Shown piece by piece: positions 1-64,000 of a stretch of DNA of 64,000 bases. The notes under the pieces were generated by a model. It saw only the letters and a list, made by a program, of their open reading frames with translations, had not been told where the DNA came from and did no database searches. Each line of letters opens with the position of its first letter. Position 1 is the stretch's first letter. This stretch comes from an uncultured Acidobacteriota bacterium (GTDB lineage Bacteria > Acidobacteriota > Thermoanaerobaculia > Multivoradales > JBCCEF01). The position numbers were made by a program, and so were the translations under genes. The stretch lies in assembly GCA_963843275.1 (NCBI GenBank), contig CAWJJM010000012.1:1519753-1583752 (forward strand). Direction: 5' to 3'.

Positions 1-1679
1 CGGAGGACGCGGCGCGGCTGGCCCGCGCCCACCCCGGCTGCGCCTTCGTCAGCCGCCAGGGTGTGTGGGCGGCCGGCGGTGCGGTGCACGTCGAGGCGGG
101 CGAGGCCGCCCCCGGGGTTCTCGAGCGCGAGCGCGAGCTGGCCGGTCTCGAGGCCGAAGTGCCCCGCCTCGAGGCCGAGCTGGCCGAGGTCGACGCGTTG
201 CTGGAGCGCCTGGTGGAGCGCCGCTCGGCGCTGGCCAAGGAATCGAACCGCCTGGGCGGCGAGGTCGCCCGGCTGCGGCAGGAGACCGCCGTCGCCGAGG
301 CGCGCCGCGAGGACGCCACCAGCCGCCACGAGCGGCTGCGGATCGAGGGCGAGACGCTGGCCGCCGAGCGCGACGAGGTCGACCGGGAGCTGGCGCGGCG
401 CACCGGCGTCCACCGCGACCTCGCCCACGAGCTCGCCGAGGCGGAGCGCCGTCACGCCGCCCTCGAGGCCGAGCAGGACGCCGCCGCGGGCGAGCTCGGG
501 GCGGCCCAGGAGGAGCGCGAGGCCCTGCGCGAGGCGAGCGCCGGGCGGCGCGGACGGCTGGAGCTGCTGACCGAGCGGCTGGAGGCGCACGACCGCGAGA
601 TGGGACGGCTGCGCGCCGAGTCGGAGGAGGGCGACCGACAGGTCCGCGAGTGGAGCGAGGAGCGCGCCCGCCTGGACGGGGGACGGCGCGAGCTCGCCGG
701 CGAGATCGAAGCCGCCGAAGCGGAGCTCGCCGCCGCCCTGGAGCAGCGCTCCGCCACCGGCGATGCCGTGGTGGCCGCCCAGGAGCGTCTGGACGCGCAC
801 CGCGGCGGCCTGCGCGAGCTGGAGACGCGGATCCACGGCGTCCGCGAGCGCCGCGAGGCGGCGCGCGCCGAGGTCGAGGAGCTGCGGGTACGGCAGGCCG
901 GGCTCGAGCACGACGCCGAGCACGTCGCCGCCACCTGGCGCGAGGAGTTCGCCGAGGCCGACGGCGCCGCCGCGACGCCGCCCCCCGCGGCCGACCCGCC
1001 CGAGCGCCTCGCCGAGCTCGAGGCCGAGCTGGCCCGCACCCGCGCCACCCTCGAGCGCCTGGGACCGGTCAACGTGCTGGCCGTCGACGAGTACGCCGAA
1101 CAGGAGGAGCGCCACGCCTTCCTCACCACCCAGCGGGCCGACGTCGCCGCCTCGGTGGAAAGCCTGCGGCGCACCATCCGCGAGATCAACCAGACCTCCA
1201 GCGAGCGCTTCCGCGAGACCTTCACCGCGGTCAACGCCAGCTTCGCTCAGCTCTTCGCCCGGCTCTTCCGCGGCGGCGAGGCGGAGATGCGGCTGCTCGA
1301 CGAGGAGGACGTGCTGGAGAGCGGCATCGAGATCGTCGCCCGGCCGCCGGGCAAGCGCCTGCAGAACATCCAGCTGATGTCCGGCGGCGAGAAGGCGCTG
1401 ACCGCCATCGCCCTGCTCTTCGCCCTCTTCCACACCAAGCCGTCGCCTTTCTGCATCCTCGACGAGGTCGACGCGCCGCTCGACGACCTCAACACGATGC
1501 GCTTCGCCGAGATGCTCCGCGAGATGGCGCCGGACACCCAGTTCATCGTCATCACCCACAACAAGCTCACCATGGAGTCGGCCGCCACCCTCTACGGCGT
1601 CACCATGGAGGAGAAGGGGGTGTCGAAGCTGGTCTCGGTGGAGCTGGAGGAGACGGCACCCACCCGCGCCACCGCCTGA
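1..1679 (+). CDS. smc: Chromosome segregation protein SMC, C-terminal portion (5' end lies left of the window)
   Basis: The frame of track ORF 63..1679 stays open back to nt 3, so the gene enters from the left edge. A long E/A/R/L coiled-coil is followed by the SMC/ABC signature 'LMSGGEKALTAIALLFA', Walker B 'FCILDEVDAPLD' and 'FIVITHNKLTM'. Confidence 0.9.
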   Translation, partial: EDAARLARAHPGCAFVSRQGVWAAGGAVHVEAGEAAPGVLERERELAGLEAEVPRLEAELAEVDALLERLVERRSALAKESNRLGGEVARLRQETAVAEARREDATSRHERLRIEGETLAAERDEVDRELARRTGVHRDLAHELAEAERRHAALEAEQDAAAGELGAAQEEREALREASAGRRGRLELLTERLEAHDREMGRLRAESEEGDRQVREWSEERARLDGGRRELAGEIEAAEAELAAALEQRSATGDAVVAAQERLDAHRGGLRELETRIHGVRERREAARAEVEELRVRQAGLEHDAEHVAATWREEFAEADGAAATPPPAADPPERLAELEAELARTRATLERLGPVNVLAVDEYAEQEERHAFLTTQRADVAASVESLRRTIREINQTSSERFRETFTAVNASFAQLFARLFRGGEAEMRLLDEEDVLESGIEIVARPPGKRLQNIQLMSGGEKALTAIALLFALFHTKPSPFCILDEVDAPLDDLNTMRFAEMLREMAPDTQFIVITHNKLTMESAATLYGVTMEEKGVSKLVSVELEETAPTRATA

Positions 1680-1729
1680 ACCGGGGCGGATGCGGGAGGA
1701 CCTGCGGCGTCGCTGCTCGCTTGGGCGGG

Positions 1730-2245
1730 TCAGCGCGAGGGCGTGGCTCGGCGGCGGCCGCGGGGGCGGGGGCGGGGGACGAGGATGCCGAGGGCGGCGC
1801 CGAGCATGGCGCCGGTGGTGTTGAACAGGACGTCGTCGACGTCGCTGGCGCGGCTGGGCATCCAGAGCTGGGCGGTCTCGATCCCCGCCGACAGCACCAG
1901 GGCGACCGCGGTCGCCACCAGGAAGCGGCGACGGCGGGTGCGGCCCGGGTGGGCCGCCGCCACGGTCAGCCCGACCGGCACGAACAGCAGCAGGTTGCCG
2001 ACCACGTCGACCAGCAGGTAGCGGGCGGCGGCGGCGGCGTGCACGCAGTCGTCGGCGAGCACGCAGCGCAGCGCCGCCAGGTGGTGCCGCAGCGGCACGA
2101 CGTTGCGGCCGGTGAGGTTCTGCCAGCCGACCAGCTCGTCCTCGCGCAGGGTGAGCCCGACGACCAGCGCCACCGCCAGCAACGCGGCGACGGCCCAGAG
2201 CAGCCGCACCCGCTCCGCCCGCCGGCGCGTCCGCCTAGCGCCCAC
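1730..2245 (-). CDS. VanZ-like family membrane protein
   Basis: Last ~171 codons of track ORF 1730..2629. Hydrophobic segments are present, plus the VanZ-like strings 'GNLLLFVPVG' and 'ETAQLWMPSRASDVDDVLFNTTGAMLG'. I chose the GTG at 2245 as start because the upstream part is Arg-rich shadow. The start is uncertain. Confidence 0.6.
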   Translation of the reverse strand: MGARRTRRRAERVRLLWAVAALLAVALVVGLTLREDELVGWQNLTGRNVVPLRHHLAALRCVLADDCVHAAAAARYLLVDVVGNLLLFVPVGLTVAAAHPGRTRRRRFLVATAVALVLSAGIETAQLWMPSRASDVDDVLFNTTGAMLGAALGILVPRPRPRGRRRATPSR

Positions 2246-2414
2246 GATCGTCCTCGCCGCGGACGCACCGGTGCCCGCCGGGGGACGGAGGCTGCGGGCC
2301 GAGATCCATGGTGCGCGGTTTCTACCACCGGGTCCCGCGGCGGACAACGCGGACCCTCTGCGGCCGGGCCGCCGGCGCCGGCCACCACCACCGCGGGCTG
2401 CTAACCTGCCACCG

Positions 2415-3173
2415 ATGCACACGCTGGGCCGATTCGCCCGCGCACCGGCGCGGCCGGCAGCTCCCCAACCCGGCGAGATCCACGTCTGGGCGGTGCCGCT
2501 CGAAGCGCCGGCGGCGCGCGTCGAGGCGCTCGCGGCGCTGCTGGCGGCGGACGAGTCGGCGCGGGCGGCGCGCCTGCGCTTCCCGCGCCACCGGCGCCGC
2601 TTCACCGTCGGCCGGGGCGCCCTGCGCACCCTGATCGGTCGCTACCTCGACCTGGCGCCGGAGGCGGTGGCCTTCCGCTACGGGCCGAAGGGCAAACCCT
2701 ACCTCGACGGCGCCGCGGCGGCGGCCGGGCTGGAGCTCAACCTGAGCAACTCCGGGGACCTCGCCGTGGTGGCCTTCTCGCGCCGCGTCGAGGTCGGCGT
2801 CGATCTCGAGCGGCTCCGCCCGCAACCGGAAGCGCTGGCCATCGCCGAGCGCTTCTTCTCTCCGGCGGAGCGCGGGGTGCTGCGCGGGCTCGAGGGGGAG
2901 GAGCGGATGCGGGCGTTCTTCCGCTGCTGGACGCGGAAGGAAGCGTTCCTCAAGGCGCTGGGAGCGGGGATCACCGTACCCCTCGACGCCTTCGACGTGT
3001 CGCTCGGCCCGGGCGAGGCGCCGGCCCTGGCCCGGATCGAAGGCGACGCGGCCCGCGCCGCTGGCTGGACCCTGTGGCACCTCGAGCCCGCGCCCGGCTA
3101 CCTGGGCGCCGTGGCCCTGCCGCGGCCGCCCGGGGAGGGCTGGCGCGCCACCGGCTGGCGGTGGTGGGGCTGA
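2415..3173 (+). CDS. Sfp-type 4'-phosphopantetheinyl transferase
   Basis: ATG at 2415, in frame inside track ORF 2103..3173. Motifs present: 'GPKGKPYL', 'LNLSNSGDLAVVAF', 'VGVDLERL' and 'FFRCWTRKEAFLKALG' (the W/KEA motif of Sfp-type PPTases). Confidence 0.85.
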   Translation: MHTLGRFARAPARPAAPQPGEIHVWAVPLEAPAARVEALAALLAADESARAARLRFPRHRRRFTVGRGALRTLIGRYLDLAPEAVAFRYGPKGKPYLDGAAAAAGLELNLSNSGDLAVVAFSRRVEVGVDLERLRPQPEALAIAERFFSPAERGVLRGLEGEERMRAFFRCWTRKEAFLKALGAGITVPLDAFDVSLGPGEAPALARIEGDAARAAGWTLWHLEPAPGYLGAVALPRPPGEGWRATGWRWWG

Positions 3174-3192
3174 GCGCCCGCGGCCGGGGCGA

Positions 3193-3426
3193 TCAGGCCC
3201 GCGTCGGCTCGTCGGCGGCGGCCTCCTGCTCCATCCTGCGCCGCAGGCTGAGAGGCCGCATGTCCGTCCACACCTCCTGGATGTGGTCCAGGCACTCCTG
3301 CTTGGTCCGCGGCTCGCCGACCGCCGACCAGCCCAGCGGCATCTCGCGGTCGGCCGGCCAGATCGAGTACTGCTCCTCGTGGTTCACGACCACCCTGTAG
3401 AGCACGCCCTCGTCGTCATCGAACAC
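3193..3426 (-). CDS. MbtH-like protein
   Basis: Last 78 codons of track ORF 3193..4758, with GTG at 3426. 'YRVVVNHEEQYSIWPADREMPLGW...ECLDHIQEVWTDMRPLSL' is the MbtH signature with its three conserved Trp. The rest of the 521-aa ORF is antisense shadow of the CDF gene. Confidence 0.85.
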   Translation of the reverse strand: MFDDDEGVLYRVVVNHEEQYSIWPADREMPLGWSAVGEPRTKQECLDHIQEVWTDMRPLSLRRRMEQEAAADEPTRA

Positions 3427-3567
3427 GATCCACCCCTTCCCGGACGAAATGATCGGATCCCTCACCGGTTCGAGTGCGTGCCGGCCCGGTTTGGGGGACA
3501 GGGGCGAGGCGCGGAACGGTACACTGCCGCCGGCGCCGGCACGACCGTTGCGCCCGGAGTCGAAGCG

Positions 3568-4470
3568 ATGGAGACCCAGCATTCCCACGGCGGCGACGGC
3601 CACTCCCACGGGCGCGGTGCCGGCCGGCGCCGCCTCGCCTGGACCCTCGCCCTGGTGGCCGCCTACACCGCGGCGGAGGCCGTCGGCGGCTGGCTGACCA
3701 ACTCGCTGGCGCTGCTCGCCGATGCCGGCCACATGCTCTCGGACGCCGGCTCCCTCGGGCTCGCCCTGTTCGCCCTGTGGATGGCGCGCCGGCCGCCCAC
3801 CGCGCAGCGCACCTTCGGCTACCACCGCATGGAGATCCTCGCCGCGCTGGTCAACGGCGCCGCCCTGGTGGCGATCGCCGTGTTCATCGCCGTCGAGGCG
3901 ATCGCGCGCCTGGCGCAGCCGCCGGAGGTGGCGGCGGGCGGCATGATGGCGGTCGCCGCGGGCGGGCTCGCGGTCAACCTCGCCGGCCTCGCGATCCTGC
4001 ACGGCGGGCGCGACCAGAGCCTCAACCTGCGCGGCGTCTGGCTGCACGTGCTCACCGACACGCTCGGCAGCGTCCAGGCGATCGCCGCCGGGGCGCTGAT
4101 CTGGGCCTTCGGTTGGCGCTGGGCGGACCCGGTCGCCTCGCTCGCGATCTCCGTGCTGGTGGTGTGGTCGGCCTGGTCGCTGCTGCGCGAGACGGTGGGG
4201 GTGCTGATGGAGTGGGCGCCGGGTCACATCGACGTCGACCGGGTCCGCGACGAGCTGCACCGGGTGCCCGGCGTGCTCGAGGTCCACGACCTCCACGTCT
4301 GGACCATCACCAGCGGTCTCGAGTCGCTGTCGGCCCACGTCGTGGCCCGCGACCGCCCCCAGGAGGACGTTCTCCAGGAGATCCGCAGCACGCTCCACCG
4401 CCGCTTCGGCATCGAGCACGTCACCATCCAGGTCGAGCCCGAGGAGTTCGGCGGGTGCGAGAGTTGCTGA
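3568..4470 (+). CDS. Cation diffusion facilitator (CzcD/ZitB-like) metal efflux protein
   Basis: ATG at 3568 inside track ORF 3283..4470. There is a His-rich N-terminus 'HSHGGDGHSHG' and six TM segments. CDF motifs present: 'SLALLADAGHMLSD', 'FGYHRMEILAAL', 'HVLTDTLGS'. The C-terminal domain reads 'VHDLHVWTITSG'. Confidence 0.9.
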   Translation: METQHSHGGDGHSHGRGAGRRRLAWTLALVAAYTAAEAVGGWLTNSLALLADAGHMLSDAGSLGLALFALWMARRPPTAQRTFGYHRMEILAALVNGAALVAIAVFIAVEAIARLAQPPEVAAGGMMAVAAGGLAVNLAGLAILHGGRDQSLNLRGVWLHVLTDTLGSVQAIAAGALIWAFGWRWADPVASLAISVLVVWSAWSLLRETVGVLMEWAPGHIDVDRVRDELHRVPGVLEVHDLHVWTITSGLESLSAHVVARDRPQEDVLQEIRSTLHRRFGIEHVTIQVEPEEFGGCESC

Positions 4471-4539
4471 CCTCCGGCGCCGGGAACGGCCGCCGGCGAT
4501 AGACTCGGCCGGATCTGTCGTCAAGAGAGGACCTCGAGC

Positions 4540-5109
4540 ATGACGCGCGTGTCGTTGTGGACGTCCGACGCGGTCTACGAGGGCGAGGTCGAGCTGACCA
4601 AGCCCGGGGGCCGCGAGGCCCGCTTCCTCGACGTGCTGCGCAACCCGCAGCTCGTCGGCGGCGGAGCGATCGGCGCCGCGCCCTCGCTCTCCCTGACCGA
4701 CGTCCAGCGGGAGGCGCGGCCCGCCGGCGGCCGCCGCAGTCTCCCCGGGGCGGTCCACCTGCGGCCGGCGACGATCGTGGCCGGCTACGACCTCGTGCCG
4801 CCCGGTCGCGGGCCCTCGGCGGCCCCGGTCTACGAGGGGCGCGCCGCCACCGCCACCGCCCGGGTGCTGGTCTGCCTGGAGGGCAACCTCCAGGCCGAGG
4901 GCACGGTGGCCGGCGGCGTGCGCTCGCTCGACGGCGTGCGGGCCGCGACCTTCGTGGCATTGACCGAGGTGCTGCTGGTCGACGCCGCCCGGGCGCGCCA
5001 GGCCCAGCTGCCGTTCGTCGCCGTCAACACCGCCCGCATCGAGAGCTACGCCATCCTCGACGAGGGCGGCGAGGAGGCGCCCGAGGAGCCCGGCGCGGCG
5101 CCGGACTGA
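4540..5109 (+). CDS. Hypothetical protein built from two related ~80-aa halves
   Basis: Track ORF with an SD-like 'AGAGAGGA' upstream. GC3-rich codon use and a natural amino-acid composition. It lies 8 nt upstream of the next gene. I do not recognise a family. Confidence 0.6.
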   Translation: MTRVSLWTSDAVYEGEVELTKPGGREARFLDVLRNPQLVGGGAIGAAPSLSLTDVQREARPAGGRRSLPGAVHLRPATIVAGYDLVPPGRGPSAAPVYEGRAATATARVLVCLEGNLQAEGTVAGGVRSLDGVRAATFVALTEVLLVDAARARQAQLPFVAVNTARIESYAILDEGGEEAPEEPGAAPD

Positions 5110-5117
5110 GCCCCGCC

Positions 5118-6260
5118 GTGCCCCTCTCGCTGGTCGCCACCTGCGCCCTCGGGCTCGAGGAGATCCTCGCCGGCGAGCTCCGTGCCGCCGGCGCCCGCGA
5201 CGTGGCGCCGCAGCGGGGCGCGGTCGCCTTCCGCGGCGGCTGGAGCGACGCCTGGCGGGCCAACTGGCGCCTGCGGACGGCGAACCGGGTGCTGGTGGCC
5301 CTGGGCGAGTGGGAGGCGGGCGACGGCGATGCCCTGGCGGCGGGCGCCGGCGCCCTGGTCGGCGGGAACCGGAGCTGGGACGGGGTCCGCGCCGGCGACC
5401 TCTTCCACCCGCGCCGCAGCTTCGCGGTGCGCGCCACCTCGGCGCGCTCGCGGCTGCGCGACACCCGCTGGCTGGCGTTGCGGCTCAAGGACGGTCTGGT
5501 CGACGCCCAGCGCCGGCGCTGGGGGCGCCGCGCCGACGTCGACCGCTCCGAGCCCGACCTGCCGCTGCGCGTCTGGCTGTCGAACGACCGCGCCACCCTT
5601 CTCCTCGACACCTCCGGCACGTCGCTCGACCACCGCGGCTACCGCCTCGAGCGCACGGTGGCGCCGCTGCGCGAGCACCTCGCGGCGGCCTGCGTGCTGG
5701 CCTCGGGCTGGGACGGCCGCGGACCGGTGGTCGACCCGATGTGCGGCTCGGGCACCCTGCTCGCCGAGGCCGGCGCCTGGGCCCTCGGGCTGGCCCCCGG
5801 CCGCGCCCGCCGGGGCTGGGCGTTCGAGGGCTTCCCGGGATTCGACCGCGCCGCGTGGCTGGCGATCCGCGCCGAGCCGCTCGCCGCTCCCGGCCCGGAC
5901 GTCGCCCTGTTCGGCGTCGATCGCTCCCGCGAGGCGATCGCCGCCGCCGGGGCCAACCTCGAGCGCGCCGGCCTCGAAGGGCGCGCCACCCTCGCCGCCG
6001 GCGACGCCTTCGACTTCGTACCACCTCCCGGTCCCGGGCTGCTGCTGGTCAACCCCGCCTACGGGGAGCGGCTGAGCGCCGAGCCCGACCAGTGGCCCCG
6101 TCTCGGCGACCTCCTCAAGCAGCGCTACGCCGGTTGGCGCGCCGCGGTCGTGGCCGGCGGCCGCGACCGCGGCAAGCACCTCGGCCTGCGCCCGCGCCGC
6201 CGCCTGCCGGTGCGCAACGGGCCGTTGGAGGTGCGCCTGCTGCTCCTCGACCTCTACTGA
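5118..6260 (+). CDS. THUMP-domain class I SAM-dependent RNA (guanine/adenine-N) methyltransferase, RlmL/YpsC-like
   Basis: GTG at 5118 inside track ORF 4557..6260. N-terminal THUMP-like region, SAM motif I 'VDPMCGSGTLLAEA' and catalytic motif IV 'LLLVNPAYGERL'. Confidence 0.85.
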   Translation: MPLSLVATCALGLEEILAGELRAAGARDVAPQRGAVAFRGGWSDAWRANWRLRTANRVLVALGEWEAGDGDALAAGAGALVGGNRSWDGVRAGDLFHPRRSFAVRATSARSRLRDTRWLALRLKDGLVDAQRRRWGRRADVDRSEPDLPLRVWLSNDRATLLLDTSGTSLDHRGYRLERTVAPLREHLAAACVLASGWDGRGPVVDPMCGSGTLLAEAGAWALGLAPGRARRGWAFEGFPGFDRAAWLAIRAEPLAAPGPDVALFGVDRSREAIAAAGANLERAGLEGRATLAAGDAFDFVPPPGPGLLLVNPAYGERLSAEPDQWPRLGDLLKQRYAGWRAAVVAGGRDRGKHLGLRPRRRLPVRNGPLEVRLLLLDLY

Positions 6261-6301
6261 CCCGTCACCGTCTTCGCCTCGTTCGATCCCCTCCTCTGCC
6301 G

Positions 6302-8107
6302 CTAGGTGAGCGGCCAGACGATGGGCAGCACCAGCATCACCACCGCGAACAGCAGCACCAGCAGCGGCGCGCCGACCCGCCAGTAGTCGCGGAACGAGTA
6401 ACCGCCCGCGCCCATCACCAGCAGGTTGACGGGGTGGCCCAGGGGCGAGGCGAAGGCCATCGAGGTGCCCAGGGCCACGGCCATCGCGACGCTGCGCGGC
6501 TCCATCCCCGCCTGGGTCGCCGCGGTGATCGCCACCGGTGCCATCATCGCGGCCACCGCGGCGCCGTTGATCGCCTGCACCAGCACCGCGGTCAGCAGGA
6601 ACAGACCGGCGAGCACGGCGCGCGGTCCCCAGCCACCCACCAGGGCGAGTACCGCGTCCGCCATCAGGGTGGCGGCGCCGGTCTTGGTCAGGGCCACGCC
6701 CAGCGGCAGCATGCCGGCGACGAGGAAGACGGTGCGCCACTCCACCGCCTGGTAGGCCTGGTCCATGGTGAGGAGGCCGACGAGCACCATCGCCAACGCC
6801 CCGGAGAGGATCACCTCTCCCGTGGGCAGCGGCGCCAGGATGGCGACCGCGAGGGTGACGACGGTGATGCCGAGGCCGAGCCAGCGGCGGCCGCGGGGCA
6901 GCGGAGCGCGGCGCTCCCGCTCCTCGTGCAGCAGGATGAGGTCCGGCTCGTCCCCGAGCACGTCGAGGCTCTTGCGCTCCCCCTGCAGGAGCAGGCCGTC
7001 GCCGAACTCCAGCGCCAGGTCGGGGAGGTCGTCGGTCACCGGCTGTCCGGCCCGCCAGACCGCCAACACGGTCATCCCGAGGCGGCTGCGGAAGTGCGCC
7101 TCGCGCAGGGTCTTGCCGACCAGCGACGAGCGCGGCGACAGCATCGCCTCGACCACCACCGTGCGCCGCGACTCGAGGTCCTGCTCGCGCCAGTCGCGCG
7201 CCGGCAGGATCTCCAGGTAGGGCTCGACGTCGCGCTGGCGGAAGTCGGCCTCGTCGCCCTGGAACACCAACACGTCGCCCTCCTCGACCACGGAGTCGGG
7301 GGCCAGGGTGTGGATCGTCCGCTCGCCCCGCTCGATCGCCACCACGCTGAGGCGGTAGAGCTCGCGCAGGGTGCTTTCGGCCAGGGTGCTGCCGACCAGT
7401 CGCGAGCCCGCTGGCACGCGGGCCCGGAAGAGGCGCTCCTCGAGGCGGTAGATGCCCACCAGGTCCGGGGTCGAGGCGGGGAAACGCTGGGCCATCGACT
7501 GTGCCGGCAGCCGCCGGCGCCCGACCAGCGCCATGTAGAGGATCCCGACGGCGACGATCGGCAGGCCGACCGGGGCGAAGTCGAGCAGGCCGAAGCCCGC
7601 GCTTCCGGAGTCGCGCAGCAGGCTGCCCACCACGATGTTGCTGGTGGTCAGCAGGGTCGCCATGCCGCCCATCACCGTGGCGAAGGCGAGCGGCATCAGC
7701 AGCCGCGACGGGCTCACCCGGGCGCGCTGCGCCGCCGCGGAGACGCCGGGCAGCAGCACCGCCGCCGCGGCGATGTTGTTCATCACCAGCGAGAAGGTGG
7801 CACCGGCCAGCATCACCACCACCACCATCCTCGTCTCGCTACCGCCGGAGACGCGCGCGATCCAGCCGCCGGTGAGCTCGGCGATGCCGCTGCGCTGCAG
7901 GCCTTCGGCGAGGATGAAGATGGCGAGGATGGTGATGACCGCGGATCGGCTGAAGCCGGAGAAGGTCTCCTGCGGGGTCAGCACGCCGGTGGCGCCGAGG
8001 ACCAGCACCGCGAGCAACGCCACCACGTCCGGGCGCAGCCGGTCGCTGACCATGAGCACCGCCGCCACCACCAGCACCGCCAGGGTGATCCCGGCCGCGG
8101 CGCTCAT
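6302..8107 (-). CDS. SLC13/DASS-family anion permease with two central TrkA-C (RCK C-terminal) domains
   Basis: 601-aa track ORF. It has N- and C-terminal polytopic membrane halves. Two soluble repeats sit between them ('VPAGSRLVGSTLAE...VVAIERGERT' and 'LSPRSSLVGKTLRE...VLAVWRAGQP'), typical of TrkA-C inserts. Confidence 0.85.
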   Translation of the reverse strand: MSAAAGITLAVLVVAAVLMVSDRLRPDVVALLAVLVLGATGVLTPQETFSGFSRSAVITILAIFILAEGLQRSGIAELTGGWIARVSGGSETRMVVVVMLAGATFSLVMNNIAAAAVLLPGVSAAAQRARVSPSRLLMPLAFATVMGGMATLLTTSNIVVGSLLRDSGSAGFGLLDFAPVGLPIVAVGILYMALVGRRRLPAQSMAQRFPASTPDLVGIYRLEERLFRARVPAGSRLVGSTLAESTLRELYRLSVVAIERGERTIHTLAPDSVVEEGDVLVFQGDEADFRQRDVEPYLEILPARDWREQDLESRRTVVVEAMLSPRSSLVGKTLREAHFRSRLGMTVLAVWRAGQPVTDDLPDLALEFGDGLLLQGERKSLDVLGDEPDLILLHEERERRAPLPRGRRWLGLGITVVTLAVAILAPLPTGEVILSGALAMVLVGLLTMDQAYQAVEWRTVFLVAGMLPLGVALTKTGAATLMADAVLALVGGWGPRAVLAGLFLLTAVLVQAINGAAVAAMMAPVAITAATQAGMEPRSVAMAVALGTSMAFASPLGHPVNLLVMGAGGYSFRDYWRVGAPLLVLLFAVVMLVLPIVWPLT

Positions 8108-8288
8108 CGCTCCCTCCCCCGCCCTCGCATCGCCGCCGATCCTACTGTGCCGACGGCCGTTGCGGGTCGAACCGGTGGCCGCAGCGGTCCCCGTTCGCCG
8201 GAGGGTCGGGCCGCTCGACGCCGGCGGCGAGCCGCGCGACCGGCTCCCCGGCGGACCGGCAGGGGACGCTTCGGGCTAGGATTCCGGC

Positions 8289-8819
8289 ATGAGCAGCCCT
8301 CCTCTCCTCCGGCCGGTGGCCGGCGACGCGGCCCCCTACTACTTCACCTACATCGACCAGGTGCCCGACGGAGACGTGCTCGACGTGCTCGCCGGCGGCG
8401 TCGCGGAGACCCGCCAGCGCCTCGCCGGGCTCCCCCCCGAGCGCGAGGCACACCGCTACGCGCCGGGCAAGTGGTCGCTGCGCGAGGTGATCGGCCACGT
8501 GGTCGACGCCGAGCGCGTCTTCGGCTTCCGCGCCTTCCACATCGCCCGCGGCGACACGGCGCCGCTGCCCTCGATGGACCAGGACGCCTACGCCGCCCTG
8601 TCGGGAGCGGCCGACCGTCCGCTGGCCGATCTCCTCGACGAGCTCGATCACCTGCGCGCCGCCCACCTGCGGCTGTTCCGCGCCCTCGACGCCGCGGCCT
8701 GGGAGCGCACCGGGTCCGCCTCGGGCGTCCCGTTCAAGGCGCGGGCCCTGCCGTTCGTGATGGCGGGTCACGAGATCCACCACCGCCGCATCCTCACCGA
8801 GCGCTACCTCGCGCCCTGA
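8289..8819 (+). CDS. DinB-superfamily (DinB_2-like) metal-dependent protein
   Basis: Track ORF. Four-helix pattern with spaced His residues: 'WSLREVIGHVVDAERVF' and 'FVMAGHEIHHRRIL'. Confidence 0.8.
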   Translation: MSSPPLLRPVAGDAAPYYFTYIDQVPDGDVLDVLAGGVAETRQRLAGLPPEREAHRYAPGKWSLREVIGHVVDAERVFGFRAFHIARGDTAPLPSMDQDAYAALSGAADRPLADLLDELDHLRAAHLRLFRALDAAAWERTGSASGVPFKARALPFVMAGHEIHHRRILTERYLAP

Positions 8820-8849
8820 CCCGGCCGGCGGCGGCGGCGACCCGATCGC

Positions 8850-10046
8850 ATGAGCGGAGCGGACCCTCTCGAGGTGGTCGTGGTCGGCGGCGGCATCGCC
8901 GGCCTGTCGCTGGCGCTGGCACTGCGGCGGCGCGGGCACCGGCCGACGGTCGTCGAGCGGGCGCCGGGCCTGCGCGACGCGGGCTACATGATGGACTTCT
9001 TCGGGCCGGGCTTCACCGCCGCCGAGCGCCTCGAGCTGCTCCCGGAGCTGGCCCGCATCCACTTCCCGATCGACCGGCTCGCCTTCGTCGACCGCGACGC
9101 CGAACGCTTCGCGCTCCCCTACCCGCTGCTGCGCCGGCGCTGGTTCGCCGACCGCCACTTCAACTTCCTCCGCGGCGACCTCGAGCGGGTGCTCTACGAG
9201 CGGATCCGCGACGAGGTGGAGGTCCGGTTCGGCTCCACCGTCGTCGCGTGGGAGGACGGCGGCGACCGTCTCGCCGTCACGCTCGACGACGGCACCGCCC
9301 TCGAGGCCGACGCGCTGGTCGGCGCCGACGGCGTCCACTCGGCCCTCCGCGAGCGGCTCTTCGCCACCGACGGACCGGGCGCCCTGCGCCGGCTCGGACT
9401 CCGCATGGCCGCCTGGGTGCTCGCCGACCCCGAGCTCGGCGAGCGGATCGGCGCCTCCTTCCAGACCCTCACCGTCCCCGGGCGCCAGGTGTCGGTCTAC
9501 CCCATCCGCGGCGGCCGACTCGCCACCTTCTTCCTGGCCGAGGACGGCCGCGGACCGGCGCCGGGCAGCGCCCCGCCGGCGGCGGTGCTCGCCGCGACCT
9601 ACGGCGACCTCGGCTGGGTCGTGCCGCGTCTGCTCGCCGGCCTGCCCACCGACGGAAGCCTCCTGCACGACGAGGTCGAGCAGGTGGAGCTGCCGCGCTG
9701 GACGCGGGGGCGGGTGGGGTTGCTCGGCGACGCCGCGGGCTGCGTCTCGCCGCTCGCCGGCGAGGGCGCCTCGCTCGCCATGGCCGCCGGCTGGGTGCTC
9801 GCCGAGGAGCTCGACCGCTCGCCGGGAGACGTCGCGGCGGCGCTCGAGCGCTACGCCGACCGCGTGCGGCCGAGGGTGGTGCGGGAGCAGGCCTCCGGCC
9901 GGCGGATCGCGCGCTGGTTCGTGCCCCCGGACCGGCTGCGTCTGACCCTCCGCGATCTGGTCTTGCGCGCCTCGCTCCTGCCGCCGGTGGCGGCGCTCGT
10001 GCGCCGCGGCTTCGCGGCGTCCGCGGGCCTCCTCGACGGCGGCTGA
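8850..10046 (+). CDS. FAD-dependent monooxygenase (UbiH/PHBH-fold)
   Basis: Track ORF. Rossmann motif 'VVVVGGGIAGLSLALAL', 'ADALVGADGVHSALR', and the second FAD motif 'GLLGDAAGCVSPLAGEGASLAM'. Confidence 0.85.
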   Translation: MSGADPLEVVVVGGGIAGLSLALALRRRGHRPTVVERAPGLRDAGYMMDFFGPGFTAAERLELLPELARIHFPIDRLAFVDRDAERFALPYPLLRRRWFADRHFNFLRGDLERVLYERIRDEVEVRFGSTVVAWEDGGDRLAVTLDDGTALEADALVGADGVHSALRERLFATDGPGALRRLGLRMAAWVLADPELGERIGASFQTLTVPGRQVSVYPIRGGRLATFFLAEDGRGPAPGSAPPAAVLAATYGDLGWVVPRLLAGLPTDGSLLHDEVEQVELPRWTRGRVGLLGDAAGCVSPLAGEGASLAMAAGWVLAEELDRSPGDVAAALERYADRVRPRVVREQASGRRIARWFVPPDRLRLTLRDLVLRASLLPPVAALVRRGFAASAGLLDGG

Positions 10047-10090
10047 CACCGGCCGGCCGTAGGGCTCGAAAAGGTCCGCCGAGGACGCTC

Positions 10091-10119
10091 TTGACCCCCC
10101 GTCGGGTCTGCCCTAGACT
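10091..10119 (+). promoter_or_regulatory. Sigma70-type promoter candidate TTGACC-N17-TAGACT
   Basis: Hexamers read directly at 10091-10096 and 10114-10119, with a 17-nt spacer. It lies 45 nt after the stop of the preceding gene and ~230 nt before ATG 10349. Confidence 0.45.
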
Positions 10120-10127
10120 GCCGCCGA

Positions 10128-10210
10128 TCAACCGATCCAGAGCAAACCCGTCGCGAGGCGGGGGCGCAAAGCCGCGGGTCTCGCGAGAGACTGCCGGGCC
10201 GCTCGGGGCG
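10128..10210 (+). promoter_or_regulatory. Candidate GEMM-I (c-di-GMP-I / cGAMP-type) riboswitch aptamer
   Basis: 'AGAGCAAACC' (10139-10148). Hairpin CCCGUC-GCGA-GGCGGG (10147-10162). 'GGCGCAAAGCC' (10163-10173). Second GCGA-capped hairpin (10172-10197). Closing helix CCGA/UCGG (10132-10135 with 10203-10206). The order and spacing match the GEMM-I consensus as I remember it. No covariance-model run was possible. Confidence 0.55.
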
Positions 10211-10227
10211 ACTCGATTCGTGTGGTA

Positions 10228-10252
10228 CCGGTGCGATCGGCGCGCCGGATTT
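10228..10252 (+). terminator. Terminator-like hairpin in the leader (possible riboswitch expression platform)
   Basis: CCGGUGCG-AUCGG-CGCGCCGG forms an 8-bp stem with one G-U pair, followed by AUUU. The U-tract is short, as is common in GC-rich genomes. Confidence 0.4.
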
Positions 10253-10348
10253 GGAGTCCATCGCGGAAGGGCCTGGGAGCCACCGAGCGGCGCGGAGCGC
10301 GTGCGAAGTGTCTTCCGATCGGCCCCCGCAGAAAGGAAGACGCGGAAC

Positions 10349-10840
10349 ATGATGCAGTCCCTCTCGTTGAGGCGCTTGTCCCTGGGCACCGTCGCCCTCG
10401 CCGCCGTCGCGGCGCTCGGCGGGGTGGCCTCGGCCGAGGAGCCGGCCGCCACCGCGGCCCCCCCGGCACACCTGATCACGGTTCCCCACGCCACCCTGCT
10501 CAGCGGCCCGGCGACGCTCGCCGGGGGTGACAGCGGGGTCGGCGAGGGGATGCGGGCCGCGATCGATCCGGTGACCGGCGAGCTCCGGCCGCCGTCCGCC
10601 GCCCAGCTCCGGCTTCTCGACGCGCAGTCGGCCACCCTCGGCCTCCGCACCGCCGCCGCCCCCGTGCAGGTCGAGCGGCCCGACGGCACCGTGATGATGG
10701 CCCTCTCCGCCGAGCTGATGAACTACTCGATCGCCGAGATCGGGCTCGATGGAACGGTCTCGTTCCGCTGCGTCGACGGCCCCACCCAGGCCGACATCGA
10801 CGTCTACACGCCGGGCGCCGGCACCCGCGAGGTGAAGTAG
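10349..10840 (+). CDS. Small secreted protein of unknown function
   Basis: ATG-ATG at 10349, in the tail of the 1843-aa shadow ORF 5309..10840. SD-like 'GAAAGGAAG' upstream. Signal peptide 'LSLGTVALAAVAALGGVASAEE'. The stop is 2 nt before the next start. Confidence 0.75.
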   Translation: MMQSLSLRRLSLGTVALAAVAALGGVASAEEPAATAAPPAHLITVPHATLLSGPATLAGGDSGVGEGMRAAIDPVTGELRPPSAAQLRLLDAQSATLGLRTAAAPVQVERPDGTVMMALSAELMNYSIAEIGLDGTVSFRCVDGPTQADIDVYTPGAGTREVK

Positions 10841-10842
10841 CG

Positions 10843-12240
10843 ATGCGTCGCATCCTCAAGCCGCGCGCGGTCGCGCTGTTCGCTGCCCTCGTCCTCGTCG
10901 TCGCCGTCGCGACGACGGCTTCCGCCGCCACGCTGTACCTGATCAACTTCGACCCGCCCGGTGCCGGCCTCAACGACCCGACGCCGGCGGCCCCCGTGGG
11001 CGGCAACCCGGGCACCACCCTGGGCGACCAGCGCATCAACGTCTACCTCTATGCCGCAAACCTCTGGGGGAGCGTCATCGACAGCTCGGAGCCCATCTAC
11101 GTCGGCGCCAGCTTCGCGCCCCTCTCGTGCACGCCCACCTCGGGCACCCTGGGCTCGGCCGGGACGACCTTCATCTTCCGTGACTTCCCGGGCGCGCCGC
11201 TGGCCGGCACCTGGTACCACTCGGCGCTCACCGACGCTCTCTACGGGGGCGATGGCGCCCCCGGCTACGTCGACATCAACTCCCGGTTCAACTCGAGCAT
11301 CGGAACGGATCCCGGCTGCCTGACGGGGCGCAACTGGTACTACGGCCTCGACGGGAACGAGGGCAACGACTTCGACTTCCTCGCCGTCGTCACCCACGAG
11401 ATCGCCCACGGCCTCGGCTTCTCGAACTTCGTCAACGAGGCCACCGGGGCGATGCAGAGCGGCTTCACGGACGTCTACAACCACTTCACCTACGACACCA
11501 CCACGGGGATGACCTGGGAGGACATGGCGACCGACGCGGACCGTGCCGCGGCCGCCGTCAACGACCGCAACGAGGTGTGGATCGGACCCGAGGTCGCCGC
11601 CGAGGCGCCGTCGGTGCTCGGACCGCGCCCGTCGCTGGTGGTGCTCAACCCCTTCGACGTCGCCGGCAGCTACGAGGTGCAGACGGCGACCTTCGGGGCG
11701 CCGCTGGGCACCGGCGGCGGGGTGAGCGGCCTGATGGTGGTGGCCAACGACGGGACCGGCGACACCGCCGACGCCTGCGAACCGCTGATCACGCCCACGC
11801 CGGGCAAGATCGTGCTGGTGAACCGCGGCGCCTGCACCTTCGTCCAGAAGGCCGCCAACGCGCAGGCGGCCGGCGCCAAGGGGATCGTGGTGGCCAACAA
11901 CACGGCGGTGGGCCTCCCCGGCATGGGCGGTACCGACCCGTCGATCACCATCCCCGCGATCGGCATCACCCAGGCGCTCGGCGCCGCGCTGAAGGCGGCG
12001 TGGAAGCCGAACCTCAAGCTGGTGCTCGACAGCAACGTGCTGGCGGGGACGCAGGACGGCTGGCTGCGGATCTACGCGCCGAACCCGGTGGCCTCCGGCT
12101 CGTCCGGCTCGCACTGGGACGTGACGGCGACCCCGAACCTGCTGATGGAGCCCTTCATCAATCCCGACCTGGCGCCCACGGTGACGCTCGACCTCACCCC
12201 GGCCCTGCTCCAGGACATCGGCTGGACGCTGCTGCCCTAG
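10843..12240 (+). CDS. Secreted zinc metalloprotease, leishmanolysin(M8)-like motif, with inserted PA (protease-associated) domain
   Basis: Signal peptide 'ALFAALVLVVAVATTASA'. Zinc site 'VVTHEIAHGLGFSNF', the HExxHxLGFS pattern of leishmanolysin-type enzymes. PA-domain stretch 'GKIVLVNRGACTFVQKAANAQAAGAKGIVVANN'. Confidence 0.85.
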   Translation: MRRILKPRAVALFAALVLVVAVATTASAATLYLINFDPPGAGLNDPTPAAPVGGNPGTTLGDQRINVYLYAANLWGSVIDSSEPIYVGASFAPLSCTPTSGTLGSAGTTFIFRDFPGAPLAGTWYHSALTDALYGGDGAPGYVDINSRFNSSIGTDPGCLTGRNWYYGLDGNEGNDFDFLAVVTHEIAHGLGFSNFVNEATGAMQSGFTDVYNHFTYDTTTGMTWEDMATDADRAAAAVNDRNEVWIGPEVAAEAPSVLGPRPSLVVLNPFDVAGSYEVQTATFGAPLGTGGGVSGLMVVANDGTGDTADACEPLITPTPGKIVLVNRGACTFVQKAANAQAAGAKGIVVANNTAVGLPGMGGTDPSITIPAIGITQALGAALKAAWKPNLKLVLDSNVLAGTQDGWLRIYAPNPVASGSSGSHWDVTATPNLLMEPFINPDLAPTVTLDLTPALLQDIGWTLLP

Positions 12241-12252
12241 CAGCGCGCTCGA

Positions 12253-12283
12253 CCCCGGGCGGGGCGACCCGCCCGGGGCTTTC
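12253..12283. terminator. Intrinsic terminator hairpin between convergent genes
   Basis: Perfect 11-bp stem CCCCGGGCGGG / CCCGCCCGGGG with a GCGA loop (12253-12278), followed by CTTTCCTCTCTC. It sits between stop 12240 (+) and stop 12323 (-). Confidence 0.55.
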
Positions 12284-12322
12284 CTCTCTCCGATCCGAGA
12301 ACGCGGAGAGCCCGCGACGGGC

Positions 12323-13717
12323 TCAGGACACGGCGTCGCCGGCGGCCACGCCGGCGGGACGGGCGCCCACCTCGAGCTGCCAGCGCAGGTGCCGCACCGC
12401 CTCGGCGGTCATCGTCTCCGCCAGGACCGCCTTCTGGAAGACCAGCAGCGCCGCCAGCGCGTGCTGCGGCACGTCCTGGGCCGCGAAGACGAACTCCATC
12501 AGCCGCGCCATGCGCTTCGCCTCGATGGTCCTCCCCTGCTCGAGGTAGAGCGCGGTGAGGTCGAGCGACAGGATGGCCGCCGACAGGTTGCGCCGCTGCT
12601 CGAGGAAGCCGTTGCGCGAGCGCAGCAGCAGCTCCTCCGCCTCCCCCAGCCGCGAGCAGCCCCAGGCGATGCGGCCGTCGAGCTGGTGCTTGAGCGGCAG
12701 CGCCGCGCCGTCGCGCAGGCGTTCGCGGTAGAGCGGCTCGTGGCGGCGGACCAGCTCGTCGGCCTCCGCGAAGCGCTCCAGGTCGCACAGCGCCAGGGCG
12801 AGGTTGGAAGTGGCCTGCAGGTAGAGGTCGGGGTGCTCGGTCGCCGCCACCGTGCGCAGCACTTCGCGCTGGGTCGCCGCGGCCTCCTCGAGCTCGCCGC
12901 TGCGGCGCTCGACGATGCCCCGCTTCACCAGCACCTGTGCGAGCTCCTCGGCGGCGCCCTCGCTCCGGTAGAGCAGCGCCGCCTGGTCGAGCAGCCGCAG
13001 CGCCTCGCCGAGCCGCCCCTGGTCGGCGTTGAGCGACGCCTCGAGACGCGACACCTCGGCGTGCACCAGCGGCTCGTCGAGGACCTCGCGCGCCAGCCGG
13101 GCGCGCAGCGAGTTGAAGGCCTGCTCGGCCGCCCGGAGGTCGCCGGCGACCCGCAGGGCGTTGCCCCGCCAGGCCTCGGCGCGCACCCGCAGCACGCGGC
13201 CCCACGAGCGGTCCAGCGCCCCCGGCGTCCACAGCACCACCACCGGCACCAGCTCGGCGAGGTTGATCGCCTCGACGGCGTTCTGGTGCACCTCGCGCCG
13301 GCAGCGCTCGAGCAGCAGCTCGGCGAACGCGCGGGAGCGGAAGCGGGAGCGGGCGCGGACCACCCGCTCCTCGCGCTGCTCCGCCGGCAGTGCGAGGAGC
13401 ACGGCGAGGTCCTTGCGCGCGCGCCGGCGCTCCTCGCGCACCCGCTGCACCCACCCCGCCGCGCCGTTCTCCGCCGGCCGCAGCGAGGTCACGGAGCGGG
13501 GGTCGGGGAGGGCGTTCTCCGCCGGAGCGTCCGCCGTCGTCGCGTCGGCCTCCGCCTCGAGGAGGTCGCCGTGGCCGTCGCCCCGCAGCAGGGCGAGCGT
13601 CTCGCCGCACTCGGGGCACACCTCACCCAGGTGCGCGAGGATCGCCCGCAGCAACGTCTTCGGCGGTAGATGACCCTCGACCACGAGGCTGAGGAGCTCC
13701 AGATCGATGTGGCGCAT
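12323..13717 (-). CDS. TPR-like repeat protein with N-terminal Cys/His motif
   Basis: ATG at 13717 ('MRHIDLELLSLV') inside track ORF 12323..13795. N-terminal 'HLGEVCPECGE'. The remainder is helical-repeat (TPR-like) sequence. Confidence 0.8.
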   Translation of the reverse strand: MRHIDLELLSLVVEGHLPPKTLLRAILAHLGEVCPECGETLALLRGDGHGDLLEAEADATTADAPAENALPDPRSVTSLRPAENGAAGWVQRVREERRRARKDLAVLLALPAEQREERVVRARSRFRSRAFAELLLERCRREVHQNAVEAINLAELVPVVVLWTPGALDRSWGRVLRVRAEAWRGNALRVAGDLRAAEQAFNSLRARLAREVLDEPLVHAEVSRLEASLNADQGRLGEALRLLDQAALLYRSEGAAEELAQVLVKRGIVERRSGELEEAAATQREVLRTVAATEHPDLYLQATSNLALALCDLERFAEADELVRRHEPLYRERLRDGAALPLKHQLDGRIAWGCSRLGEAEELLLRSRNGFLEQRRNLSAAILSLDLTALYLEQGRTIEAKRMARLMEFVFAAQDVPQHALAALLVFQKAVLAETMTAEAVRHLRWQLEVGARPAGVAAGDAVS

Positions 13718-13757
13718 GCGGCTGTCTCCCGGTCGTGTGAATGCTTCCTGTCTTAGT

Positions 13758-13786
13758 AGTATCGCTGACGGCCGTTTCGTAGACAA
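13758..13786 (-). promoter_or_regulatory. Sigma70-type promoter candidate TTGTCT-N17-GATACT (minus strand)
   Basis: Read on the minus strand in the only AT-richer patch upstream of ATG 13717. The -10 is at 13763..13758 and the -35 at 13786..13781. Confidence 0.35.
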
Positions 13787-14028
13787 GAAACCCACAATTC
13801 CTCGAAATCACCCCTCCCCGCCCCCCCCCGGCAGCGCCACCCCGCCCCCCGGCGGGCCGCGGCGCGCCCCGAGAGGCGGCGCGCCGCGCCCGGTGCGCCG
13901 CCCAGCCAGGCGGCGGAGACGGGGGGAGTGGCGGGAGCGCGAGGGAGGGAGGCTGAGGCGACCTCGAGGACGCCGCAGGCCTTCCGGGAGAGCGGCGACG
14001 CCGCAGATCGATCTGCCTCACCCGTCGC

Positions 14029-14349
14029 CTAGCCGTCGGGATCCCAGTCCGGCGCCGTATCCCCCTCGTCCGGTGCCGCCGTCGAGAGCAGCGACGACGT
14101 GCCGTCGCCGGGTGCCAGCGCCGCCGGCGAGTCGGTGGTCTGGCCCTGCGTCGGCTGCGAAGCGGCGGCACCCACCGCGTGCGGAGCGAGCGTGAACAGG
14201 CTCAGCGCCTGCTGCGCCCATCGGCTGACCATCCCCCAGGCGTCGAAACCCGGCGCGTCCGCCGCGCCTGCCGCCCAGGCCGACGGAGCGACCAACAGGA
14301 TCGAGATCACCAGGGTGGCGGCCAGAGCTCTCGGCAGCTTCGTCCTCAT
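14029..14349 (-). CDS. Small secreted protein of unknown function
   Basis: ATG at 14349 preceded by 'GAGGAGGAGAG'. Signal peptide 'LAATLVISILLVAPSAWAAG'. The mature part is low-complexity and acidic. Confidence 0.65.
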   Translation of the reverse strand: MRTKLPRALAATLVISILLVAPSAWAAGAADAPGFDAWGMVSRWAQQALSLFTLAPHAVGAAASQPTQGQTTDSPAALAPGDGTSSLLSTAAPDEGDTAPDWDPDG

Positions 14350-14669
14350 CTCTCCTCCTCGGGGGAGCGGATCGCCCCGCCGGCCGGATGCCGGCCACCG
14401 CCCGCTCCAGGATCCCTCGCCCGGCACACTAATACATTGCGAAGAGACTTGCAGCCCAGCTATCTTGGTCGTAAAACGTCTTTCTAGGATACCACGGTCG
14501 AAAAGTTATCCGCAAGCGTGACGACCATTCGGCCTCCGACCCCTCTCCGGACCGCCGTCGCTCTCCCCGGCAGTGCGGTCCCCGTCGCCGGGACCGCTAT
14601 CCTGGAGAGGTTCCTACGCAACCCTGAGAATCCCTCACCGCGGTGCGCGCCACCGGGAAAGGAGAGCAC

Positions 14670-15608
14670 ATGCGCTCGACACGCTTCGCCATCACTCTCG
14701 TCCTCGCCTGCGGGTCGATCGCCGCCTGCGCGGTGCGCGACGAGGCGCCGCCGGCGCCGGCCGCCGAGGCTCCGCAGCCGGCCGCGGCGGCCGCCGCCCC
14801 GGTCGTCGAGGTCACGGCCCGCGACTACGCCTTCCAGGCGCCGGACGAGATCCCCTCCGGCTGGACCTCCTTCCGCTTCGCCAACACCGGCCGCGAACCG
14901 CACTTCTTCCTGCTCACCCGGCTGCCCGAGGACAAGACGCTCGCGGACTACCGCGACGAGGTGGTGGGCGTCTTCGAGGACGTCTGGGCCGGGCTGCGCG
15001 ACCGCGGCACGAGCCAGCAGGAGGCCGGCGCCCAGCTCGGCGCCCGGCTCCCGGACTGGTACCTGCACGACGCCGTCGCCATGGGCGGCGTCGGGCTCAC
15101 CTCCCCCGGCAACGTCGGCCGCACCACGATGCGGCTCGACCCGGGCCACTACGTCATGGAGTGCTACGTCAAGAACGCCGGGGGGGTCTTCCACGGGACG
15201 CTCGGGATGCTGCGCGCGCTCACCGTGACCGCGGACGACTCGGGGCACGAGGAACCGGCGGGCGACCTCGAGGTGTCGCTCTCCAACGGCGCCCTGGCGG
15301 CCGAGCGGACCACGACCGCCGGGCACCACACCGTCGCCGTGCACTACCTCGAGCAGCCCGCCGGCGGCCTCGGCAACGACGTCCACCTGGTCCGTCTCGA
15401 GCCCGACACCGACACCGCCGCGCTGGCGCGCTGGATGAACTGGATGAACGTGGGGGGGCTGCGCACGCCCGCCCCGGCCGCCTTCCTCGGCGGCGCCGAG
15501 GAGATGCCCGCCGGGCACACCGCCTACTTCGAGGTCGACCTCGAGCCGGGCCGCTACGCCTGGATCATGGAGCCGGGGGGACGGATGAGCGAGCTCACCG
15601 TGGAGTGA
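14670..15608 (+). CDS. Lipoprotein of unknown function
   Basis: ATG at 14670 ('MRSTRFAITLVLACGS', lipobox L-A-C), with SD 'GGAGAG' upstream. The mature protein is two beta-rich halves. I do not recognise a family. Confidence 0.8.
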   Translation: MRSTRFAITLVLACGSIAACAVRDEAPPAPAAEAPQPAAAAAAPVVEVTARDYAFQAPDEIPSGWTSFRFANTGREPHFFLLTRLPEDKTLADYRDEVVGVFEDVWAGLRDRGTSQQEAGAQLGARLPDWYLHDAVAMGGVGLTSPGNVGRTTMRLDPGHYVMECYVKNAGGVFHGTLGMLRALTVTADDSGHEEPAGDLEVSLSNGALAAERTTTAGHHTVAVHYLEQPAGGLGNDVHLVRLEPDTDTAALARWMNWMNVGGLRTPAPAAFLGGAEEMPAGHTAYFEVDLEPGRYAWIMEPGGRMSELTVE

Positions 15609-15641
15609 CGCGCGCCGCCGGCGGGGGCGCGGGCGGCGGGG

Positions 15642-16574
15642 CTACAGGAGCGCCCGCAGCTCGCGGATCCTCGCCGCCGTCGCGCGACGGCGGAAGGCCG
15701 AGGGGGTGACGGCGAAGGTCTGGCGGAACGTCGCGGTGAAGTGGCTGTGGCTCGAGAACCCGAGGTCGAGCGCCACGCCGGTGACGTCGCCGTCCCCCGC
15801 CGCCAGCAGCTCCAACGAGCGCGACAACCGGAGCTGGGTCCGGTAGCGGTGGATCGGCCGCCCCGTCTCGCGGCGGAACACGCGGCACAGGTGGAACGCC
15901 GAGTAGCCGACCGCCCTGGCCAGCTCGGCGAGCGACAGCCGGTCGGCCAGCCGGCGGTCGAGCAGGGCGCGCAGCTCCGCGACCGCGGCGGCCGCCGCCC
16001 CTCCCCCGGCGCCTCGCCGCCGGCCTCCACCGATCCTGCGGCCGTACGGGACCAGGGCCCGCCGCAGGACCTCGACCAACGTCTCCTCCACCAGCAGGTC
16101 GTCGACCGGACCGACCCGGAGGTGGTGGACGACGGCCCGTTGCAGGAGGTAGGCGCGCGGGTCGGTGGGCACGTACGGCAGCCGGAAGGGCCGGTCGGCC
16201 CGTTCCTCGACCCCGGGGTCGAGGTCGCCGAGCAGCTCGGCGAGCAATGTCGGGGCCACCCGGTACCAGTCCCCGCGGTCGCCGTCGTCGCTCACCGCGA
16301 AGCGGCGGAACGGCTGGCGCTGGTTGTAGAGCACGGTGGTGCACGGATCGGCGACGAAGGGCCGCCTGCCGTCGTGCTGGATCGCCACGGCCGTGCGCGG
16401 GAAGACGACCGTGGGCAGGTGGCTGATCTGACCCGCCCGCCGGAAGTCCGCGTCGGCGGGCCGGGCCCGGAACTCGCCGACCGTGAAGAGGGCGCCGCTC
16501 CACAGCGCGCGGTCCACCGCGCGCGGTCCGCCGCCGGCGGGCCGGGGCGGGGGGGCGGAGGCGGACGTCGGCAT
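15642..16574 (-). CDS. AraC-family transcriptional regulator
   Basis: C-terminal double HTH: 'LSLAELARAVGYSAFHLCRVFRRETGRPIHRYRTQLRL' and 'VTGVALDLGFSSHSHFTATFRQTF'. Confidence 0.85.
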   Translation of the reverse strand: MPTSASAPPPRPAGGGPRAVDRALWSGALFTVGEFRARPADADFRRAGQISHLPTVVFPRTAVAIQHDGRRPFVADPCTTVLYNQRQPFRRFAVSDDGDRGDWYRVAPTLLAELLGDLDPGVEERADRPFRLPYVPTDPRAYLLQRAVVHHLRVGPVDDLLVEETLVEVLRRALVPYGRRIGGGRRRGAGGGAAAAAVAELRALLDRRLADRLSLAELARAVGYSAFHLCRVFRRETGRPIHRYRTQLRLSRSLELLAAGDGDVTGVALDLGFSSHSHFTATFRQTFAVTPSAFRRRATAARIRELRALL

Positions 16575-16826
16575 GGCGGTCGGACCAGGGTTCGGTCACA
16601 GCCTAGCGCCTGCGGCGCCGGCCACGGGTCGCCGTGACCGCTTCGTGACAAAGCCGCAAGATCTCGATAGCGCGCCGGGCGGTGCGCTCGCTAGCGTGTG
16701 GCGAAATTCGAACGCGCCGGCAAGGCCCGAGCACCTTGCGGGGAACTGCGAAAGCGGAACGGGCGTTCTGCGCCGCCGACGGACTCCGCGGCGCGGGCTG
16801 CCCGGCCGCGACCGAAAGGAGCCCAG

Positions 16827-18461
16827 ATGCCCGCCGCCCTTCCTCCGCGCCGCGACGAGCCGACCGACTCGGACGTCCCGGGCGCCCACCGTCCCGCCGA
16901 CCGCCCCGCCGGGCTCCGCCGGGGTTTCGTCGGCGCCCTGGTCGTGACCACCGCGCTGCTGGCCCTCCCCGCCGCCGCCTACACGGTCGACACCACGGCC
17001 GACTCCGGCATGGGCTCCCTGCGCCAGGCGATCCTCGACGCCAACGCCAATGTCGGCGCCGACGTCATCGACTTCGCGATCGGCACCTGTCCGTGCACCA
17101 TCACCCTGTTGACGGTGCTGCCGACGATCACCGACACGGTCGAGATCAACGGCTACACCGAGGGCGGGGCGGCGGCCAACAGCGACGCGACCGCGACCGA
17201 CGCCACTCTCCAGATCGTGCTCGACGCCGGCGGCCTGGCCCAGGCCCTGCGCATCGCCGCACCCGACAGCCGGGTGCGTGGGCTCGACATCGTCAACTAC
17301 TCCTCCCGCGGCATCCGCATCGACGCCGCCGGCGACGGCACGACGATCGACGGCAACTTCATCGGCACCGACCGCACCGGCGGCGCCGCCTCCGGGTTCG
17401 CCGGCCAGTCCGTCGGCATCGCGGTGCTCGACGGCGCCGACGGCGTGACGATCGGCGGCACGGCGCCGGCGGCGCGCAACCTGCTTTCGGGCAACTCCGT
17501 CGACGCCGTCGTCCTGCAGGCCGACTCCACCGTCGTCGCCGGCAACCTCATCGGCACCGACGCCAGCGGCACCGCGGCGCTCCCCAACGGCACCGGGGCG
17601 GCGCCCCACTCCGCCGCCGTGGTGATCAACGTCGGCTCTTCGAACCGGATCGGCGGGCCGACCGCGGCCGACCGCAACGTCATCTCCGGCAACGCGGGCG
17701 ACGCCCTCCAGATCTCCGCAGGCGCGGGAAGCAACCTGATCCAGGGCAACTACATCGGGGTCGACGCCACCGGCAACGCGCCGCTGCCCAACGCCCGCCA
17801 CGGCGTCGTCTTCTACACCGCGGCCGCCGGCGCCGCCGCTGCCGACAACGTCGTCGACGGCAACGTCATCGCCGCGCAGCCGCGCAAGGGCATCGCGGTC
17901 GACGGGCCGGTCTTCACCGGCACCGTGATCACCGACAACTTCCTCGGCGTCGGCGCCGACGGCGTCACCGCCCTCGGCAACGGCTTCGGCCCCGACCCGC
18001 TGATGGCCGGCAACGGCCCCGACCCCGCCGTCGACGTGCTCAACGGCGCCACGGCGCAGGTGGCCGGCAACCGCATCCTCTACAACTCGACCGGCGTCCT
18101 GGTCCGCAGCACCGAGTTCGTCGGCGCGGGCGCGCTCGGCGACGGCGCGCTGCTCGCCGGGTCGAGCTCGAACTGCGTCGTCTTCAACGGCGAGGGCGTG
18201 GTCAACGAGACCGGCACCACCACCCCGTTCGAGATGAACTGGTGGGGTGCGCCCGACGGCCCCTCCGGCGCCGGTCCGGGCGGCGGCGACTCGGTGAGCG
18301 CCGACGTCGACTTCGACCCGTTCCTCACCGCGGCGCCCGCCGGCTGCCCGAGCTCGGTCAGCGTCCTCGAGATCCCCACCGTCAGCGCCGCCGGCCTCGG
18401 CGCGCTCGCCCTGCTGCTGCTGGTCGCCGCCGTGATCATGGGCCGCCGGCGCCCCACCTGA
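16827..18461 (+). CDS. Secreted parallel beta-helix repeat protein with IPTL-CTERM-like C-terminal sorting signal
   Basis: ATG at 16827 behind SD 'AAAGGAG', inside track ORF 16698..18461. Repeated 'GNxIGxDxxGxxxxxN' right-handed beta-helix units. C-terminus 'VLEIPTVSAAGLGALALLLLVAAVIMGRRRPT' reads as motif, TM helix and basic tail. Confidence 0.85.
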   Translation: MPAALPPRRDEPTDSDVPGAHRPADRPAGLRRGFVGALVVTTALLALPAAAYTVDTTADSGMGSLRQAILDANANVGADVIDFAIGTCPCTITLLTVLPTITDTVEINGYTEGGAAANSDATATDATLQIVLDAGGLAQALRIAAPDSRVRGLDIVNYSSRGIRIDAAGDGTTIDGNFIGTDRTGGAASGFAGQSVGIAVLDGADGVTIGGTAPAARNLLSGNSVDAVVLQADSTVVAGNLIGTDASGTAALPNGTGAAPHSAAVVINVGSSNRIGGPTAADRNVISGNAGDALQISAGAGSNLIQGNYIGVDATGNAPLPNARHGVVFYTAAAGAAAADNVVDGNVIAAQPRKGIAVDGPVFTGTVITDNFLGVGADGVTALGNGFGPDPLMAGNGPDPAVDVLNGATAQVAGNRILYNSTGVLVRSTEFVGAGALGDGALLAGSSSNCVVFNGEGVVNETGTTTPFEMNWWGAPDGPSGAGPGGGDSVSADVDFDPFLTAAPAGCPSSVSVLEIPTVSAAGLGALALLLLVAAVIMGRRRPT

Positions 18462-18563
18462 AGTCCGTCCGTCACCGTGCCCCGGGCCTGGACTGCCCCC
18501 CCGGCCCGGGGCGCGGTGCGGCGGCATGTGCGGCCGTGCCGCTCCGCCGGCCGCTGCGCGCCT

Positions 18564-19556
18564 TCACCGACCGCTCGCGACCGCCGCCGGCCGCGCCCCG
18601 GGGTGCAGGGTCACGGCCAGGCCCAGCCCGCCGCGCGGTCCCACCCACGGCTCGACCGCCACCCGACGCGCCCGCAGGGCCTGGTTGTGGCGCGCCACGG
18701 CCCGCCCCACCAGGGTGCCGATCAGCGCCCCGGCGGCGACGTCGGACACGTAGTGGCGGTCGTGGAGGACCCGGGCGTAGCCGACCGCCGCCGCCGACCC
18801 GTAGGCGGCGACGTCGACCCACCGCGAGCGGCTCTCGGCGGCGATGACCGAGGCGACCGCGAAGGCCTGGGTGGTGTGGCCGGACGGGAACGAGGCGTGC
18901 CCGCCGAAGGGATGGAAGTCCGTCGAGTCCGCCGCCTGCCGGGGTCGGCTGCGCCCGAAGGACGCCTTGAGCAGCGGCGTCACCAGGCCGCTGGCCACGA
19001 CGCTGGCCAGAGCGCCGTCGAGGGCCACGTGGCGGGCGTGGTCGTCGTGGCGCGCGGCGCCGTAGAGCCAGAACCCGCCGAGCACCGCCAACGAGCCCTC
19101 CGCCCCCATCGGTTCGAAGACGTCGGCGACGCGGCGTCCGATCGGGCTGCCCTCGAGGCCCTCGGTGTCGACGTCCCCGTGCTCGCTCCCCATCCAACCC
19201 GCCAGCGCGCCGCCCACCAGCACCGTCGCCGTCCAGCCGCGCCACCCCAGCCGCGCCGGCGAGGTCGCCACCCAGCGCAGGTCCTCGAGCAGCAGCCGGG
19301 AGGTCGGGCGCACCGGGCCCGTTTCCACCTCGCCGGCCGGCGCCGCGGCCGGCGCCTCCGCGAGCGGCAGGAGCGGCTCGCCGCTGGCGGCGCCGCCCGT
19401 CTCCTCTGCCGCGACGGAAACCGAGGCGCGGGGCGCCGATCCGGGGGCCCGCACGGCGAACAGCGGGAACACTTCGGCCCCCGCCGGTGCATCGGCGAGG
19501 AGCGAGCAGGACAGCGCCAGGACCACGGCCAGGCAACGGGGACGGACGGCACGCAT
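18564..19556 (-). CDS. PAP2-family (type 2 phosphatidic acid / lipid phosphate) phosphatase
   Basis: ATG at 19556 shares its A with the TGA of the RND gene. Signal peptide present. PAP2 motifs: 'KASFGRSRP', 'PSGH' and 'SRSR...VLHDRHYVSD'. Confidence 0.85.
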   Translation of the reverse strand: MRAVRPRCLAVVLALSCSLLADAPAGAEVFPLFAVRAPGSAPRASVSVAAEETGGAASGEPLLPLAEAPAAAPAGEVETGPVRPTSRLLLEDLRWVATSPARLGWRGWTATVLVGGALAGWMGSEHGDVDTEGLEGSPIGRRVADVFEPMGAEGSLAVLGGFWLYGAARHDDHARHVALDGALASVVASGLVTPLLKASFGRSRPRQAADSTDFHPFGGHASFPSGHTTQAFAVASVIAAESRSRWVDVAAYGSAAAVGYARVLHDRHYVSDVAAGALIGTLVGRAVARHNQALRARRVAVEPWVGPRGGLGLAVTLHPGARPAAVASGR

Positions 19557-22500
19557 CACGACTCTCCTTCCCGGAGGGGGGATCGGGGCGCCAGCCGGCC
19601 GCGCGGGTCGAGCCGGGCATAGAGCGCCGGCAGGACCCACAGCACCAACGGTCCCGAGAGGACGAACCCGCCGATCACCGCGATGGCGAGCGGCTGGAGG
19701 AGCTGCGAGCCCTGGCCCAGCGCGAGGGCCAGGGGTGCCAGGGCGCAGGCGGTGGCGACGACGGTCATCGCCACCGGCCGCAGCCGGCGGTGCGCCGCGG
19801 TGGCCCAGGCCGCGTCGACCCCGAGCCCCCGGGCGAGCTCGAGCCGGCCCTCGTGGATGATGAAGATCGCGTTCTCGCCGACGATCCCCACCACCATGAT
19901 GGCGCCGACGAAGCTCGAGATGTTCAGCGTCTGCCCGGTGAGGACGAGAGCCGCGAAGACGCCCGGCAGCACGCCCAGCGCGATCGCCGCGGTGAGCAGG
20001 GGCGCCCGCCAGTCGCCGAACTCGAAGAGGAGGATGACGCCGACCAGCAGCAGGCCGGCGAGCAGCACGCCGAGCAGCGCCTTGAACGACTGCTGCTGCT
20101 GCGCGTACTGGCCGCCGTACTCGACCGACAAGCCGGAGGGCAGGTGCAGCCCGCGGCTCAGCGTGCGTCGGATGTCGCTCACCGCGCCGCCCAGGCTGCG
20201 GCCGCTCAGCCGCGCCGTGACCGCCAGGTAGGAGCGCAGGTCCTCGCGGTCGATCTCGGCTTCCGGCGGCCCGGTGGAGACGTCGGCGAGCCGGTCGAGC
20301 CGGGTGGCGACGCCCTCGCCGTCGAGGATCGGCAGCGCGGCGAGCGGCCCGTGGTGGCTCGAGAAGACGCGCACGTCGTAGACGCGCTCGCCGACCCGCA
20401 GGTCGCTGGCCACGGTGCCGGTCAGCGCCGCCTCGACCTGTCCCTGCAGGTCTTCGGTGGTCAGCCCGTGACGGGCGAGCTCCCGGCTGTCGGTCACCAG
20501 GTCGAGAGCGGGACCGGAGATGGTGATGCCGTCGAAGACGTCCTCGACGCCCCGGATCGGAGTGATCAGCTCGGCGATGCGCCGCGCCGCCTGCTGCAGT
20601 TGGGCCTGGTCCTCGCCGAACACCTTGACCTCGATCGGTTGCGGCACGCCGCCCGAGAGGTCGCCGATGTCGTCCTCGAGAAGCTGGCCGAAATCGGTCT
20701 CGATCGCCGGCTCGACGGCGGCGAGGCGGGCGCGCAGGGCGTCGATCACCTCCTCGACCGGCCGGCGCCGTCCCCGCGGCTCGAGCTGGATGACGTAGTC
20801 ACCGCTGTTGGGCTCGGTGACGAAGAAGCCCAGCTCGGTGCCGGTACGCCGCGAGTAGCCGGCGACGTCGGGCAGCGACAGGATCACCCGCTCGGCCTGG
20901 CGCAGCATCGCGTCGGTCTCGCTCAGCGAGGTGCCGGGGGGCGTGCGGTAGTCGAGGATGATCGAACCCTCGTCCATGGCGGGGAGGAAGTCGGTGTCGA
21001 TGGCGCGGTAGAGCAGCCAGCCGGCGACCCCCAGACCGACCAGCAGCAGGGCCGCCGCCGGCCAGAGGGCGATCGCGCGGGCGCTCCAGCGCCGCAAGCG
21101 GGACGGCCCGGGCCCCTCCTCCCGCTCCTGCGCGACCTCCTGGCTCGCCGCCGGCTCGGCGGGTCCCTCCTCCCGCCCCGCCGACTCCGCCTCCGCCCGT
21201 CCCCGCTCCTCCCCCTCCGGCTCGGCGCGGCGCATCGCCGCCGGGACCGCGAAGGCGGCGATGACGAAGGAGGAGACGAGCGCCAGCACCATGGTCAGCG
21301 CCAGCGGCTGGAAGAAGGCGCCGGCCACCCCGGAGAGCAGGGCGAAGGGCAGGAAGACGACGATCGTCGACAGGCTCGAGCCGACGAGGGCGGGGAGCAG
21401 CTCGCGGGCACCGGTCAGGGCCGCGTGGCGGGCGTCGCGCTCCTCGTGGTGGCGGTGGATGTTCTCCACCACCACGATGGCGTCGTCGGCGACCAGGCCG
21501 AGCGCCGCCGCGATGCCGCCCAGCGTCATCAGGTTGAGCGTCATCCCGGTGGCGCGCAGGCCGACGAAGACCAGGGCCACGGTGAGCGGGATGGCGACCA
21601 CGGTGACCAGGGTCGGTCGCCACCGGCGCAGGAAGACGAGCAGCACCAGCGCCGCCAGGCCGACGCCGATCAGGATGGCGTCGCGTACCCCCCTCACCGA
21701 GTCGGTGATGAAGCGCGCCTGATCGTAGAAGGCGCTCCACTGCACGCCCGGCGGGATGATCTCGGGATGGTCCTGGAGCAGGCGGTGGACCCCGGCGGCG
21801 ATCGACACCGTGTTCGCCGAGGGCTGCTGCACGACGTTGAGCAGCACCGCCTCGTGGCCACCGGCGGTGGTACGGACGTAGGAGACCGCGTCGGCCGCTC
21901 GCAGATCCGCGATCGACCCCAGCGGCACCGGCACGGCCTCGGGGCCGACGGGGATCGCCAGACCAGGCAGCGTGTCCAGGCCACCCGCCCGTCCGTCGAC
22001 CAGCGCCAGGTAGAGCTCGTGGTTGCGCTCCACCAGGCCGGCGGAGAGGATCCGATGGTCTTTCGAGACGGCGTCGACCACGTCGTTGGGGGTGAGGTGG
22101 CGGCCGGCCAGCGCCCGGAGGTCGAGGTGGATCTGGATCTCCCGCTCTCGCCCCCCCTGCACCTGCACCTGGGACACGCCATCGATACGGAGCAGCTCCG
22201 GCTTCAGGGTGTACTCGGCGAGCTGGCGAAGCTGCCACCCGGCGAGCCGGTCGGAGGTCAACGCGTAGCCGAGGATGGGGAAGATGGAGGTGTTCATCCA
22301 CTCGACGTCGACCGCCGCGTCCGGCGGCAGCTGCGGCCGCACCCGCTCGACCTCCGCCTGCACGCGCTGCAGCGCGACCTGCATCTCGGTGCCCCAGGAG
22401 AACTCGGCGCTCATCTCGGTCGAGCCGCGCGAGGTGATCGAGCGCACCGTCTGGATCCCGGGCACCCTGGCCACCGCTTCCTCGAGCGGCCGCGTCACGG

Positions 22501-22684
22501 TGGGGATCACCCGGACGGCGGGCACCTCGCCGACGTCCGCGATGACCTTGACGAGGGGGAAGGTGACCTGCGGGAAGATCGACGAGGGCAGGCGCAGGGC
22601 GACCAGCACCCCACCGGCGGCGAGCGCGACGAGCAGCAGGAACACGGCCGCCGCGCGCCTCTGGGCGAGGGCGACGACGTTCAC
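19556..22684 (-). CDS. RND efflux transporter permease (AcrB/CzcA superfamily)
   Basis: 1042-aa track ORF with a 12-TM RND architecture. N-terminal 'LPSSIFPQVTFPLVKVIAD' and a duplicated large-loop/TM pattern. The GTG start overlaps the MFP stop (GTGA). Confidence 0.92.
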   Translation of the reverse strand: MNVVALAQRRAAAVFLLLVALAAGGVLVALRLPSSIFPQVTFPLVKVIADVGEVPAVRVIPTVTRPLEEAVARVPGIQTVRSITSRGSTEMSAEFSWGTEMQVALQRVQAEVERVRPQLPPDAAVDVEWMNTSIFPILGYALTSDRLAGWQLRQLAEYTLKPELLRIDGVSQVQVQGGREREIQIHLDLRALAGRHLTPNDVVDAVSKDHRILSAGLVERNHELYLALVDGRAGGLDTLPGLAIPVGPEAVPVPLGSIADLRAADAVSYVRTTAGGHEAVLLNVVQQPSANTVSIAAGVHRLLQDHPEIIPPGVQWSAFYDQARFITDSVRGVRDAILIGVGLAALVLLVFLRRWRPTLVTVVAIPLTVALVFVGLRATGMTLNLMTLGGIAAALGLVADDAIVVVENIHRHHEERDARHAALTGARELLPALVGSSLSTIVVFLPFALLSGVAGAFFQPLALTMVLALVSSFVIAAFAVPAAMRRAEPEGEERGRAEAESAGREEGPAEPAASQEVAQEREEGPGPSRLRRWSARAIALWPAAALLLVGLGVAGWLLYRAIDTDFLPAMDEGSIILDYRTPPGTSLSETDAMLRQAERVILSLPDVAGYSRRTGTELGFFVTEPNSGDYVIQLEPRGRRRPVEEVIDALRARLAAVEPAIETDFGQLLEDDIGDLSGGVPQPIEVKVFGEDQAQLQQAARRIAELITPIRGVEDVFDGITISGPALDLVTDSRELARHGLTTEDLQGQVEAALTGTVASDLRVGERVYDVRVFSSHHGPLAALPILDGEGVATRLDRLADVSTGPPEAEIDREDLRSYLAVTARLSGRSLGGAVSDIRRTLSRGLHLPSGLSVEYGGQYAQQQQSFKALLGVLLAGLLLVGVILLFEFGDWRAPLLTAAIALGVLPGVFAALVLTGQTLNISSFVGAIMVVGIVGENAIFIIHEGRLELARGLGVDAAWATAAHRRLRPVAMTVVATACALAPLALALGQGSQLLQPLAIAVIGGFVLSGPLVLWVLPALYARLDPRGRLAPRSPLREGES

Positions 22685-23889
22685 GGACCGGGCGCCTCGG
22701 AGGCACCGCCGGGGGCCGCGGAGGAGGCGCCACCCGAGCCCGCGCCGGGCGTTCCGGCGCGCCGCGACGCCGCGCCGCCGGCCCGCGGGCCGGCGGGAGG
22801 GTCCGATCCGGTCCCCGGTGACGTCGCACCGGGTGCGGGGTCGGACGGCGTCGCGGCACCCTCGAGGCCCTGACCTTCCCCGCCGGAGCCCGGCCCGGCG
22901 GGAGCGACGCGCGTTCCCTCGGCCAGCCCGACCTGCCCGGACACGGCGACCCGGGTGCCGGCCTCGAGCGCGGGAGAGACGATCTCGACCCGCACCGCGT
23001 CCTCGAGCCCGGTGACCACGTCGACCCAGTGGAGGCGGTTCCGCCCGTCGAGGGTGCCCACCCGGGCGGTGCCGCTGACGTCGTCGCGGAGCACCGCGGC
23101 GGGCGGCACGACGGGGACGTCGCGGTGCTCACCGACCGCGATGCGCGCCGTGCCGTAGAGGCCGCCCGAGGGGACCTGCCGCGGGTCGCGGAAGTCGAGC
23201 CGCAGCGGCGCCGTCAGGTCGCTGCTCGCCCCGGGGGTCAGCAGGCCGTGGACCCGGGCGGCGAGCGGCGCCGGGCCGCCGGACACCTCCACCGTGGCCG
23301 GCCGGCCGGGGCGGACACGCCCCAGCTCGCTCTGCGGCACGTCGGCACGGAAGACCACCGAGCCGGCGGCGGCGATGGCGAGCAGCTCCTGGTCCGCGGT
23401 GACACGATCGCCGGCGGTCGCCGAGCGTGCCGTGACCCGCCCGTCGACGGTGGCGAGCAGCGGCGCGGCGACCCGCGTGCGCTGCGCCAGCTCGAGGGCC
23501 TGTCGTGCCTCCTCCTCTTCGGCCGGCGTCGCGGCGCGGCGCACCATCTGGCGCGCGCCGGCCAGGGCCGCCTCGCTGTCGCGCGCCACCATGGTGCCGA
23601 CCTGCTGGTCGCGGTGCACCACGCTTCCCTCGACCACCGCGAGGGCGGTCACCGTCCCGTCGAAGGGAGCGCGGATCTTCTGCTCGACGAGCGCCACCGT
23701 CCGCCCCGGGGCCGTGACCTCGGCGAGGAGCGTGGCACGCTCGACGATGGCCACGCGCACCGGAGTGGCGGCGGCGGGCGCGAAGCCGTCCGTCCCGGCT
23801 CGCTCCCCGTCGCCGGCCACGTCGCCGCCGCCGGACGACGAGGAGCCGCCACCGCCGCAGGCGAGCAGCAGCGCGAGGAACAGGCCCAT
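22681..23889 (-). CDS. RND periplasmic adaptor (membrane fusion protein), lipoprotein
   Basis: ATG at 23889 ('MGLFLALLLACGGGG', lipobox) inside track ORF 22681..24387. HlyD/MFP barrel-sandwich and hairpin pattern. A ~75-aa Gly/Pro/Ala/Ser tail follows. Confidence 0.85.
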   Translation of the reverse strand: MGLFLALLLACGGGGSSSSGGGDVAGDGERAGTDGFAPAAATPVRVAIVERATLLAEVTAPGRTVALVEQKIRAPFDGTVTALAVVEGSVVHRDQQVGTMVARDSEAALAGARQMVRRAATPAEEEEARQALELAQRTRVAAPLLATVDGRVTARSATAGDRVTADQELLAIAAAGSVVFRADVPQSELGRVRPGRPATVEVSGGPAPLAARVHGLLTPGASSDLTAPLRLDFRDPRQVPSGGLYGTARIAVGEHRDVPVVPPAAVLRDDVSGTARVGTLDGRNRLHWVDVVTGLEDAVRVEIVSPALEAGTRVAVSGQVGLAEGTRVAPAGPGSGGEGQGLEGAATPSDPAPGATSPGTGSDPPAGPRAGGAASRRAGTPGAGSGGASSAAPGGASEAPGP

Positions 23890-23912
23890 CGGCAGCGCCC
23901 GCACGGCTCGCC

Positions 23913-25481
23913 TCACGGTGCCCCTCCCCAGCGCAGCAAGCGGGCCTGGGCCTCGCGGTAGGCGAGCTCGGCGTCGACCTGTGCCACGGCGGCGTCGACG
24001 GCGGCCGAGAACGCGTCCAGCACCTCCAGGTAGCCGGCGGCGCCGCCCCAGTACCGGCTCTCGGCGTTCAGGTAGGCGTCGCGCGCCGTGGGCAGCGCTC
24101 CGCTCAGCATCTCGTACCGCCGGTAGGCGTCGGCCAGCTGACGACGTGCCTGCACCCACTCGAGGCCGGCGCGCGTCTCGGCCACGGTCACGCTGCGCCG
24201 CGCCTGCTCCAGCGCCAGGTCCGCCTGGGCGATCCGCGCCGCGACCCCACCGCTGTCGAACAGTGGCACGTGGACGCTGAAGGTCAGCGAGGTGCCGAGG
24301 TCGCGCCGGGCCCGATCGCGAAAGGTGGCTCCGGCGTGCGTGGCGGCGTACTCCTCCGGCACCGGGTGCAACGGGTCCGAGCCCCACAGCCCGGCGTCGG
24401 CGCGCAGCGTCAGTTGGGGCGCCCGCTCGGCGCGCGCCGCCGCCAGCTCGCCGGCCGCCGCGTCCGCCTGCTGCCGGGCCGCTGCCACGTCGGCGGTCGC
24501 CGCGGGCTGCGCCGGCAACGCCAGGGACCAGGTAGGGCCGGCCGCGGTCCCCGTGCGCGTCGTCGCCCCGGCACTGTCAGACGCGGCCGCGGTGGAGGCC
24601 GGCGCGGTCCGCGCCGGGCCTGGAGCCCCGGGCGGGGACCCGGCTCCCCCCGTTCCAGCGGTCGCCGCGGCCGGCCGCGCGACGGCCGCCGTCCCGCTCC
24701 CGGCAGCGGTGCCGCCGGCCGCCGCGGCGGGCTCGAATGACGGCGGTGGCGTCGGGGCGGGCAGCGGCGCCAGCTCGAGGGCGGCCTCGGGCGGCAGGCC
24801 CATCAACGTCGCGAGCTCGGCCCGGCGGTCGGCGGCGCGCCCCGCGGCGTCGGTGCGGGCCGCGAGCTCGGTGGCCAGGCGCACCCGCGCATTGAGCAGG
24901 TCGGCGGTCACCGGCTGGCTCCCCGCCGCCCGACTCCCCAGCAGCTCGACGTAGCGCCGCAGGCGCTCGATCCCCTCGTCGCGGATCGCCACCTCGCGCT
25001 GGCCGGCCAGCGCACCGGCGAACGCCTCGCGCACCTGGCGGTCGAGGTCGGCCACCGTCCGGCGGTACTGCGACTCGGCCACCCGGACCTCGGCGGCCGC
25101 CTGGCGCTGGCGCGCGCGCCGGCCGCCGCCGTCGTAGATGGACTTCTCGGCGATCACCTGCAGGCGCTCCTCGCCCTGGTCGGTGACCGTCGGGTCGTAG
25201 CCGTCGGCGGGCGCGATCCACAGCTCCCCGTCGGCGCTGAGGACGACGCGGCGCTGCGCCCCGGCCTCGCGCAGCCGCTGTCGGGCGAGCCGCTGGTCGA
25301 GCGCCGCGACCGGGAGCTCGGCGTTGGCCCGGTGGGCCCGCGCCAACGCCTCCTCGAGGGTCATTTGCCCCGCCGCGCCGGGCTCCGCCCCCGCGGCAGC
25401 GGAGGCGACCACGGCGAAGAGGAGGACCGCGAGACTAGGAACGATCGGCGACACGGCGAGGGAGACGGCTCTAGCTCCCAC
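23913..25481 (-). CDS. TolC-family outer-membrane efflux protein
   Basis: Track ORF. Two TolC-type repeats: 'LEEALARAHRANAELPVAALDQRLARQRLREA' and 'LEQARRSVTVAETRAGLEWVQARRQL'. An Ala/Gly/Pro/Thr-rich insert of roughly 90 aa lies between them. The start (GTG 25481 or GTG 25454) is uncertain. Confidence 0.8.
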   Translation of the reverse strand: MGARAVSLAVSPIVPSLAVLLFAVVASAAAGAEPGAAGQMTLEEALARAHRANAELPVAALDQRLARQRLREAGAQRRVVLSADGELWIAPADGYDPTVTDQGEERLQVIAEKSIYDGGGRRARQRQAAAEVRVAESQYRRTVADLDRQVREAFAGALAGQREVAIRDEGIERLRRYVELLGSRAAGSQPVTADLLNARVRLATELAARTDAAGRAADRRAELATLMGLPPEAALELAPLPAPTPPPSFEPAAAAGGTAAGSGTAAVARPAAATAGTGGAGSPPGAPGPARTAPASTAAASDSAGATTRTGTAAGPTWSLALPAQPAATADVAAARQQADAAAGELAAARAERAPQLTLRADAGLWGSDPLHPVPEEYAATHAGATFRDRARRDLGTSLTFSVHVPLFDSGGVAARIAQADLALEQARRSVTVAETRAGLEWVQARRQLADAYRRYEMLSGALPTARDAYLNAESRYWGGAAGYLEVLDAFSAAVDAAVAQVDAELAYREAQARLLRWGGAP

Positions 25482-25941
25482 CCCCCGCCTCGGCGTTCTT
25501 CTCGGCCTTCTCCTGGGCCGGTCCCTCGTGCTGCACCGAGACCCGCGAGCCGTCGTGGGCGTCCACGTTGACCTCGTCGATGCCGGACCGGCCCGGCGTG
25601 GTCAGCTCGAAGGTGTAGATCAACCGACCGCCTTCCCGCTCGAGCTCCTCGGAGGTGATCCGCGCGCCGGGGACGCGCTCGAGGGCGGTCCGGCGCGCCT
25701 GCTCCACCGCCACGGTCGCCTGGGCGAGAAGGTCCGGAGGCAGGTCGCTCCTCGCCGGCGCCTGGGCGCCGGGTGCGGTGGCGGCGCTCGGGGGCGTCGC
25801 GCTCGGTACGGCCGGCGCGGTGGACGGTGTCGTCGCCGGCGGCGGGCCGGTGGCGGTCGCGCCGCCGGGGCCTCCGCAGGAGACGGTGAGCAGCAGGACG
25901 GCGGAGAACACGGGGACGAACGCTCGCTGCAGGATCTCCAT
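25471..25941 (-). CDS. PepSY-domain lipoprotein
   Basis: ATG at 25941 behind 'GGAGG' ('MEILQRAFVPVFSAVLLLTVSCGG'). Pro/Thr/Ala linker. C-terminal PepSY-like 'GRLIYTFELTTPGRSGIDEVNVDAHDGSRV'. Confidence 0.75.
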   Translation of the reverse strand: MEILQRAFVPVFSAVLLLTVSCGGPGGATATGPPPATTPSTAPAVPSATPPSAATAPGAQAPARSDLPPDLLAQATVAVEQARRTALERVPGARITSEELEREGGRLIYTFELTTPGRSGIDEVNVDAHDGSRVSVQHEGPAQEKAEKNAEAGGGS

Positions 25942-26083
25942 CGCAACCTCCGGTCGGGACGATGTCGGGGACTCGGACGCGCCGTCGAGCTGCCACGGAT
26001 CGCGGATCCGGCGGTCGGCACCCGCTCCCGCCGGCCGCCACCGCATCGTGGCAGGTCGTGATGACGCCTGGATGAACGGCGGA

Positions 26084-27526
26084 TTACGGATCCGTCATCG
26101 GCTGCGGACGGACCGGGGGGAAACGCAACGCCACCGTCGCGCCGCCGAGGCGGCCGCGGCCGAGCCGCGCCTCCCCGCCGTGCGCCCGGGCCACCGCTCG
26201 CACCAGGGCGAGGCCCAGGCCGAGGCCGGGCGAGCCCGGGCGGCGGACGGACCGCTCGAAGGCGCGTGCCGCCACCGCCTCGGAAAACCCCTCCCCGTCG
26301 TCCTCCACGAGGATCTCCGCGCCGCCTCGTGGCAGGCGGCGCACCGCCACCACCACCCGGCAGCCCGCCGGCACGTGGTGCAGGGCGTTGTCGAGCAGGT
26401 TGCCCATCGCGCGCTGCACCAGGCTCGAGTCCACCCGCAGGTCCACCCTACCGGGCGCGTCGGCGATCAGCTCGAGACCGTGCTCCTGCGCCGCCGGGGC
26501 GTAGAGCTCGACGAGGTCACGGCACAGGGCAGCGAGATCGACGCTCTCCCGGCGCAGCTCGAGCGCGCTGCCCTCCGCCTCGGAGACGTCGAGAATGGCC
26601 TGGAGCATCGCCGCCAGCCGGTCGAGGCCCTCGATCGCCTCGGCGACCTCCCCCTGCCAGTCCCCGCCCGGCGCCGCCAGCGCCATCTCCAGCCGGCCCC
26701 GGACCGCGGTCAGGGGCGTGCGCAGGTCGTGGGCGGCGTCCTGGGTGACGTCGCGGATCTCGGCGACGGTCGCGGCGATGCGGTCGAGCATGTGGTTGAG
26801 GGTGGCGGCGAGGCGGGCGATCTCGTCACGGTCGCCGGAGTCGACGAGACGCCGTCCCGACTCCGGATGGTCGATCGCCGCCGCCGCTCGCGTCAGCCGC
26901 TCCACCCGGCGGAGTGTCCCCCGGACGCCCCACCACGCGACCGTGGCCCCGATCGCCACGACCGCCGCCCAGAGCGCCACGAGGGTGAGGGCGATGCGCC
27001 GCAGGAGCGGCCGCGCCTCCGGCTCGTCCACCGCCAGGACCAGACCCGTGCCGCCCGCGCCGCGCTGGACCACGGCACGCAGCGGCCGCGGAAAGCCCGG
27101 CGCCCGGAAGCGTTCGACCCCGCCAGCGCCCGCCGGCCGCTGCGGCAGCGATGCCAGCAGCGGGTCGGGCGTCGCCACGCCGGCCCAGGCCGTCGGGCGG
27201 CCGCCGGCGTCGAGAGCGACGAGCACGACCTCGGGCGGCGAGGCGCCATCGCTGGCGCGGGAACGGGCGAAGTAGCGCACCAGGTCGGCGCGCTCCTCGG
27301 CCAGCCAGTCGGGAAGCCCGGAGGTTCCCGCTCCCGGCACCTCGGCGGCCAGGTCGGCGGCGGCACTGCCCAGCACCGCGTCGAGCTCGCGACCCGACTG
27401 GCGCAGGATCACCGCGTACGCCGCGAGCAGGACCACGGCACTGCCCACCGCGAAGGCGACGGTCGCCGGCGCCGCCAGCCGCCAGGCGGCGCTCCGCGAC
27501 GGCCCGCCGGCCGCCGCGTCAGGCAT
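26084..27526 (-). CDS. Sensor histidine kinase (two TM, HAMP, HisKA, HATPase_c)
   Basis: H-box 'AAHDLRTPLTAVRG', N-box 'MGNLLDNALHH', G-boxes 'VEDDGEGF' and 'GLGLGLALV'. It overlaps the RR gene by 8 nt. Confidence 0.9.
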   Translation of the reverse strand: MPDAAAGGPSRSAAWRLAAPATVAFAVGSAVVLLAAYAVILRQSGRELDAVLGSAAADLAAEVPGAGTSGLPDWLAEERADLVRYFARSRASDGASPPEVVLVALDAGGRPTAWAGVATPDPLLASLPQRPAGAGGVERFRAPGFPRPLRAVVQRGAGGTGLVLAVDEPEARPLLRRIALTLVALWAAVVAIGATVAWWGVRGTLRRVERLTRAAAAIDHPESGRRLVDSGDRDEIARLAATLNHMLDRIAATVAEIRDVTQDAAHDLRTPLTAVRGRLEMALAAPGGDWQGEVAEAIEGLDRLAAMLQAILDVSEAEGSALELRRESVDLAALCRDLVELYAPAAQEHGLELIADAPGRVDLRVDSSLVQRAMGNLLDNALHHVPAGCRVVVAVRRLPRGGAEILVEDDGEGFSEAVAARAFERSVRRPGSPGLGLGLALVRAVARAHGGEARLGRGRLGGATVALRFPPVRPQPMTDP

Positions 27527-28199
27527 CCCCCGCCCGCATCACGTAGCCGACACCCCGCACGGTGTGGATGAGCGGCTCCGTGAAGGCCCGGTCGACCTTG
27601 GCGCGCAAGCGGTGGATGTGGACGTCGACGACGTTGGTCCCCGGGTCGAAGCGCATCTGCCACACGTGGTCGAGGATCATCGAGCGGGTGAGGACCCGGC
27701 CCGCGTTCTCGGCCAGGTAGGCGAGCAGCAGAAACTCCCGCGGCGACAAGGGAAGCAGCTCGCCGCCCCGGCGCGCCTGGTGACGCAGCGGGTCGAGCTC
27801 GAGGTCGGCCACCCGGAGTCCGGGCGAAGGCGATCGTGGTGCCGGTCGGCGGAGCAGCGCCCGCGCCCGCGCCAGCAGCTCGGCGACGGCGAAGGGCTTG
27901 GGCAGGTAGTCGTCGCCGCCGCCCTCCAGCCCCCGCACCCGGTCCTCGACCGAGCGCCGGGCCGACAGGATGAGCAGCGGCGCCCCGAAACCGCGCCGGC
28001 GTAACTCGTCGATCAGCTCCATCCCGTCGACGTCGGGGAGTCCGAGATCGACGATCGCGAGGTCGTGGACACCCTCCAGCGCGGCGGCGAGAGCGCCACT
28101 GCCGTCCGCCACCGCGTCGGTGGCGAAACCCGCCTGCTGGAGGGCCTGCGCCACGAAGCCCCGGATGTGCGGGTCGTCCTCCACGATCAGCACCCGCAT
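27519..28199 (-). CDS. OmpR/PhoB-family response regulator
   Basis: Receiver 'MRVLIVEDD...LAIVDLGLPDVDG...LLILSARRSVEDRVRGLEGGGDDYLPKPF'. Winged-helix 'REFLLLAYLAENAGRVLTR...VDVHIHRLRAKV'. Confidence 0.92.
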   Translation of the reverse strand: MRVLIVEDDPHIRGFVAQALQQAGFATDAVADGSGALAAALEGVHDLAIVDLGLPDVDGMELIDELRRRGFGAPLLILSARRSVEDRVRGLEGGGDDYLPKPFAVAELLARARALLRRPAPRSPSPGLRVADLELDPLRHQARRGGELLPLSPREFLLLAYLAENAGRVLTRSMILDHVWQMRFDPGTNVVDVHIHRLRAKVDRAFTEPLIHTVRGVGYVMRAGDA

Positions 28200-28310
28200 G
28201 ATCGCCCAGCCTACTCCACCGGATCCGGGGGCCGGCGGGGCACCGGAGGGCCGATCCCCACGGAGACCTTCCGGCGACGGTGCGGAGCCCGGGCCTGCAC
28301 CGTCGCGGCG

Positions 28311-28952
28311 CTAGTCCGAGGGCGCCAGCGCCCCGAGGCGCTCGATCGGCTCGGTCAACAGGTCCACCACGACGGGCTGGCACCGGGCCTCCGTGACGCG
28401 GCGCGCCTCGGCGTCGCTCTGCAGGCGGTCGAGGACGGGCTGCAGCCCGGGGTCGGTGAGGGTCGCCTCGATCGCGTCCGGGTCGCCGCCGGCGGCCACG
28501 AACGGCCGCCGCAGGTAGACCTCGGCCAGCGTCATCGCGGTGAGGCCCAGGACGCCGGTGAGCCGCAGGTTCAGGTCCGCCGCCATCTCGGGGTCGCGAA
28601 GCTGGAGGACGAGCACGACCGTGCAGATCTGGTAGCGCACCATGGCGTCGAGGTGGCGCTCGTCGGCCGCCGGCACGCCAAGACCGGGGAAGGTCGGGGC
28701 GCGCTCGAGCACCCCCGCCGTGCCCCACCCCTCGAGCGTCGTGCGCAGGCCGTCGACCACCGCCTGTGCCCCCCGCCGCCGGCCCGCGGCGTCGTCCGGA
28801 CCGAGCTCGGCCTGGGCGAGGCGCGCGGCGAGCTGCTCGACGGCTCCCTGCTCCACCCGCGCAGGCAGCCAGTCCTCCTCGCTCTCGGCGGCGGCCGCCG
28901 GGAAGGCGGCCGCCAGGATCAACAGACAGGCGGTGACGGCAGCGGCTCTCAT
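28311..28952 (-). CDS. Secreted protein of unknown function
   Basis: ATG at 28952 behind 'GGAGGA', in the tail of track ORF 28311..30602. Signal peptide 'AAAVTACLLILAAAFPAAAAE'. The mature part is helical. Confidence 0.7.
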   Translation of the reverse strand: MRAAAVTACLLILAAAFPAAAAESEEDWLPARVEQGAVEQLAARLAQAELGPDDAAGRRRGAQAVVDGLRTTLEGWGTAGVLERAPTFPGLGVPAADERHLDAMVRYQICTVVLVLQLRDPEMAADLNLRLTGVLGLTAMTLAEVYLRRPFVAAGGDPDAIEATLTDPGLQPVLDRLQSDAEARRVTEARCQPVVVDLLTEPIERLGALAPSD

Positions 28953-29050
28953 CCGTTCCTCCTCTTCGGCCGGCCCGCCGCGCGCGGCGTCCGGCGGTGC
29001 TCGTGGCGGAGATCGCGCCAGTCGACGGCGCGGGCCCTCCTGCCCCGGCG

Positions 29051-30841
29051 CTACAGGGCCAACTTCGCCCGCACGGTCCCGGCGCGATCGTGGTGCGCCT
29101 CGACCGTCAGCTCCGTCCCCGCCGGCGCGGTGACGATCCAGTCGGTGACGGCGCGGTCCGGGGTCCCCGGAGCATAGCTCCACCAGCTCGCCGTCGAGCG
29201 CTGCCCGGCGCGGCCGGCGAGCTCGCCGAGCTCGCGGCGCGCCTCCCCCTCGACCAGGTGGGCCACCGGCGGCAGGGCCAGCTCGGCGGCGACCCCCCGC
29301 GACACCCCCTGGTCCACCGCCTGCTGCGTGCCGCTGGTCGGCAGCCAGCCGCGGTTCTCGACCACCAGGCGGACCCGCCACAGGCCGGCCCCGAGCGGCT
29401 GGGCGGTGAAGGAGCGCACCGCCAGCCGCGGCGTCGACAGCCCCAGGTAGACGAGCCAGTCGGTGTGCGGCTCGACCTCGGCGCGCAGCCGGTCGAACGG
29501 GATGTTGTACCAGGTGCGGATCAGGTCGAAGCCGCCGATCTCCACCGGGCCGAGCTGCGGGTGGTCGAAGGGATGCCAGGGGACGAAGCCGTCGCCACCC
29601 AGCTCGCGGTCGCTCCAGCGCAGTAGCTTCAGCTCGTCGGCGACCGGGTGGAATCCCCACAGCCACGCGGACTCGGTGGTGCCCTCGAGCGAGATGCCGG
29701 CGGCGCGCAGCGGGTTCCAGAACTCGGTGATGAACGAGTAGATGCCGCGGCGGTCGTAGATCCACCCGAAGGCGCTGGGGATGTAGGCGTCGCGGTCGGT
29801 GGCCCGCAGGTCGAGGTAGGACATCGCCCGGTAGCCGGTGAGCTCGGCGGCCCGCCCGGCCAACGTGGCGTAGGCGCGCTCGTCGGCCGCCGGCAGCCGC
29901 TCGCCCTGGTTGACCGGCGGCGTCAGGACCAGCCCACCGAACGTGTGGCAGGTGACGTGGGCGACGATGTTGGGGCGCGCGGCGATCGCCGCCACGTAGG
30001 CGCCCACCTCCGGCTCCGAGCCCGGGTAGGGGCCGGCGTCCTGCGCCTGCGGCGTCGATCCCTGGTCGCCGGGGAAGTTGCGGCCCAGGTCGATCCCTTC
30101 GAGGGCCGGTGGGTCGGCGATCGTCGCCCCGTCGTAGCCCACGATGGCGCCCTCGGGCTGCACCCGCCAATAGTCGCCGCCGCTCTCGTCCGGCGCGCGT
30201 GGCACCAGCAGGCGCGGGTCGTCTGGCGACAGCTTCCACGGCCCGTTCGGGTCGCGGTAGCGCATGAACACCGTCCGCCCGTCGCCGTCGAGGTCGCGCG
30301 GGTGGAGACCCGGCGCCGGCACCGGGCTCGGGTAGGGACGGTCGACCGAGCGGATGTAGCGCCCCTGGTCGAGCGTCGCCTCCACGCCGTCCGGCGTCAT
30401 CCGCGGCAGCACGTAGACGGTGCGGGTGTCGAGCAGGCGGGTCACCTTCGCGTCCCGGCCGTAGTCGCGCAGCAACGTCCACACGAAGTCGAGCGCCGCC
30501 ACCCCACCGCCCCACTCGTTGGCGTGCATGTTGCCGTCGACGACGATCGCCGGCTTCTCGGCCGCCGGCCCGGTGGCGCCGGCGGTCAGGGTGAGGAACC
30601 ACATCTCCCGTCCCTCCGGGGTGCGGCCCAGGCTCTCGATCGTCGCCAGCTCCGGGCGGGCGGCCACCCAGGCCTGGAGCAACGCCGTCATCTCGTCGTA
30701 GCGCAGGATGTGGTCGAAGGGCAGCGCCGGCAGCACCGCGCCGGCGGACTCCGGGGCCGCTGCCGGAGCGGCGGCGGCCGGCAGCGCTGCGAGCAGGCCG
30801 GCGAGGACGAGGGCGGGAGCGGAAGAGTGGCGTCGCATCAT
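29051..30841 (-). CDS. M14-family zinc carboxypeptidase-like protein, secreted
   Basis: ATG-ATG at 30841 inside track ORF 29051..31909. Signal peptide 'PALVLAGLLAALPAAAAP'. Zinc motif region 'IVVDGNMHANEWGG' (the HxxE of M14) and a later 'VTCHTFGG'. The start overlaps the MocR stop (ATGA). Confidence 0.88.
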   Translation of the reverse strand: MMRRHSSAPALVLAGLLAALPAAAAPAAAPESAGAVLPALPFDHILRYDEMTALLQAWVAARPELATIESLGRTPEGREMWFLTLTAGATGPAAEKPAIVVDGNMHANEWGGGVAALDFVWTLLRDYGRDAKVTRLLDTRTVYVLPRMTPDGVEATLDQGRYIRSVDRPYPSPVPAPGLHPRDLDGDGRTVFMRYRDPNGPWKLSPDDPRLLVPRAPDESGGDYWRVQPEGAIVGYDGATIADPPALEGIDLGRNFPGDQGSTPQAQDAGPYPGSEPEVGAYVAAIAARPNIVAHVTCHTFGGLVLTPPVNQGERLPAADERAYATLAGRAAELTGYRAMSYLDLRATDRDAYIPSAFGWIYDRRGIYSFITEFWNPLRAAGISLEGTTESAWLWGFHPVADELKLLRWSDRELGGDGFVPWHPFDHPQLGPVEIGGFDLIRTWYNIPFDRLRAEVEPHTDWLVYLGLSTPRLAVRSFTAQPLGAGLWRVRLVVENRGWLPTSGTQQAVDQGVSRGVAAELALPPVAHLVEGEARRELGELAGRAGQRSTASWWSYAPGTPDRAVTDWIVTAPAGTELTVEAHHDRAGTVRAKLAL

Positions 30842-32304
30842 GTGTTCTCCTGGGACCGCGGGCGGCCGGGGAGCTCCCGGGCCGCCGTCGCGAGGACCTC
30901 GCGCAGTCCCCTGAAGGCCTGTCGCAGGGCGTCGGGCGGGAAGGCGGTGAAGCCGAAGACCAGCCCGGGACGGGTCGGCCCGAGAGCGTAGTCCGACAAC
31001 GCCGGGACGTCGAACCCGGCCGTGCGCAGGCGCTGCGACCAGGCCGCGTCGTCGGCGCCGGCCGGCAGCAGGCCGATCAGGTTCATGCCGCCGTCGGTGT
31101 GCTCGAAGGAGAGCGGCAGCCCGGCGCCCGCGAACAGCTCGAGGAACAGCGCCTGGCGCTCCGCGTAGGCGCGGCGGCAACGCCGGATGTGCGAGTAGAA
31201 GGCGCCGGACTCGAGGAACAGGGCCAGCGTCGCCTGGTCGACGAGCGGCAGGTGGTCGTCGTTGAGGTGCTTGAGCTCGGTGAAGCGCTCGAGGAGCGGG
31301 TCGGGCACCACCACGTAGCCGAGGCGCAGCGACGGGAACAGGAGCTTCGAGAAGGTCCCCGTGTAGATCACCCGGCCGCTGTCGTCGAGGCTCTGCAGGC
31401 TGGGCAGGGGCGGCGCGCCGTAGCGCAGCTCGGAGTCGTAGTCGTCCTCGACGATCCACGACCCGTGGCGGGCAGCGTAGTCGATCAGGGCGAGCCGTCG
31501 GTCGAGGGCCAGCGAGACGCCGGTGGGGAACTGGCGCGACGGAGTGGTGTAGATCAGCGTCATCCGCTCGCCGTCGTCGGGCGGCGGCAGCAGCCCGTGC
31601 GCGTCGATCGGCCCGGGGACCACCCGCGCGCCGGCGCTGCGCGAGGCGAGCCGCGCCTCCACGTAGCCGGGGTCCTCGACGTAGACCCGGTCGCGCGGCC
31701 CGAGCAGCAGCGTGGCGAGCAGGAACAGCGCCTGCTGCGAACCCGACGTCACCACGACCTGGCGGCTGTCGCAGTTCACGCCGCGGTGATCGCGCAGGTA
31801 GGTGGCGACCGCCTCGCGCAGCGCCGGCAGCCCGGAGATGCAGGACGCCTGGTAGCAGAGGAGGTTGCGCCCCTCCTGGCGTAGCGCCCGGCCGCGCATG
31901 CGGTTCCACATCAACAGCGGGAACAGGTCCACGTCCGGCTGGCAGGGCCGGAACGGGCGCGGGCCGCCCAGCGCCGGCCGCGGCGGCGCGGCCGCCCGCC
32001 GGGTCGTGCGCCGCGCCGCCGCCGGCGGTCGGGCGGCGCGCGGCCGGCGGAAGGACGAGCTGACGAAGACCCCGGAGCGCGGCACCGACTCGAGGTACCC
32101 CTCGCTGACCAGGCGGTCGTAGGCGTAGACGGCCGTGTTGCGCGACACCTCCAACTCGGTCGCCAGGTCGCGGGTCGACGGCAGGGCCTCGCCGGAGGCC
32201 AGCTCGCCGCCCTGGATGAGCTCGCGGATCTGGCGCGCGAGCTGCTCCTGCAAGGTCGCCCGCGCCCCCCGATCGATCGCCAGCCGGCCGCCGAGCCTGC
32301 GCAT
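30838..32304 (-). CDS. MocR/PdxR-type regulator: GntR HTH fused to PLP-dependent aminotransferase-like domain
   Basis: N-terminal GntR wHTH 'LPSTRDLATELEVSRNTAVYAYDRLVSEGYL'. Fold-type I aminotransferase domain with 'YTGTFSKLLFPSLRLGY' carrying the PLP lysine. Confidence 0.88.
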   Translation of the reverse strand: MRRLGGRLAIDRGARATLQEQLARQIRELIQGGELASGEALPSTRDLATELEVSRNTAVYAYDRLVSEGYLESVPRSGVFVSSSFRRPRAARPPAAARRTTRRAAAPPRPALGGPRPFRPCQPDVDLFPLLMWNRMRGRALRQEGRNLLCYQASCISGLPALREAVATYLRDHRGVNCDSRQVVVTSGSQQALFLLATLLLGPRDRVYVEDPGYVEARLASRSAGARVVPGPIDAHGLLPPPDDGERMTLIYTTPSRQFPTGVSLALDRRLALIDYAARHGSWIVEDDYDSELRYGAPPLPSLQSLDDSGRVIYTGTFSKLLFPSLRLGYVVVPDPLLERFTELKHLNDDHLPLVDQATLALFLESGAFYSHIRRCRRAYAERQALFLELFAGAGLPLSFEHTDGGMNLIGLLPAGADDAAWSQRLRTAGFDVPALSDYALGPTRPGLVFGFTAFPPDALRQAFRGLREVLATAARELPGRPRSQENT

Positions 32305-32329
32305 CGTCCGCTCGCCCCGTTCCCGCGGC

Positions 32330-33705
32330 TCACACCGCCGGCGCGCGCGCCCGGCCGCGGTCGAGGGCGCGGAAGAGGAAGTAGAGCGGCACCCCCGCCA
32401 GGATCAGGCCCACCCCGAGGAGTGCCTGCCAGAAGCTGGCGACGAAGGTGCTGGCGACGATGCCGGCGGTCGCGACCAGGAAGAACAGCGGCGTCGCCGG
32501 ATAGCCGACGGACAACGGTAGGGACGCGGCAGCTCCGGCTCGCGGCGCCGCAGCAGGATCACGGCACCCACCGCCAGGCCGTAGAAGATCCAGGCGGTGA
32601 AGACGTACGAGGTGAAGAGCTGCTGGAAGGTCCCCACCAGGGTGAAGACGGCCGCGAAGAGGCCCTGGGCCACGGTCGCCACCACCGGCGTGTGGAAGCG
32701 CGGACTGACGCGGCCGAACGAACGGAAGAACAGGCCGTCGCGGGCCATCGCCAGGCTGACCCGGGCGGCGCCGAGGAGGATGCCGTTGATCGCCCCCAGG
32801 ATGGAGACGGCGATGAGCAGCGACAGCAGCACCGAGGCCCCCGCCCCCAACGCCCGCTCGACGGCGAGGGCGGCGACCCGGTCGGTGCCGCGCAGGCTCG
32901 CCACCGGCAGCACGGCGTAGTACGCCACGTTGACGAGCAGGTAGATCGCCATCGTCAGGCTGGTGCCGATCACCAGGCTGCGCGGGATGGTGCGCTCGGG
33001 GTCGCGGACCTCGCCGGCGGCGAAGGAGACGAAGTGCCAGCCGTCGTAGGCCCACAGGACCGCCACCAGCGCCACACCCACCGCCACCGGCGACCAGCCG
33101 CCGGCGCGCGGCGCCCAGTCCGCGGCGACCAGCGCCGCGCTGCCGCGCAGGTAGAGGGCGGCGGTCATCGCAGCGATGCCGGCCACCTTCAGGGCGGTGA
33201 GCGCGTTCTGGGTCCACTTCCCTACCGCCACCCCGAGGCAGTTGACGACCACGAAGACCGCCAGGCAGGCGAGCTGGAGCAGTTTCTGGCCGCCCGCCGA
33301 GAGACCCAGCAGCGGCCCGGCGTAGAGGCCGATCGCCGCCGCCAGCGTCGCCAGGCCGCCGGCGTGGATCAGGGCCATGGCGCTCCAGCCGTACACGAAG
33401 CCGACGCCGGGGCCGTAGGCGCGGGTAAGGTAGACGTAGAGACCACCGGCGTCGGGCAGCGCCGCCCCGAGCTCGCTCAGCGCCACCGCCCCGCACAGGC
33501 TGAGCACGCCGCCGAGGATCCACACCCCGACCACCGCCGCCAGCGAGGTGAGCTGGAGGGCGATCGCCCCGGCCATCAGGAAGATGCCCGAGCCCACCAT
33601 GATCCCCAGGATGAGCGACACCGAGTCCCACAGGCCGAGGGCGCGGACCAGGCCGGCGGAGTGCGCCGTCCGGCCGGGCGCCGGCGCCGCGGCCGGCGCG
33701 GTCAC
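32330..33705 (-). pseudogene. APC-superfamily amino-acid permease, reading frame broken near 32505-32520 (true frameshift or base-call error)
   Basis: The GTG at 33705 overlaps the PaiB stop (GTGA). Twelve-TM APC sequence runs in the frame of track ORF 32404..34482 up to '...ELPRPYR'. The conserved tail 'GYPATPLFFLVATAGIVASTF...GVPLYFLF' continues in the frame of ORF 32330..33739. Eight nt lie where 6 or 9 are expected. Confidence 0.8.
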
Positions 33706-34349
33706 GCCGTCCCCCGCTCCGGCCGGCCGGCGTTGGCACGGCGCACCGCCTCGCCGAGAGCGCGCCGGCCGGCGTCGGGCGACGCCACCAGGTGGTCCGC
33801 CACCGCCAGGGCGTCGGCGAGCGGCTCGTCCTGGCCGAGCTTGAACTTCGCCTCGAGGCGCTCGATCTCCAGCTCGAAGCCGACGATCGCCGGCAGCCGC
33901 CGGGTGATCTCGGTGTGCGGGATCTCGTCCATCCGCCAGCCGTCGGGGAGCGGCGCCTCCATGCGGTCGTTGAGCACCGCGAGCGACGCCTCGAGCTGCG
34001 CCGTCGACTGCTCGCTCAGCCGACCGTAGCAGTGAACCGCCGTGTAGTAGTAGGTCCCGGGCATGTCCCGGTTCGGGTACCAGGTGGGGGTGACGTAGCC
34101 CCAGGGCCCCTCGAACACCGCCAGGCTGGGCTCGCGGGCGGCGAACAGGGCATGGGCGTGGGCGTTGGCGCGGGCCAGGTGCCCGACCAGCACCCCGTGC
34201 GCCCCCCGCCCGCGGTCGACCAGCAGCGGCAGGTTGGTGGCCAACGGCCCGGCCTCGCCGTTGGTGACCAGCAGCGCCCACGGGTGCGCGTCGATCAGGT
34301 CGTAGACCTCTTCGCGGGCCTGCGGCCGCCAGCAGGATCGGACGAACAT
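33702..34349 (-). CDS. paiB: FMN-binding negative transcriptional regulator PaiB-like protein
   Basis: Track ORF. 'HPWALLVTNG...PLATNLPLL' and 'LLGHLARANAHA'-type strings. C-terminal 'IVGFELEIERLEAKFKLGQD' is typical of PaiB. Confidence 0.85.
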   Translation of the reverse strand: MFVRSCWRPQAREEVYDLIDAHPWALLVTNGEAGPLATNLPLLVDRGRGAHGVLVGHLARANAHAHALFAAREPSLAVFEGPWGYVTPTWYPNRDMPGTYYYTAVHCYGRLSEQSTAQLEASLAVLNDRMEAPLPDGWRMDEIPHTEITRRLPAIVGFELEIERLEAKFKLGQDEPLADALAVADHLVASPDAGRRALGEAVRRANAGRPERGTA

Positions 34350-34617
34350 GGAACCCTATCCTGCCGTCGCGGCTGGTGCGTGTAAAGACCCAGGATCGGA
34401 TCGTTCGATGGATCCAGACGGCCGGACCGCCGCCACTCTCCCCAGATCCGACGCTGCTCCCGCACCGGCACACTGGCACCATCGATAGGTCCTTCTCTGG
34501 CTCTTGCTTGATACCAACCGCGGTGCCAGCATGCTCTCCAGGTCTTCAGGTTCCGCGACCGCCCCGAGCAGATTCGGAGCGCCGGTCGAACGATCGAGGA
34601 ATAGGAAGGAGCTCGAG

Positions 34618-37008
34618 ATGAGACGCGCAGTCGCCCTCACCCTCCTCACCCTGGCGCCGGTTCTGGCGACCGCCCAGGGGCCCGCCGCGGCCGCGCCGGA
34701 GACGTCGCTGTCGTTCGTGGAATCGTGCCGCCCGAATCCGGACGCGCCGCGGGTCCCGCTGACGGGCACGGTGACCGACCCCACCGAGGCCCCGGTTCCC
34801 GGCGCCTCCGTCACCCTGCGCTGCGGCGACTTCCGCCAGGAGGCGCGCACCCTCGGCGATGGCAGCTACCGCATCGTCGTCCCCGCCGGCGCCTACCAGC
34901 TCGACGTCGACGCACCCGGCTTCCAGACCTGGGTCGACACGCTCGAGCTCGCCGAAGCGGGCCCCGAGGAGCGCGACGTCACCCTCCAGGTGGGCGCCTT
35001 CTCCAGCATCGTGACAGTGGCGGAGAAGGGCGGCTTCGTGGCGGCGTCGTCGACCACGGCGACCAAGACCGACGCCCCGTTGATCGAGATCCCGCAGTCG
35101 GTGTCGGTGATCACCCTCGATCAGCTCACCTCCCGCAATGTGCAGACCGTGAACGAGGCGATCCGCTACACCGGCGGCGTCGACGTCGACACCTACGGCA
35201 CCGAGTCGCGCTACGACTGGATCAACATCCGCGGCTTCGACCAGTCGACCTACGGGCTGTACCGCGACAACTCGCGCTGGCAGAGCGGCCAGGTCTCGGG
35301 CCAGATCGACCCCTACATGCTGCAGGAGGTCGACGTCGTCAAGGGGCCGAGCTCGGTCCTCTACGGCCAGAACCAGCCCGGCGGGCTGGTCAACCTGGTC
35401 ACCAAGCGGCCGCCCTCGCGGCAGCTCGGCGAGGTGGTGCTGAACTACGGCTCCTTCGACCGCATGCAGGCGCAGGTCGACGTCGGCGGACCGATCGATC
35501 CGGGCGGCCGATGGTCGTACCGGCTCACCGGGCTGGTGCGGCAGAGCGACACCCAGGTCGACCACGTTCCGGACGACCGCTGGTTCGTCGCCCCGGCGCT
35601 GACCTGGACGCCGAGCGCCGCCACCACCTGGACCCTGCTCGCCGACTATCAGCGCGACGAGACCGGGTGGAGCCAGTTCCTACCCTCACAGGGCACCTTC
35701 CGCCCCAACCCCAACGGCAAGATCCCCCGCGACACCTTCACCGGCGAGCCGGGCTACGACTTCTTCGACCGTGACCAGTGGTCGGTGGGGAGCCTGTTCG
35801 AGCACCGCATCAACGACACCTGGACGGTGCGCAACACGCTGCGCTACTCGAGCATCGACTACGAGGGCAAGAACGTCTTCGGCGGCGGGCTGCAGAGCGA
35901 CCTGCGGACGCTGAACCGCTACGGCTTCGGCAACTCGCTCGACCTCGACCTGTTCACCATGGACACCAACGCCTACGTCCAGGTGGCGACCGGCCGGGTC
36001 GAGCACTCGATCCTCTTCGGCGTCGACTACTCCGACTCGACCTCGACCATCGTCAGCGGCTTCGCCGGAGCGCCGCCGATCGACATCTACCACCCCGTCT
36101 ACGGCGCCCAGATCCCCGACCTGTTCACCTACTACGACACCCGCCAGCCGGTGACGCTGCTCGGGATCTACGCCCAGGACCAGATGAAGTTCGGGCCGAA
36201 GCTGGTGGTCACCGCGGCGGCGCGCCACGACTCCACCGACATCACCACCGACGACCGCATCGCCGGCACCAAGATCAAGCAGGATCCGAGCTCGGTCACC
36301 GGACGGCTCGGGCTCAGCTACCTGACCGACGTGGGGCTGGCGCCCTACGTCTCCTACTCCACCTCGTTCCTGCCGGTCACCGGCGTCGACTTCTACGGCA
36401 AGCCGTACGACCCGACCGAGGGCGAGCAGATCGAGGGCGGCCTGAAGTTCCAGCCCAGGTCCTCGAACAGCTTCCTCACCGCGTCGGTCTTCGAGATCAC
36501 CCAGACCAACGTCCAGGTGCCCGACCCGGTGAACCCGCTCAACACGCTGCAGCAGGGCGAGGTGCGGTCGCGCGGGGTCGAGCTCGAGGCGGTCGGCAAC
36601 GTGGCCCGCGGCCTGAACTTCAACGCCGCCTACTCCTATCTCGACCAGGAGGTCACCCGCAGCACCAAGCCGGGGATCGAGGGCAAGCGGCCGCCGCTGG
36701 CCCCCGACCAGCTCTTCTCGGCCGGCGGCGAGTACACCGTCACCCGCGGTCCGCTGACCGGGGTCGGCTTCGGCGCCGGGGTGCGCTACGTCGGATCGCG
36801 GGCCGGCGACGAGGCCAACACCATCGAGGTGCCGTCGTACACCCTCTTCGACGCTTCGGTTCGTTACCTGTGGCGCGACATGGAGTTCCTGCTCAGCGGC
36901 ACCAACCTCACCGACAAGACCTACGTGGCGGTGTGCACCTCGCCCGACTACTGCAACTACGGCAGCGCCCGCAAGTTGATCGCCACGGTCCGCTATCGTT
37001 TCCGGTAG
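34618..37008 (+). CDS. TonB-dependent (siderophore-type) outer-membrane receptor with N-terminal carboxypeptidase-regulatory-like domain
   Basis: ATG at 34618 behind 'AGGAAGGAG'. Signal peptide 'ALTLLTLAPVLATAQG'. CarboxypepD_reg-like 'LTGTVTDPTEAPVPGASVTL'. Plug 'TKTDAPLIEIPQSVSVIT...NEAIRYTGGV'. Beta-barrel ending in 'ATVRYRF'. Confidence 0.9.
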   Translation: MRRAVALTLLTLAPVLATAQGPAAAAPETSLSFVESCRPNPDAPRVPLTGTVTDPTEAPVPGASVTLRCGDFRQEARTLGDGSYRIVVPAGAYQLDVDAPGFQTWVDTLELAEAGPEERDVTLQVGAFSSIVTVAEKGGFVAASSTTATKTDAPLIEIPQSVSVITLDQLTSRNVQTVNEAIRYTGGVDVDTYGTESRYDWINIRGFDQSTYGLYRDNSRWQSGQVSGQIDPYMLQEVDVVKGPSSVLYGQNQPGGLVNLVTKRPPSRQLGEVVLNYGSFDRMQAQVDVGGPIDPGGRWSYRLTGLVRQSDTQVDHVPDDRWFVAPALTWTPSAATTWTLLADYQRDETGWSQFLPSQGTFRPNPNGKIPRDTFTGEPGYDFFDRDQWSVGSLFEHRINDTWTVRNTLRYSSIDYEGKNVFGGGLQSDLRTLNRYGFGNSLDLDLFTMDTNAYVQVATGRVEHSILFGVDYSDSTSTIVSGFAGAPPIDIYHPVYGAQIPDLFTYYDTRQPVTLLGIYAQDQMKFGPKLVVTAAARHDSTDITTDDRIAGTKIKQDPSSVTGRLGLSYLTDVGLAPYVSYSTSFLPVTGVDFYGKPYDPTEGEQIEGGLKFQPRSSNSFLTASVFEITQTNVQVPDPVNPLNTLQQGEVRSRGVELEAVGNVARGLNFNAAYSYLDQEVTRSTKPGIEGKRPPLAPDQLFSAGGEYTVTRGPLTGVGFGAGVRYVGSRAGDEANTIEVPSYTLFDASVRYLWRDMEFLLSGTNLTDKTYVAVCTSPDYCNYGSARKLIATVRYRFR

Positions 37009-37117
37009 GGAGGGGCGGCCCGCGTCCTCCGGGGCGCGGGCCCGGCGCCGTCGCCCCGTCGCGTCCTCACGCCGCGGCGGGGCGGCGGCGCCCCCTACCG
37101 TCCGTCCCACCCCCGCG

Positions 37118-38098
37118 ATGAGCGCCGCGCCCGACCCGCCGCACCCGCCCGCCGACGAGCTCGACCCCGACGTGCGGCGCTTCGTCCGCGCGTCGGGGGC
37201 CGCCTGGGCGGCGCACCCCGACCTCGGCACCGTCTCGCCCGCGGAGGCGCGGCGGATCGCCGAGGCGGTCCGCGCCCCCTGGGTGCGCGGCGGCCCCCGG
37301 ATGGCGGCGCGGCGCGAGCACCGCGTCGACACGCCCGGGGGGGCGGTGCGGCTCCGCTGCTACCACCCCGTCGCCACCGACCGGCCGCAGCCGGCGCTGA
37401 TCGCGCTCCACGGCGGCGGCTGGACGCTGTTCAGCCTCGACAGCTACGACCGGGTGATGCGCGAGCTCGCGGCGCGGGCCGGGATCGTGGTCGTTGGGGT
37501 CGACTACGCGCTGGCCCCGGAGGCGAAGTACCCGGTGGCCCTCGACCAGGTCCGCGCCGTCGTCCGCCACCTCGCCGCGGAGGGCGCCGCGCTCGGCGTC
37601 GACCCCCGCCGGCTCGCGCTCGGTGGGGACTCGGCCGGCGCCAACCTGGCGCTGGCCGCGGCGCTGGCGCTGCGGGACGCGGGCCGCGGGGAGATCCTGC
37701 GTGCCCTGACCCTCCACTACGGGGTCTTCGCGCGCCGCTCCTCCCCCGAGGCGGAGCGCCGCTTCGGCGGCCCGGGCCACATGCTCACCAGCGCCGAGAT
37801 GGAGGGCTTCTGGGGCAACTACCTGCGCTCCGAGAGCGACGCCGACGACCCCCTGGTCTGCCCGCTGCGCGCCGACCTGCGCGGTCTCCCCCCGACGTTG
37901 CTGGTGGTCCCGGAGTGCGATCTGCTGGCCGAGCAGAGCCTGCGGCTCGGCGAGCTGCTGCGCGGCGCCGGCGTCCCCGCCCGCCTGGAGGTCTACCGCG
38001 GGGCCTGCCACTCGTTTCTCGAGGCGGTCTCGATCTCAGCCCTCGCCTCGCGGGCGCTCGACGACGTGTCCGGCTGGCTCGCCGAGCGCCTCGGCTAG
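37118..38098 (+). CDS. Alpha/beta hydrolase, hormone-sensitive-lipase (Abhydrolase_3) type esterase
   Basis: Oxyanion motif 'LHGGGW', nucleophile elbow 'GGDSAGANLA', and a C-terminal 'CHSF' region providing the His. Confidence 0.85.
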   Translation: MSAAPDPPHPPADELDPDVRRFVRASGAAWAAHPDLGTVSPAEARRIAEAVRAPWVRGGPRMAARREHRVDTPGGAVRLRCYHPVATDRPQPALIALHGGGWTLFSLDSYDRVMRELAARAGIVVVGVDYALAPEAKYPVALDQVRAVVRHLAAEGAALGVDPRRLALGGDSAGANLALAAALALRDAGRGEILRALTLHYGVFARRSSPEAERRFGGPGHMLTSAEMEGFWGNYLRSESDADDPLVCPLRADLRGLPPTLLVVPECDLLAEQSLRLGELLRGAGVPARLEVYRGACHSFLEAVSISALASRALDDVSGWLAERLG

Positions 38099-38142
38099 GG
38101 CGCGGCGCCGGGCGCCGCCCCCGGGGGCGCCCCGGACGGCCG

Positions 38143-39084
38143 TCAGTACCGCCCGAGGTCCTTGCCCACCACCACCTCGCCGCCGTAGCCGCCCTCGCGG
38201 ATGCCGGCGAGGAGCTCGTCCTCGGTGGCGCCGCGGAAGCCCACGTGGGTGAGCACCAGGAGCTTCGGGCGGGCGCGGGCCGCCAGCGCGCCGAGCTCGA
38301 CGTCGGAGGTGTGGAAGCTCTCGAGGTACTGCGGCCAGAGCTCGCCGCCGGGGCGGTCCTCCGGGGCGACGCGCAGGTGGGGATACGCCTCGTGCACCAG
38401 GACGTCGACCCCGCGGGCGGCCTTCTCGAGCTGCGGCGCCGGGCGGGTGTCGCCGGAGATCACGATCGAGCGGTCGGGGGTGTCGACGCGGTAGCCGTAG
38501 GCGTGCTTCCAGCTCCCGTGGAGCACCGGGATGGCGGTCACCCGCACCCCGTCGCGGTCGTAGACCACGCCGGGGCCGACCTCGTGCACGTCGACCCGCT
38601 CGCCGCCGGCGACCTCGCGCTCGAGCCCCGCGGTGCGGATCTCGATGTCCTCCGCCCAGGCCGCCATCAGGTGGGCGGTCATCGCCGCCAGGCCGGGCGG
38701 CCCGTAGACGTCGAAGGGGGCCGCCCGCCGCATCAGCCACGAGGTCAGGATCAGATCCGGGTAGCCGAGCGTGTGGTCGCTGTGCAGGTGGGTGACGAAG
38801 AGGGCCGTCACCCCGCCGATCGGCAACCCCGCCGCGTTGAGCTGCCGCTCGACCCCGACGCCGGCGTCGAAGAGGAACACCCGCGGGCCGACGACGACCG
38901 CGGTGGCCGGGCCCTGGCGGGCCGGGTCGGGGTAGGGGGTGCCGGTGCCGAGCAGGACCACCTCCGTCCGCACCGCCGCGGGGGCGGCGGCCGGCGGCGG
39001 CGGGTCCTGTCGGGGCGCCGCCGCAGCCGGCAGGGCCAGGGCGGCGCTGAGCAGGAGGGCGGCGAACGGCGCGACATCGGTCAT
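38143..39084 (-). CDS. Secreted MBL-fold metallo-hydrolase
   Basis: Signal peptide 'FAALLLSAALALPAAAAP'. Metallo-beta-lactamase motif 'FVTHLHSDHTLGYPD'. Later 'VLHGS' and 'LVLTHV'. Confidence 0.85.
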   Translation of the reverse strand: MTDVAPFAALLLSAALALPAAAAPRQDPPPPAAAPAAVRTEVVLLGTGTPYPDPARQGPATAVVVGPRVFLFDAGVGVERQLNAAGLPIGGVTALFVTHLHSDHTLGYPDLILTSWLMRRAAPFDVYGPPGLAAMTAHLMAAWAEDIEIRTAGLEREVAGGERVDVHEVGPGVVYDRDGVRVTAIPVLHGSWKHAYGYRVDTPDRSIVISGDTRPAPQLEKAARGVDVLVHEAYPHLRVAPEDRPGGELWPQYLESFHTSDVELGALAARARPKLLVLTHVGFRGATEDELLAGIREGGYGGEVVVGKDLGRY

Positions 39085-39170
39085 GTGCGGCGATCGTACC
39101 CGCGCCCGGGGCGGCTTGCCAGCCGCGGGCCGGCGGAGGCGGAGGACCCCGCGGCGGCTAGACTCGGCGC

Positions 39171-39452
39171 ATGTGCCGCAACATCAAGCGCCTGCACCAC
39201 CTCGACCCGCCCGCCACCCGCGCCGAGATCCGCGACGCCGCCCTGCAGTTCGCGCGCAAGATCAGCGGCCGCAGTCCCTCGGCGGCCAGCGCCGCCGCCT
39301 TCGACCGGGCGGTCGGCGAGATCGCCGCGGCCAGCGAGCGCTTCCTGGCCGCGCTGAGCACTCCCGGCGCCCCGCGGAGCCGCGAGGAGCTGGCGGCGCG
39401 CGCGAGGGCCCGGCGGGCCGCCGCTCAGTCCTCCCCCACCCGCAGGTCGTAG
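39171..39452 (+). CDS. DUF2277-like small protein
   Basis: 'MCRNIKRLHHLDPPATRAEIRDAALQFARKISG' matches my memory of the DUF2277 N-terminus. The last 28 nt overlap the convergent anti-sigma gene. Confidence 0.7.
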   Translation: MCRNIKRLHHLDPPATRAEIRDAALQFARKISGRSPSAASAAAFDRAVGEIAAASERFLAALSTPGAPRSREELAARARARRAAAQSSPTRRS

Positions 39453-40252
39453 CGGGCCACCGGGACCGCCGCACCGTCGCGGAGGCCGGAGAGGACGAGG
39501 GTGGCGCGCCCCGCCGGCAGGCTGCCCGGCGGCAGCAGCACCGTGAACTCGCCGCCCGGTTGGCGCTCGAGCCCGGTCGCCTCCCACGACGGGCGCCCGT
39601 CGGCGTCGAGCAGCTCCAGACGGTAGTCGGCGAAACGGCGCGCGTCCTCGCTGAGCAGGATCAGGGTGACGGGGACGTCGCGGTCCGGCACCCGGGTGAC
39701 CGCTGCGGACGCCCCCGCCGCGCGCACGGCGTAGTCCTCCGGCAGCGCCTCCAGAGCGGCGGCGTTGACCCGCGGGCGGGAGAGCTCGGCGACCCGCTTC
39801 TCGAGGCGGGCGACGCGCTGCCCCATCGAGACGGCGGCGCCGCCGAGGAGCACCAGGGCGAGCACGGCGGCGGCCGCCAGCCAGCGGGCCCCGGGCATCC
39901 GCCGGCGCCGCTCGGCGGCGCGCCGGGAGCCGGCGACGGCCGCGAACGACGGCAGGTCGCGGCTCTCCCGGGCCGCCGCCAGGTCCTCGCGGCAGCGGGG
40001 GCAGACCGCGAGGTGTCGGTCGACCGCCTGCCGCTCCTCCGCCGGCAGTGGATCGCCGAAGGCGAGCGCCACCAGCCGTCCGCTGGCCGGGTGCGCGGTG
40101 GCGAACAGCTCGCCCACCCGCGCCGTCTCCTCGGCCTCGCCGCGGCAGCTCGGGCAGCTCGCCAGGTGGGCCCGCACCTCGGCCGCCGCCACGGCGCCGA
40201 GTGACCCGTTCATCAGGAACGGGAGCTGATCGATGGCGTCGGCGCAGTTCAT
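39425..40252 (-). CDS. Anti-sigma factor with two zf-HC2 (HxxxCxxC) motifs, one TM helix and a periplasmic domain
   Basis: 'AHLASCPSC' and 'RHLAVCPRC'. TM helix 'WLAAAAVLALVLLGGAAV'. ATG 40252 overlaps the ECF sigma stop (ATGA). Confidence 0.8.
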   Translation of the reverse strand: MNCADAIDQLPFLMNGSLGAVAAAEVRAHLASCPSCRGEAEETARVGELFATAHPASGRLVALAFGDPLPAEERQAVDRHLAVCPRCREDLAAARESRDLPSFAAVAGSRRAAERRRRMPGARWLAAAAVLALVLLGGAAVSMGQRVARLEKRVAELSRPRVNAAALEALPEDYAVRAAGASAAVTRVPDRDVPVTLILLSEDARRFADYRLELLDADGRPSWEATGLERQPGGEFTVLLPPGSLPAGRATLVLSGLRDGAAVPVARYDLRVGED

Positions 40253-40848
40253 CCGCTTCCCCCTGCAGACCCGGACGCCTGGGCGGCGCCGGCGTTACCG
40301 CCCTCCTCGAGCTCGCGGCGCAGGGCGGCGGCGCGCCGGCGGCAGCGCAGCAGCCGCACCCGCAGCGCCCCGGGCCGGACGCCGAGCCGGGCGCTCATCT
40401 GCTGGTAGCTCAGCCCGTCGAGCAGCAGGCTCCACATCTGGCGGCAGTGCTCGGGAAGATGCTCGAGGACCCGCGTGAAGCCGGCGTAGCCCTGCCGGGC
40501 CGCGGCACGGTCGAAGGGCGACGGCGCGTCCGAGGCCGGCGCCACGCCCTCGAGCCCGGTCCAGCGCCAGCGGCGCCCGGAGCGGACGCGGTCGAGGCAG
40601 CGGTGGGCGGCGGCGCGCCGTACGTAGGTCTCGAGCCGCGCCTCGCCCCGGAAGCGATCGGCGCGCAGCGCCTCGGTGAGGGCGACCAGCACCTCCTGGA
40701 CCACGTCGTCGACCTGGTCGCCGAGCCGGCGGCGGAACGGAATGGTCGCGTACCGGCTCCAGGCGCTGAGCGTCTCGACGGCCGCAGGCTCGCCGTCGAG
40801 AAAGGCGGCCGCAAGCACTCGGTCCTCCGACGTCATCCTCACCCCCAT
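40249..40848 (-). CDS. ECF-type RNA polymerase sigma factor
   Basis: Region 2 'VDDVVQEVLVALTEAL...ARLETYVRRAAAHRCLDRVRS'. Region 4 'LSYQQMSARLGVRPGALRVRLLRCRRRAAAL'. The start (ATG 40848 or 40836) is uncertain. Confidence 0.8.
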   Translation of the reverse strand: MGVRMTSEDRVLAAAFLDGEPAAVETLSAWSRYATIPFRRRLGDQVDDVVQEVLVALTEALRADRFRGEARLETYVRRAAAHRCLDRVRSGRRWRWTGLEGVAPASDAPSPFDRAAARQGYAGFTRVLEHLPEHCRQMWSLLLDGLSYQQMSARLGVRPGALRVRLLRCRRRAAALRRELEEGGNAGAAQASGSAGGSG

Positions 40849-40981
40849 GACCCGCCGCCGGCGCTCCGTGCCGGCCCGCGCGGCGAGCACATCCCCCGGG
40901 AACATCGCGAGCCTCAGTCTAGCGGAGGACTGCGCTCCCCCGGCGCACTGTCGTACCATTGCCGGGCCACACCGAGGAGCC

Positions 40982-43900
40982 ATGCCGTCGATGTCGAACC
41001 GCTCCGCGGCGCGCCGGGTCGGACCTGTCGCTGTCGCCTTCGTCCTCTCCGCCGTCGCCGCCCGCGCTGCGGCGCCGGCGCGGCCCCTCGACGAGGGCGC
41101 CACCCTCCGCTTCACCGTCGCCCCCGCCGAAGAGCGCACCTGGCAGCTCGAGCTGGCAGCGGGCGAGCTGCTCCACGTCGAGGTCGACCAGGTGGCGGCG
41201 GACGTGGCCCTCACCCTGCGCGACGCCGCCGGCGCCGACCTGTGGCGCAGCGACGTCCAGCCCTGGGCGTCCGGCATCGAGGAGGTCTGGGACCTGACCG
41301 ACGCCGCGCGGCGGCGGACGATCGCGGTGCAGGGGGTCGGGAGCCGCCCCGGCGAAGTGGTGCTCGAGGTGAAGGCGCGGCACTCCGCCTCGGCGGCGGA
41401 CCGGCGGCGCTTCGCCGCCGAGGAGGCGCTGCGCAGCTCCTACTCCCTCGACTCCGCCACCGACGTCGAAGCGTCGCTGGCCGCGGCGCAGCGCGCCGCC
41501 GGGCTGTTCGCCGAGCTGGGCGTCACCGCCAAGCAGGGCGTCGCCCTGCGGCGCTCCTCCCAGCTCGTCAGCCTCCTCGGGCGTCCCGGCGAAGGCCTCG
41601 GGTGGCTGGACCGGGCGATCGCCCTGGCGCAGGCGGCGAACGACCACGACGCCGAGGCCGCGGCGCGGATCGACCGCTCCGTCGCCCTCTTCTACCGGGG
41701 CGACCGGGCGGCGGCCCTCGAGGAGAGCCGGCGGGCGCTCGCCGCGGCGCAGGCGGCGGGATCTCCCACCCGCACCGCCAAGGCGGAGACCAACCTCGCC
41801 CTCTTCCTCCAGCACGCCGGCGACTACGCGGAGGCCTCCCGTCACCAGCAGGACGCCCTGCGCCGCTACCGCGAGCTCGACGCCGGCCAGCCCGCGGTCT
41901 ACGCCGAGGTCAACCTGGCCGGGCTCGAGCTGCAGCGCGGCGACGCCCAGCGCGCGCTCGACCTCTACCTCGCGGCGCGGGATCGCCTCGAAGCGATGGG
42001 CGACCGCCGGGCGCTGGCGGTGGTGGTCGACGACATCGGAGCCGTCCAGGGGCAGCTCGGCGACGTCGAGGGCGCCCTGGTGGCCCACCGCCAGGCGCTG
42101 ACCCTGCGCCGCGAGCTGGGCGACGCCCGCGGCATCACGCAGTCGCTGCTCAACGTCGGCGCCTCGGTCGACGAGCTGGGGCGGCACGCCGAGGCGGCCG
42201 AGGTGCTCGCCGAGGCCGCCGGGGAGGCCGAGGCGGCGGGCGACCGCAGCCTCGCCGCCACCGCGCGGCGCTACCGGGCGAGCGCCCTGCTGGCCGCCGG
42301 CGACCCCGCGGGCGCCCGCGAGCAGGTGGCACCGGCCGTCCGGGCCCACCACGAGCTGGGGAGCCTCCCGGAGGAGGCGGCCGACCGGCTGGTGCTGGCG
42401 CGGGCCCTCGAGGCGCAGGGCGACCGCGACGCTGCCGCCGCCGCGTACCGGAGGGCCGCCGAGGAGGCGGAGCGTCTCGACGTCGTGCGCGTGGCGGCGG
42501 AGGCGCGCTACCGTCAGGCGCGCCTGCTCGCCGACGCCGGCGAGGCGACCGCGGCTCGGGAGGCGCTGGACCGGGCCCTCACCCACGCCGAGTCGATCCG
42601 CTCGCGCGCCCCCTCCGACCGCCTGCGGACGACCTACTTCGCGTCGGTGCGGGACCTCTACGACCTCGCTCTCGAGCTGACCCTCGGCGCCGACGCCGCC
42701 GCGGCGCCGCCGGCAGCGCTCGCCGCGGGGTTCGCGCTCGCCGAGCGGGCCAGGGCGCGGGCGCTGCAGGACTTCCTGCTCGCCGCGCCGGCCGCCGCCC
42801 GCGGCGGGCTCGACGCCGACCTGGTGCGGCGCCAGGACGAGGTCCGGCGCCGGCTCGAGGACCTCTCGGGCGAGCTGCTGGCGGCCGAGGCCGGGGCGGG
42901 CGGCGGCGCCGTGGACGCGAGCCCCGCGGCGGCCGACGGGGAGGTGGCGGAGATCCGCGGCCGGATCCTGCAGGCCCAGCTCGAGGAGCAGAGCCTCGAC
43001 CGGCGGCTGCAGCGCGACGAACCGGTGCGCGGCTCCTTCCTCACCGCCGCCCCCGCCGACCTCGCGCAGGTCCGCGCCGCGCTGGGCGACCGGGTGCTGC
43101 TCGAGCTCCACGTCCTGCCGCAGCGGAGCTGGGCCTTCGTCCTCACCGCCGACGACCTGCGCGCGGTCGACCTGCCGGGCGGCGACGTCCTCGCCGGACC
43201 GGTGGCGGAGCTGCGCGCCCAGCTCGCCCGCCCCGGGCGGCGCACGGCCCGCTTCGTCGCCGCGGCACGCGCCCTGTGGAACGACCTGCTCGCTCCCGTC
43301 GCGGCGCTGCTGCCGCCGGGCCGCGATCTCCTGGTGAGCCCGGACGGCGTCCTGCACGACCTGCCGTTCGGGGCCCTGCTCACCGCTCCGGTGGCCCCGA
43401 ACACGCCGTGGGCGCGGATGCCCTTCCTCGCCCGCGAGCGCACCCTCTCCTACACCCCCTCGGCCGCGGTGCTGCGGACCTTGCGGGCGGCGGGCGGCGC
43501 CGCCGCCGGGGACGGCACGGTGGTGGCCTTCGCCGATCCGCCGCTCCCCGCGGACACGGCCCGGGGCACCGATGCCCGGGCGCTCGGCGCGGCGGTGCGC
43601 GCCCTGGGCGGCGGGCTGTCGCCGCTGCCCTACAGCCGCGAGGAGGCCGCCGCGGTGGCGGCCGTCTTCGGACCGCGCCGCAGCCGGGTGCTGGTCGGTC
43701 CGGACGCCGCGGAGAGTCGCCTCAGCGAGCCGGCCGTGCGCCACGCCGGAGTGCTCCACTTCGCCACCCACGGCTACCTCGACCCGGTGCTGCCCAGCCA
43801 GTCCGGCCTGCTGCTGGCCGCCGGCGGCGGCAGCGACGGCTTCCTCCACGTCGGCGAGATCCTGCGCCTCGACCTCGACGCCCGCCTGGTCGTGCTGTCG

Positions 43901-44179
43901 GCCTGCCGCACGGCGGCCGGCGAACGGCGCCGCGGCGAGGGCGCGCTGTCCATCGCCCGCGCCTTCTTCTTCGCCGGCGCCCGCTCCCTGGTGGCCAGCC
44001 TGTGGCAGGTCTCCGACCGCTCGAGTGCCCGCCTGATGACCACCTTCTACCGCCGCCTCGAGGCGGGCGCCGGCCCGGCCCGCGCCCTGCACGACGCGCA
44101 GCTCGCCCTCCTCGCCGACCCGGCCACCGCCTCCCCGTACTACTGGGCCGCCTTCCGGCTCCTCGGCGACCCCGGCTGA
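40982..44179 (+). CDS. Secreted TPR-repeat / CHAT-domain (caspase-fold) protein
   Basis: ATG at 40982 inside track ORF 40676..44179. Signal peptide 'VAVAFVLSAVAARAAAPA'. A ~100-aa beta pre-domain and more than 10 TPR-like repeats. C-terminal CHAT with 'LHFATHG' (His) and 'LVVLSACRTA' (Cys). Confidence 0.88.
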   Translation: MPSMSNRSAARRVGPVAVAFVLSAVAARAAAPARPLDEGATLRFTVAPAEERTWQLELAAGELLHVEVDQVAADVALTLRDAAGADLWRSDVQPWASGIEEVWDLTDAARRRTIAVQGVGSRPGEVVLEVKARHSASAADRRRFAAEEALRSSYSLDSATDVEASLAAAQRAAGLFAELGVTAKQGVALRRSSQLVSLLGRPGEGLGWLDRAIALAQAANDHDAEAAARIDRSVALFYRGDRAAALEESRRALAAAQAAGSPTRTAKAETNLALFLQHAGDYAEASRHQQDALRRYRELDAGQPAVYAEVNLAGLELQRGDAQRALDLYLAARDRLEAMGDRRALAVVVDDIGAVQGQLGDVEGALVAHRQALTLRRELGDARGITQSLLNVGASVDELGRHAEAAEVLAEAAGEAEAAGDRSLAATARRYRASALLAAGDPAGAREQVAPAVRAHHELGSLPEEAADRLVLARALEAQGDRDAAAAAYRRAAEEAERLDVVRVAAEARYRQARLLADAGEATAAREALDRALTHAESIRSRAPSDRLRTTYFASVRDLYDLALELTLGADAAAAPPAALAAGFALAERARARALQDFLLAAPAAARGGLDADLVRRQDEVRRRLEDLSGELLAAEAGAGGGAVDASPAAADGEVAEIRGRILQAQLEEQSLDRRLQRDEPVRGSFLTAAPADLAQVRAALGDRVLLELHVLPQRSWAFVLTADDLRAVDLPGGDVLAGPVAELRAQLARPGRRTARFVAAARALWNDLLAPVAALLPPGRDLLVSPDGVLHDLPFGALLTAPVAPNTPWARMPFLARERTLSYTPSAAVLRTLRAAGGAAAGDGTVVAFADPPLPADTARGTDARALGAAVRALGGGLSPLPYSREEAAAVAAVFGPRRSRVLVGPDAAESRLSEPAVRHAGVLHFATHGYLDPVLPSQSGLLLAAGGGSDGFLHVGEILRLDLDARLVVLSACRTAAGERRRGEGALSIARAFFFAGARSLVASLWQVSDRSSARLMTTFYRRLEAGAGPARALHDAQLALLADPATASPYYWAAFRLLGDPG

Positions 44180-44314
44180 GCGGCGGGCGGTGCGGCCGGC
44201 GGGGTGGCCGCGTTCTCGAGCTCCTCGACCTGCGACTGGAGGTCTTCGAGGCCGTCGGTCAGGGCCTGCGTCGTCGCGGCCCTGATCGCCGCCAACAGCC
44301 GACCTCCCGCGACT

Positions 44315-45925
44315 TCAGCCCGGCGGTCGGAGGGCCGGATCGAGCGGGGAGGGCGGCACGCTCGCCTTCCAGAAGGAGGCGAGGATCCTCTCGGCGTCGG
44401 CCGCGGCGGCCGGGTCGCCGGCGGCGCGGGCGGCCGCGGCGAGTCCGACCAGCGAGCGGGTACGGCGCGGGGCGAGCAGCAGGGCGTGGTCGAACTCGGT
44501 GCGGGCCTCGGCGGGCCGGCCGAGGAGCAGCAGCATCTCGCCGCGCAGCTCGTGGGTGGGCTTGACGACGTCCGGCGGTCCGTACTCGAGCGGGCGGGCG
44601 TCCTCGGCGGCCGTGGCCTCGGACACCAGGGCGACGGCCTCCGCCGATCTGCCCTGCCGCCACAGGATCATCGACCGGAGCTCGAGATCGAGGATGCGGG
44701 CCACCTCGATGTCGCGCGCGGCCACCACGTCGTCGTGGTCGTAGAGCTCGCTCTCCGGCGTGGGGCGGGCGCCCTCGACCAGCGAGCGGACCTCGGCCTC
44801 GAGCTGGCGCGCCGCCTCCAGATCGCCGTCCCGCAACGCCTCGAGCGAGCGGCCGAAGCGGTCGGCCACGACGGTCGGAAGCGCCGGCGCGCCGCCGTAG
44901 ACCGGCGCCGCGTCGAGGCTCCCCGCGGGGTGGTTCACCAGCCAGTGCGTCCGCATCTCGGCGGCGTGCCAGAGGTTGCCTTCGTTCGGCGCCGCGAGCG
45001 CATCGGCCTGAGCGGTGGCGAGCTTCTCCCGCGCCTCGTCGGCCCGCCCCTCCTGGAGCAGCGCGTACTCCAGCCAGTAGAGCGCGTGGTGGCTGCGGCC
45101 GGAGAGTGGCAGGCCTTTGCGGACCAGGCGCTTCTCGGAGACGTCGACGGCGATCTCGTTGGCGCGGACGACCGGGTCCCACTCGCCGAGCGCGGTGTAG
45201 ATGTGGGAGATCATGTGCTGGGCGTGGGACGCGGCGGGGGCGATGCCGGCGTAGACGCGGGCGGCGCGCAGCCCGAGCGGCGCGTGGATCGGGTCGTCGT
45301 AGCTGTGGATCAGGTAGTGCGCGGCGCCCGGGTGGAGCGGGTTCCTGGCGAAGACCTCCTCGGCCACCGAGGCGGCCCGCATGTAGGTGCGGAAGTCGCG
45401 GTCGGGGACCGAGCCGAGGATCGCGACCGCGTCGAAGGCCGCCACCTCCAGGTCGTCCGGGTACTTCGCCCGCAGCCGGTCCATGAACTTCATGTAGGCG
45501 ACGTCGCGCTCGCCCTTCGGACCCTCGCCGTAGAGCACCTCGACCGCGCGCAGGAAGTCCTTCTCCCGCTCGGTGGGCGCCTTCGCCAAGCGCCCCTCGG
45601 GCGTGGGCGCCAGCCGGGCCAGCGCGGCGAGGGCCGCCGTGCGGTCCTGCTGCGCCCACAGCGGATGGTTGTAGGTCATCGCCTCGCCCCAGTAGGCGAG
45701 GGCGAAACCGGGGTCGATCCCCTCGGCGTCGCGGAAGGCCTCGGCGGCGTCCTCGAACTCGAAGCTGTGCAGCAGCAGCACGCCGTGCAGGAACGCCTCC
45801 TGCGCCGCCGGCGCGCCGGAGTTCGGGAAGTCGACGCGGCCGAGATCGGCGGGACCGGCGGCGAACGACGGGAGGGCGACGGCCAGGACGGCCACCGCCG
45901 CGAAGCGGGCGCGGTACACGAGCAT
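44315..45925 (-). CDS. Secreted TPR-like helical-repeat protein of unknown function
   Basis: ATG at 45925 behind 'GAGGAGG' ('MLVYRARFAAVAVLAVALPSFAAG'). Conserved-looking 'HPGAAHYLIHSYDDP' and 'SHAQHMISHIY' strings. Confidence 0.75.
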   Translation of the reverse strand: MLVYRARFAAVAVLAVALPSFAAGPADLGRVDFPNSGAPAAQEAFLHGVLLLHSFEFEDAAEAFRDAEGIDPGFALAYWGEAMTYNHPLWAQQDRTAALAALARLAPTPEGRLAKAPTEREKDFLRAVEVLYGEGPKGERDVAYMKFMDRLRAKYPDDLEVAAFDAVAILGSVPDRDFRTYMRAASVAEEVFARNPLHPGAAHYLIHSYDDPIHAPLGLRAARVYAGIAPAASHAQHMISHIYTALGEWDPVVRANEIAVDVSEKRLVRKGLPLSGRSHHALYWLEYALLQEGRADEAREKLATAQADALAAPNEGNLWHAAEMRTHWLVNHPAGSLDAAPVYGGAPALPTVVADRFGRSLEALRDGDLEAARQLEAEVRSLVEGARPTPESELYDHDDVVAARDIEVARILDLELRSMILWRQGRSAEAVALVSEATAAEDARPLEYGPPDVVKPTHELRGEMLLLLGRPAEARTEFDHALLLAPRRTRSLVGLAAAARAAGDPAAAADAERILASFWKASVPPSPLDPALRPPG

Positions 45926-46024
45926 GGGGAACCTCCTCGGAAAGGACGATCCTAGCTCCATCGAGCATCCCGCCGCGCGGCGGCCGTGGGCGGTCGACGC
46001 GCCGGCGGCCGCCGCGGCGCGCGG

Positions 46025-46450
46025 TCAGCCCCCCGCCGGGCCCACCGTGTCCGGCTCCTCCGGACGCGTCGCCGCCCAGGCGCGGAGCACCTCGGCCACG
46101 CTCCAGGCCTGAGCGATGCAGCCGCGGGGGGTGAAAGGCGCCTCGGCGTCGAAGATCTCGCTCAGGGTGCCCAGACCGGCCTCGCCGAGAGCGCCCCCGA
46201 ACCCCTCGATCCAGGCGTGAGCGGCGGCGCGCTCGCCGGGCCGCACCCGCAGCCAGGCGTCGACGTACGGCCCGGCCAGCCAGGCCCACACCGTGCCCTG
46301 GTGGTAGGCCGCGTCGCGGGAGCGGAGGTCTCCGGAGTACCGCGGCCGGAAATCGGGATGGCCCGGGTCGAGCGATCGCAGGCCGACCGGGGTGGCCAGC
46401 CGTGCCCGGACGGTGTCGAAGACGGCCTGCCAGCGCGAGCGGTCGAGCAC
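46025..46450 (-). pseudogene. Remnant: C-terminal ~140 codons of a glycogen debranching enzyme (amylo-alpha-1,6-glucosidase, GDE_C)
   Basis: 'LATPVGLRSLDPGHPDFRPRYSGDLRSRDAAYHQGTVWAWLAGPYVDAW' and 'EIFDAEAPFTPRGCIAQAWSVAEVLR' are the C-terminal end of a normally ~650-700-aa enzyme. In frame just upstream, 'ILALSLDHPVLD' is preceded by a TAG. No N-terminal part precedes the next gene. Confidence 0.7.
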
Positions 46451-46656
46451 CGGGTGGTCGAGCGACAGGGCGAGGATCTACGCCTGGCGCTGGTTCCGGG
46501 TCGGCGCGGCCGACAACACCCTCCGACGACACTCCCACGGCCTGCCGCACAAGGGGTGACGGCGTCCGAGGCACCCCTCGGCAGCGGACCCTCCCGGCCG
46601 CAGGGTCCGCCGGCCCGCCAGTCATCCGTCCGGGCGACTCCCGCCGAGAGAGCCCC

Positions 46657-47301
46657 TCAGGCGTAGAGGTCCCACAGGTGCAACGCCAGCAGGTGCGCCG
46701 GGTAGAAGGCGTAGAAGAGGTGGGTGGGGAGCCGCGGCAGGCGCGGCCGGAGGGTGACGCTGGCGGCGAGGACCAGCGAGCTGCCGAGGGCGAAGAGGTC
46801 GATCGGGACGAGCGGCGGGACGGCGGGGACGGCGTTGGCGGCGAGGCCCGCCGGTCCCGTGGCCCACAGGGCGCCGCGCTCGCTGCGCCGGGCGAGGACG
46901 GCGACGAGCGGGACGATGGCGACGCCGATCGGGCCGTACTCGACGCAGAGGCTCAGCCCCGCCACGAGGACGAGCCCGGCCGCCGCGGCCGGGCGGCCGC
47001 GCCCCTCCGCGAACCGGGCCAGAAGGACGGTCGCCGCGACCCCGGCGAGCAACGTGAAGAGGATGTTGCCCTCGTGCCAGGGGCGGCCGGCGACGACGAC
47101 CACCACGGGTTGGCTGACGATCGCCCAGGGGAGCAGCCGGCGGGCGTAGCGGCCGGCGCGCTCGGGGCGCAGCCCGAGACGGATGCCCACGAGGGCGGCG
47201 AACAACGGGAAGGAGAGCCGGCCGACGGCGTGCGTCGGCGTGAAGAGCTCCGGCGCCACCACTTTCCCCCAGTGGTCGATCGCCATCGTCACGATCGCCA
47301 C
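46657..47301 (-). CDS. TraX-family membrane protein
   Basis: Polytopic membrane protein with the TraX-type N-terminus '(ELELAKW)VAIVTMAIDHWGK'. The track start is GTG 47301. The conserved 'LAKW' lies upstream of it, and a CTG at 47364 overlaps the stop of the preceding gene (CTGA), so the true start may be upstream. Confidence 0.75.
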   Translation of the reverse strand: MAIVTMAIDHWGKVVAPELFTPTHAVGRLSFPLFAALVGIRLGLRPERAGRYARRLLPWAIVSQPVVVVVAGRPWHEGNILFTLLAGVAATVLLARFAEGRGRPAAAAGLVLVAGLSLCVEYGPIGVAIVPLVAVLARRSERGALWATGPAGLAANAVPAVPPLVPIDLFALGSSLVLAASVTLRPRLPRLPTHLFYAFYPAHLLALHLWDLYA

Positions 47302-47360
47302 CCACTTGGCCAGCTCGAGCTCGGCGCCGCCGCGCGATCCGCCCTCGCGGCGCCGCTCGC

Positions 47361-47912
47361 TCAGCCCGGCGCCCTGACGTCGGGCGGCGGCCGGTAGCGC
47401 ACGACCTGCGTCTCCCGCGTCTCCCCGGTCGTCAGGTCGTAGACGTGGACCAGCAGGTCCAGGCCGCAGTGCTCGCCCACCGGGCGCGAGCGGCGGTCGT
47501 CCGCGACGACGCGCACGGCGAAGGTCCCGGTCAGCGGGCCGCCCGCCGGCGCGCCCGCCGTCCCCACCTGGACCAGCTCGCCGTCGGACACCCGCACCGG
47601 CGTGCGCTCGGGCTGGCCGAGCCCCAGGACGCGGACGTCGAACGCCGCCGTGGGATCGGCGCGCAGCTCCTCGGCGAGCGACAGCTCGATCCAGCCGACG
47701 AAGGTGCAGCGGACGGCGTCCTCACCGCCCGGGGTCTCGTCGACCGTGCGCAGCGACAGCAGCAGACCCTCGCCGCCGCCGAGCTGTCCGAGCGTGCCGA
47801 CGTTGACGTGCGGCTTCACCCGCACGAACTTCTCCTTCGACGCCTCCGCCGTGCCGGCGACCAGCAGGCACCCGACGGCGCAGGCGACGAGGACGGAGCT
47901 CCAACGGTTCAT
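47361..47912 (-). CDS. Secreted beta-rich protein of unknown function
   Basis: ATG 47912 behind a strong SD 'AAGGAGG'. Signal peptide 'SSVLVACAVGCLLVAGTAEA'. Confidence 0.7.
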   Translation of the reverse strand: MNRWSSVLVACAVGCLLVAGTAEASKEKFVRVKPHVNVGTLGQLGGGEGLLLSLRTVDETPGGEDAVRCTFVGWIELSLAEELRADPTAAFDVRVLGLGQPERTPVRVSDGELVQVGTAGAPAGGPLTGTFAVRVVADDRRSRPVGEHCGLDLLVHVYDLTTGETRETQVVRYRPPPDVRAPG

Positions 47913-47943
47913 GACGCCTCCTTTCCTTTCCGGACCGCTTCCA

Positions 47944-48444
47944 TCAGACGGGTCGGGGCGGGGGCCCGACGAGCAGGCTGTCGACCAGGCGGGCCTCGCG
48001 CTCGAGCTCCACGGCCAACGTCTCGAGCGGCTTGCGCAGCCCGCGGGCGAGCTTCTTGTCCTCGCGCCCCAGCCGCGGGTAGAGGGCGCGGATCTTCTCC
48101 AGGCTGTCGACCACCCACCGGCGGTTCTCCCGCAGCGCCTCGCGGTACCGCTTCAGCGCGTCCGGGTCGATCGTGCCGTTGGTCGCCTGGGCGGTGGCGA
48201 AGTCGGTGTACATCGGCCGCAGCGTCGCCTCGGCCTCGTCGGCGCACTCCTCCACGTCGCGGCCGATCTCCACGAGCTGGCCGTTCAGCGCGTCGGCGAC
48301 GATGATCTTCGCCGCCTCCCGTGCCGCCTGCACCGCGGGCAGCAGCAGCGCGATCAGCACGCCGATGATGGCGATCACCACCAGCAGCTCGATGAGCGTG
48401 AAGCCGGCGACGCGGCGGCGGACACGTGTGACACCAGGTCCCAC
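47944..48444 (-). CDS. Prepilin-type N-terminal cleavage/methylation-domain protein (pilin/pseudopilin-like) with all-helical C-terminal part
   Basis: GTG 48444 lies 5 nt after SD 'AAAGGAGG', inside track ORF 47944..48516. Class III signal 'RRRVAG|[31 protein letters not shown]'. Confidence 0.8.
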
Positions 48445-48647
48445 GAGGGCCTCCTTTCCCGAACCCGCCCCGCAGCCGGGAACCGCTGCGGGACGACCCA
48501 TCGATGGATAGTCCACCGAGTATAAGCCCCCGCCGCGCGCGCCCTGCCCCGGGTCCTTGAAGAACGGGCCAGGCGGCCTTTCTCCTCGAGGCTGGCGCGG
48601 TTCTCTTCGGGGGGTGCTCCCGTCCCGCCGGACCTCCGTCCGGAACC

Positions 48648-49052
48648 TCAGCCGGGCGTCAGGAAGCGGCAGCGGGGACCGGGGCTGCGCGCCAGGCGCT
48701 CGTCACAGGTGGCGAGAGGGGCGTCGAGGCCTTCGGCCAGGGCGACGTACCAGGCGTCGTAGGCGGTGAGGTTGCCGCGCAGCTCCCACACGCGCACAGC
48801 GAACGGGGCGTACGGGAACGCGACCAGATCCAGCCTGGCGAGGTCGGCGTGGGCAGCGGTCGCCGCGGCGGCATCGAGCCCTCCGGCGGCCTCGGCCCGC
48901 CGCAGGATGTTGGCCACCTCGGCGAAGACGAGCTCAGGCGCCGCCATCGCGCCGGCCGCGGACGCCAGCGTGCGCTCCGCCCAGCGCCCGAGATCGCCGC
49001 CGTCGCAGAGCGTCGCCACCAGCACCGAGGCGTCGGGAACCAGGGCGCTCAC
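48648..49052 (-). CDS. vapC: PIN-domain toxin VapC
   Basis: GTG 49052 overlaps the antitoxin stop (GTGA). PIN acidic residues lie in 'VPDASVLV', 'FAEVANIL', '[11 protein letters not shown]' and 'TCDERLA'. Confidence 0.8.
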
Positions 49053-49285
49053 CGCCGGTCGGCGTCGCGCCAGGCGACCAGGTCGGCGGTCGTCAGGCGG
49101 GTCGACTCGCCGGCCTTCCGCCGCCGCACGCCCGCCATCCACGCCTCCGCATCCGGGCGCGCCGCCAGCCTCCCGAGCTCGCGCCATAGGTACTCCTGCA
49201 GCGACCGGCCCTGCACCGCCGCCCGCCCGGCCAGCTCGTCGCGTACCTCGTCGGGAACGTTGCGGATGGTGATGTTCACGGACAT
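49049..49285 (-). CDS. vapB: Ribbon-helix-helix (FitA/Arc-type) VapB antitoxin
   Basis: 'MSVNITIRNVPDEVRDELAGRAAVQGRSLQEYL' is the typical RHH antitoxin N-terminus. It occupies the tail of track ORF 49049..49798. Confidence 0.8.
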   Translation of the reverse strand: MSVNITIRNVPDEVRDELAGRAAVQGRSLQEYLWRELGRLAARPDAEAWMAGVRRRKAGESTRLTTADLVAWRDADRR

Positions 49286-49486
49286 GGGATGGATCCTAGC
49301 ACCTTGCGCCTGCAAACTGCATGCATCACCTCGGCGCTCTTCGTCCCGGCAAACGGAAACTGCGTCCGCCGGGGCCGGCACGGAGCCGGAGCCCGGCCGG
49401 CGGATGCGCCGCCGCCTCGACCGGGCTATGCTCGGGGACAGATCGTCCGTCGCAATCATCCACGCCGTCTCCTCCCGGAGGGACCG

Positions 49487-49975
49487 ATGCGGAAGAAGAC
49501 TCTCGTGCTCCTCGCCGCCCTGGCGGTCGTCACCGTCGCCTGGCCGGCCCACGCCCAGCAGACCTCGCCGTCGCTGGTCACCAGCTACGACCACCTCGCC
49601 GACGTCATCCTCGCCGCCAACGCCGCGGAGGAGAGCCTGGTGCGCTCCGTCCTCGCCGAGCACTACGGCGCCGCCGAGGCCGCCTACAAGGCCGGCGACT
49701 TCGCCAAGGCCGCGGCCCAGATGGCGCTCTTCGCCAACGAGGGCGACAACGCCGCCGGCGGCATCCGCAAGCGGCTGCTCGAGGGCGGCCACCACCACAA
49801 CGCCGCCGGCGAGCAGCAGGGGATCTACGAGCCGGGGTACGTCGTGGTCGACCGCAAGTCGAAGAAGGCCGCGCTCGACGCCTCGGCGGCGCTGCGCCGC
49901 GCCGGCTCCGACGCCGACCGCCAGGCCGCCTGGGACGCCTTCGCCGAGGCCGCCCGGCCGCTGCTGAAGATGTGA
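49487..49975 (+). CDS. Secreted helical protein of unknown function
   Basis: ATG 49487 behind 'GGAGGGA'. Signal peptide 'LVLLAALAVVTVAWPAHAQQ'. Internal 'GGHHHN'. Confidence 0.7.
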   Translation: MRKKTLVLLAALAVVTVAWPAHAQQTSPSLVTSYDHLADVILAANAAEESLVRSVLAEHYGAAEAAYKAGDFAKAAAQMALFANEGDNAAGGIRKRLLEGGHHHNAAGEQQGIYEPGYVVVDRKSKKAALDASAALRRAGSDADRQAAWDAFAEAARPLLKM

Positions 49976-50026
49976 GCCGGGCCGGAACCGGAGCCGCGGG
50001 CCGGCGGCGGCAGGGCGCCGCCGAGC

Positions 50027-53000
50027 TCAGCGGTCGAGGTCCCAACGCGCCGTCCGCTCGCCTCCACGTCGACGACCCGCGAGGCGCCGGCCGCGGTGAG
50101 CCGGTAGCGACCGACCGGCAGCCCGGCCAGGCGCAGGGTGCGCTGCGGCGAGACCGTCGTCGACAGGCCGACCTGGGCGAGGACCCAGGAGACGTCCCAG
50201 CCGAACGGACCGTCGATGGTCACGGCGGCCGCGCGGGGCGCTCACCTCGAGCGCCCCGGTCGCCACCCCGGTGAGCACCAGCCCCTCGCTCGCCGCCTCG
50301 CTCCCCCCGACCCAGCCGCCGAGCACCAGCCGCCCGCCGACCACCGCCGCCGCCCGCACCCGGGCCGGCCAGGCTGGCGACCAGTCGAGCTCCGCGGTCC
50401 CGGAGGCATCGAGCGAGCCGAGCCCGACCTGCCCGCCGTCCCCGGTCACCACGACGAGGCCGCCGCCGGCCGGCGCGTCGCCGATCCGAACCCGGACCCG
50501 CAGGCGCTCGGTCGCCGCCCGGTCGAGGACCAGGACCATGTCCTCGACCTGCCGCCCGGGTGGCACCTCGACCGCGGTCACCGCGGAACGCCGTCCCTCG
50601 TCGCGCGCCTCGAGCCGATGGCCGCCGGCCGGCAGATCGGCGAAAGCGAAGCTGCCGTCGCCGCCGGTCCTGGCGGTGCCGCGCTCGCCGAGCAGCTCGA
50701 CCCGGGCCCCGGCGACCCGCTCCCCGTCGTCGCCGACCACCCGGCCCGCGATCCCCGCGCTGGCGAAGTCGAGCTGCAGCTCGACCCTCTCGCGGTCGGG
50801 GAGCTCGACGTCGCGCGGCGGCGCGGCACCTCCCTCCCCGGGCCGCCAGAGCACCTCCCACCGGCCGGCGGACAACGCCGTCGTCGCGAACCGGCTGTCG
50901 GCTCCCACCGTCACGTCGACCTGCGGCGGGCCGGCCCCGAAGCTCTCGCTCTCGACCGCGCCGAGGGGCGATCGCTGGCGCAGGACGAGGCCCTGGGCCG
51001 GCGCCGGGCGCAGCCACACGAGCGTCCCCGACCGGGCCGGCGCCCGCCCGCCGTCACCGCCCCGGTCACCTCGAGCGGCCGCGCCGCACACTCCACCTCG
51101 ACCACACCGTCGTCGGGGACCTCGAGACGGCGTTCGCAGAGCTGCTCGGGACCGGCCACGACGGTGAGTGTCGCGGGACCGGCGGAACGTGGCGCAGCGA
51201 GGCCCCGCCGTCGACCACCGAGGCGCGCACCATGTCCATCTCCTGCCAGGTGCCGCGCCAGTCCAGACGCGCCTCGGCGCCCTCGGGCAGCTCGCCGGTC
51301 ACCCGGACCGTGGCCCTCGCCGCCAGCAGCACGTCGCCCACGTCGATCGGCGCTCCGGCGACGACCTCGCCCTCGGGCGCGGCGTCGACCCGGGCGGGCG
51401 CCCGGCCGGGCGCCGCGACCCGCAGCGACGCCGCCCCGGTCGCCAGCCCCGAGAGGAGGAACACGCCGTCGCCGCCGCTGGTCGTGGAGACCACGTCGCC
51501 TCGGGCCCAGGCGACGACGTCGCCGCCCAGAGAGCCGGCGCGCGGCGCCCAGACGCGGGCCCCGCCGACCGGCTCGAGGGTGTCCCGGTCGAGCAGGCGG
51601 CCGGTGACCCTCCACCCCGTCGCGGCGCCGCGTCGCCGAGGACCAGCTCGTCGCCGGGCGGGAGCGGCGGCACCTTCCGCACGACGGCGAGGGTCGACGG
51701 CGAACGGAGCTCGAGGACCGCGGCGCGCTCGGGAACGAGGTCGAGCGAGAAGGTGCCCTCGGCGGGCAAGGGCTGGTCGCGGAACCCCGCACCCTGCCGC
51801 ACCCGGACCTCCGCCCCGCGAGGGGGCCCGTCCTCCCCCACCAGCCGCCCGGACACCCGCACCGCCCGGCGCAGCTCGACCTCCAGCTCCTCGGGCAGCG
51901 GCGGCACCACCGAGCCCTCCCAGGGCAGGTGACCCGTAGCCCGGGCCCGCAGCTCGAGGCCCTCGTCGAACGCGACCCGGTGCAGGACCGCGCGACCCCG
52001 CCCATCGGTCCGGGCGCTCTCGCCGCCGGCGGTGAGCACCTCGGCGCCGGCGACCGGGCCGCCGGTGTCGTCGGAGACCCGGACCGCCAGCGACCGCGCC
52101 GGCCACAGAGTGACGTCGCCCAGCCGCCAACGGCCTTCGCAGCTCCCGAGGTCGAGCGGCCGGCGGAGCGGCGCGAGGTCCGACCGCCGCGCGGCCAGCA
52201 TCACCGGAGCGGCCGGCAGCGGCCCGATCCGGAACCCTCCCGCCCCGTCGCTCCGCGAGTGCGTCCGCACCAGCAATCCGTGACCGCCGGGCTCCCACCC
52301 CTCGGCTTCGAGCTCGACGCCGTCGAGAGGCTGCGCCCGTTCGCCCACCGCCCGGCCCACCACCTCGCAACCGTCGGCGAGGCGGATCTCCGGCGGCAGG
52401 TCGCCCGCCGCGCCCAGCAGCCGGCGCGGCAGCTTCCCCCGCGCGGTCGCCACGCTGGCCAGCTCGAGCGACGGCGGCAGCCCCTCGAGCCGCACCCTCC
52501 CGCGCGAGTCCGAGACCGCGAAGGCCCGGAAACGATCCTCCGAGGGTCCCGGCAGAAGGAGGGTGAGCGCGGCCTCGGAGAGTGGCGCGCCGTCGCCATC
52601 GGCGATGTCCACGACCGGGCTCGTGGCCGGCTCGAGGTCGACCTCCAGGCTCCGCCGGCCGGCGGGCACCTCGACCACAGGGCCAGCTCCCACGAGGTCC
52701 CGCCGCCCTCGGCGCGCCGCAGGACGAGGCCCGGCCCGGCGGCCAGCGGCAGGATCTCGTCGAGGCTGGTGTGGCGATCGACCCACGCCCAGCGCGCCTC
52801 CTCGTCCCCGGACAGCTCGAGCTTGGTCGCCTCGTCGAACGTGCAGGCGGTGTCGATCCCCAGGGCCGTCGCGTCCCACCGGCGGATCTCGTGGCCGGTG
52901 AAATCGAGCTCGAAGGCCCGGGCTCCGCAACCGGGCACGATCAGCACGCGGTCGTCGGCGACGAATCGCACCGCGCCGATCTCGAAGGCTCCGCAGGCGT

Positions 53001-53592
53001 CGATCGGGCGGCGCCGGCGCCCGCCGCCGAGCGGCGCAGCGGGCGCAGGTCGAGGGCCCCGCGGTCGGGGATCCTGATCCAGCCGATGCACCCTGCTCGG
53101 GGAGCGGCCTCGTCACCCGGCCCGCGGCGCAGCCCGAGGACGGCCAGCCGCCGGCCGCGGACGTCGAGGTCCTCCACCGAGACCATGGGAAGCCGCCCCC
53201 CGCGCGCCGTTCCACGCTCGTTCCAGTCGAGGGAGAAGACCGGAGGGGCCACGGCCAGCAGCTCGTCGCTCAACCCGAGCCGGGCGGGGATCCACAGCCC
53301 GCGATCGCCCCCGCCCACGCGGCGCCAGGTCCGGAAGCGCCCCGGCGACGCGAGCGGCACCGCCACCACCCCGACGTCGACCACCGTGAGCAGGGCCGTC
53401 CCGTCGTCGAGCCAGCGCACGTCGCTGGCCCGGGCCAGAGCGGGCGGCAGCTCGATCTCGGCGACCCGCCTCAAGCCGGACCGTTCGTCTCCGATGCCAG
53501 GGCCCAAGCCCCGCGTCGGAGCGACACGAAAGAGAGAGCGATGCGGCGCCAAGGGCGATCGCCGCCCTGCTGACCCTGGATCGACGAATCAA
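50027..53592 (-). pseudogene. Large secreted/surface protein with ~7 carboxypeptidase-regulatory-like (CarboxypepD_reg) repeats, broken by at least 6 frameshifts
   Basis: Natural-looking sequence passes successively through track ORFs 52941..53552, 52201..53091, 51299..53215, 51066..52370, 50911..52005, 50027..51091 and 49825..50223. Repeats include 'GRVVGDDGERVAGARVELLGERGTARTGGDGSFAFADLPAGGHRLEA' and 'WRVTGRLLDRDTLEPVGGARVW'. A signal-peptide-like 'IRRSRVSRAAIALGAASLSLS' starts at TTG 53592. Both the start and the 3' end are uncertain. Confidence 0.7.
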
Positions 53593-53790
53593 GGCGGGAA
53601 TCGGGTCTGGTTTCGGTCCAAGGGCGAGCAGGCGGTCCGATCCGTGGTGCAGGAACCTCCGCTCTGGTTGGTGCACTCGGTACAGCCAGGACCGGTGGAG
53701 GCGCATACCCGCTGCCCCTCGATCGTGGCGACCCGGGCGCATTCGGCGCCTCCTTTGTCTGCTAAATGAAGTGTCGGTTGCGGCCCGAAA

Positions 53791-55603
53791 GTGGCACAGA
53801 CCGCTCCGCCGATCCGAGAACGGACACCGTGGACCGCCGGCCGGCGCTCGGCTATCCTCGGCAGCGCTCGTGCCCGTCTCTGCGATCGCTCCACGACCCG
53901 AGCGGATCCGACGGATCTCCGCGTTGGGGGGTGTGCGACGCTCGGCGCCTGCGGCGGGAGCGGACCGTCCGCGGGCGCCGCGGCGGGGCGTCTCCCTCCC
54001 GTCGCCCCGCCGCCGGAGGCCCGCTTCCACTTCGTCGACGTCGCCGCCGCGGCCGGGCTCACCTCCCCCACCTGGTGCGGGCGGCCGGAGAAGCCGCACA
54101 TCCTCGAGTCGGGCGGCAGCGGGCTGGGGCTGGTCGACGTCGACGGGGACGGCGACCTCGACCTCTACCTGGTCGACGCCTGGCGGCTGGAGGGGAGCCG
54201 CGTCGTCGAGCGGGGGCGCAACCGCCTCTACCGCAACCGGGGCGACGGCTCGTTCGAGGACGTGACCGACGCCGCCGGGGTGGGTGACGACGGCTGGGGC
54301 GACGGGGTGGCGGTGGGCGACGCCGACGGCGACGGGCGGCCGGACCTCTTCGTCAGTAACTTCGGCCCCGACGTCCTCTACCTCAACCGCGGCGACGGCA
54401 CCTTCGAGCGCCGCGTCTCGGGCACCCCCGGCGTGCCCGGCTTCGACGGCTGGTCGACCGGCGCCGTCTTCTTCGACGCCGACGGCGACGGCGACGAGGA
54501 CCTCTTCGTCGCCGGCTACATCGACGCCACCATGGACGACGTCCTCGGCGCCGCCTTCGGCCTCGACTGGCAGGGGCTGCGGGTGATGCTGGGGCCGTTC
54601 GGACTCGAGGGCGAGGCCAACCGCTACTTCGAGAACGAGGGGGGCGGCCGCTTCCGCGACGCCACCGGCGAAGCGGGCCTGACCGACGTCGGCCGCTACT
54701 ACAGCTTCGGCGTGGCGGCCCTCGACGTCGACGGCGACCTCGACCTCGACCTCTACGTCGCCAACGACTCGAACCCCAACTACCTCTACCAGAACGACGG
54801 CCACGGCCACTTCACCGAGGTCGGCCTGTGGAGCGGCGCGGCGCTCGACCGCGAGGGCAACGCCCAGGGCGGCATGGGGCTCGCCGCCGGCGACGCCGAC
54901 GGCGACGGCGATCCCGAGCTGCTGGTCACCAACTTCTGGGAGGACGCCTCGACCCTCTACGACAACCAGGGCGACGCCCTCTTCGCCGACGTCACCATGG
55001 AGACCCGCCTCCACGATCCCACCTACTGGCCGCTCTCCTGGGGCGCCACGCTGGCCGACCTCGACCTCGACGGCGACCTCGACCTGGTGATCGCCGACGG
55101 CCACATCTACCCCCAGGCCGACCGGGCCCCCGAGTCCGCCCACACCTCCTTCCGCCAGCCCAACCTCCTGCTCGAGGCCGAGGCCACCCCGGCCGGCCTG
55201 CGCTACCGCGACGCCACCGCCGAGGCCGGCCCCGGGCTTCGCGGTGGTCGAGTCGAGCCGCGGCCTCGCCGTGGGCGACCTCGACGGCGACGGCGACCTC
55301 GACCTCGTCTTCTCCAACGTCGACGCCCCGCCCACCTACGCTCGCAACGACACCCCGCGGCGCGGGAGCTGGCTGCTCGTCGACGCCCCGGGAGCGGTGC
55401 GGGTGGAGGTGGCGGCGGGCGGCCGCCGCTGGGTGCGCCCGCGGGTCGTCGGCGGCTCCTACCTGTCGGCCTCCGATCCCCGCTTCCACTTCGGGCTGGG
55501 GAAGGTCGACCGCGTCGACGAGGTGGTGGCGGTGTGGGGGGACGGGACGCGCCGGCGGGTGGTGCCGGGGGGCGTCGACCGGCTGGTGCGGATCGGGCGC
55601 TGA
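53791..55603 (+). pseudogene. FG-GAP/VCBS-repeat protein with ASPIC/UnbV-type C-terminus (CRTAC1-like), frameshifted at ~55228-55240 and probably in a G6 run at 53925-53930
   Basis: Repeats 'DVDGDGDLDLYLV', 'GDADGDGRPDLFVSNF', 'FDADGDGDEDLFVAGY', 'LDVDGDLDLDLYVAND', 'GDADGDGDPELLVTNF' and 'DLDLDGDLDLVIADG' lie in ORF 53791..55926. The protein then continues as 'GFAVVESSRGLAVGDLDGDGDLDLVFSN...GGSYLSASDPRFHFGLG' in ORF 55244..55603. A lipobox 'LGACGG' is present but the start is unresolved. Confidence 0.75.
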
Positions 55604-55624
55604 GGAGTGCCGCCGCCGCCCGCC

Positions 55625-56077
55625 TCAGGGGTCTGACGCGGTCCCGCCGACGAGCGGGTTGCGGACGACGACGTCCGGGAAGCGGCCGAAGTCGCGGTCG
55701 GCGCTCCACAGCTCGCGCACGCCGTGGGACCGGCACAGAGCGGCGATCCGGGCATCGTGCACCGCACCGCCGACGACACGCCCCGCGCGCACGAGGGCGC
55801 TCAGCGTCGGCCAGTGGTCGTGCGCCTCCGCGAGGAGCGCCAGCGACGGCGACTCCAGCCAGGCGTCGACCTGCTCGAGCGCCTCGGCGGGTGGAGTGGG
55901 GGGATCGTAGATCCGCGGGTGCGTGACGATGGCCAGGAACTCGTGGAGGCAGGGCCAGGGGATCGCCCACGCCGCCCGCCCCTCGGCGAGCCGACGGACC
56001 GTCGCGGCCGCCGCATCGTGCCAGCCGGAGTCGGCCCGGTGCGCGTAGACGAGCAGGTTGGTGTCGACCGCGATCAT
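55625..56077 (-). CDS. vapC: PIN-domain toxin VapC
   Basis: 'MIAVDTNLLVYAH', 'LHEFLAIVT', 'VHDARIAALC' and 'SADRDFGRF' carry the four PIN acidic residues. The ATG overlaps the antitoxin stop (ATGA). Confidence 0.85.
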   Translation of the reverse strand: MIAVDTNLLVYAHRADSGWHDAAAATVRRLAEGRAAWAIPWPCLHEFLAIVTHPRIYDPPTPPAEALEQVDAWLESPSLALLAEAHDHWPTLSALVRAGRVVGGAVHDARIAALCRSHGVRELWSADRDFGRFPDVVVRNPLVGGTASDP

Positions 56078-56331
56078 CCGCCCCGGTGCCCGTAGGCCAG
56101 CTCGCGCAGCCGCTCCCAGGAGAGTCCCTGCGCCTCCGGCCGCAGACCCCGTCCCTGGAAGCTGGCGTCCCGGAGCCGGAACTCGTCGGTCTCGGCGCGC
56201 GCGCTGAGCTCTTTGCGCAGACCGGCTTCGACCAGCGCCTTGACCGTGGTCGAGCGCTCCGCCGCCACCCGCTTCGCCTCCGCCAACAGACTGTCCGGGA
56301 GGTCCATCGTGGTCTTCATATGGGTGACCAT
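56074..56331 (-). CDS. vapB: VapB-family antitoxin
   Basis: 'MKTTMDLPDSLLAEAKRVAAERSTTVKALVEAGLR' is the typical VapB-type N-terminus. The start is either ATG 56331 or ATG 56319. Confidence 0.8.
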   Translation of the reverse strand: MVTHMKTTMDLPDSLLAEAKRVAAERSTTVKALVEAGLRKELSARAETDEFRLRDASFQGRGLRPEAQGLSWERLRELAYGHRGG

Positions 56332-56344
56332 ATCATTCGACCCA

Positions 56345-56366
56345 TCTCTATTGCCTCTCTATTGCC
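56345..56366. repeat. Perfect 11-bp tandem direct repeat TCTCTATTGCC x2, directly upstream of the vapBC-2 start
   Basis: Read directly: 56345-56355 and 56356-56366 are identical. The repeat lies 14 nt from ATG 56331 on the minus strand. Confidence 0.9.
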
Positions 56367-56618
56367 AAGGATCCGCTCCGGTCGACGCGCCTCGGTACCG
56401 GGGAACGGAACGGGCCCGGCCGGACCTCTCCCCACGGATGCCTGGAGGCTCTTCCCGCGGAGCGGCCGTCTTCCGCCCGCCGTGCCGTGCCCGACTGGCG
56501 CGACGATTGCTCTCTCGCCCCTTTCAGAAGATCCTGTGAGGGACCCGCGGGCGGCACGGGTCACCCTGCGGAGACATCCGCGTCGCCGCACGGGGACGAG
56601 ACCCGAGGACGAGCGACC

Positions 56619-58100
56619 ATGATCACCTTCCTGACCCTGTTCCTCGGACTGGTGCGCGGGCCGGTGCCCGTGGAGGTGGCGGTGAGCGGCCCGGTGGCGG
56701 CGGTCGAGCTGCGGCTCGACGGCGCGCTGCTGGCGCGGAAGTCCGGGCCGCCGTGGCGGATCGAAACCGACTTCGGCGAGCACCTGCTCCCCCACGAGCT
56801 CGTCGCCGTCGCCCGCGACCGCTACGGCCGCGAGCTCGGCCGCGCCGTGCAGCGCATCAACATGCCCCGCGAGCCGGCCGAGGCGCGGATCGTCCTCGCG
56901 GCGGGCGCCGACGGCGCGCCGCGCTCGGCCCGCCTCGCCTGGCAGTCGATGAGGTACAGCGACCCGGCGCACGTCGAGGTGCGGGTGGACGGCAAGGTGG
57001 TGGAGCTGCCGCCCGGCGGCGCGATCCCGCTACCGCGAGGCGATGACGACCTCCTCCACTTCGTCGAGGCCCGGATCACCTTCCCCGACGGCGCCACCAC
57101 CCGCGCCGTCGCGGCCTACGGCGGCGAGTACGGTGACGAGACCTCGACCGAGCTGACCGCCGTCCCGCTGGTGGTCGACGACCCCAAAGCCCTGCGCCAC
57201 CTCGACGACGCCCGGGGCCTGGTGCGCACCGGTGGCCGGCCGAGCCGGGCCGTGGCGCTCGAGGGGCCGGCGGCGGACCTGCTGGTGGTGCCGTCGCCGC
57301 CCGCCGCCCACGAGCTCGAGCGCCTGACCCCGGCCTTCGTGCGCAGCCTGGGTGGCTGGGAGAAAGTCGTGGTGACCCGCTCCGAGGGCAAGCTCGTCCG
57401 CCGCACCCTCAGCGCCCAGCGCCCGCGCCTGGACACGCCGGGGGCGCGGGTCGGTCTGCGCCACGGCGACCAGCTCTTCATCGTGCCGCCCGTGGCGCGC
57501 CAGACGACCGCCGGCGAGCAGATCTACCACCTCTTCCCCGCCGAGCCCGTGCCGGAGAGCTGGCCCGGCGGCCTGGCCTGGAAGGTCGTCGGCCTCGACC
57601 TCTTCGCCGGCACCGACCCCGCCCGGATCCCTGACGGCGTCCAGCTCGCCTCCGCCACGGCGGTCGCCGGCCTGCGCGCCGCCGGCAGCGGCCGGCCTCG
57701 CGCCGTCCTCCTCCTGCTCGGCCCGGAGTGGCACCCCCAGCCCGACCTCCCCGCCGCCGAGGTCCGCGCCTACCTCGCCGCCCTCCACGTCCCCCTCTTC
57801 GTCTGGTACCTCGACGCCGCCGACGACATCCTCACCCGCGCCGACCGCCAGCTCGACGAGGCCCAGAGTGCTGCCAAACTCGGCCTTCCCCCGCCGCCCT
57901 CCCACGCCGCCGAGCTCGCCCGCACCCGCGCCGCCTGGGGCGAGGTCGTCGACATCGAGACCCCCGACGCCCTGGTCGCGGCGGCGCGGGAGCTGCGGCG
58001 GGAGGTGGCGCGGCAGCGGGTGGTGTGGGTGGAGGGGGCGTGGATGCCCGGGGAGGTGGGGGTGGCAGAGGGGCGGCCAGGCGTTCGGTTGGTCGAGTAG
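56619..58100 (+). CDS. Hypothetical protein with N-terminal hydrophobic anchor/signal
   Basis: ATG 56619 ('MITFLTLFLGLVRG') inside track ORF 56487..58100. Natural composition over 493 aa. I do not recognise a family. Confidence 0.7.
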   Translation: MITFLTLFLGLVRGPVPVEVAVSGPVAAVELRLDGALLARKSGPPWRIETDFGEHLLPHELVAVARDRYGRELGRAVQRINMPREPAEARIVLAAGADGAPRSARLAWQSMRYSDPAHVEVRVDGKVVELPPGGAIPLPRGDDDLLHFVEARITFPDGATTRAVAAYGGEYGDETSTELTAVPLVVDDPKALRHLDDARGLVRTGGRPSRAVALEGPAADLLVVPSPPAAHELERLTPAFVRSLGGWEKVVVTRSEGKLVRRTLSAQRPRLDTPGARVGLRHGDQLFIVPPVARQTTAGEQIYHLFPAEPVPESWPGGLAWKVVGLDLFAGTDPARIPDGVQLASATAVAGLRAAGSGRPRAVLLLLGPEWHPQPDLPAAEVRAYLAALHVPLFVWYLDAADDILTRADRQLDEAQSAAKLGLPPPPSHAAELARTRAAWGEVVDIETPDALVAAARELRREVARQRVVWVEGAWMPGEVGVAEGRPGVRLVE

Positions 58101-58158
58101 CGCTGCATCGGCGCCCGGGCTGCTACGCTCGTTTCCCGATTCCACAGGAGGCCCTCGA

Positions 58159-58539
58159 ATGGCGATCATCGGCGCCCACGCCCTGCTCTACACCTCCGAG
58201 CCCGAAGCGCTCCGCGCGGTGCTCCGCGACGCCTTCGGCTTCGCGCACGTCGACGCCGGCGACGGCTGGCTGATCTTCGCTCTGCCCCCGACCGAGCTCG
58301 GCGTCCACCCCGCCGAAGGGCCCACCTGGGCCTCCGGCACCCGCCACCAGCTCACCCTGATGTGCGACGACATCCACGCCACCGCCGCCGAGCTGCGGGC
58401 CAAGGGCGTCGAGATCGAGGGCGAGCCGGAGGACGAGGAGTGGGGCGTCACCGTGATGCTGCGCCTGCCCGGCCGGGTCGAGGTGATGCTCTACGAGCCC
58501 CGACACCCCAGCCCCCTCGCCGGGGTCGGGGAGAGCTGA
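58159..58539 (+). CDS. VOC-family (glyoxalase/bleomycin-resistance/dioxygenase fold) protein
   Basis: ATG 58159 behind 'AGGAGG'. The ~125-aa beta-alpha-beta-beta-beta pattern reads 'GAHALLYTSEPEALRAVLRDAFGF...GWLIFALPPTELGVHP'. Confidence 0.85.
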   Translation: MAIIGAHALLYTSEPEALRAVLRDAFGFAHVDAGDGWLIFALPPTELGVHPAEGPTWASGTRHQLTLMCDDIHATAAELRAKGVEIEGEPEDEEWGVTVMLRLPGRVEVMLYEPRHPSPLAGVGES

Positions 58540-58715
58540 AGAACCGGCTCACCCGAGGAGAGCATGCCCTTCGCAGCACTCCCCACGGACGTCACCGTCC
58601 CGACCGGCGCCTTCCCCGTCCCTGACCGCCCGGCGCCCGCCGCCAGCGCCCGGACGGCGCGGCCGCGGCGCGGCCGGGAGAGCGCCGCGCTCCCCGGACG
58701 GGCGGACGAGAGACC

Positions 58716-59909
58716 GTGACCGGGCCGCGGGTCGCGGTGGTCGGTGCCGGCGCCTTCGGCGGCTGGGCCGCGCTCGGCCTCGTGCGCCGCGGGGCGCGGG
58801 TGACCCTGATCGACGCCTGGGGCCCCGGCAACGCGCGCTCGAGCTCCGGCGGCGCCAGCCGCGTCCTGCGCGCCGTCTACGGGCGCGACCGCCTCTACGT
58901 CGAGATGGTCCGCCGCGCCCTCGAGCTGTGGCGCGACCTCGAGGCCGCGAGCGGCGAGCGCCTCTACGTCGGGACCGGCGCCCTGTGGATGCACCGGGCC
59001 GACGACGCCTACCTGCGCTCCGCGCTGCCGATCCTCGGCGAGCTCGGCTTCCCGGTCGACGAGCTGCCCGTCGCCGAGGCGGCGCGGCGCTACCCGCAGA
59101 TCGACTTCTCCGGCATCGGGTCGGTCTGGCTCGAGCGCCGGGCCGGGGTGCTGCGGGCGCGGCGGGCCTGCGCCCTGGTGCGCGACGCCCTGGTCGCCGC
59201 CGGCGGCACCTACCGGACCGGGCACGCCGTGCCGCCCGACGCCTCCGGCGGCGGCGCGCCCGGCCTGACGCTCGCCGACGGCACGACGCTGGCGGCCGAC
59301 GCCGTCGTCTTCGCCTGCGGGCCGTGGCTGGGCCGGCTCTTCCCCGACGTCGTCGGCGACCGCGTCCGCCCCACGCGCCAGGAGGTCTTCCACTTCGGCG
59401 TCCCCCCCGGCTCCGACCGCTTCGCCCCGGGCCGCTTCCCGGTGTGGCTCGACTTCGGCGAGCGCATCGTCTACGGCCTCCCCGACGTCGACGGCCGCGG
59501 CGTCAAGCTCGCCGACGACACCCGCGGCGCGCCCTTCGACCCCACCGCCGGCGACCGCACCCCGAGCCCCGAGGGCCTCGCCCGCGTGCGCCGGCTGCTC
59601 GCCCACCGCTTCCCGGAGCTCGCCGACGCCCCGCTCCTCGCCGCCCGCGTCTGCCAGTACGCCAACACCCCCGACGGCAACCTGCTCCTCGACCGCCACC
59701 CGGGCCTGCCAGACGTCTGGCTCGTCGGCGGCGGCTCCGGCCACGGCTTCAAGCTCTCCCCCGCCCTCGGCGAGCTGACCGCCGCCTGCGTCCTCGGCGA
59801 GAAGGAGCCGCCCGCGGCCTTCCGGCTCGAACGGGGCGCCGGAGGGGCGCGGAGGACGCAGTTCGAGGCGGGGGCGGCGGAGGGCGGGCTGGCGTCGCCG
59901 GGGGCGTAG
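58716..59909 (+). CDS. FAD-dependent oxidoreductase (DAO/sarcosine-oxidase-like)
   Basis: GTG start. Rossmann motif 'VAVVGAGAFGGWAALGLVRRGARVTLID'. C-terminal 'GGGSGHGFKLSPALGE'. Confidence 0.88.
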   Translation: MTGPRVAVVGAGAFGGWAALGLVRRGARVTLIDAWGPGNARSSSGGASRVLRAVYGRDRLYVEMVRRALELWRDLEAASGERLYVGTGALWMHRADDAYLRSALPILGELGFPVDELPVAEAARRYPQIDFSGIGSVWLERRAGVLRARRACALVRDALVAAGGTYRTGHAVPPDASGGGAPGLTLADGTTLAADAVVFACGPWLGRLFPDVVGDRVRPTRQEVFHFGVPPGSDRFAPGRFPVWLDFGERIVYGLPDVDGRGVKLADDTRGAPFDPTAGDRTPSPEGLARVRRLLAHRFPELADAPLLAARVCQYANTPDGNLLLDRHPGLPDVWLVGGGSGHGFKLSPALGELTAACVLGEKEPPAAFRLERGAGGARRTQFEAGAAEGGLASPGA

Positions 59910-60182
59910 CGACGGGGAACGGCCGGCCGAGGTCGGCCCTCCCTGGCCCGGCACTTCGACCGCGTCGCGCGGCTCTCCCCACGGCGGCCCCGGACGGCCG
60001 TCCCCGCGCTCGTCGCGGCCCCACCCGGCTCGCCGCCCCGCGATCCCGCTCCCCAGCAGCTCGTCGACCTCGAAGACGCCTCCGGTCCGCACCGATCCCC
60101 CCACATCGAAGCCTCGACGCGCCGAGATAGACTCCGCCGTCGACCACGCCGGCCCGCCGCGGGCCGGGAGTCGTTCCTCGCC

Positions 60183-61172
60183 ATGCCCACGCTGACCGAC
60201 GCGCTGGTCCGCGCCTACCACGGCCACCCGGCCGCCCGGGCCCTGCTCTTCCTCCCGGCGCGGCTGCACCGCCTGCTGCGCCAGCGGCCGTGGGAGTCGG
60301 ACCGCGCCTTCCTCCGCCGTACCTACCGCCGCGCGCACGGCGTCGCGCCGGACCTCGACCACCCGTCCACCTTCACCGAGAAGGTCGTCTGGCGGATGCT
60401 CCACGACCGCAACCCGCTCTTCCCCCCGTGCAGCGACAAGCTCGCGGTGCGCGACCGCGTGGCCGCCGCGGTCGGGAGCGAGTACCTCGTGCCGCTGGTG
60501 GCGGCGACCACCCGACCCGAGGAGCTCGTGGCGGAGCGGCTCCCTGCCCGCTTCGTGCTCAAGGCGACGCACGGCAGCGGCTGGGTCGAGGTGGTCGCGG
60601 ACCGCGAACGCTGGGACCGACCTCGGAGCCTCGCCCGGATGCGCCGCTGGCTGGCCACCGACTTCTCGCGCGAGAAGCGGGAGTGGCAGTACCGCTCGAT
60701 CCCGCCGCACATCGTGGTCGAGGAGATGCTGGTCGGCGCCGACGGCGAGCCACCCCTCGAGGTCCGCTCCCTGTGCTTCGACGGCGAGCCCCGCTTCCTG
60801 GAGGTGGTGGCCCGCGGGCACGTCCCGCCCCGGGTCGACTACTACGACACCGCCTGGAACCACTTCCCGGTGCGCCATGGCCTGCTGCCGATGGGCGGGC
60901 CGCGGCCGCGGCCCGCCCAGCTCGACGAGATCGTCGCCCTCGCCCGCCGTCTCTCGGCCGGCTTCGACTTCGTCCGCGTCGACCTCTACCTCTGCCGCGA
61001 CCGCGTCCACTTCGGCGAGCTCACCTTCACCCCCGGAGCCGCCTGGCGCGGCTTCCGCCCGAGCGAGTACGACGGGGTGTTCGGGGGGGCGTGGGTGTTG
61101 CCGGGGACGGGCTCTCAAGCCTCCAATGGCCTTCGGAAGATCCAGCCATCCGACTCGAGACCACCGCACTGA
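60183..61172 (+). CDS. ATP-grasp-fold amidoligase family protein (TupA-like)
   Basis: 'PSTFTEKVVWRMLHDRNPLF...DKLAVRDRV' and 'FVLKATHGSGW' match the TupA-like ATP-grasp pattern. Later 'VRVDLYLCRDRVHFGELTFTPG' follows. Confidence 0.8.
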   Translation: MPTLTDALVRAYHGHPAARALLFLPARLHRLLRQRPWESDRAFLRRTYRRAHGVAPDLDHPSTFTEKVVWRMLHDRNPLFPPCSDKLAVRDRVAAAVGSEYLVPLVAATTRPEELVAERLPARFVLKATHGSGWVEVVADRERWDRPRSLARMRRWLATDFSREKREWQYRSIPPHIVVEEMLVGADGEPPLEVRSLCFDGEPRFLEVVARGHVPPRVDYYDTAWNHFPVRHGLLPMGGPRPRPAQLDEIVALARRLSAGFDFVRVDLYLCRDRVHFGELTFTPGAAWRGFRPSEYDGVFGGAWVLPGTGSQASNGLRKIQPSDSRPPH

Positions 61173-61466
61173 CGCGCATTCGCGGTGGATCGAGGAAGGC
61201 GGCCGCGATGCACCTGCGGCGAGGCGTTCAGGTCCAGAGGTCCGAGTGGCGACGTCGGGGTGGACGCGAGGGGTCGAGGCGAGCGCTCCCCCGGCGATCG
61301 ACCCGTCGACTTCGCCGCCCGGCCGCGGGCCCACGCCCCGGACGGCCGATCCGGGCGTCGCGATCGAGCTCGGGCGAGGCCACGGTCGCTGTCGATCACG
61401 AACAGGTCGGACCGCTCCGCGATCCGGGGAGCGAGATGCGGCGACCGGGTTCGCCCCGCCCGGCGG

Positions 61467-62096
61467 TCACCGACACTCGAGCCGTCCGCTCACCTCCGGG
61501 GGCAGGTCTCGCAGCAGGTATTTCCTGGCCCGCCGGCTGCTGGAGCACACCATCTCCAGGGTCTCCAGGACCGCGGTGTCGAGGTCCGGTGGAAGCGTCG
61601 ACCGGCCGTCCCACAGGAGCCCGACGGTCTTGCCGGACGGCGCGCCGAACGAGAGCGAAAGGAGCGGTCCGTCGGGGCGCCAGTCGTCGTCGCCGGGCGG
61701 GCTCGCCAGGGCCAGCACATCGGTGTGTGAGGTGACCGTCCGGTCGAGAACGGGTCGCCAGGTGCGCGCCGCCGCACCGAGATCCTCCGGCGCCGCCCGC
61801 GGGCAGCTCTCGGGCCAGATGCCCGAGCCCGACACCGCCATCTTGCCCTTCCCGTCGACGGTGATCGTCGAGCCCCGCGCGAAGCGCTCCCACATCCCGA
61901 TGCCCGACCCGCCCTGTGGCTCCGGAGGCTGTTCGAGCGGTTCGGCATAGAGCGTCAGGGTGGCGAAGTGCTCCGGGCGCGAGGTCGCGAGGCCGAAGGT
62001 CGGGCCGATGCACGAGGGGGGGACGACGCAGGAGCTTCCCAGCAGAGCGACGGTCAGCACGGAGAGCGCCCTCGGCGCAGCTTCCCCGGTTCGCAT
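61467..62096 (-). CDS. Lipoprotein of unknown function
   Basis: Track ORF. 'ALSVLTVALLGSSC' is a signal peptide plus lipobox. Natural composition. Confidence 0.7.
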   Translation of the reverse strand: MRTGEAAPRALSVLTVALLGSSCVVPPSCIGPTFGLATSRPEHFATLTLYAEPLEQPPEPQGGSGIGMWERFARGSTITVDGKGKMAVSGSGIWPESCPRAAPEDLGAAARTWRPVLDRTVTSHTDVLALASPPGDDDWRPDGPLLSLSFGAPSGKTVGLLWDGRSTLPPDLDTAVLETLEMVCSSSRRARKYLLRDLPPEVSGRLECR

Positions 62097-62424
62097 GGCC
62101 CGACCCTACACCGGCGGCCCCGGCTCTCCCGTCGGGGAAGAAAGCGCGGCGCGTGGTCGAGACCGGAGCGTCGGCGCGGTGCCGGCGGGGACCACGGGCC
62201 TCACGGTCACCCTGACCCTCCACGTCGACACCGCCCCGGGCGGCGCCCTCGACGACGTCGCCTACACCATCGAGGCCGACGACGTGCCTCCGATCCCCGG
62301 CCCTCCGGTGCACAGCCCGGTCACCGACGCCGGCGCCGCACCGATCCCCGCGCTCTCCGACCTCGCCCTGGCGCTGCTCGCGCTGGCGCTGGCGGCGGGT
62401 GCGGTGCTGCGGCTGCGCCGGTGA
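62095..62424 (+). CDS. Short ORF ending in an IPTL-CTERM-like sorting signal, no N-terminal signal peptide (possible remnant)
   Basis: ATG 62095 shares the palindrome CATG with the divergent ATG 62096. The C-terminus 'APIPALSDLALALLALALAAGAVLRLRR' is close to the IPTL-CTERM consensus. The absence of a signal peptide makes a functional secreted protein doubtful. Confidence 0.45.
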   Translation: MARPYTGGPGSPVGEESAARGRDRSVGAVPAGTTGLTVTLTLHVDTAPGGALDDVAYTIEADDVPPIPGPPVHSPVTDAGAAPIPALSDLALALLALALAAGAVLRLRR

Positions 62425-62569
62425 GCGGGCGCTGAGGGAGGCTGCGGCGACGCGGCAGCCGCCGCCATCCCGGACTTCTGAAGCCGGCCGCGTTCGAGCG
62501 CTCGGGGTTTGCCGACCTCGAACCCGGCCGTCACCCCCCGCCGTCGCCGCCCTCCCCTCCGCTCGCCCC

Positions 62570-63298
62570 TCAGCCGATACGGCGCAGCAACGGCACGGCG
62601 ACGAGCAGCAGCAGGGCGGCGAAGAGCGCCAGACCGCCGGCGCCGAGCGCCGGGATCTCGAGCACGTCGACCGTCGGGGACGCCTCGCCGGTGATGCGGA
62701 TGGTGAGGTTGCTCTGGTCGCCGAAGCCCGCCTGCAGCGTCCAGGAGGCGCCGGGCGCGGCCGCGAGGTCCACGGCGTTGCCGTCGGCGCTGTTGCCGAC
62801 GTCCTGGAAGCCGGCCTGCCAGTTGAAGCACAGGTCGGTCGAGGTGTCGGTCTCGAAGATCTCCGCCCAGTAGGTCCCCGGCTCGAAGTGGACCGCGCCG
62901 AAGGTCGCGGTGAACTCGTACATCGAGATATTGGATTGCAGCAGGGGCGACTGCGCGATCGTCACCGCGGGCTCGGTGATCAGAGCGCCGGGGAGACCGG
63001 AAGCGTCCTCGTGGAAGCGGATCCGGAAGGTCTCCGGATCGCTCGGCGCCTCGGTGTCCTGGTAGACGCCCCAGAAGACGATGGTGTCGACGTCGACGGC
63101 CTGGTCGACGATGAAGTCCTCGGCGCGGGCGGTCGCGCGATGCGGATCCCCGAAGGTGCAGTCGGAGTCCGAAAGGCCGGAGAAGCCGAACGCCGGGGTC
63201 ATCGGGATCTGGTCGACCACCGTCACCTGGGCGGCGGCCGGCGACGCGGCGAAGAGCGAGACGGCGACGGCGGCGACGAGGAGATGCTCGAAGCGCAT
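62570..63298 (-). CDS. Secreted protein with IPTL-CTERM-like C-terminal sorting signal
   Basis: ATG 63298 behind 'AGGAGG' ('MRFEHLLVAAVAVSLFAASPAAAQ'). Beta-rich mature part. The tail is 'VDVLEIPALGAGGLALFAALLLLVAVPLLRRIG'. Confidence 0.8.
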   Translation of the reverse strand: MRFEHLLVAAVAVSLFAASPAAAQVTVVDQIPMTPAFGFSGLSDSDCTFGDPHRATARAEDFIVDQAVDVDTIVFWGVYQDTEAPSDPETFRIRFHEDASGLPGALITEPAVTIAQSPLLQSNISMYEFTATFGAVHFEPGTYWAEIFETDTSTDLCFNWQAGFQDVGNSADGNAVDLAAAPGASWTLQAGFGDQSNLTIRITGEASPTVDVLEIPALGAGGLALFAALLLLVAVPLLRRIG

Positions 63299-63445
63299 CG
63301 GTGTCCTCCTAGGGTGAGGACGCGGATTCTGAGGGAGCCGGAGGGGGGTGTCAATCCTCGCCGTGGCCTGGCGAGGCGAGGAGGACGAGGGCCTTCCTTC
63401 CCCCACTCGGGAACGATCTTCCCGGTTGAGGGGGACCTCGGTACG

Positions 63446-64000
63446 TCAGCCTCGGAAGACGACGTCGCCGTGCCACTCCAAGAGCTCCCGCCCGGGCCGC
63501 TCCTCGGGAGACCGCGGGAAGTCCAGCCGTCGTCCTTCCAAGGGGTAGTAGGGCTCGCCGTTCCCGAATTCGGTCTTCAGCCGGCGGCTGACCCGGAAGC
63601 GGTCGTCAGGAGTGATGGTGACGTAGCCGCGGTCGAAGAGGCGGTGGAGGTCGGAGCGCAGCAGCAGGCCGTTGGCGACCTCGTGGCGCCCGCCTTCGCT
63701 GACCGGACGGATGTGGGCCGCCTCGAGCACGGGGAGGGCCTTCTCCCCCGTCACCAGGCAACGTCGGCGATAGGTATCGGTGATCAGGGAGCGGAAGGTG
63801 CCCTGGCCCAATCGCGGGCGGATCAGGGTGGGCGCTCCCCACATCTCGGCCCGAGCCTCTCCGACCTCGCCGAACGGAACCGCGCGCTGCCGCAACGCAA
63901 CCTCCGCCCACAGGTGGGCCCCGGCCTCTTCGGTGGTGTCGTAGCCCTTGCCGCGGACGATGTTCCTCGAGAAGTCGGCCGGCACCGGCAGCCACTCCGG
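63446..64000 (-). CDS. HNH endonuclease (HNH_2 type), 5' end probably beyond the right edge
   Basis: 'LEAAHIRPVSEGGRHEVANGLLLRSDLHRLFDRGYVTI'. The frame stays open from 63985 to the window end ('PEWLPVPADF'). Confidence 0.8.
   Translation of the reverse strand, partial: PEWLPVPADFSRNIVRGKGYDTTEEAGAHLWAEVALRQRAVPFGEVGEARAEMWGAPTLIRPRLGQGTFRSLITDTYRRRCLVTGEKALPVLEAAHIRPVSEGGRHEVANGLLLRSDLHRLFDRGYVTITPDDRFRVSRRLKTEFGNGEPYYPLEGRRLDFPRSPEERPGRELLEWHGDVVFRG

Follow-up and report, generated by a model that had tools for sequence, protein, structure and literature searches.

In the c-di-GMP-I class of cyclic-dinucleotide riboswitches (GEMM-I), the G20 position of the Vc2 aptamer reads the first base of the ligand (PMC6140456, PMC9481103), and C92 pairs in Watson-Crick fashion with the second guanine of the ligand (PMC6140456). 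GEMM-Ib aptamers are defined by an A at the G20-equivalent position (PMC6140456, PMC9481103). Published A20 aptamers span a range from ~1000-fold selective, as in Gs1761 and Gm0970, to bispecific, as in Vc2 G20A and Cbe 1-2 (PMC6140456, PMC8835794). c-di-GMP-I riboswitches also occur in the 5'-UTRs of two secreted metalloproteases, PPEP-1 and PPEP-2 (PMC8610288).

We analyzed a stretch of DNA of 64,000 nucleotides (hereafter the window), whose host is probably an acidobacterium to judge by named protease homologues, and compared one of its leaders with these systems. The aptamer of this leader (Table 1) shares with Vc2 and the c-di-GMP-I class the three-helix junction fold, the GCAAA and CGCAAAG junction strands, a GNRA-capped P2, the bases at the A47 and C92 positions and the location in a 5'-UTR. 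It differs from Vc2 by an A instead of a G at position 20, and from many Firmicutes members by a compact P3 that lacks their CUAA(A/G)...AUG tetraloop-receptor motif. The Geobacter GEMM-Ib riboswitches (Gs1761/pgcA, Gmet_0970) have the same A (A14 in Gs1761), canonical A47 and C92 bases, a compact P3 and probably the same ON logic, but their hosts are Desulfuromonadales and their cargo is cytochromes or pili rather than a secreted protease; moreover, the window has no evident terminator-type platform and its orthologs flip to G20. The bispecific A20 aptamers (Vc2 G20A, Cbe 1-2 from Clostridium beijerinckii and the cluster-3 aptamer from Desulfobacca acetoxidans) resemble the window in presenting A20 on a standard GEMM-I scaffold outside Geobacter, with near-identical G20 relatives alongside. 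Their affinities were measured for both ligands (PMC6140456, PMC9481103). PPEP-1 of C. difficile and PPEP-2 of Paenibacillus also lie downstream of a GEMM-I aptamer and are secreted zinc metalloproteases (PMC8610288), but they have Firmicutes hosts and belong to a protease family unrelated to the window enzyme, which combines an HExxH motif with a PA-domain insert.

A GEMM-I aptamer conserved in orthologous leaders

The window carries a genuine GEMM-I (c-di-GMP-I class) cyclic-dinucleotide aptamer. The c-di-GMP-I model RF01051 matches 10131-10206 (+) over its full length (model positions 1-87) with 45.6 bits, where the gathering score is 35 (E=1e-05 in a search of the entire 64-kb window against 4227 Rfam families), and this is the sole Rfam match at the gathering threshold in the window. 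Our own covariance model, R1, gives the aptamer 75.9 bits and finds no second match in the window. An earlier note on this DNA had proposed such an aptamer with its own promoter and a terminator hairpin. The covariance search bears out its GEMM-I call, and the positions it gave for the promoter boxes, P1, junctions, hairpins, AUUU and ATG (10349) are all correct in the sequence.

In the window, each of the 23 pairs of the model is canonical. Among 38 relatives, 87.7% of cells are paired, compared to 35-47% when the partners are slid, and the covariation score is 0.457 versus 0.172 in shuffles (0 of 500 shuffles reach 0.457). Double-sided changes were found in 16 aptamer pairs of these relatives. 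P1 itself shows compensatory changes, since G-C and A-U occupy in the window the inner columns that are usually C-G and G-C (CG/CG). The GEMM-I fold is retained in eight orthologous leaders of the operon. The window aptamer shares 83-90% identity with its counterparts in three orthologous loci, L002, L153 and L154 (85% for L153), while the remaining leader reaches ~50-56% and the protein of gene 1 just 45-53% identity to orthologs. The aptamers of L153 and L154 lie at 1815-1895 and 1171-1252 of these loci.

Because RF03167 (c-di-GMP-I-GGC) outscores RF01051 on the aptamer, we considered membership in the GGC variant. RF03167 is the best-scoring clan model for the window (54.8 bits) and its orthologs (56.6-57.5 bits), with which it shares a compact GC-rich architecture, but all these scores are below its gathering score of 59. 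In addition, the window has the canonical A at 10168 (CGCAAA) instead of the defining G of the model consensus (CGCGAA), and an A where the model has a G at position 20. GGC membership was thus rejected on the score and the missing defining G.

Table 1. Features of the leader and operon (positions in the window)
Feature	Position	Strand	Sequence or description	Basis
Sigma-70-type promoter	10091-10119	+	-35 TTGACC (10091-10096), 17-nt spacer, -10 TAGACT (10114-10119)	
GEMM-I aptamer	10132-10206	+		RF01051, RF03167, model R1, canonical pairs, covariation
P1	10132-10135/10203-10206	+	CCGA/UCGG	
J1/2	10136-10141	+	UCCAGA	
Junction strand	10139-10146	+	AGAGCAAA	
G20-equivalent position of Vc2 (Gs1761 A14)	10141	+	A	RF01051, RF03167 and R1 alignments
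Junction pairs	10142-10167, 10143-10166	+	G-C, C-G	
P2 hairpin	10147-10162	+	CCCGUC-GCGA-GGCGGG, strands 10147-10152/10157-10162, GCGA loop	
Junction strand	10163-10173	+	GGCGCAAAGCC	
A47-equivalent position of Vc2	10168	+	A	RF01051 and RF03167 alignments
P3	10170-10200	+	GCGA loop at 10183-10186	
C92-equivalent position of Vc2	10202	+	C	conserved C of ...GC-C... 3' junction, both Rfam models
Leader hairpin	10228-10248	+	CCGGUGCG-AUCGG-CGCGCCGG, then AUUU (10249-10252)	sequence; position conserved
Element X	10262-10271	+	CGCGGAAGGG; matches conserved CGCGG(U)GGAGG of orthologs	leader comparison
Candidate anti-aptamer segment	10283-10291	+	CCGAGCGGC; perfect 9-nt complement of 10198-10206 (P3 base, C92, P1 3' strand)	
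Pre-start hairpin	10310-10341	+	GUCUUCC (10310-10316)/GGAAGAC (10335-10341)	minimum-energy fold
Gene 1	10349-10840	+	163 aa, post-PEP-CTERM-1 domain, looks secreted	NCBIfam NF047450, E=8.1e-21
Gene 2	10843-12240	+	465-aa secreted zinc metalloprotease, HExxH motif THEIAHGLGF, inserted PA domain	

Promoter and downstream operon

A conserved sigma-70-type promoter of its own drives transcription of the aptamer. This is the only promoter-like site in 9500-11000 (0.0 expected from shuffles) and transcription probably starts near 10126, a few nucleotides 5' of P1. Seven orthologous leaders with an aptamer were examined for this promoter and all of them keep it, which upholds the earlier proposal on this point: TTGAC-N17-TAnnnT is found at an equal distance to the aptamer in L002, L153, L154, L155, L156 and L007.

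The aptamer lies in the 5' leader of an operon of two genes, whose products are a small secreted protein and an HExxH/PA-domain metalloprotease that is also secreted. The public record of the gene 1 product (P0001, 162 aa) starts at 10352, with one N-terminal residue fewer, and is 100% identical. In gene 2, the PA domain was detected by Pfam (E=1.1e-18) and also by sequence and PDB matches, and the protein has a weak match to the NF038122 metalloprotease family. The search for protease homologues gave 4403 of them. Gene 2 is the last gene of the unit, since the next one (12323-13795) lies on the minus strand. The pair is kept in all orthologous loci. We also looked for the same operon behind 144 pattern-derived loci and none of them precedes it.

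An A at position 20 that alternates with G among orthologs

The three covariance-model alignments agree in placing A10141 at position 20, directly 5' of the invariant G10142-C10167 and C10143-G10166 pairs. The A-at-G20 claim of the earlier note, which had feared an alignment error of one position, is thereby freed from this doubt. The canonical c-di-GMP-selective G is absent, and A10141 is the base that defines GEMM-Ib at the sequence level. The two other pocket bases are those of Vc2; the A47 position is that of the intercalating base in the Vc2 crystal structures.

Among the eight orthologous leaders of the operon, three have an A at this position (the window, the L002 lineage and L156) and five have a G. 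The junction measures 6 nt in the A20 leaders and 5 nt in most of those with G20. On a neighbour-joining tree of the eight protease sequences, built without support values, the two states are interspersed and need at least two switches. The window protease is closest to that of L153 (74-77% identity), which bears G20. Two lineages, that of the window and that of L002, keep A20 and have proteases ~70% identical to each other. Among metagenomic relatives that share the CCAG junction, the base is a G in all 24, so the A is not random drift within the CCAG subfamily. More widely, the model confirmed 98 A20 aptamers in 100 loci, which come from many phyla.

Which ligand does the A20 pocket accept?

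A20 probably lets the pocket accept 3',3'-cGAMP. It is needed, but does not suffice, for cGAMP selectivity (PMC6140456, PMC9481103) and by itself does not establish it. Vc2 G20A has affinities of 53 nM for c-di-GMP and 120 nM for cGAMP, and the natural A20 aptamer Cbe 1-2 is tighter for c-di-GMP than for cGAMP (PMC6140456). In the Desulfobacca aptamer, the A variant gains cGAMP affinity and slightly lowers c-di-GMP affinity (PMC9481103). Published A20 aptamers extend from ~1000-fold selective to bispecific, and selectivity does not follow from sequence alone. With these precedents, the spread of A20 over many phyla and the A/G alternation of the orthologs, a bispecific or c-di-GMP-responsive sensor, with an affinity tuned by the A, seems more likely than a Geobacter-style sensor for cGAMP only.

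The strongest alternative is a true GEMM-Ib aptamer, 3',3'-cGAMP-selective as in Geobacter, in which case the A/G alternation would reflect lineage-specific rewiring between cGAMP and c-di-GMP. We regard it as possible but rather unlikely. The pocket, with A at the G20 position and canonical A47 and C92 positions, is the expected one, and in Gmet_0970 the A20G change alone flips selectivity to c-di-GMP (PMC6456294). An A is described as "commonly observed" here in c-AMP-GMP-responsive variants (PMC9481103). The compact P3 without CUAA(A/G) resembles that of the Geobacteraceae/Desulfuromonadales A20 aptamers L008, L088, L113 and L119. This P3 and the retention of A20 in two lineages despite ~30% protease divergence fit a selective cGAMP sensor equally well, and the uniform G of the CCAG relatives also speaks for an A that is not accidental. 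Against this reading, A20 alone gave bispecific aptamers in the three cases above, and the closest protease relative has G20 on a tree that needs repeated switches. GG[DE]EF, GGDDF, EAL and HD-GYP motifs are absent from the six frames of the 64-kb window, and no cyclic-dinucleotide enzyme was detected among the ~30 genes scanned with Pfam. Our literature search found no link between Hypr GGDEF enzymes and Acidobacteria, and the genes under this leader do not belong to the exoelectrogenesis type.

Expression platform

Translational control via the ribosome-binding site seems more likely than a terminator. In the minimum-energy fold, the pre-start hairpin encloses the conserved CCGCAGAAAGG and masks part of the Shine-Dalgarno sequence AAAGGAAG (10332-10339). 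According to the thermodynamic model, the unpaired probability of the Shine-Dalgarno sequence in the window is 0.17 in the free leader versus 0.55 when the aptamer is enforced. CCGAGCGGC pairs with the aptamer 3' half in minimum-energy folds and is a candidate anti-aptamer segment, although a complement of 9 nt is barely more than expected by chance (93 of 2000 shuffles have one, p ~0.05). Within element X, a candidate anti-sequestor, CGGAAG (10264-10269) is complementary to CUUCCG (10312-10317).

These elements would form an ON switch acting mainly on translation initiation. Without ligand, the aptamer 3' half would be captured by the downstream segment around ~10281-10297 and the Shine-Dalgarno sequence would be held in the GUCUUCC/GGAAGAC hairpin. 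Ligand binding would stabilize P1 and free the downstream segments, which together with CGGAAG would compete for the anti-Shine-Dalgarno strand and expose the ribosome-binding site. The model is built on thermodynamic folding of a leader with 74% GC, whose z-score of only -1.48 is insignificant and whose minimum-energy fold lacks the GEMM fold; enforcing the aptamer costs 15 kcal/mol of stability relative to this full-leader fold.

Analogous hairpins around CCGCAGAAAGG occur in L153, L154, L155 and L007 with almost no covariation. In L156, the P1 3' strand GCAGGAUG is perfectly complementary to CAUCCUGC, located directly 5' of the AUG and 32 nt past the aptamer. When Shine-Dalgarno accessibility was modelled in orthologs, no shift was seen in L002 (0.40 vs 0.41) or L007 (0.39 vs 0.39). 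A single platform mechanism across orthologs was rejected, as the accessibility shift is found in the window but not in L002 and L007 and covariation before the AUG is low.

The other platform to be weighed is transcriptional, with the 10228-10248 hairpin and its AUUU as a ligand-controlled intrinsic terminator, possibly of a U-poor high-GC type. The hairpin, in which the earlier note saw the terminator arm, is real: 22 nt past the aptamer stands a stable, GC-rich stem of 8 bp, which is closed by a 5-nt loop and followed by UUU. A comparable hairpin is conserved at the same relative position in four orthologs (L153, L154, L155, L007) with some compensatory changes, and the Geobacter GEMM-Ib switches do work via terminators (PMC6456294). 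However, our terminator scan of 9500-11000 called no site, this hairpin included, and neither the window nor L156 showed a canonical terminator. The UUU is unique to the window; five orthologs lack any U-tract, with C/G-rich sequence after their hairpins. The unpaired probability of the hairpin in the thermodynamic model is 0.24 whether the aptamer is enforced or free, so that no anti-terminator alternative is visible and the hairpin is not exclusive with the bound aptamer. The terminator as first proposed was therefore rejected, and a terminator platform of any kind appears improbable.

That the aptamer is a decayed or chance GEMM-like sequence without regulatory function is scarcely credible: its minimum-energy fold in isolation misses the GEMM fold (insignificant z-score of -0.75) and two more distant orthologous operons (L157, L158) showed no aptamer even with search filters off, but it scores above the Rfam gathering threshold with every modelled pair canonical, is conserved far beyond the flanking leader and downstream protein, and has a conserved promoter at a fixed distance. 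We consider the failure to recover the GEMM fold, in isolation and in the whole leader, as uninformative rather than as counter-evidence, because the aptamer relies on tertiary structure and the sequence is 74% GC.

Significance of the locus

Taken as a whole, the leader carries a GEMM-I aptamer with its own promoter, and we lean towards a translational ON switch on the protease operon that would respond to both ligands or mainly to c-di-GMP. As a riboswitch, the aptamer is ordinary, since standard Rfam annotation would label it c-di-GMP-I. Its interest lies in the question of which features other than position 20 determine selectivity between c-di-GMP and cGAMP and how specificity shifts in nature. 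The window and L153 provide natural, near-identical A and G aptamers that precede the same genes in related genomes, to which L156, L154 and L155 add further cases. Such pairs are good material for specificity experiments that distinguish a rewired signal from a merely tuned affinity.

It is doubtful, though conceivable, that the A20 leaders (the window, the L002 lineage and L156) are cGAMP-selective and the G20 orthologs c-di-GMP-selective, the operon having been rewired repeatedly by one base. If true, this would mean that a phylum without a described case has housekeeping 3',3'-cGAMP signalling, the clade being probably acidobacterial. In a high-GC lineage that has been little studied, the locus ties a secreted metalloprotease to signalling by cyclic dinucleotides.

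The leader carries a GEMM-I riboswitch

The motifs of the earlier note were all found in the sequence, coordinates included. In an Rfam scan of the whole 64-kb window, the GEMM-I aptamer that it proposed was recovered by RF01051 (c-di-GMP-I) at 45.6 bits (E=1e-05; gathering threshold, 35), with the full model covered. This was the single match at gathering thresholds over positions 1-64000; apart from the riboswitch, neither tRNA nor rRNA nor any further RNA family was detected. R1, our own covariance model from 38 relatives, gave 75.9 bits in the window and no second match. Each of the 23 modelled pairs is canonical in the window, where inner P1 carries G-C and A-U in place of the usual C-G and G-C in the same columns. 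Analysis of our alignment of 38 compact aptamers showed that 87.7% of cells are paired under the GEMM-I structure, compared to 35-47% after shifting the partners by 1-3 columns. Double-sided changes occupy 154 cells versus 54 in shuffles, and the covariation score is 0.457 versus 0.172, a level reached by 0 of 500 shuffles. The window leader is a genuine riboswitch of a known class with a known A20 pocket variant, which standard tools would annotate.

Features of the window
Feature	Position (strand)	Description
Promoter-like site TTGACC-17-TAGACT	10091-10119	Sole such site in 9500-11000; shuffles yield none
GEMM-I aptamer (RF01051)	10131-10206 (+)	
Leader hairpin	10228-10248	
Gene 1	10349-10840 (+)	163-aa, secreted-looking, post-PEP-CTERM-1 domain (NCBIfam)
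Gene 2	10843-12240 (+)	465-aa secreted protein, HExxH (THEIAHGLGF), inserted PA domain
Metallo-beta-lactamase-fold protein	38143-39084 (-)	Weak Pfam anti-Pycsar Apyc1 match, 23.6 bits (cut-off 50)
zf-HC2 anti-sigma-like protein	39425-40252 (-)	Adjoins the TPR-CHAT protein
TPR-CHAT protein	40676-44179 (+)	1167 aa, caspase-like domain

In the RF01051 alignment, A10141 lies directly 5' of the invariant junction pairs 10142-10167 (G-C) and 10143-10166 (C-G), in a column whose consensus is G. Its register is identical in the RF03167 and R1 alignments, and the A suggested at the equivalent of Vc2 G20 (position 20) is placed there by all three models. From the alignment register and the Vc2 structure, we take A10168 to be the A47 equivalent; C10202 aligns with C92. 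Because A10141, A10168 and C10202 occupy those aligned positions, the predicted pocket signature is A20/A47/C92. Vc2 numbering of G20 and C92 follows PMC6140456.

The GGC variant RF03167 scored 54.8 bits in the window, above RF01051 and short of the 59 set as its threshold. Where the model motif is CGCGAA, the window reads CGCAAA, with an A in place of the defining G. Membership of this variant was rejected on both grounds; the higher score probably reflects a shared compact, GC-rich build. RF03167 scores of 55-57.5 bits, just below 59, were obtained at window 10132-10207, L002 3765-3842, L153 1817-1893, L154 1173-1250 and L155 1788-1889. All five aptamers score higher with RF03167 than with RF01051, yet they all lack the defining G at A47. 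Compact high-GC GEMM-I aptamers could be mislabelled as c-di-GMP-I-GGC if thresholds were relaxed.

The riboswitch precedes a metalloprotease operon

Gene 2 encodes a metalloprotease, as judged from its HExxH motif and inserted PA domain, and the next gene lies on the opposite strand, leaving a two-gene unit. PPEP-1 and PPEP-2 are precedents for secreted-metalloprotease cargo (PMC8610288). The window has a GC content of about 75%. Among named protease homologues, the nearest come from Thermoanaerobaculia (68% identity) and from Acidobacteriota and Holophagales MAGs, which makes an acidobacterial host likely. No GGDEF, EAL or HD-GYP motif was found in any frame of the 64-kb window, and none of the roughly 30 window genes scanned encodes a cyclic-dinucleotide enzyme. 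The metallo-beta-lactamase-fold protein is probably a generic MBL hydrolase, and the zf-HC2/TPR-CHAT pair is unrelated to the riboswitch.

The two-gene unit was found again in metagenomic and MAG contigs. The window aptamer shares 83-90% identity with those of L002, L153 and L154, compared to about 50-56% for the rest of the leader; for protein 1 the value is 45-53% among orthologs. The claim that the leader has its own promoter is borne out: each of the seven leaders examined has TTGAC-N17-TAnnnT some 12 nt upstream of P1. Since the aptamer outconserves its surroundings and the promoter keeps a fixed distance, both are under purifying selection. In L157 and L158, the most distant two of the orthologous operons, the gap upstream is shorter (1747-2026, ~280 nt, and 1856-2067, ~210 nt) and holds no GEMM aptamer. 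Within the clade, riboswitch control of the protease operon must have been either gained or lost.

Leaders of orthologous protease operons
Locus	Aptamer upstream	Position 20	Junction
Window	Yes	A	CCGA-UCCAG-A-GC
L002	Yes	A	CCGA-UCCAG-A-GC
L003-L005	Yes	A	
L156	Yes	A	CAAG-A-GC
L153	Yes	G	CAAG-GC
L154	Yes	G	CAAG-GC
L155	Yes	G	CAG-G-GC
L159	Yes	G	CAG-G-GC
L007	Yes	G	CAG-G-GC
L157	None, filters off included		
L158	None, filters off included		

Expression platform

The leader hairpin, previously suggested as a terminator arm, is real, with counterparts at the matching relative position in L153, L154, L155 and L007 and a few compensatory changes. As a terminator it was rejected: a scan of 9500-11000 did not call it, it is followed by at most three U's (present only in the window among the leaders compared), and its pairing is the same whether the leader is folded freely or with the aptamer enforced.

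In minimum-energy folds of the window, the 3' half of the aptamer pairs with ~10281-10297; within this, 10198-10206 and 10283-10291 form a perfect 9-nt complement, which is marginal (93 of 2000 shuffles). The Shine-Dalgarno AAAGGAAG lies within a GUCUUCC/GGAAGAC hairpin. Five leaders have in common a CGCGG(U)GGAGG element upstream and a pre-AUG hairpin around CCGCAGAAAGG; in the window the element takes the form CGCGGAAGGG, and its CGGAAG can pair with the anti-Shine-Dalgarno strand CUUCCG. The L156 platform is just 32 nt long, and the 8 nt preceding its AUG are a perfect complement of the P1 3' strand. Enforcing the aptamer raised the unpaired probability of the window Shine-Dalgarno from 0.17 to 0.55. 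This exposure, the shared features and the L156 complementarity point to translational ON control, in which ~10281-10297 would capture the aptamer 3' half while the hairpin holds the Shine-Dalgarno, and aptamer folding would expose it. We keep this mechanism as a proposal, because modelling did not reproduce the window result in L002 or L007 and covariation of the pre-AUG hairpin is weak.

Position 20 and the ligand

A and G states are interspersed on the protease tree (neighbour-joining, 8 taxa, without support values), which requires at least two changes. A metagenome scan with the junction type of the leader and position 20 left free (CCAG-R-GC...GGGGCGCAAAGCC) returned 24 matches, all with G and none with the protease operon downstream.

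Scanning a genome collection for the A20-type core gave at least 120 matches, those listed including Firmicutes, Chloroflexota, Actinomycetota, Myxococcota, Gammaproteobacteria, Planctomycetota, Desulfuromonadales and others. Their first 100 loci hold 123 model-confirmed aptamers, 98 with A and 20 with G by a sequence rule applied per match. Many loci also hold a G20 aptamer within 8 kb, often in tandem with roughly 70-300 nt between. Pairs in L104 (A20 4106-4189, G20 3791-3874) and L077 (A20 6860-6950, G20 7019-7109) are near-identical save position 20 and the preceding base; L070, L040, L048, L050, L032 and L094 also combine both types. Such tandems could provide two-input logic or staggered affinities. 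In L073 (1855-1963), binned as Nitrosopumilus sp., the first ~70 aptamer bases are near-identical to L124 ~581-704 (Rubripirellula sp., a planctomycete MAG), and this archaeal contig is probably mis-binned. Near-identical aptamers face to face at the contig end of L117 (1061-1151, +; 1192-1282, -) look like a palindromic assembly artefact, not biology.

Recognition of cGAMP requires A20, and A20 alone does not predict selectivity, since published A20 affinities range from selective to dual. Gs1761 is cGAMP-selective, Vc2 G20A has affinities of 53 nM for c-di-GMP and 120 nM for cGAMP, and Cbe 1-2, a natural A20 aptamer, prefers c-di-GMP (30 nM) to cGAMP (463 nM) (PMC6140456). A Desulfobacca A variant gained cGAMP affinity with a slight loss for c-di-GMP (PMC9481103), and A20G flipped Gmet_0970 selectivity to c-di-GMP (PMC6456294). 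Selective cGAMP sensing by the window aptamer, as in Gs1761, is the main rival reading, and we consider it rather unlikely. Unlike the Geobacter A20 riboswitches, that of the window lies in a lineage outside Geobacter, before a secreted-metalloprotease operon. Published data on A20 aptamers outside Geobacter, together with the switching between A and G among orthologs, slightly favour a sensor that is bispecific or responds to c-di-GMP. Of all that the analysis yielded, the natural A/G ortholog pairs are the most useful.
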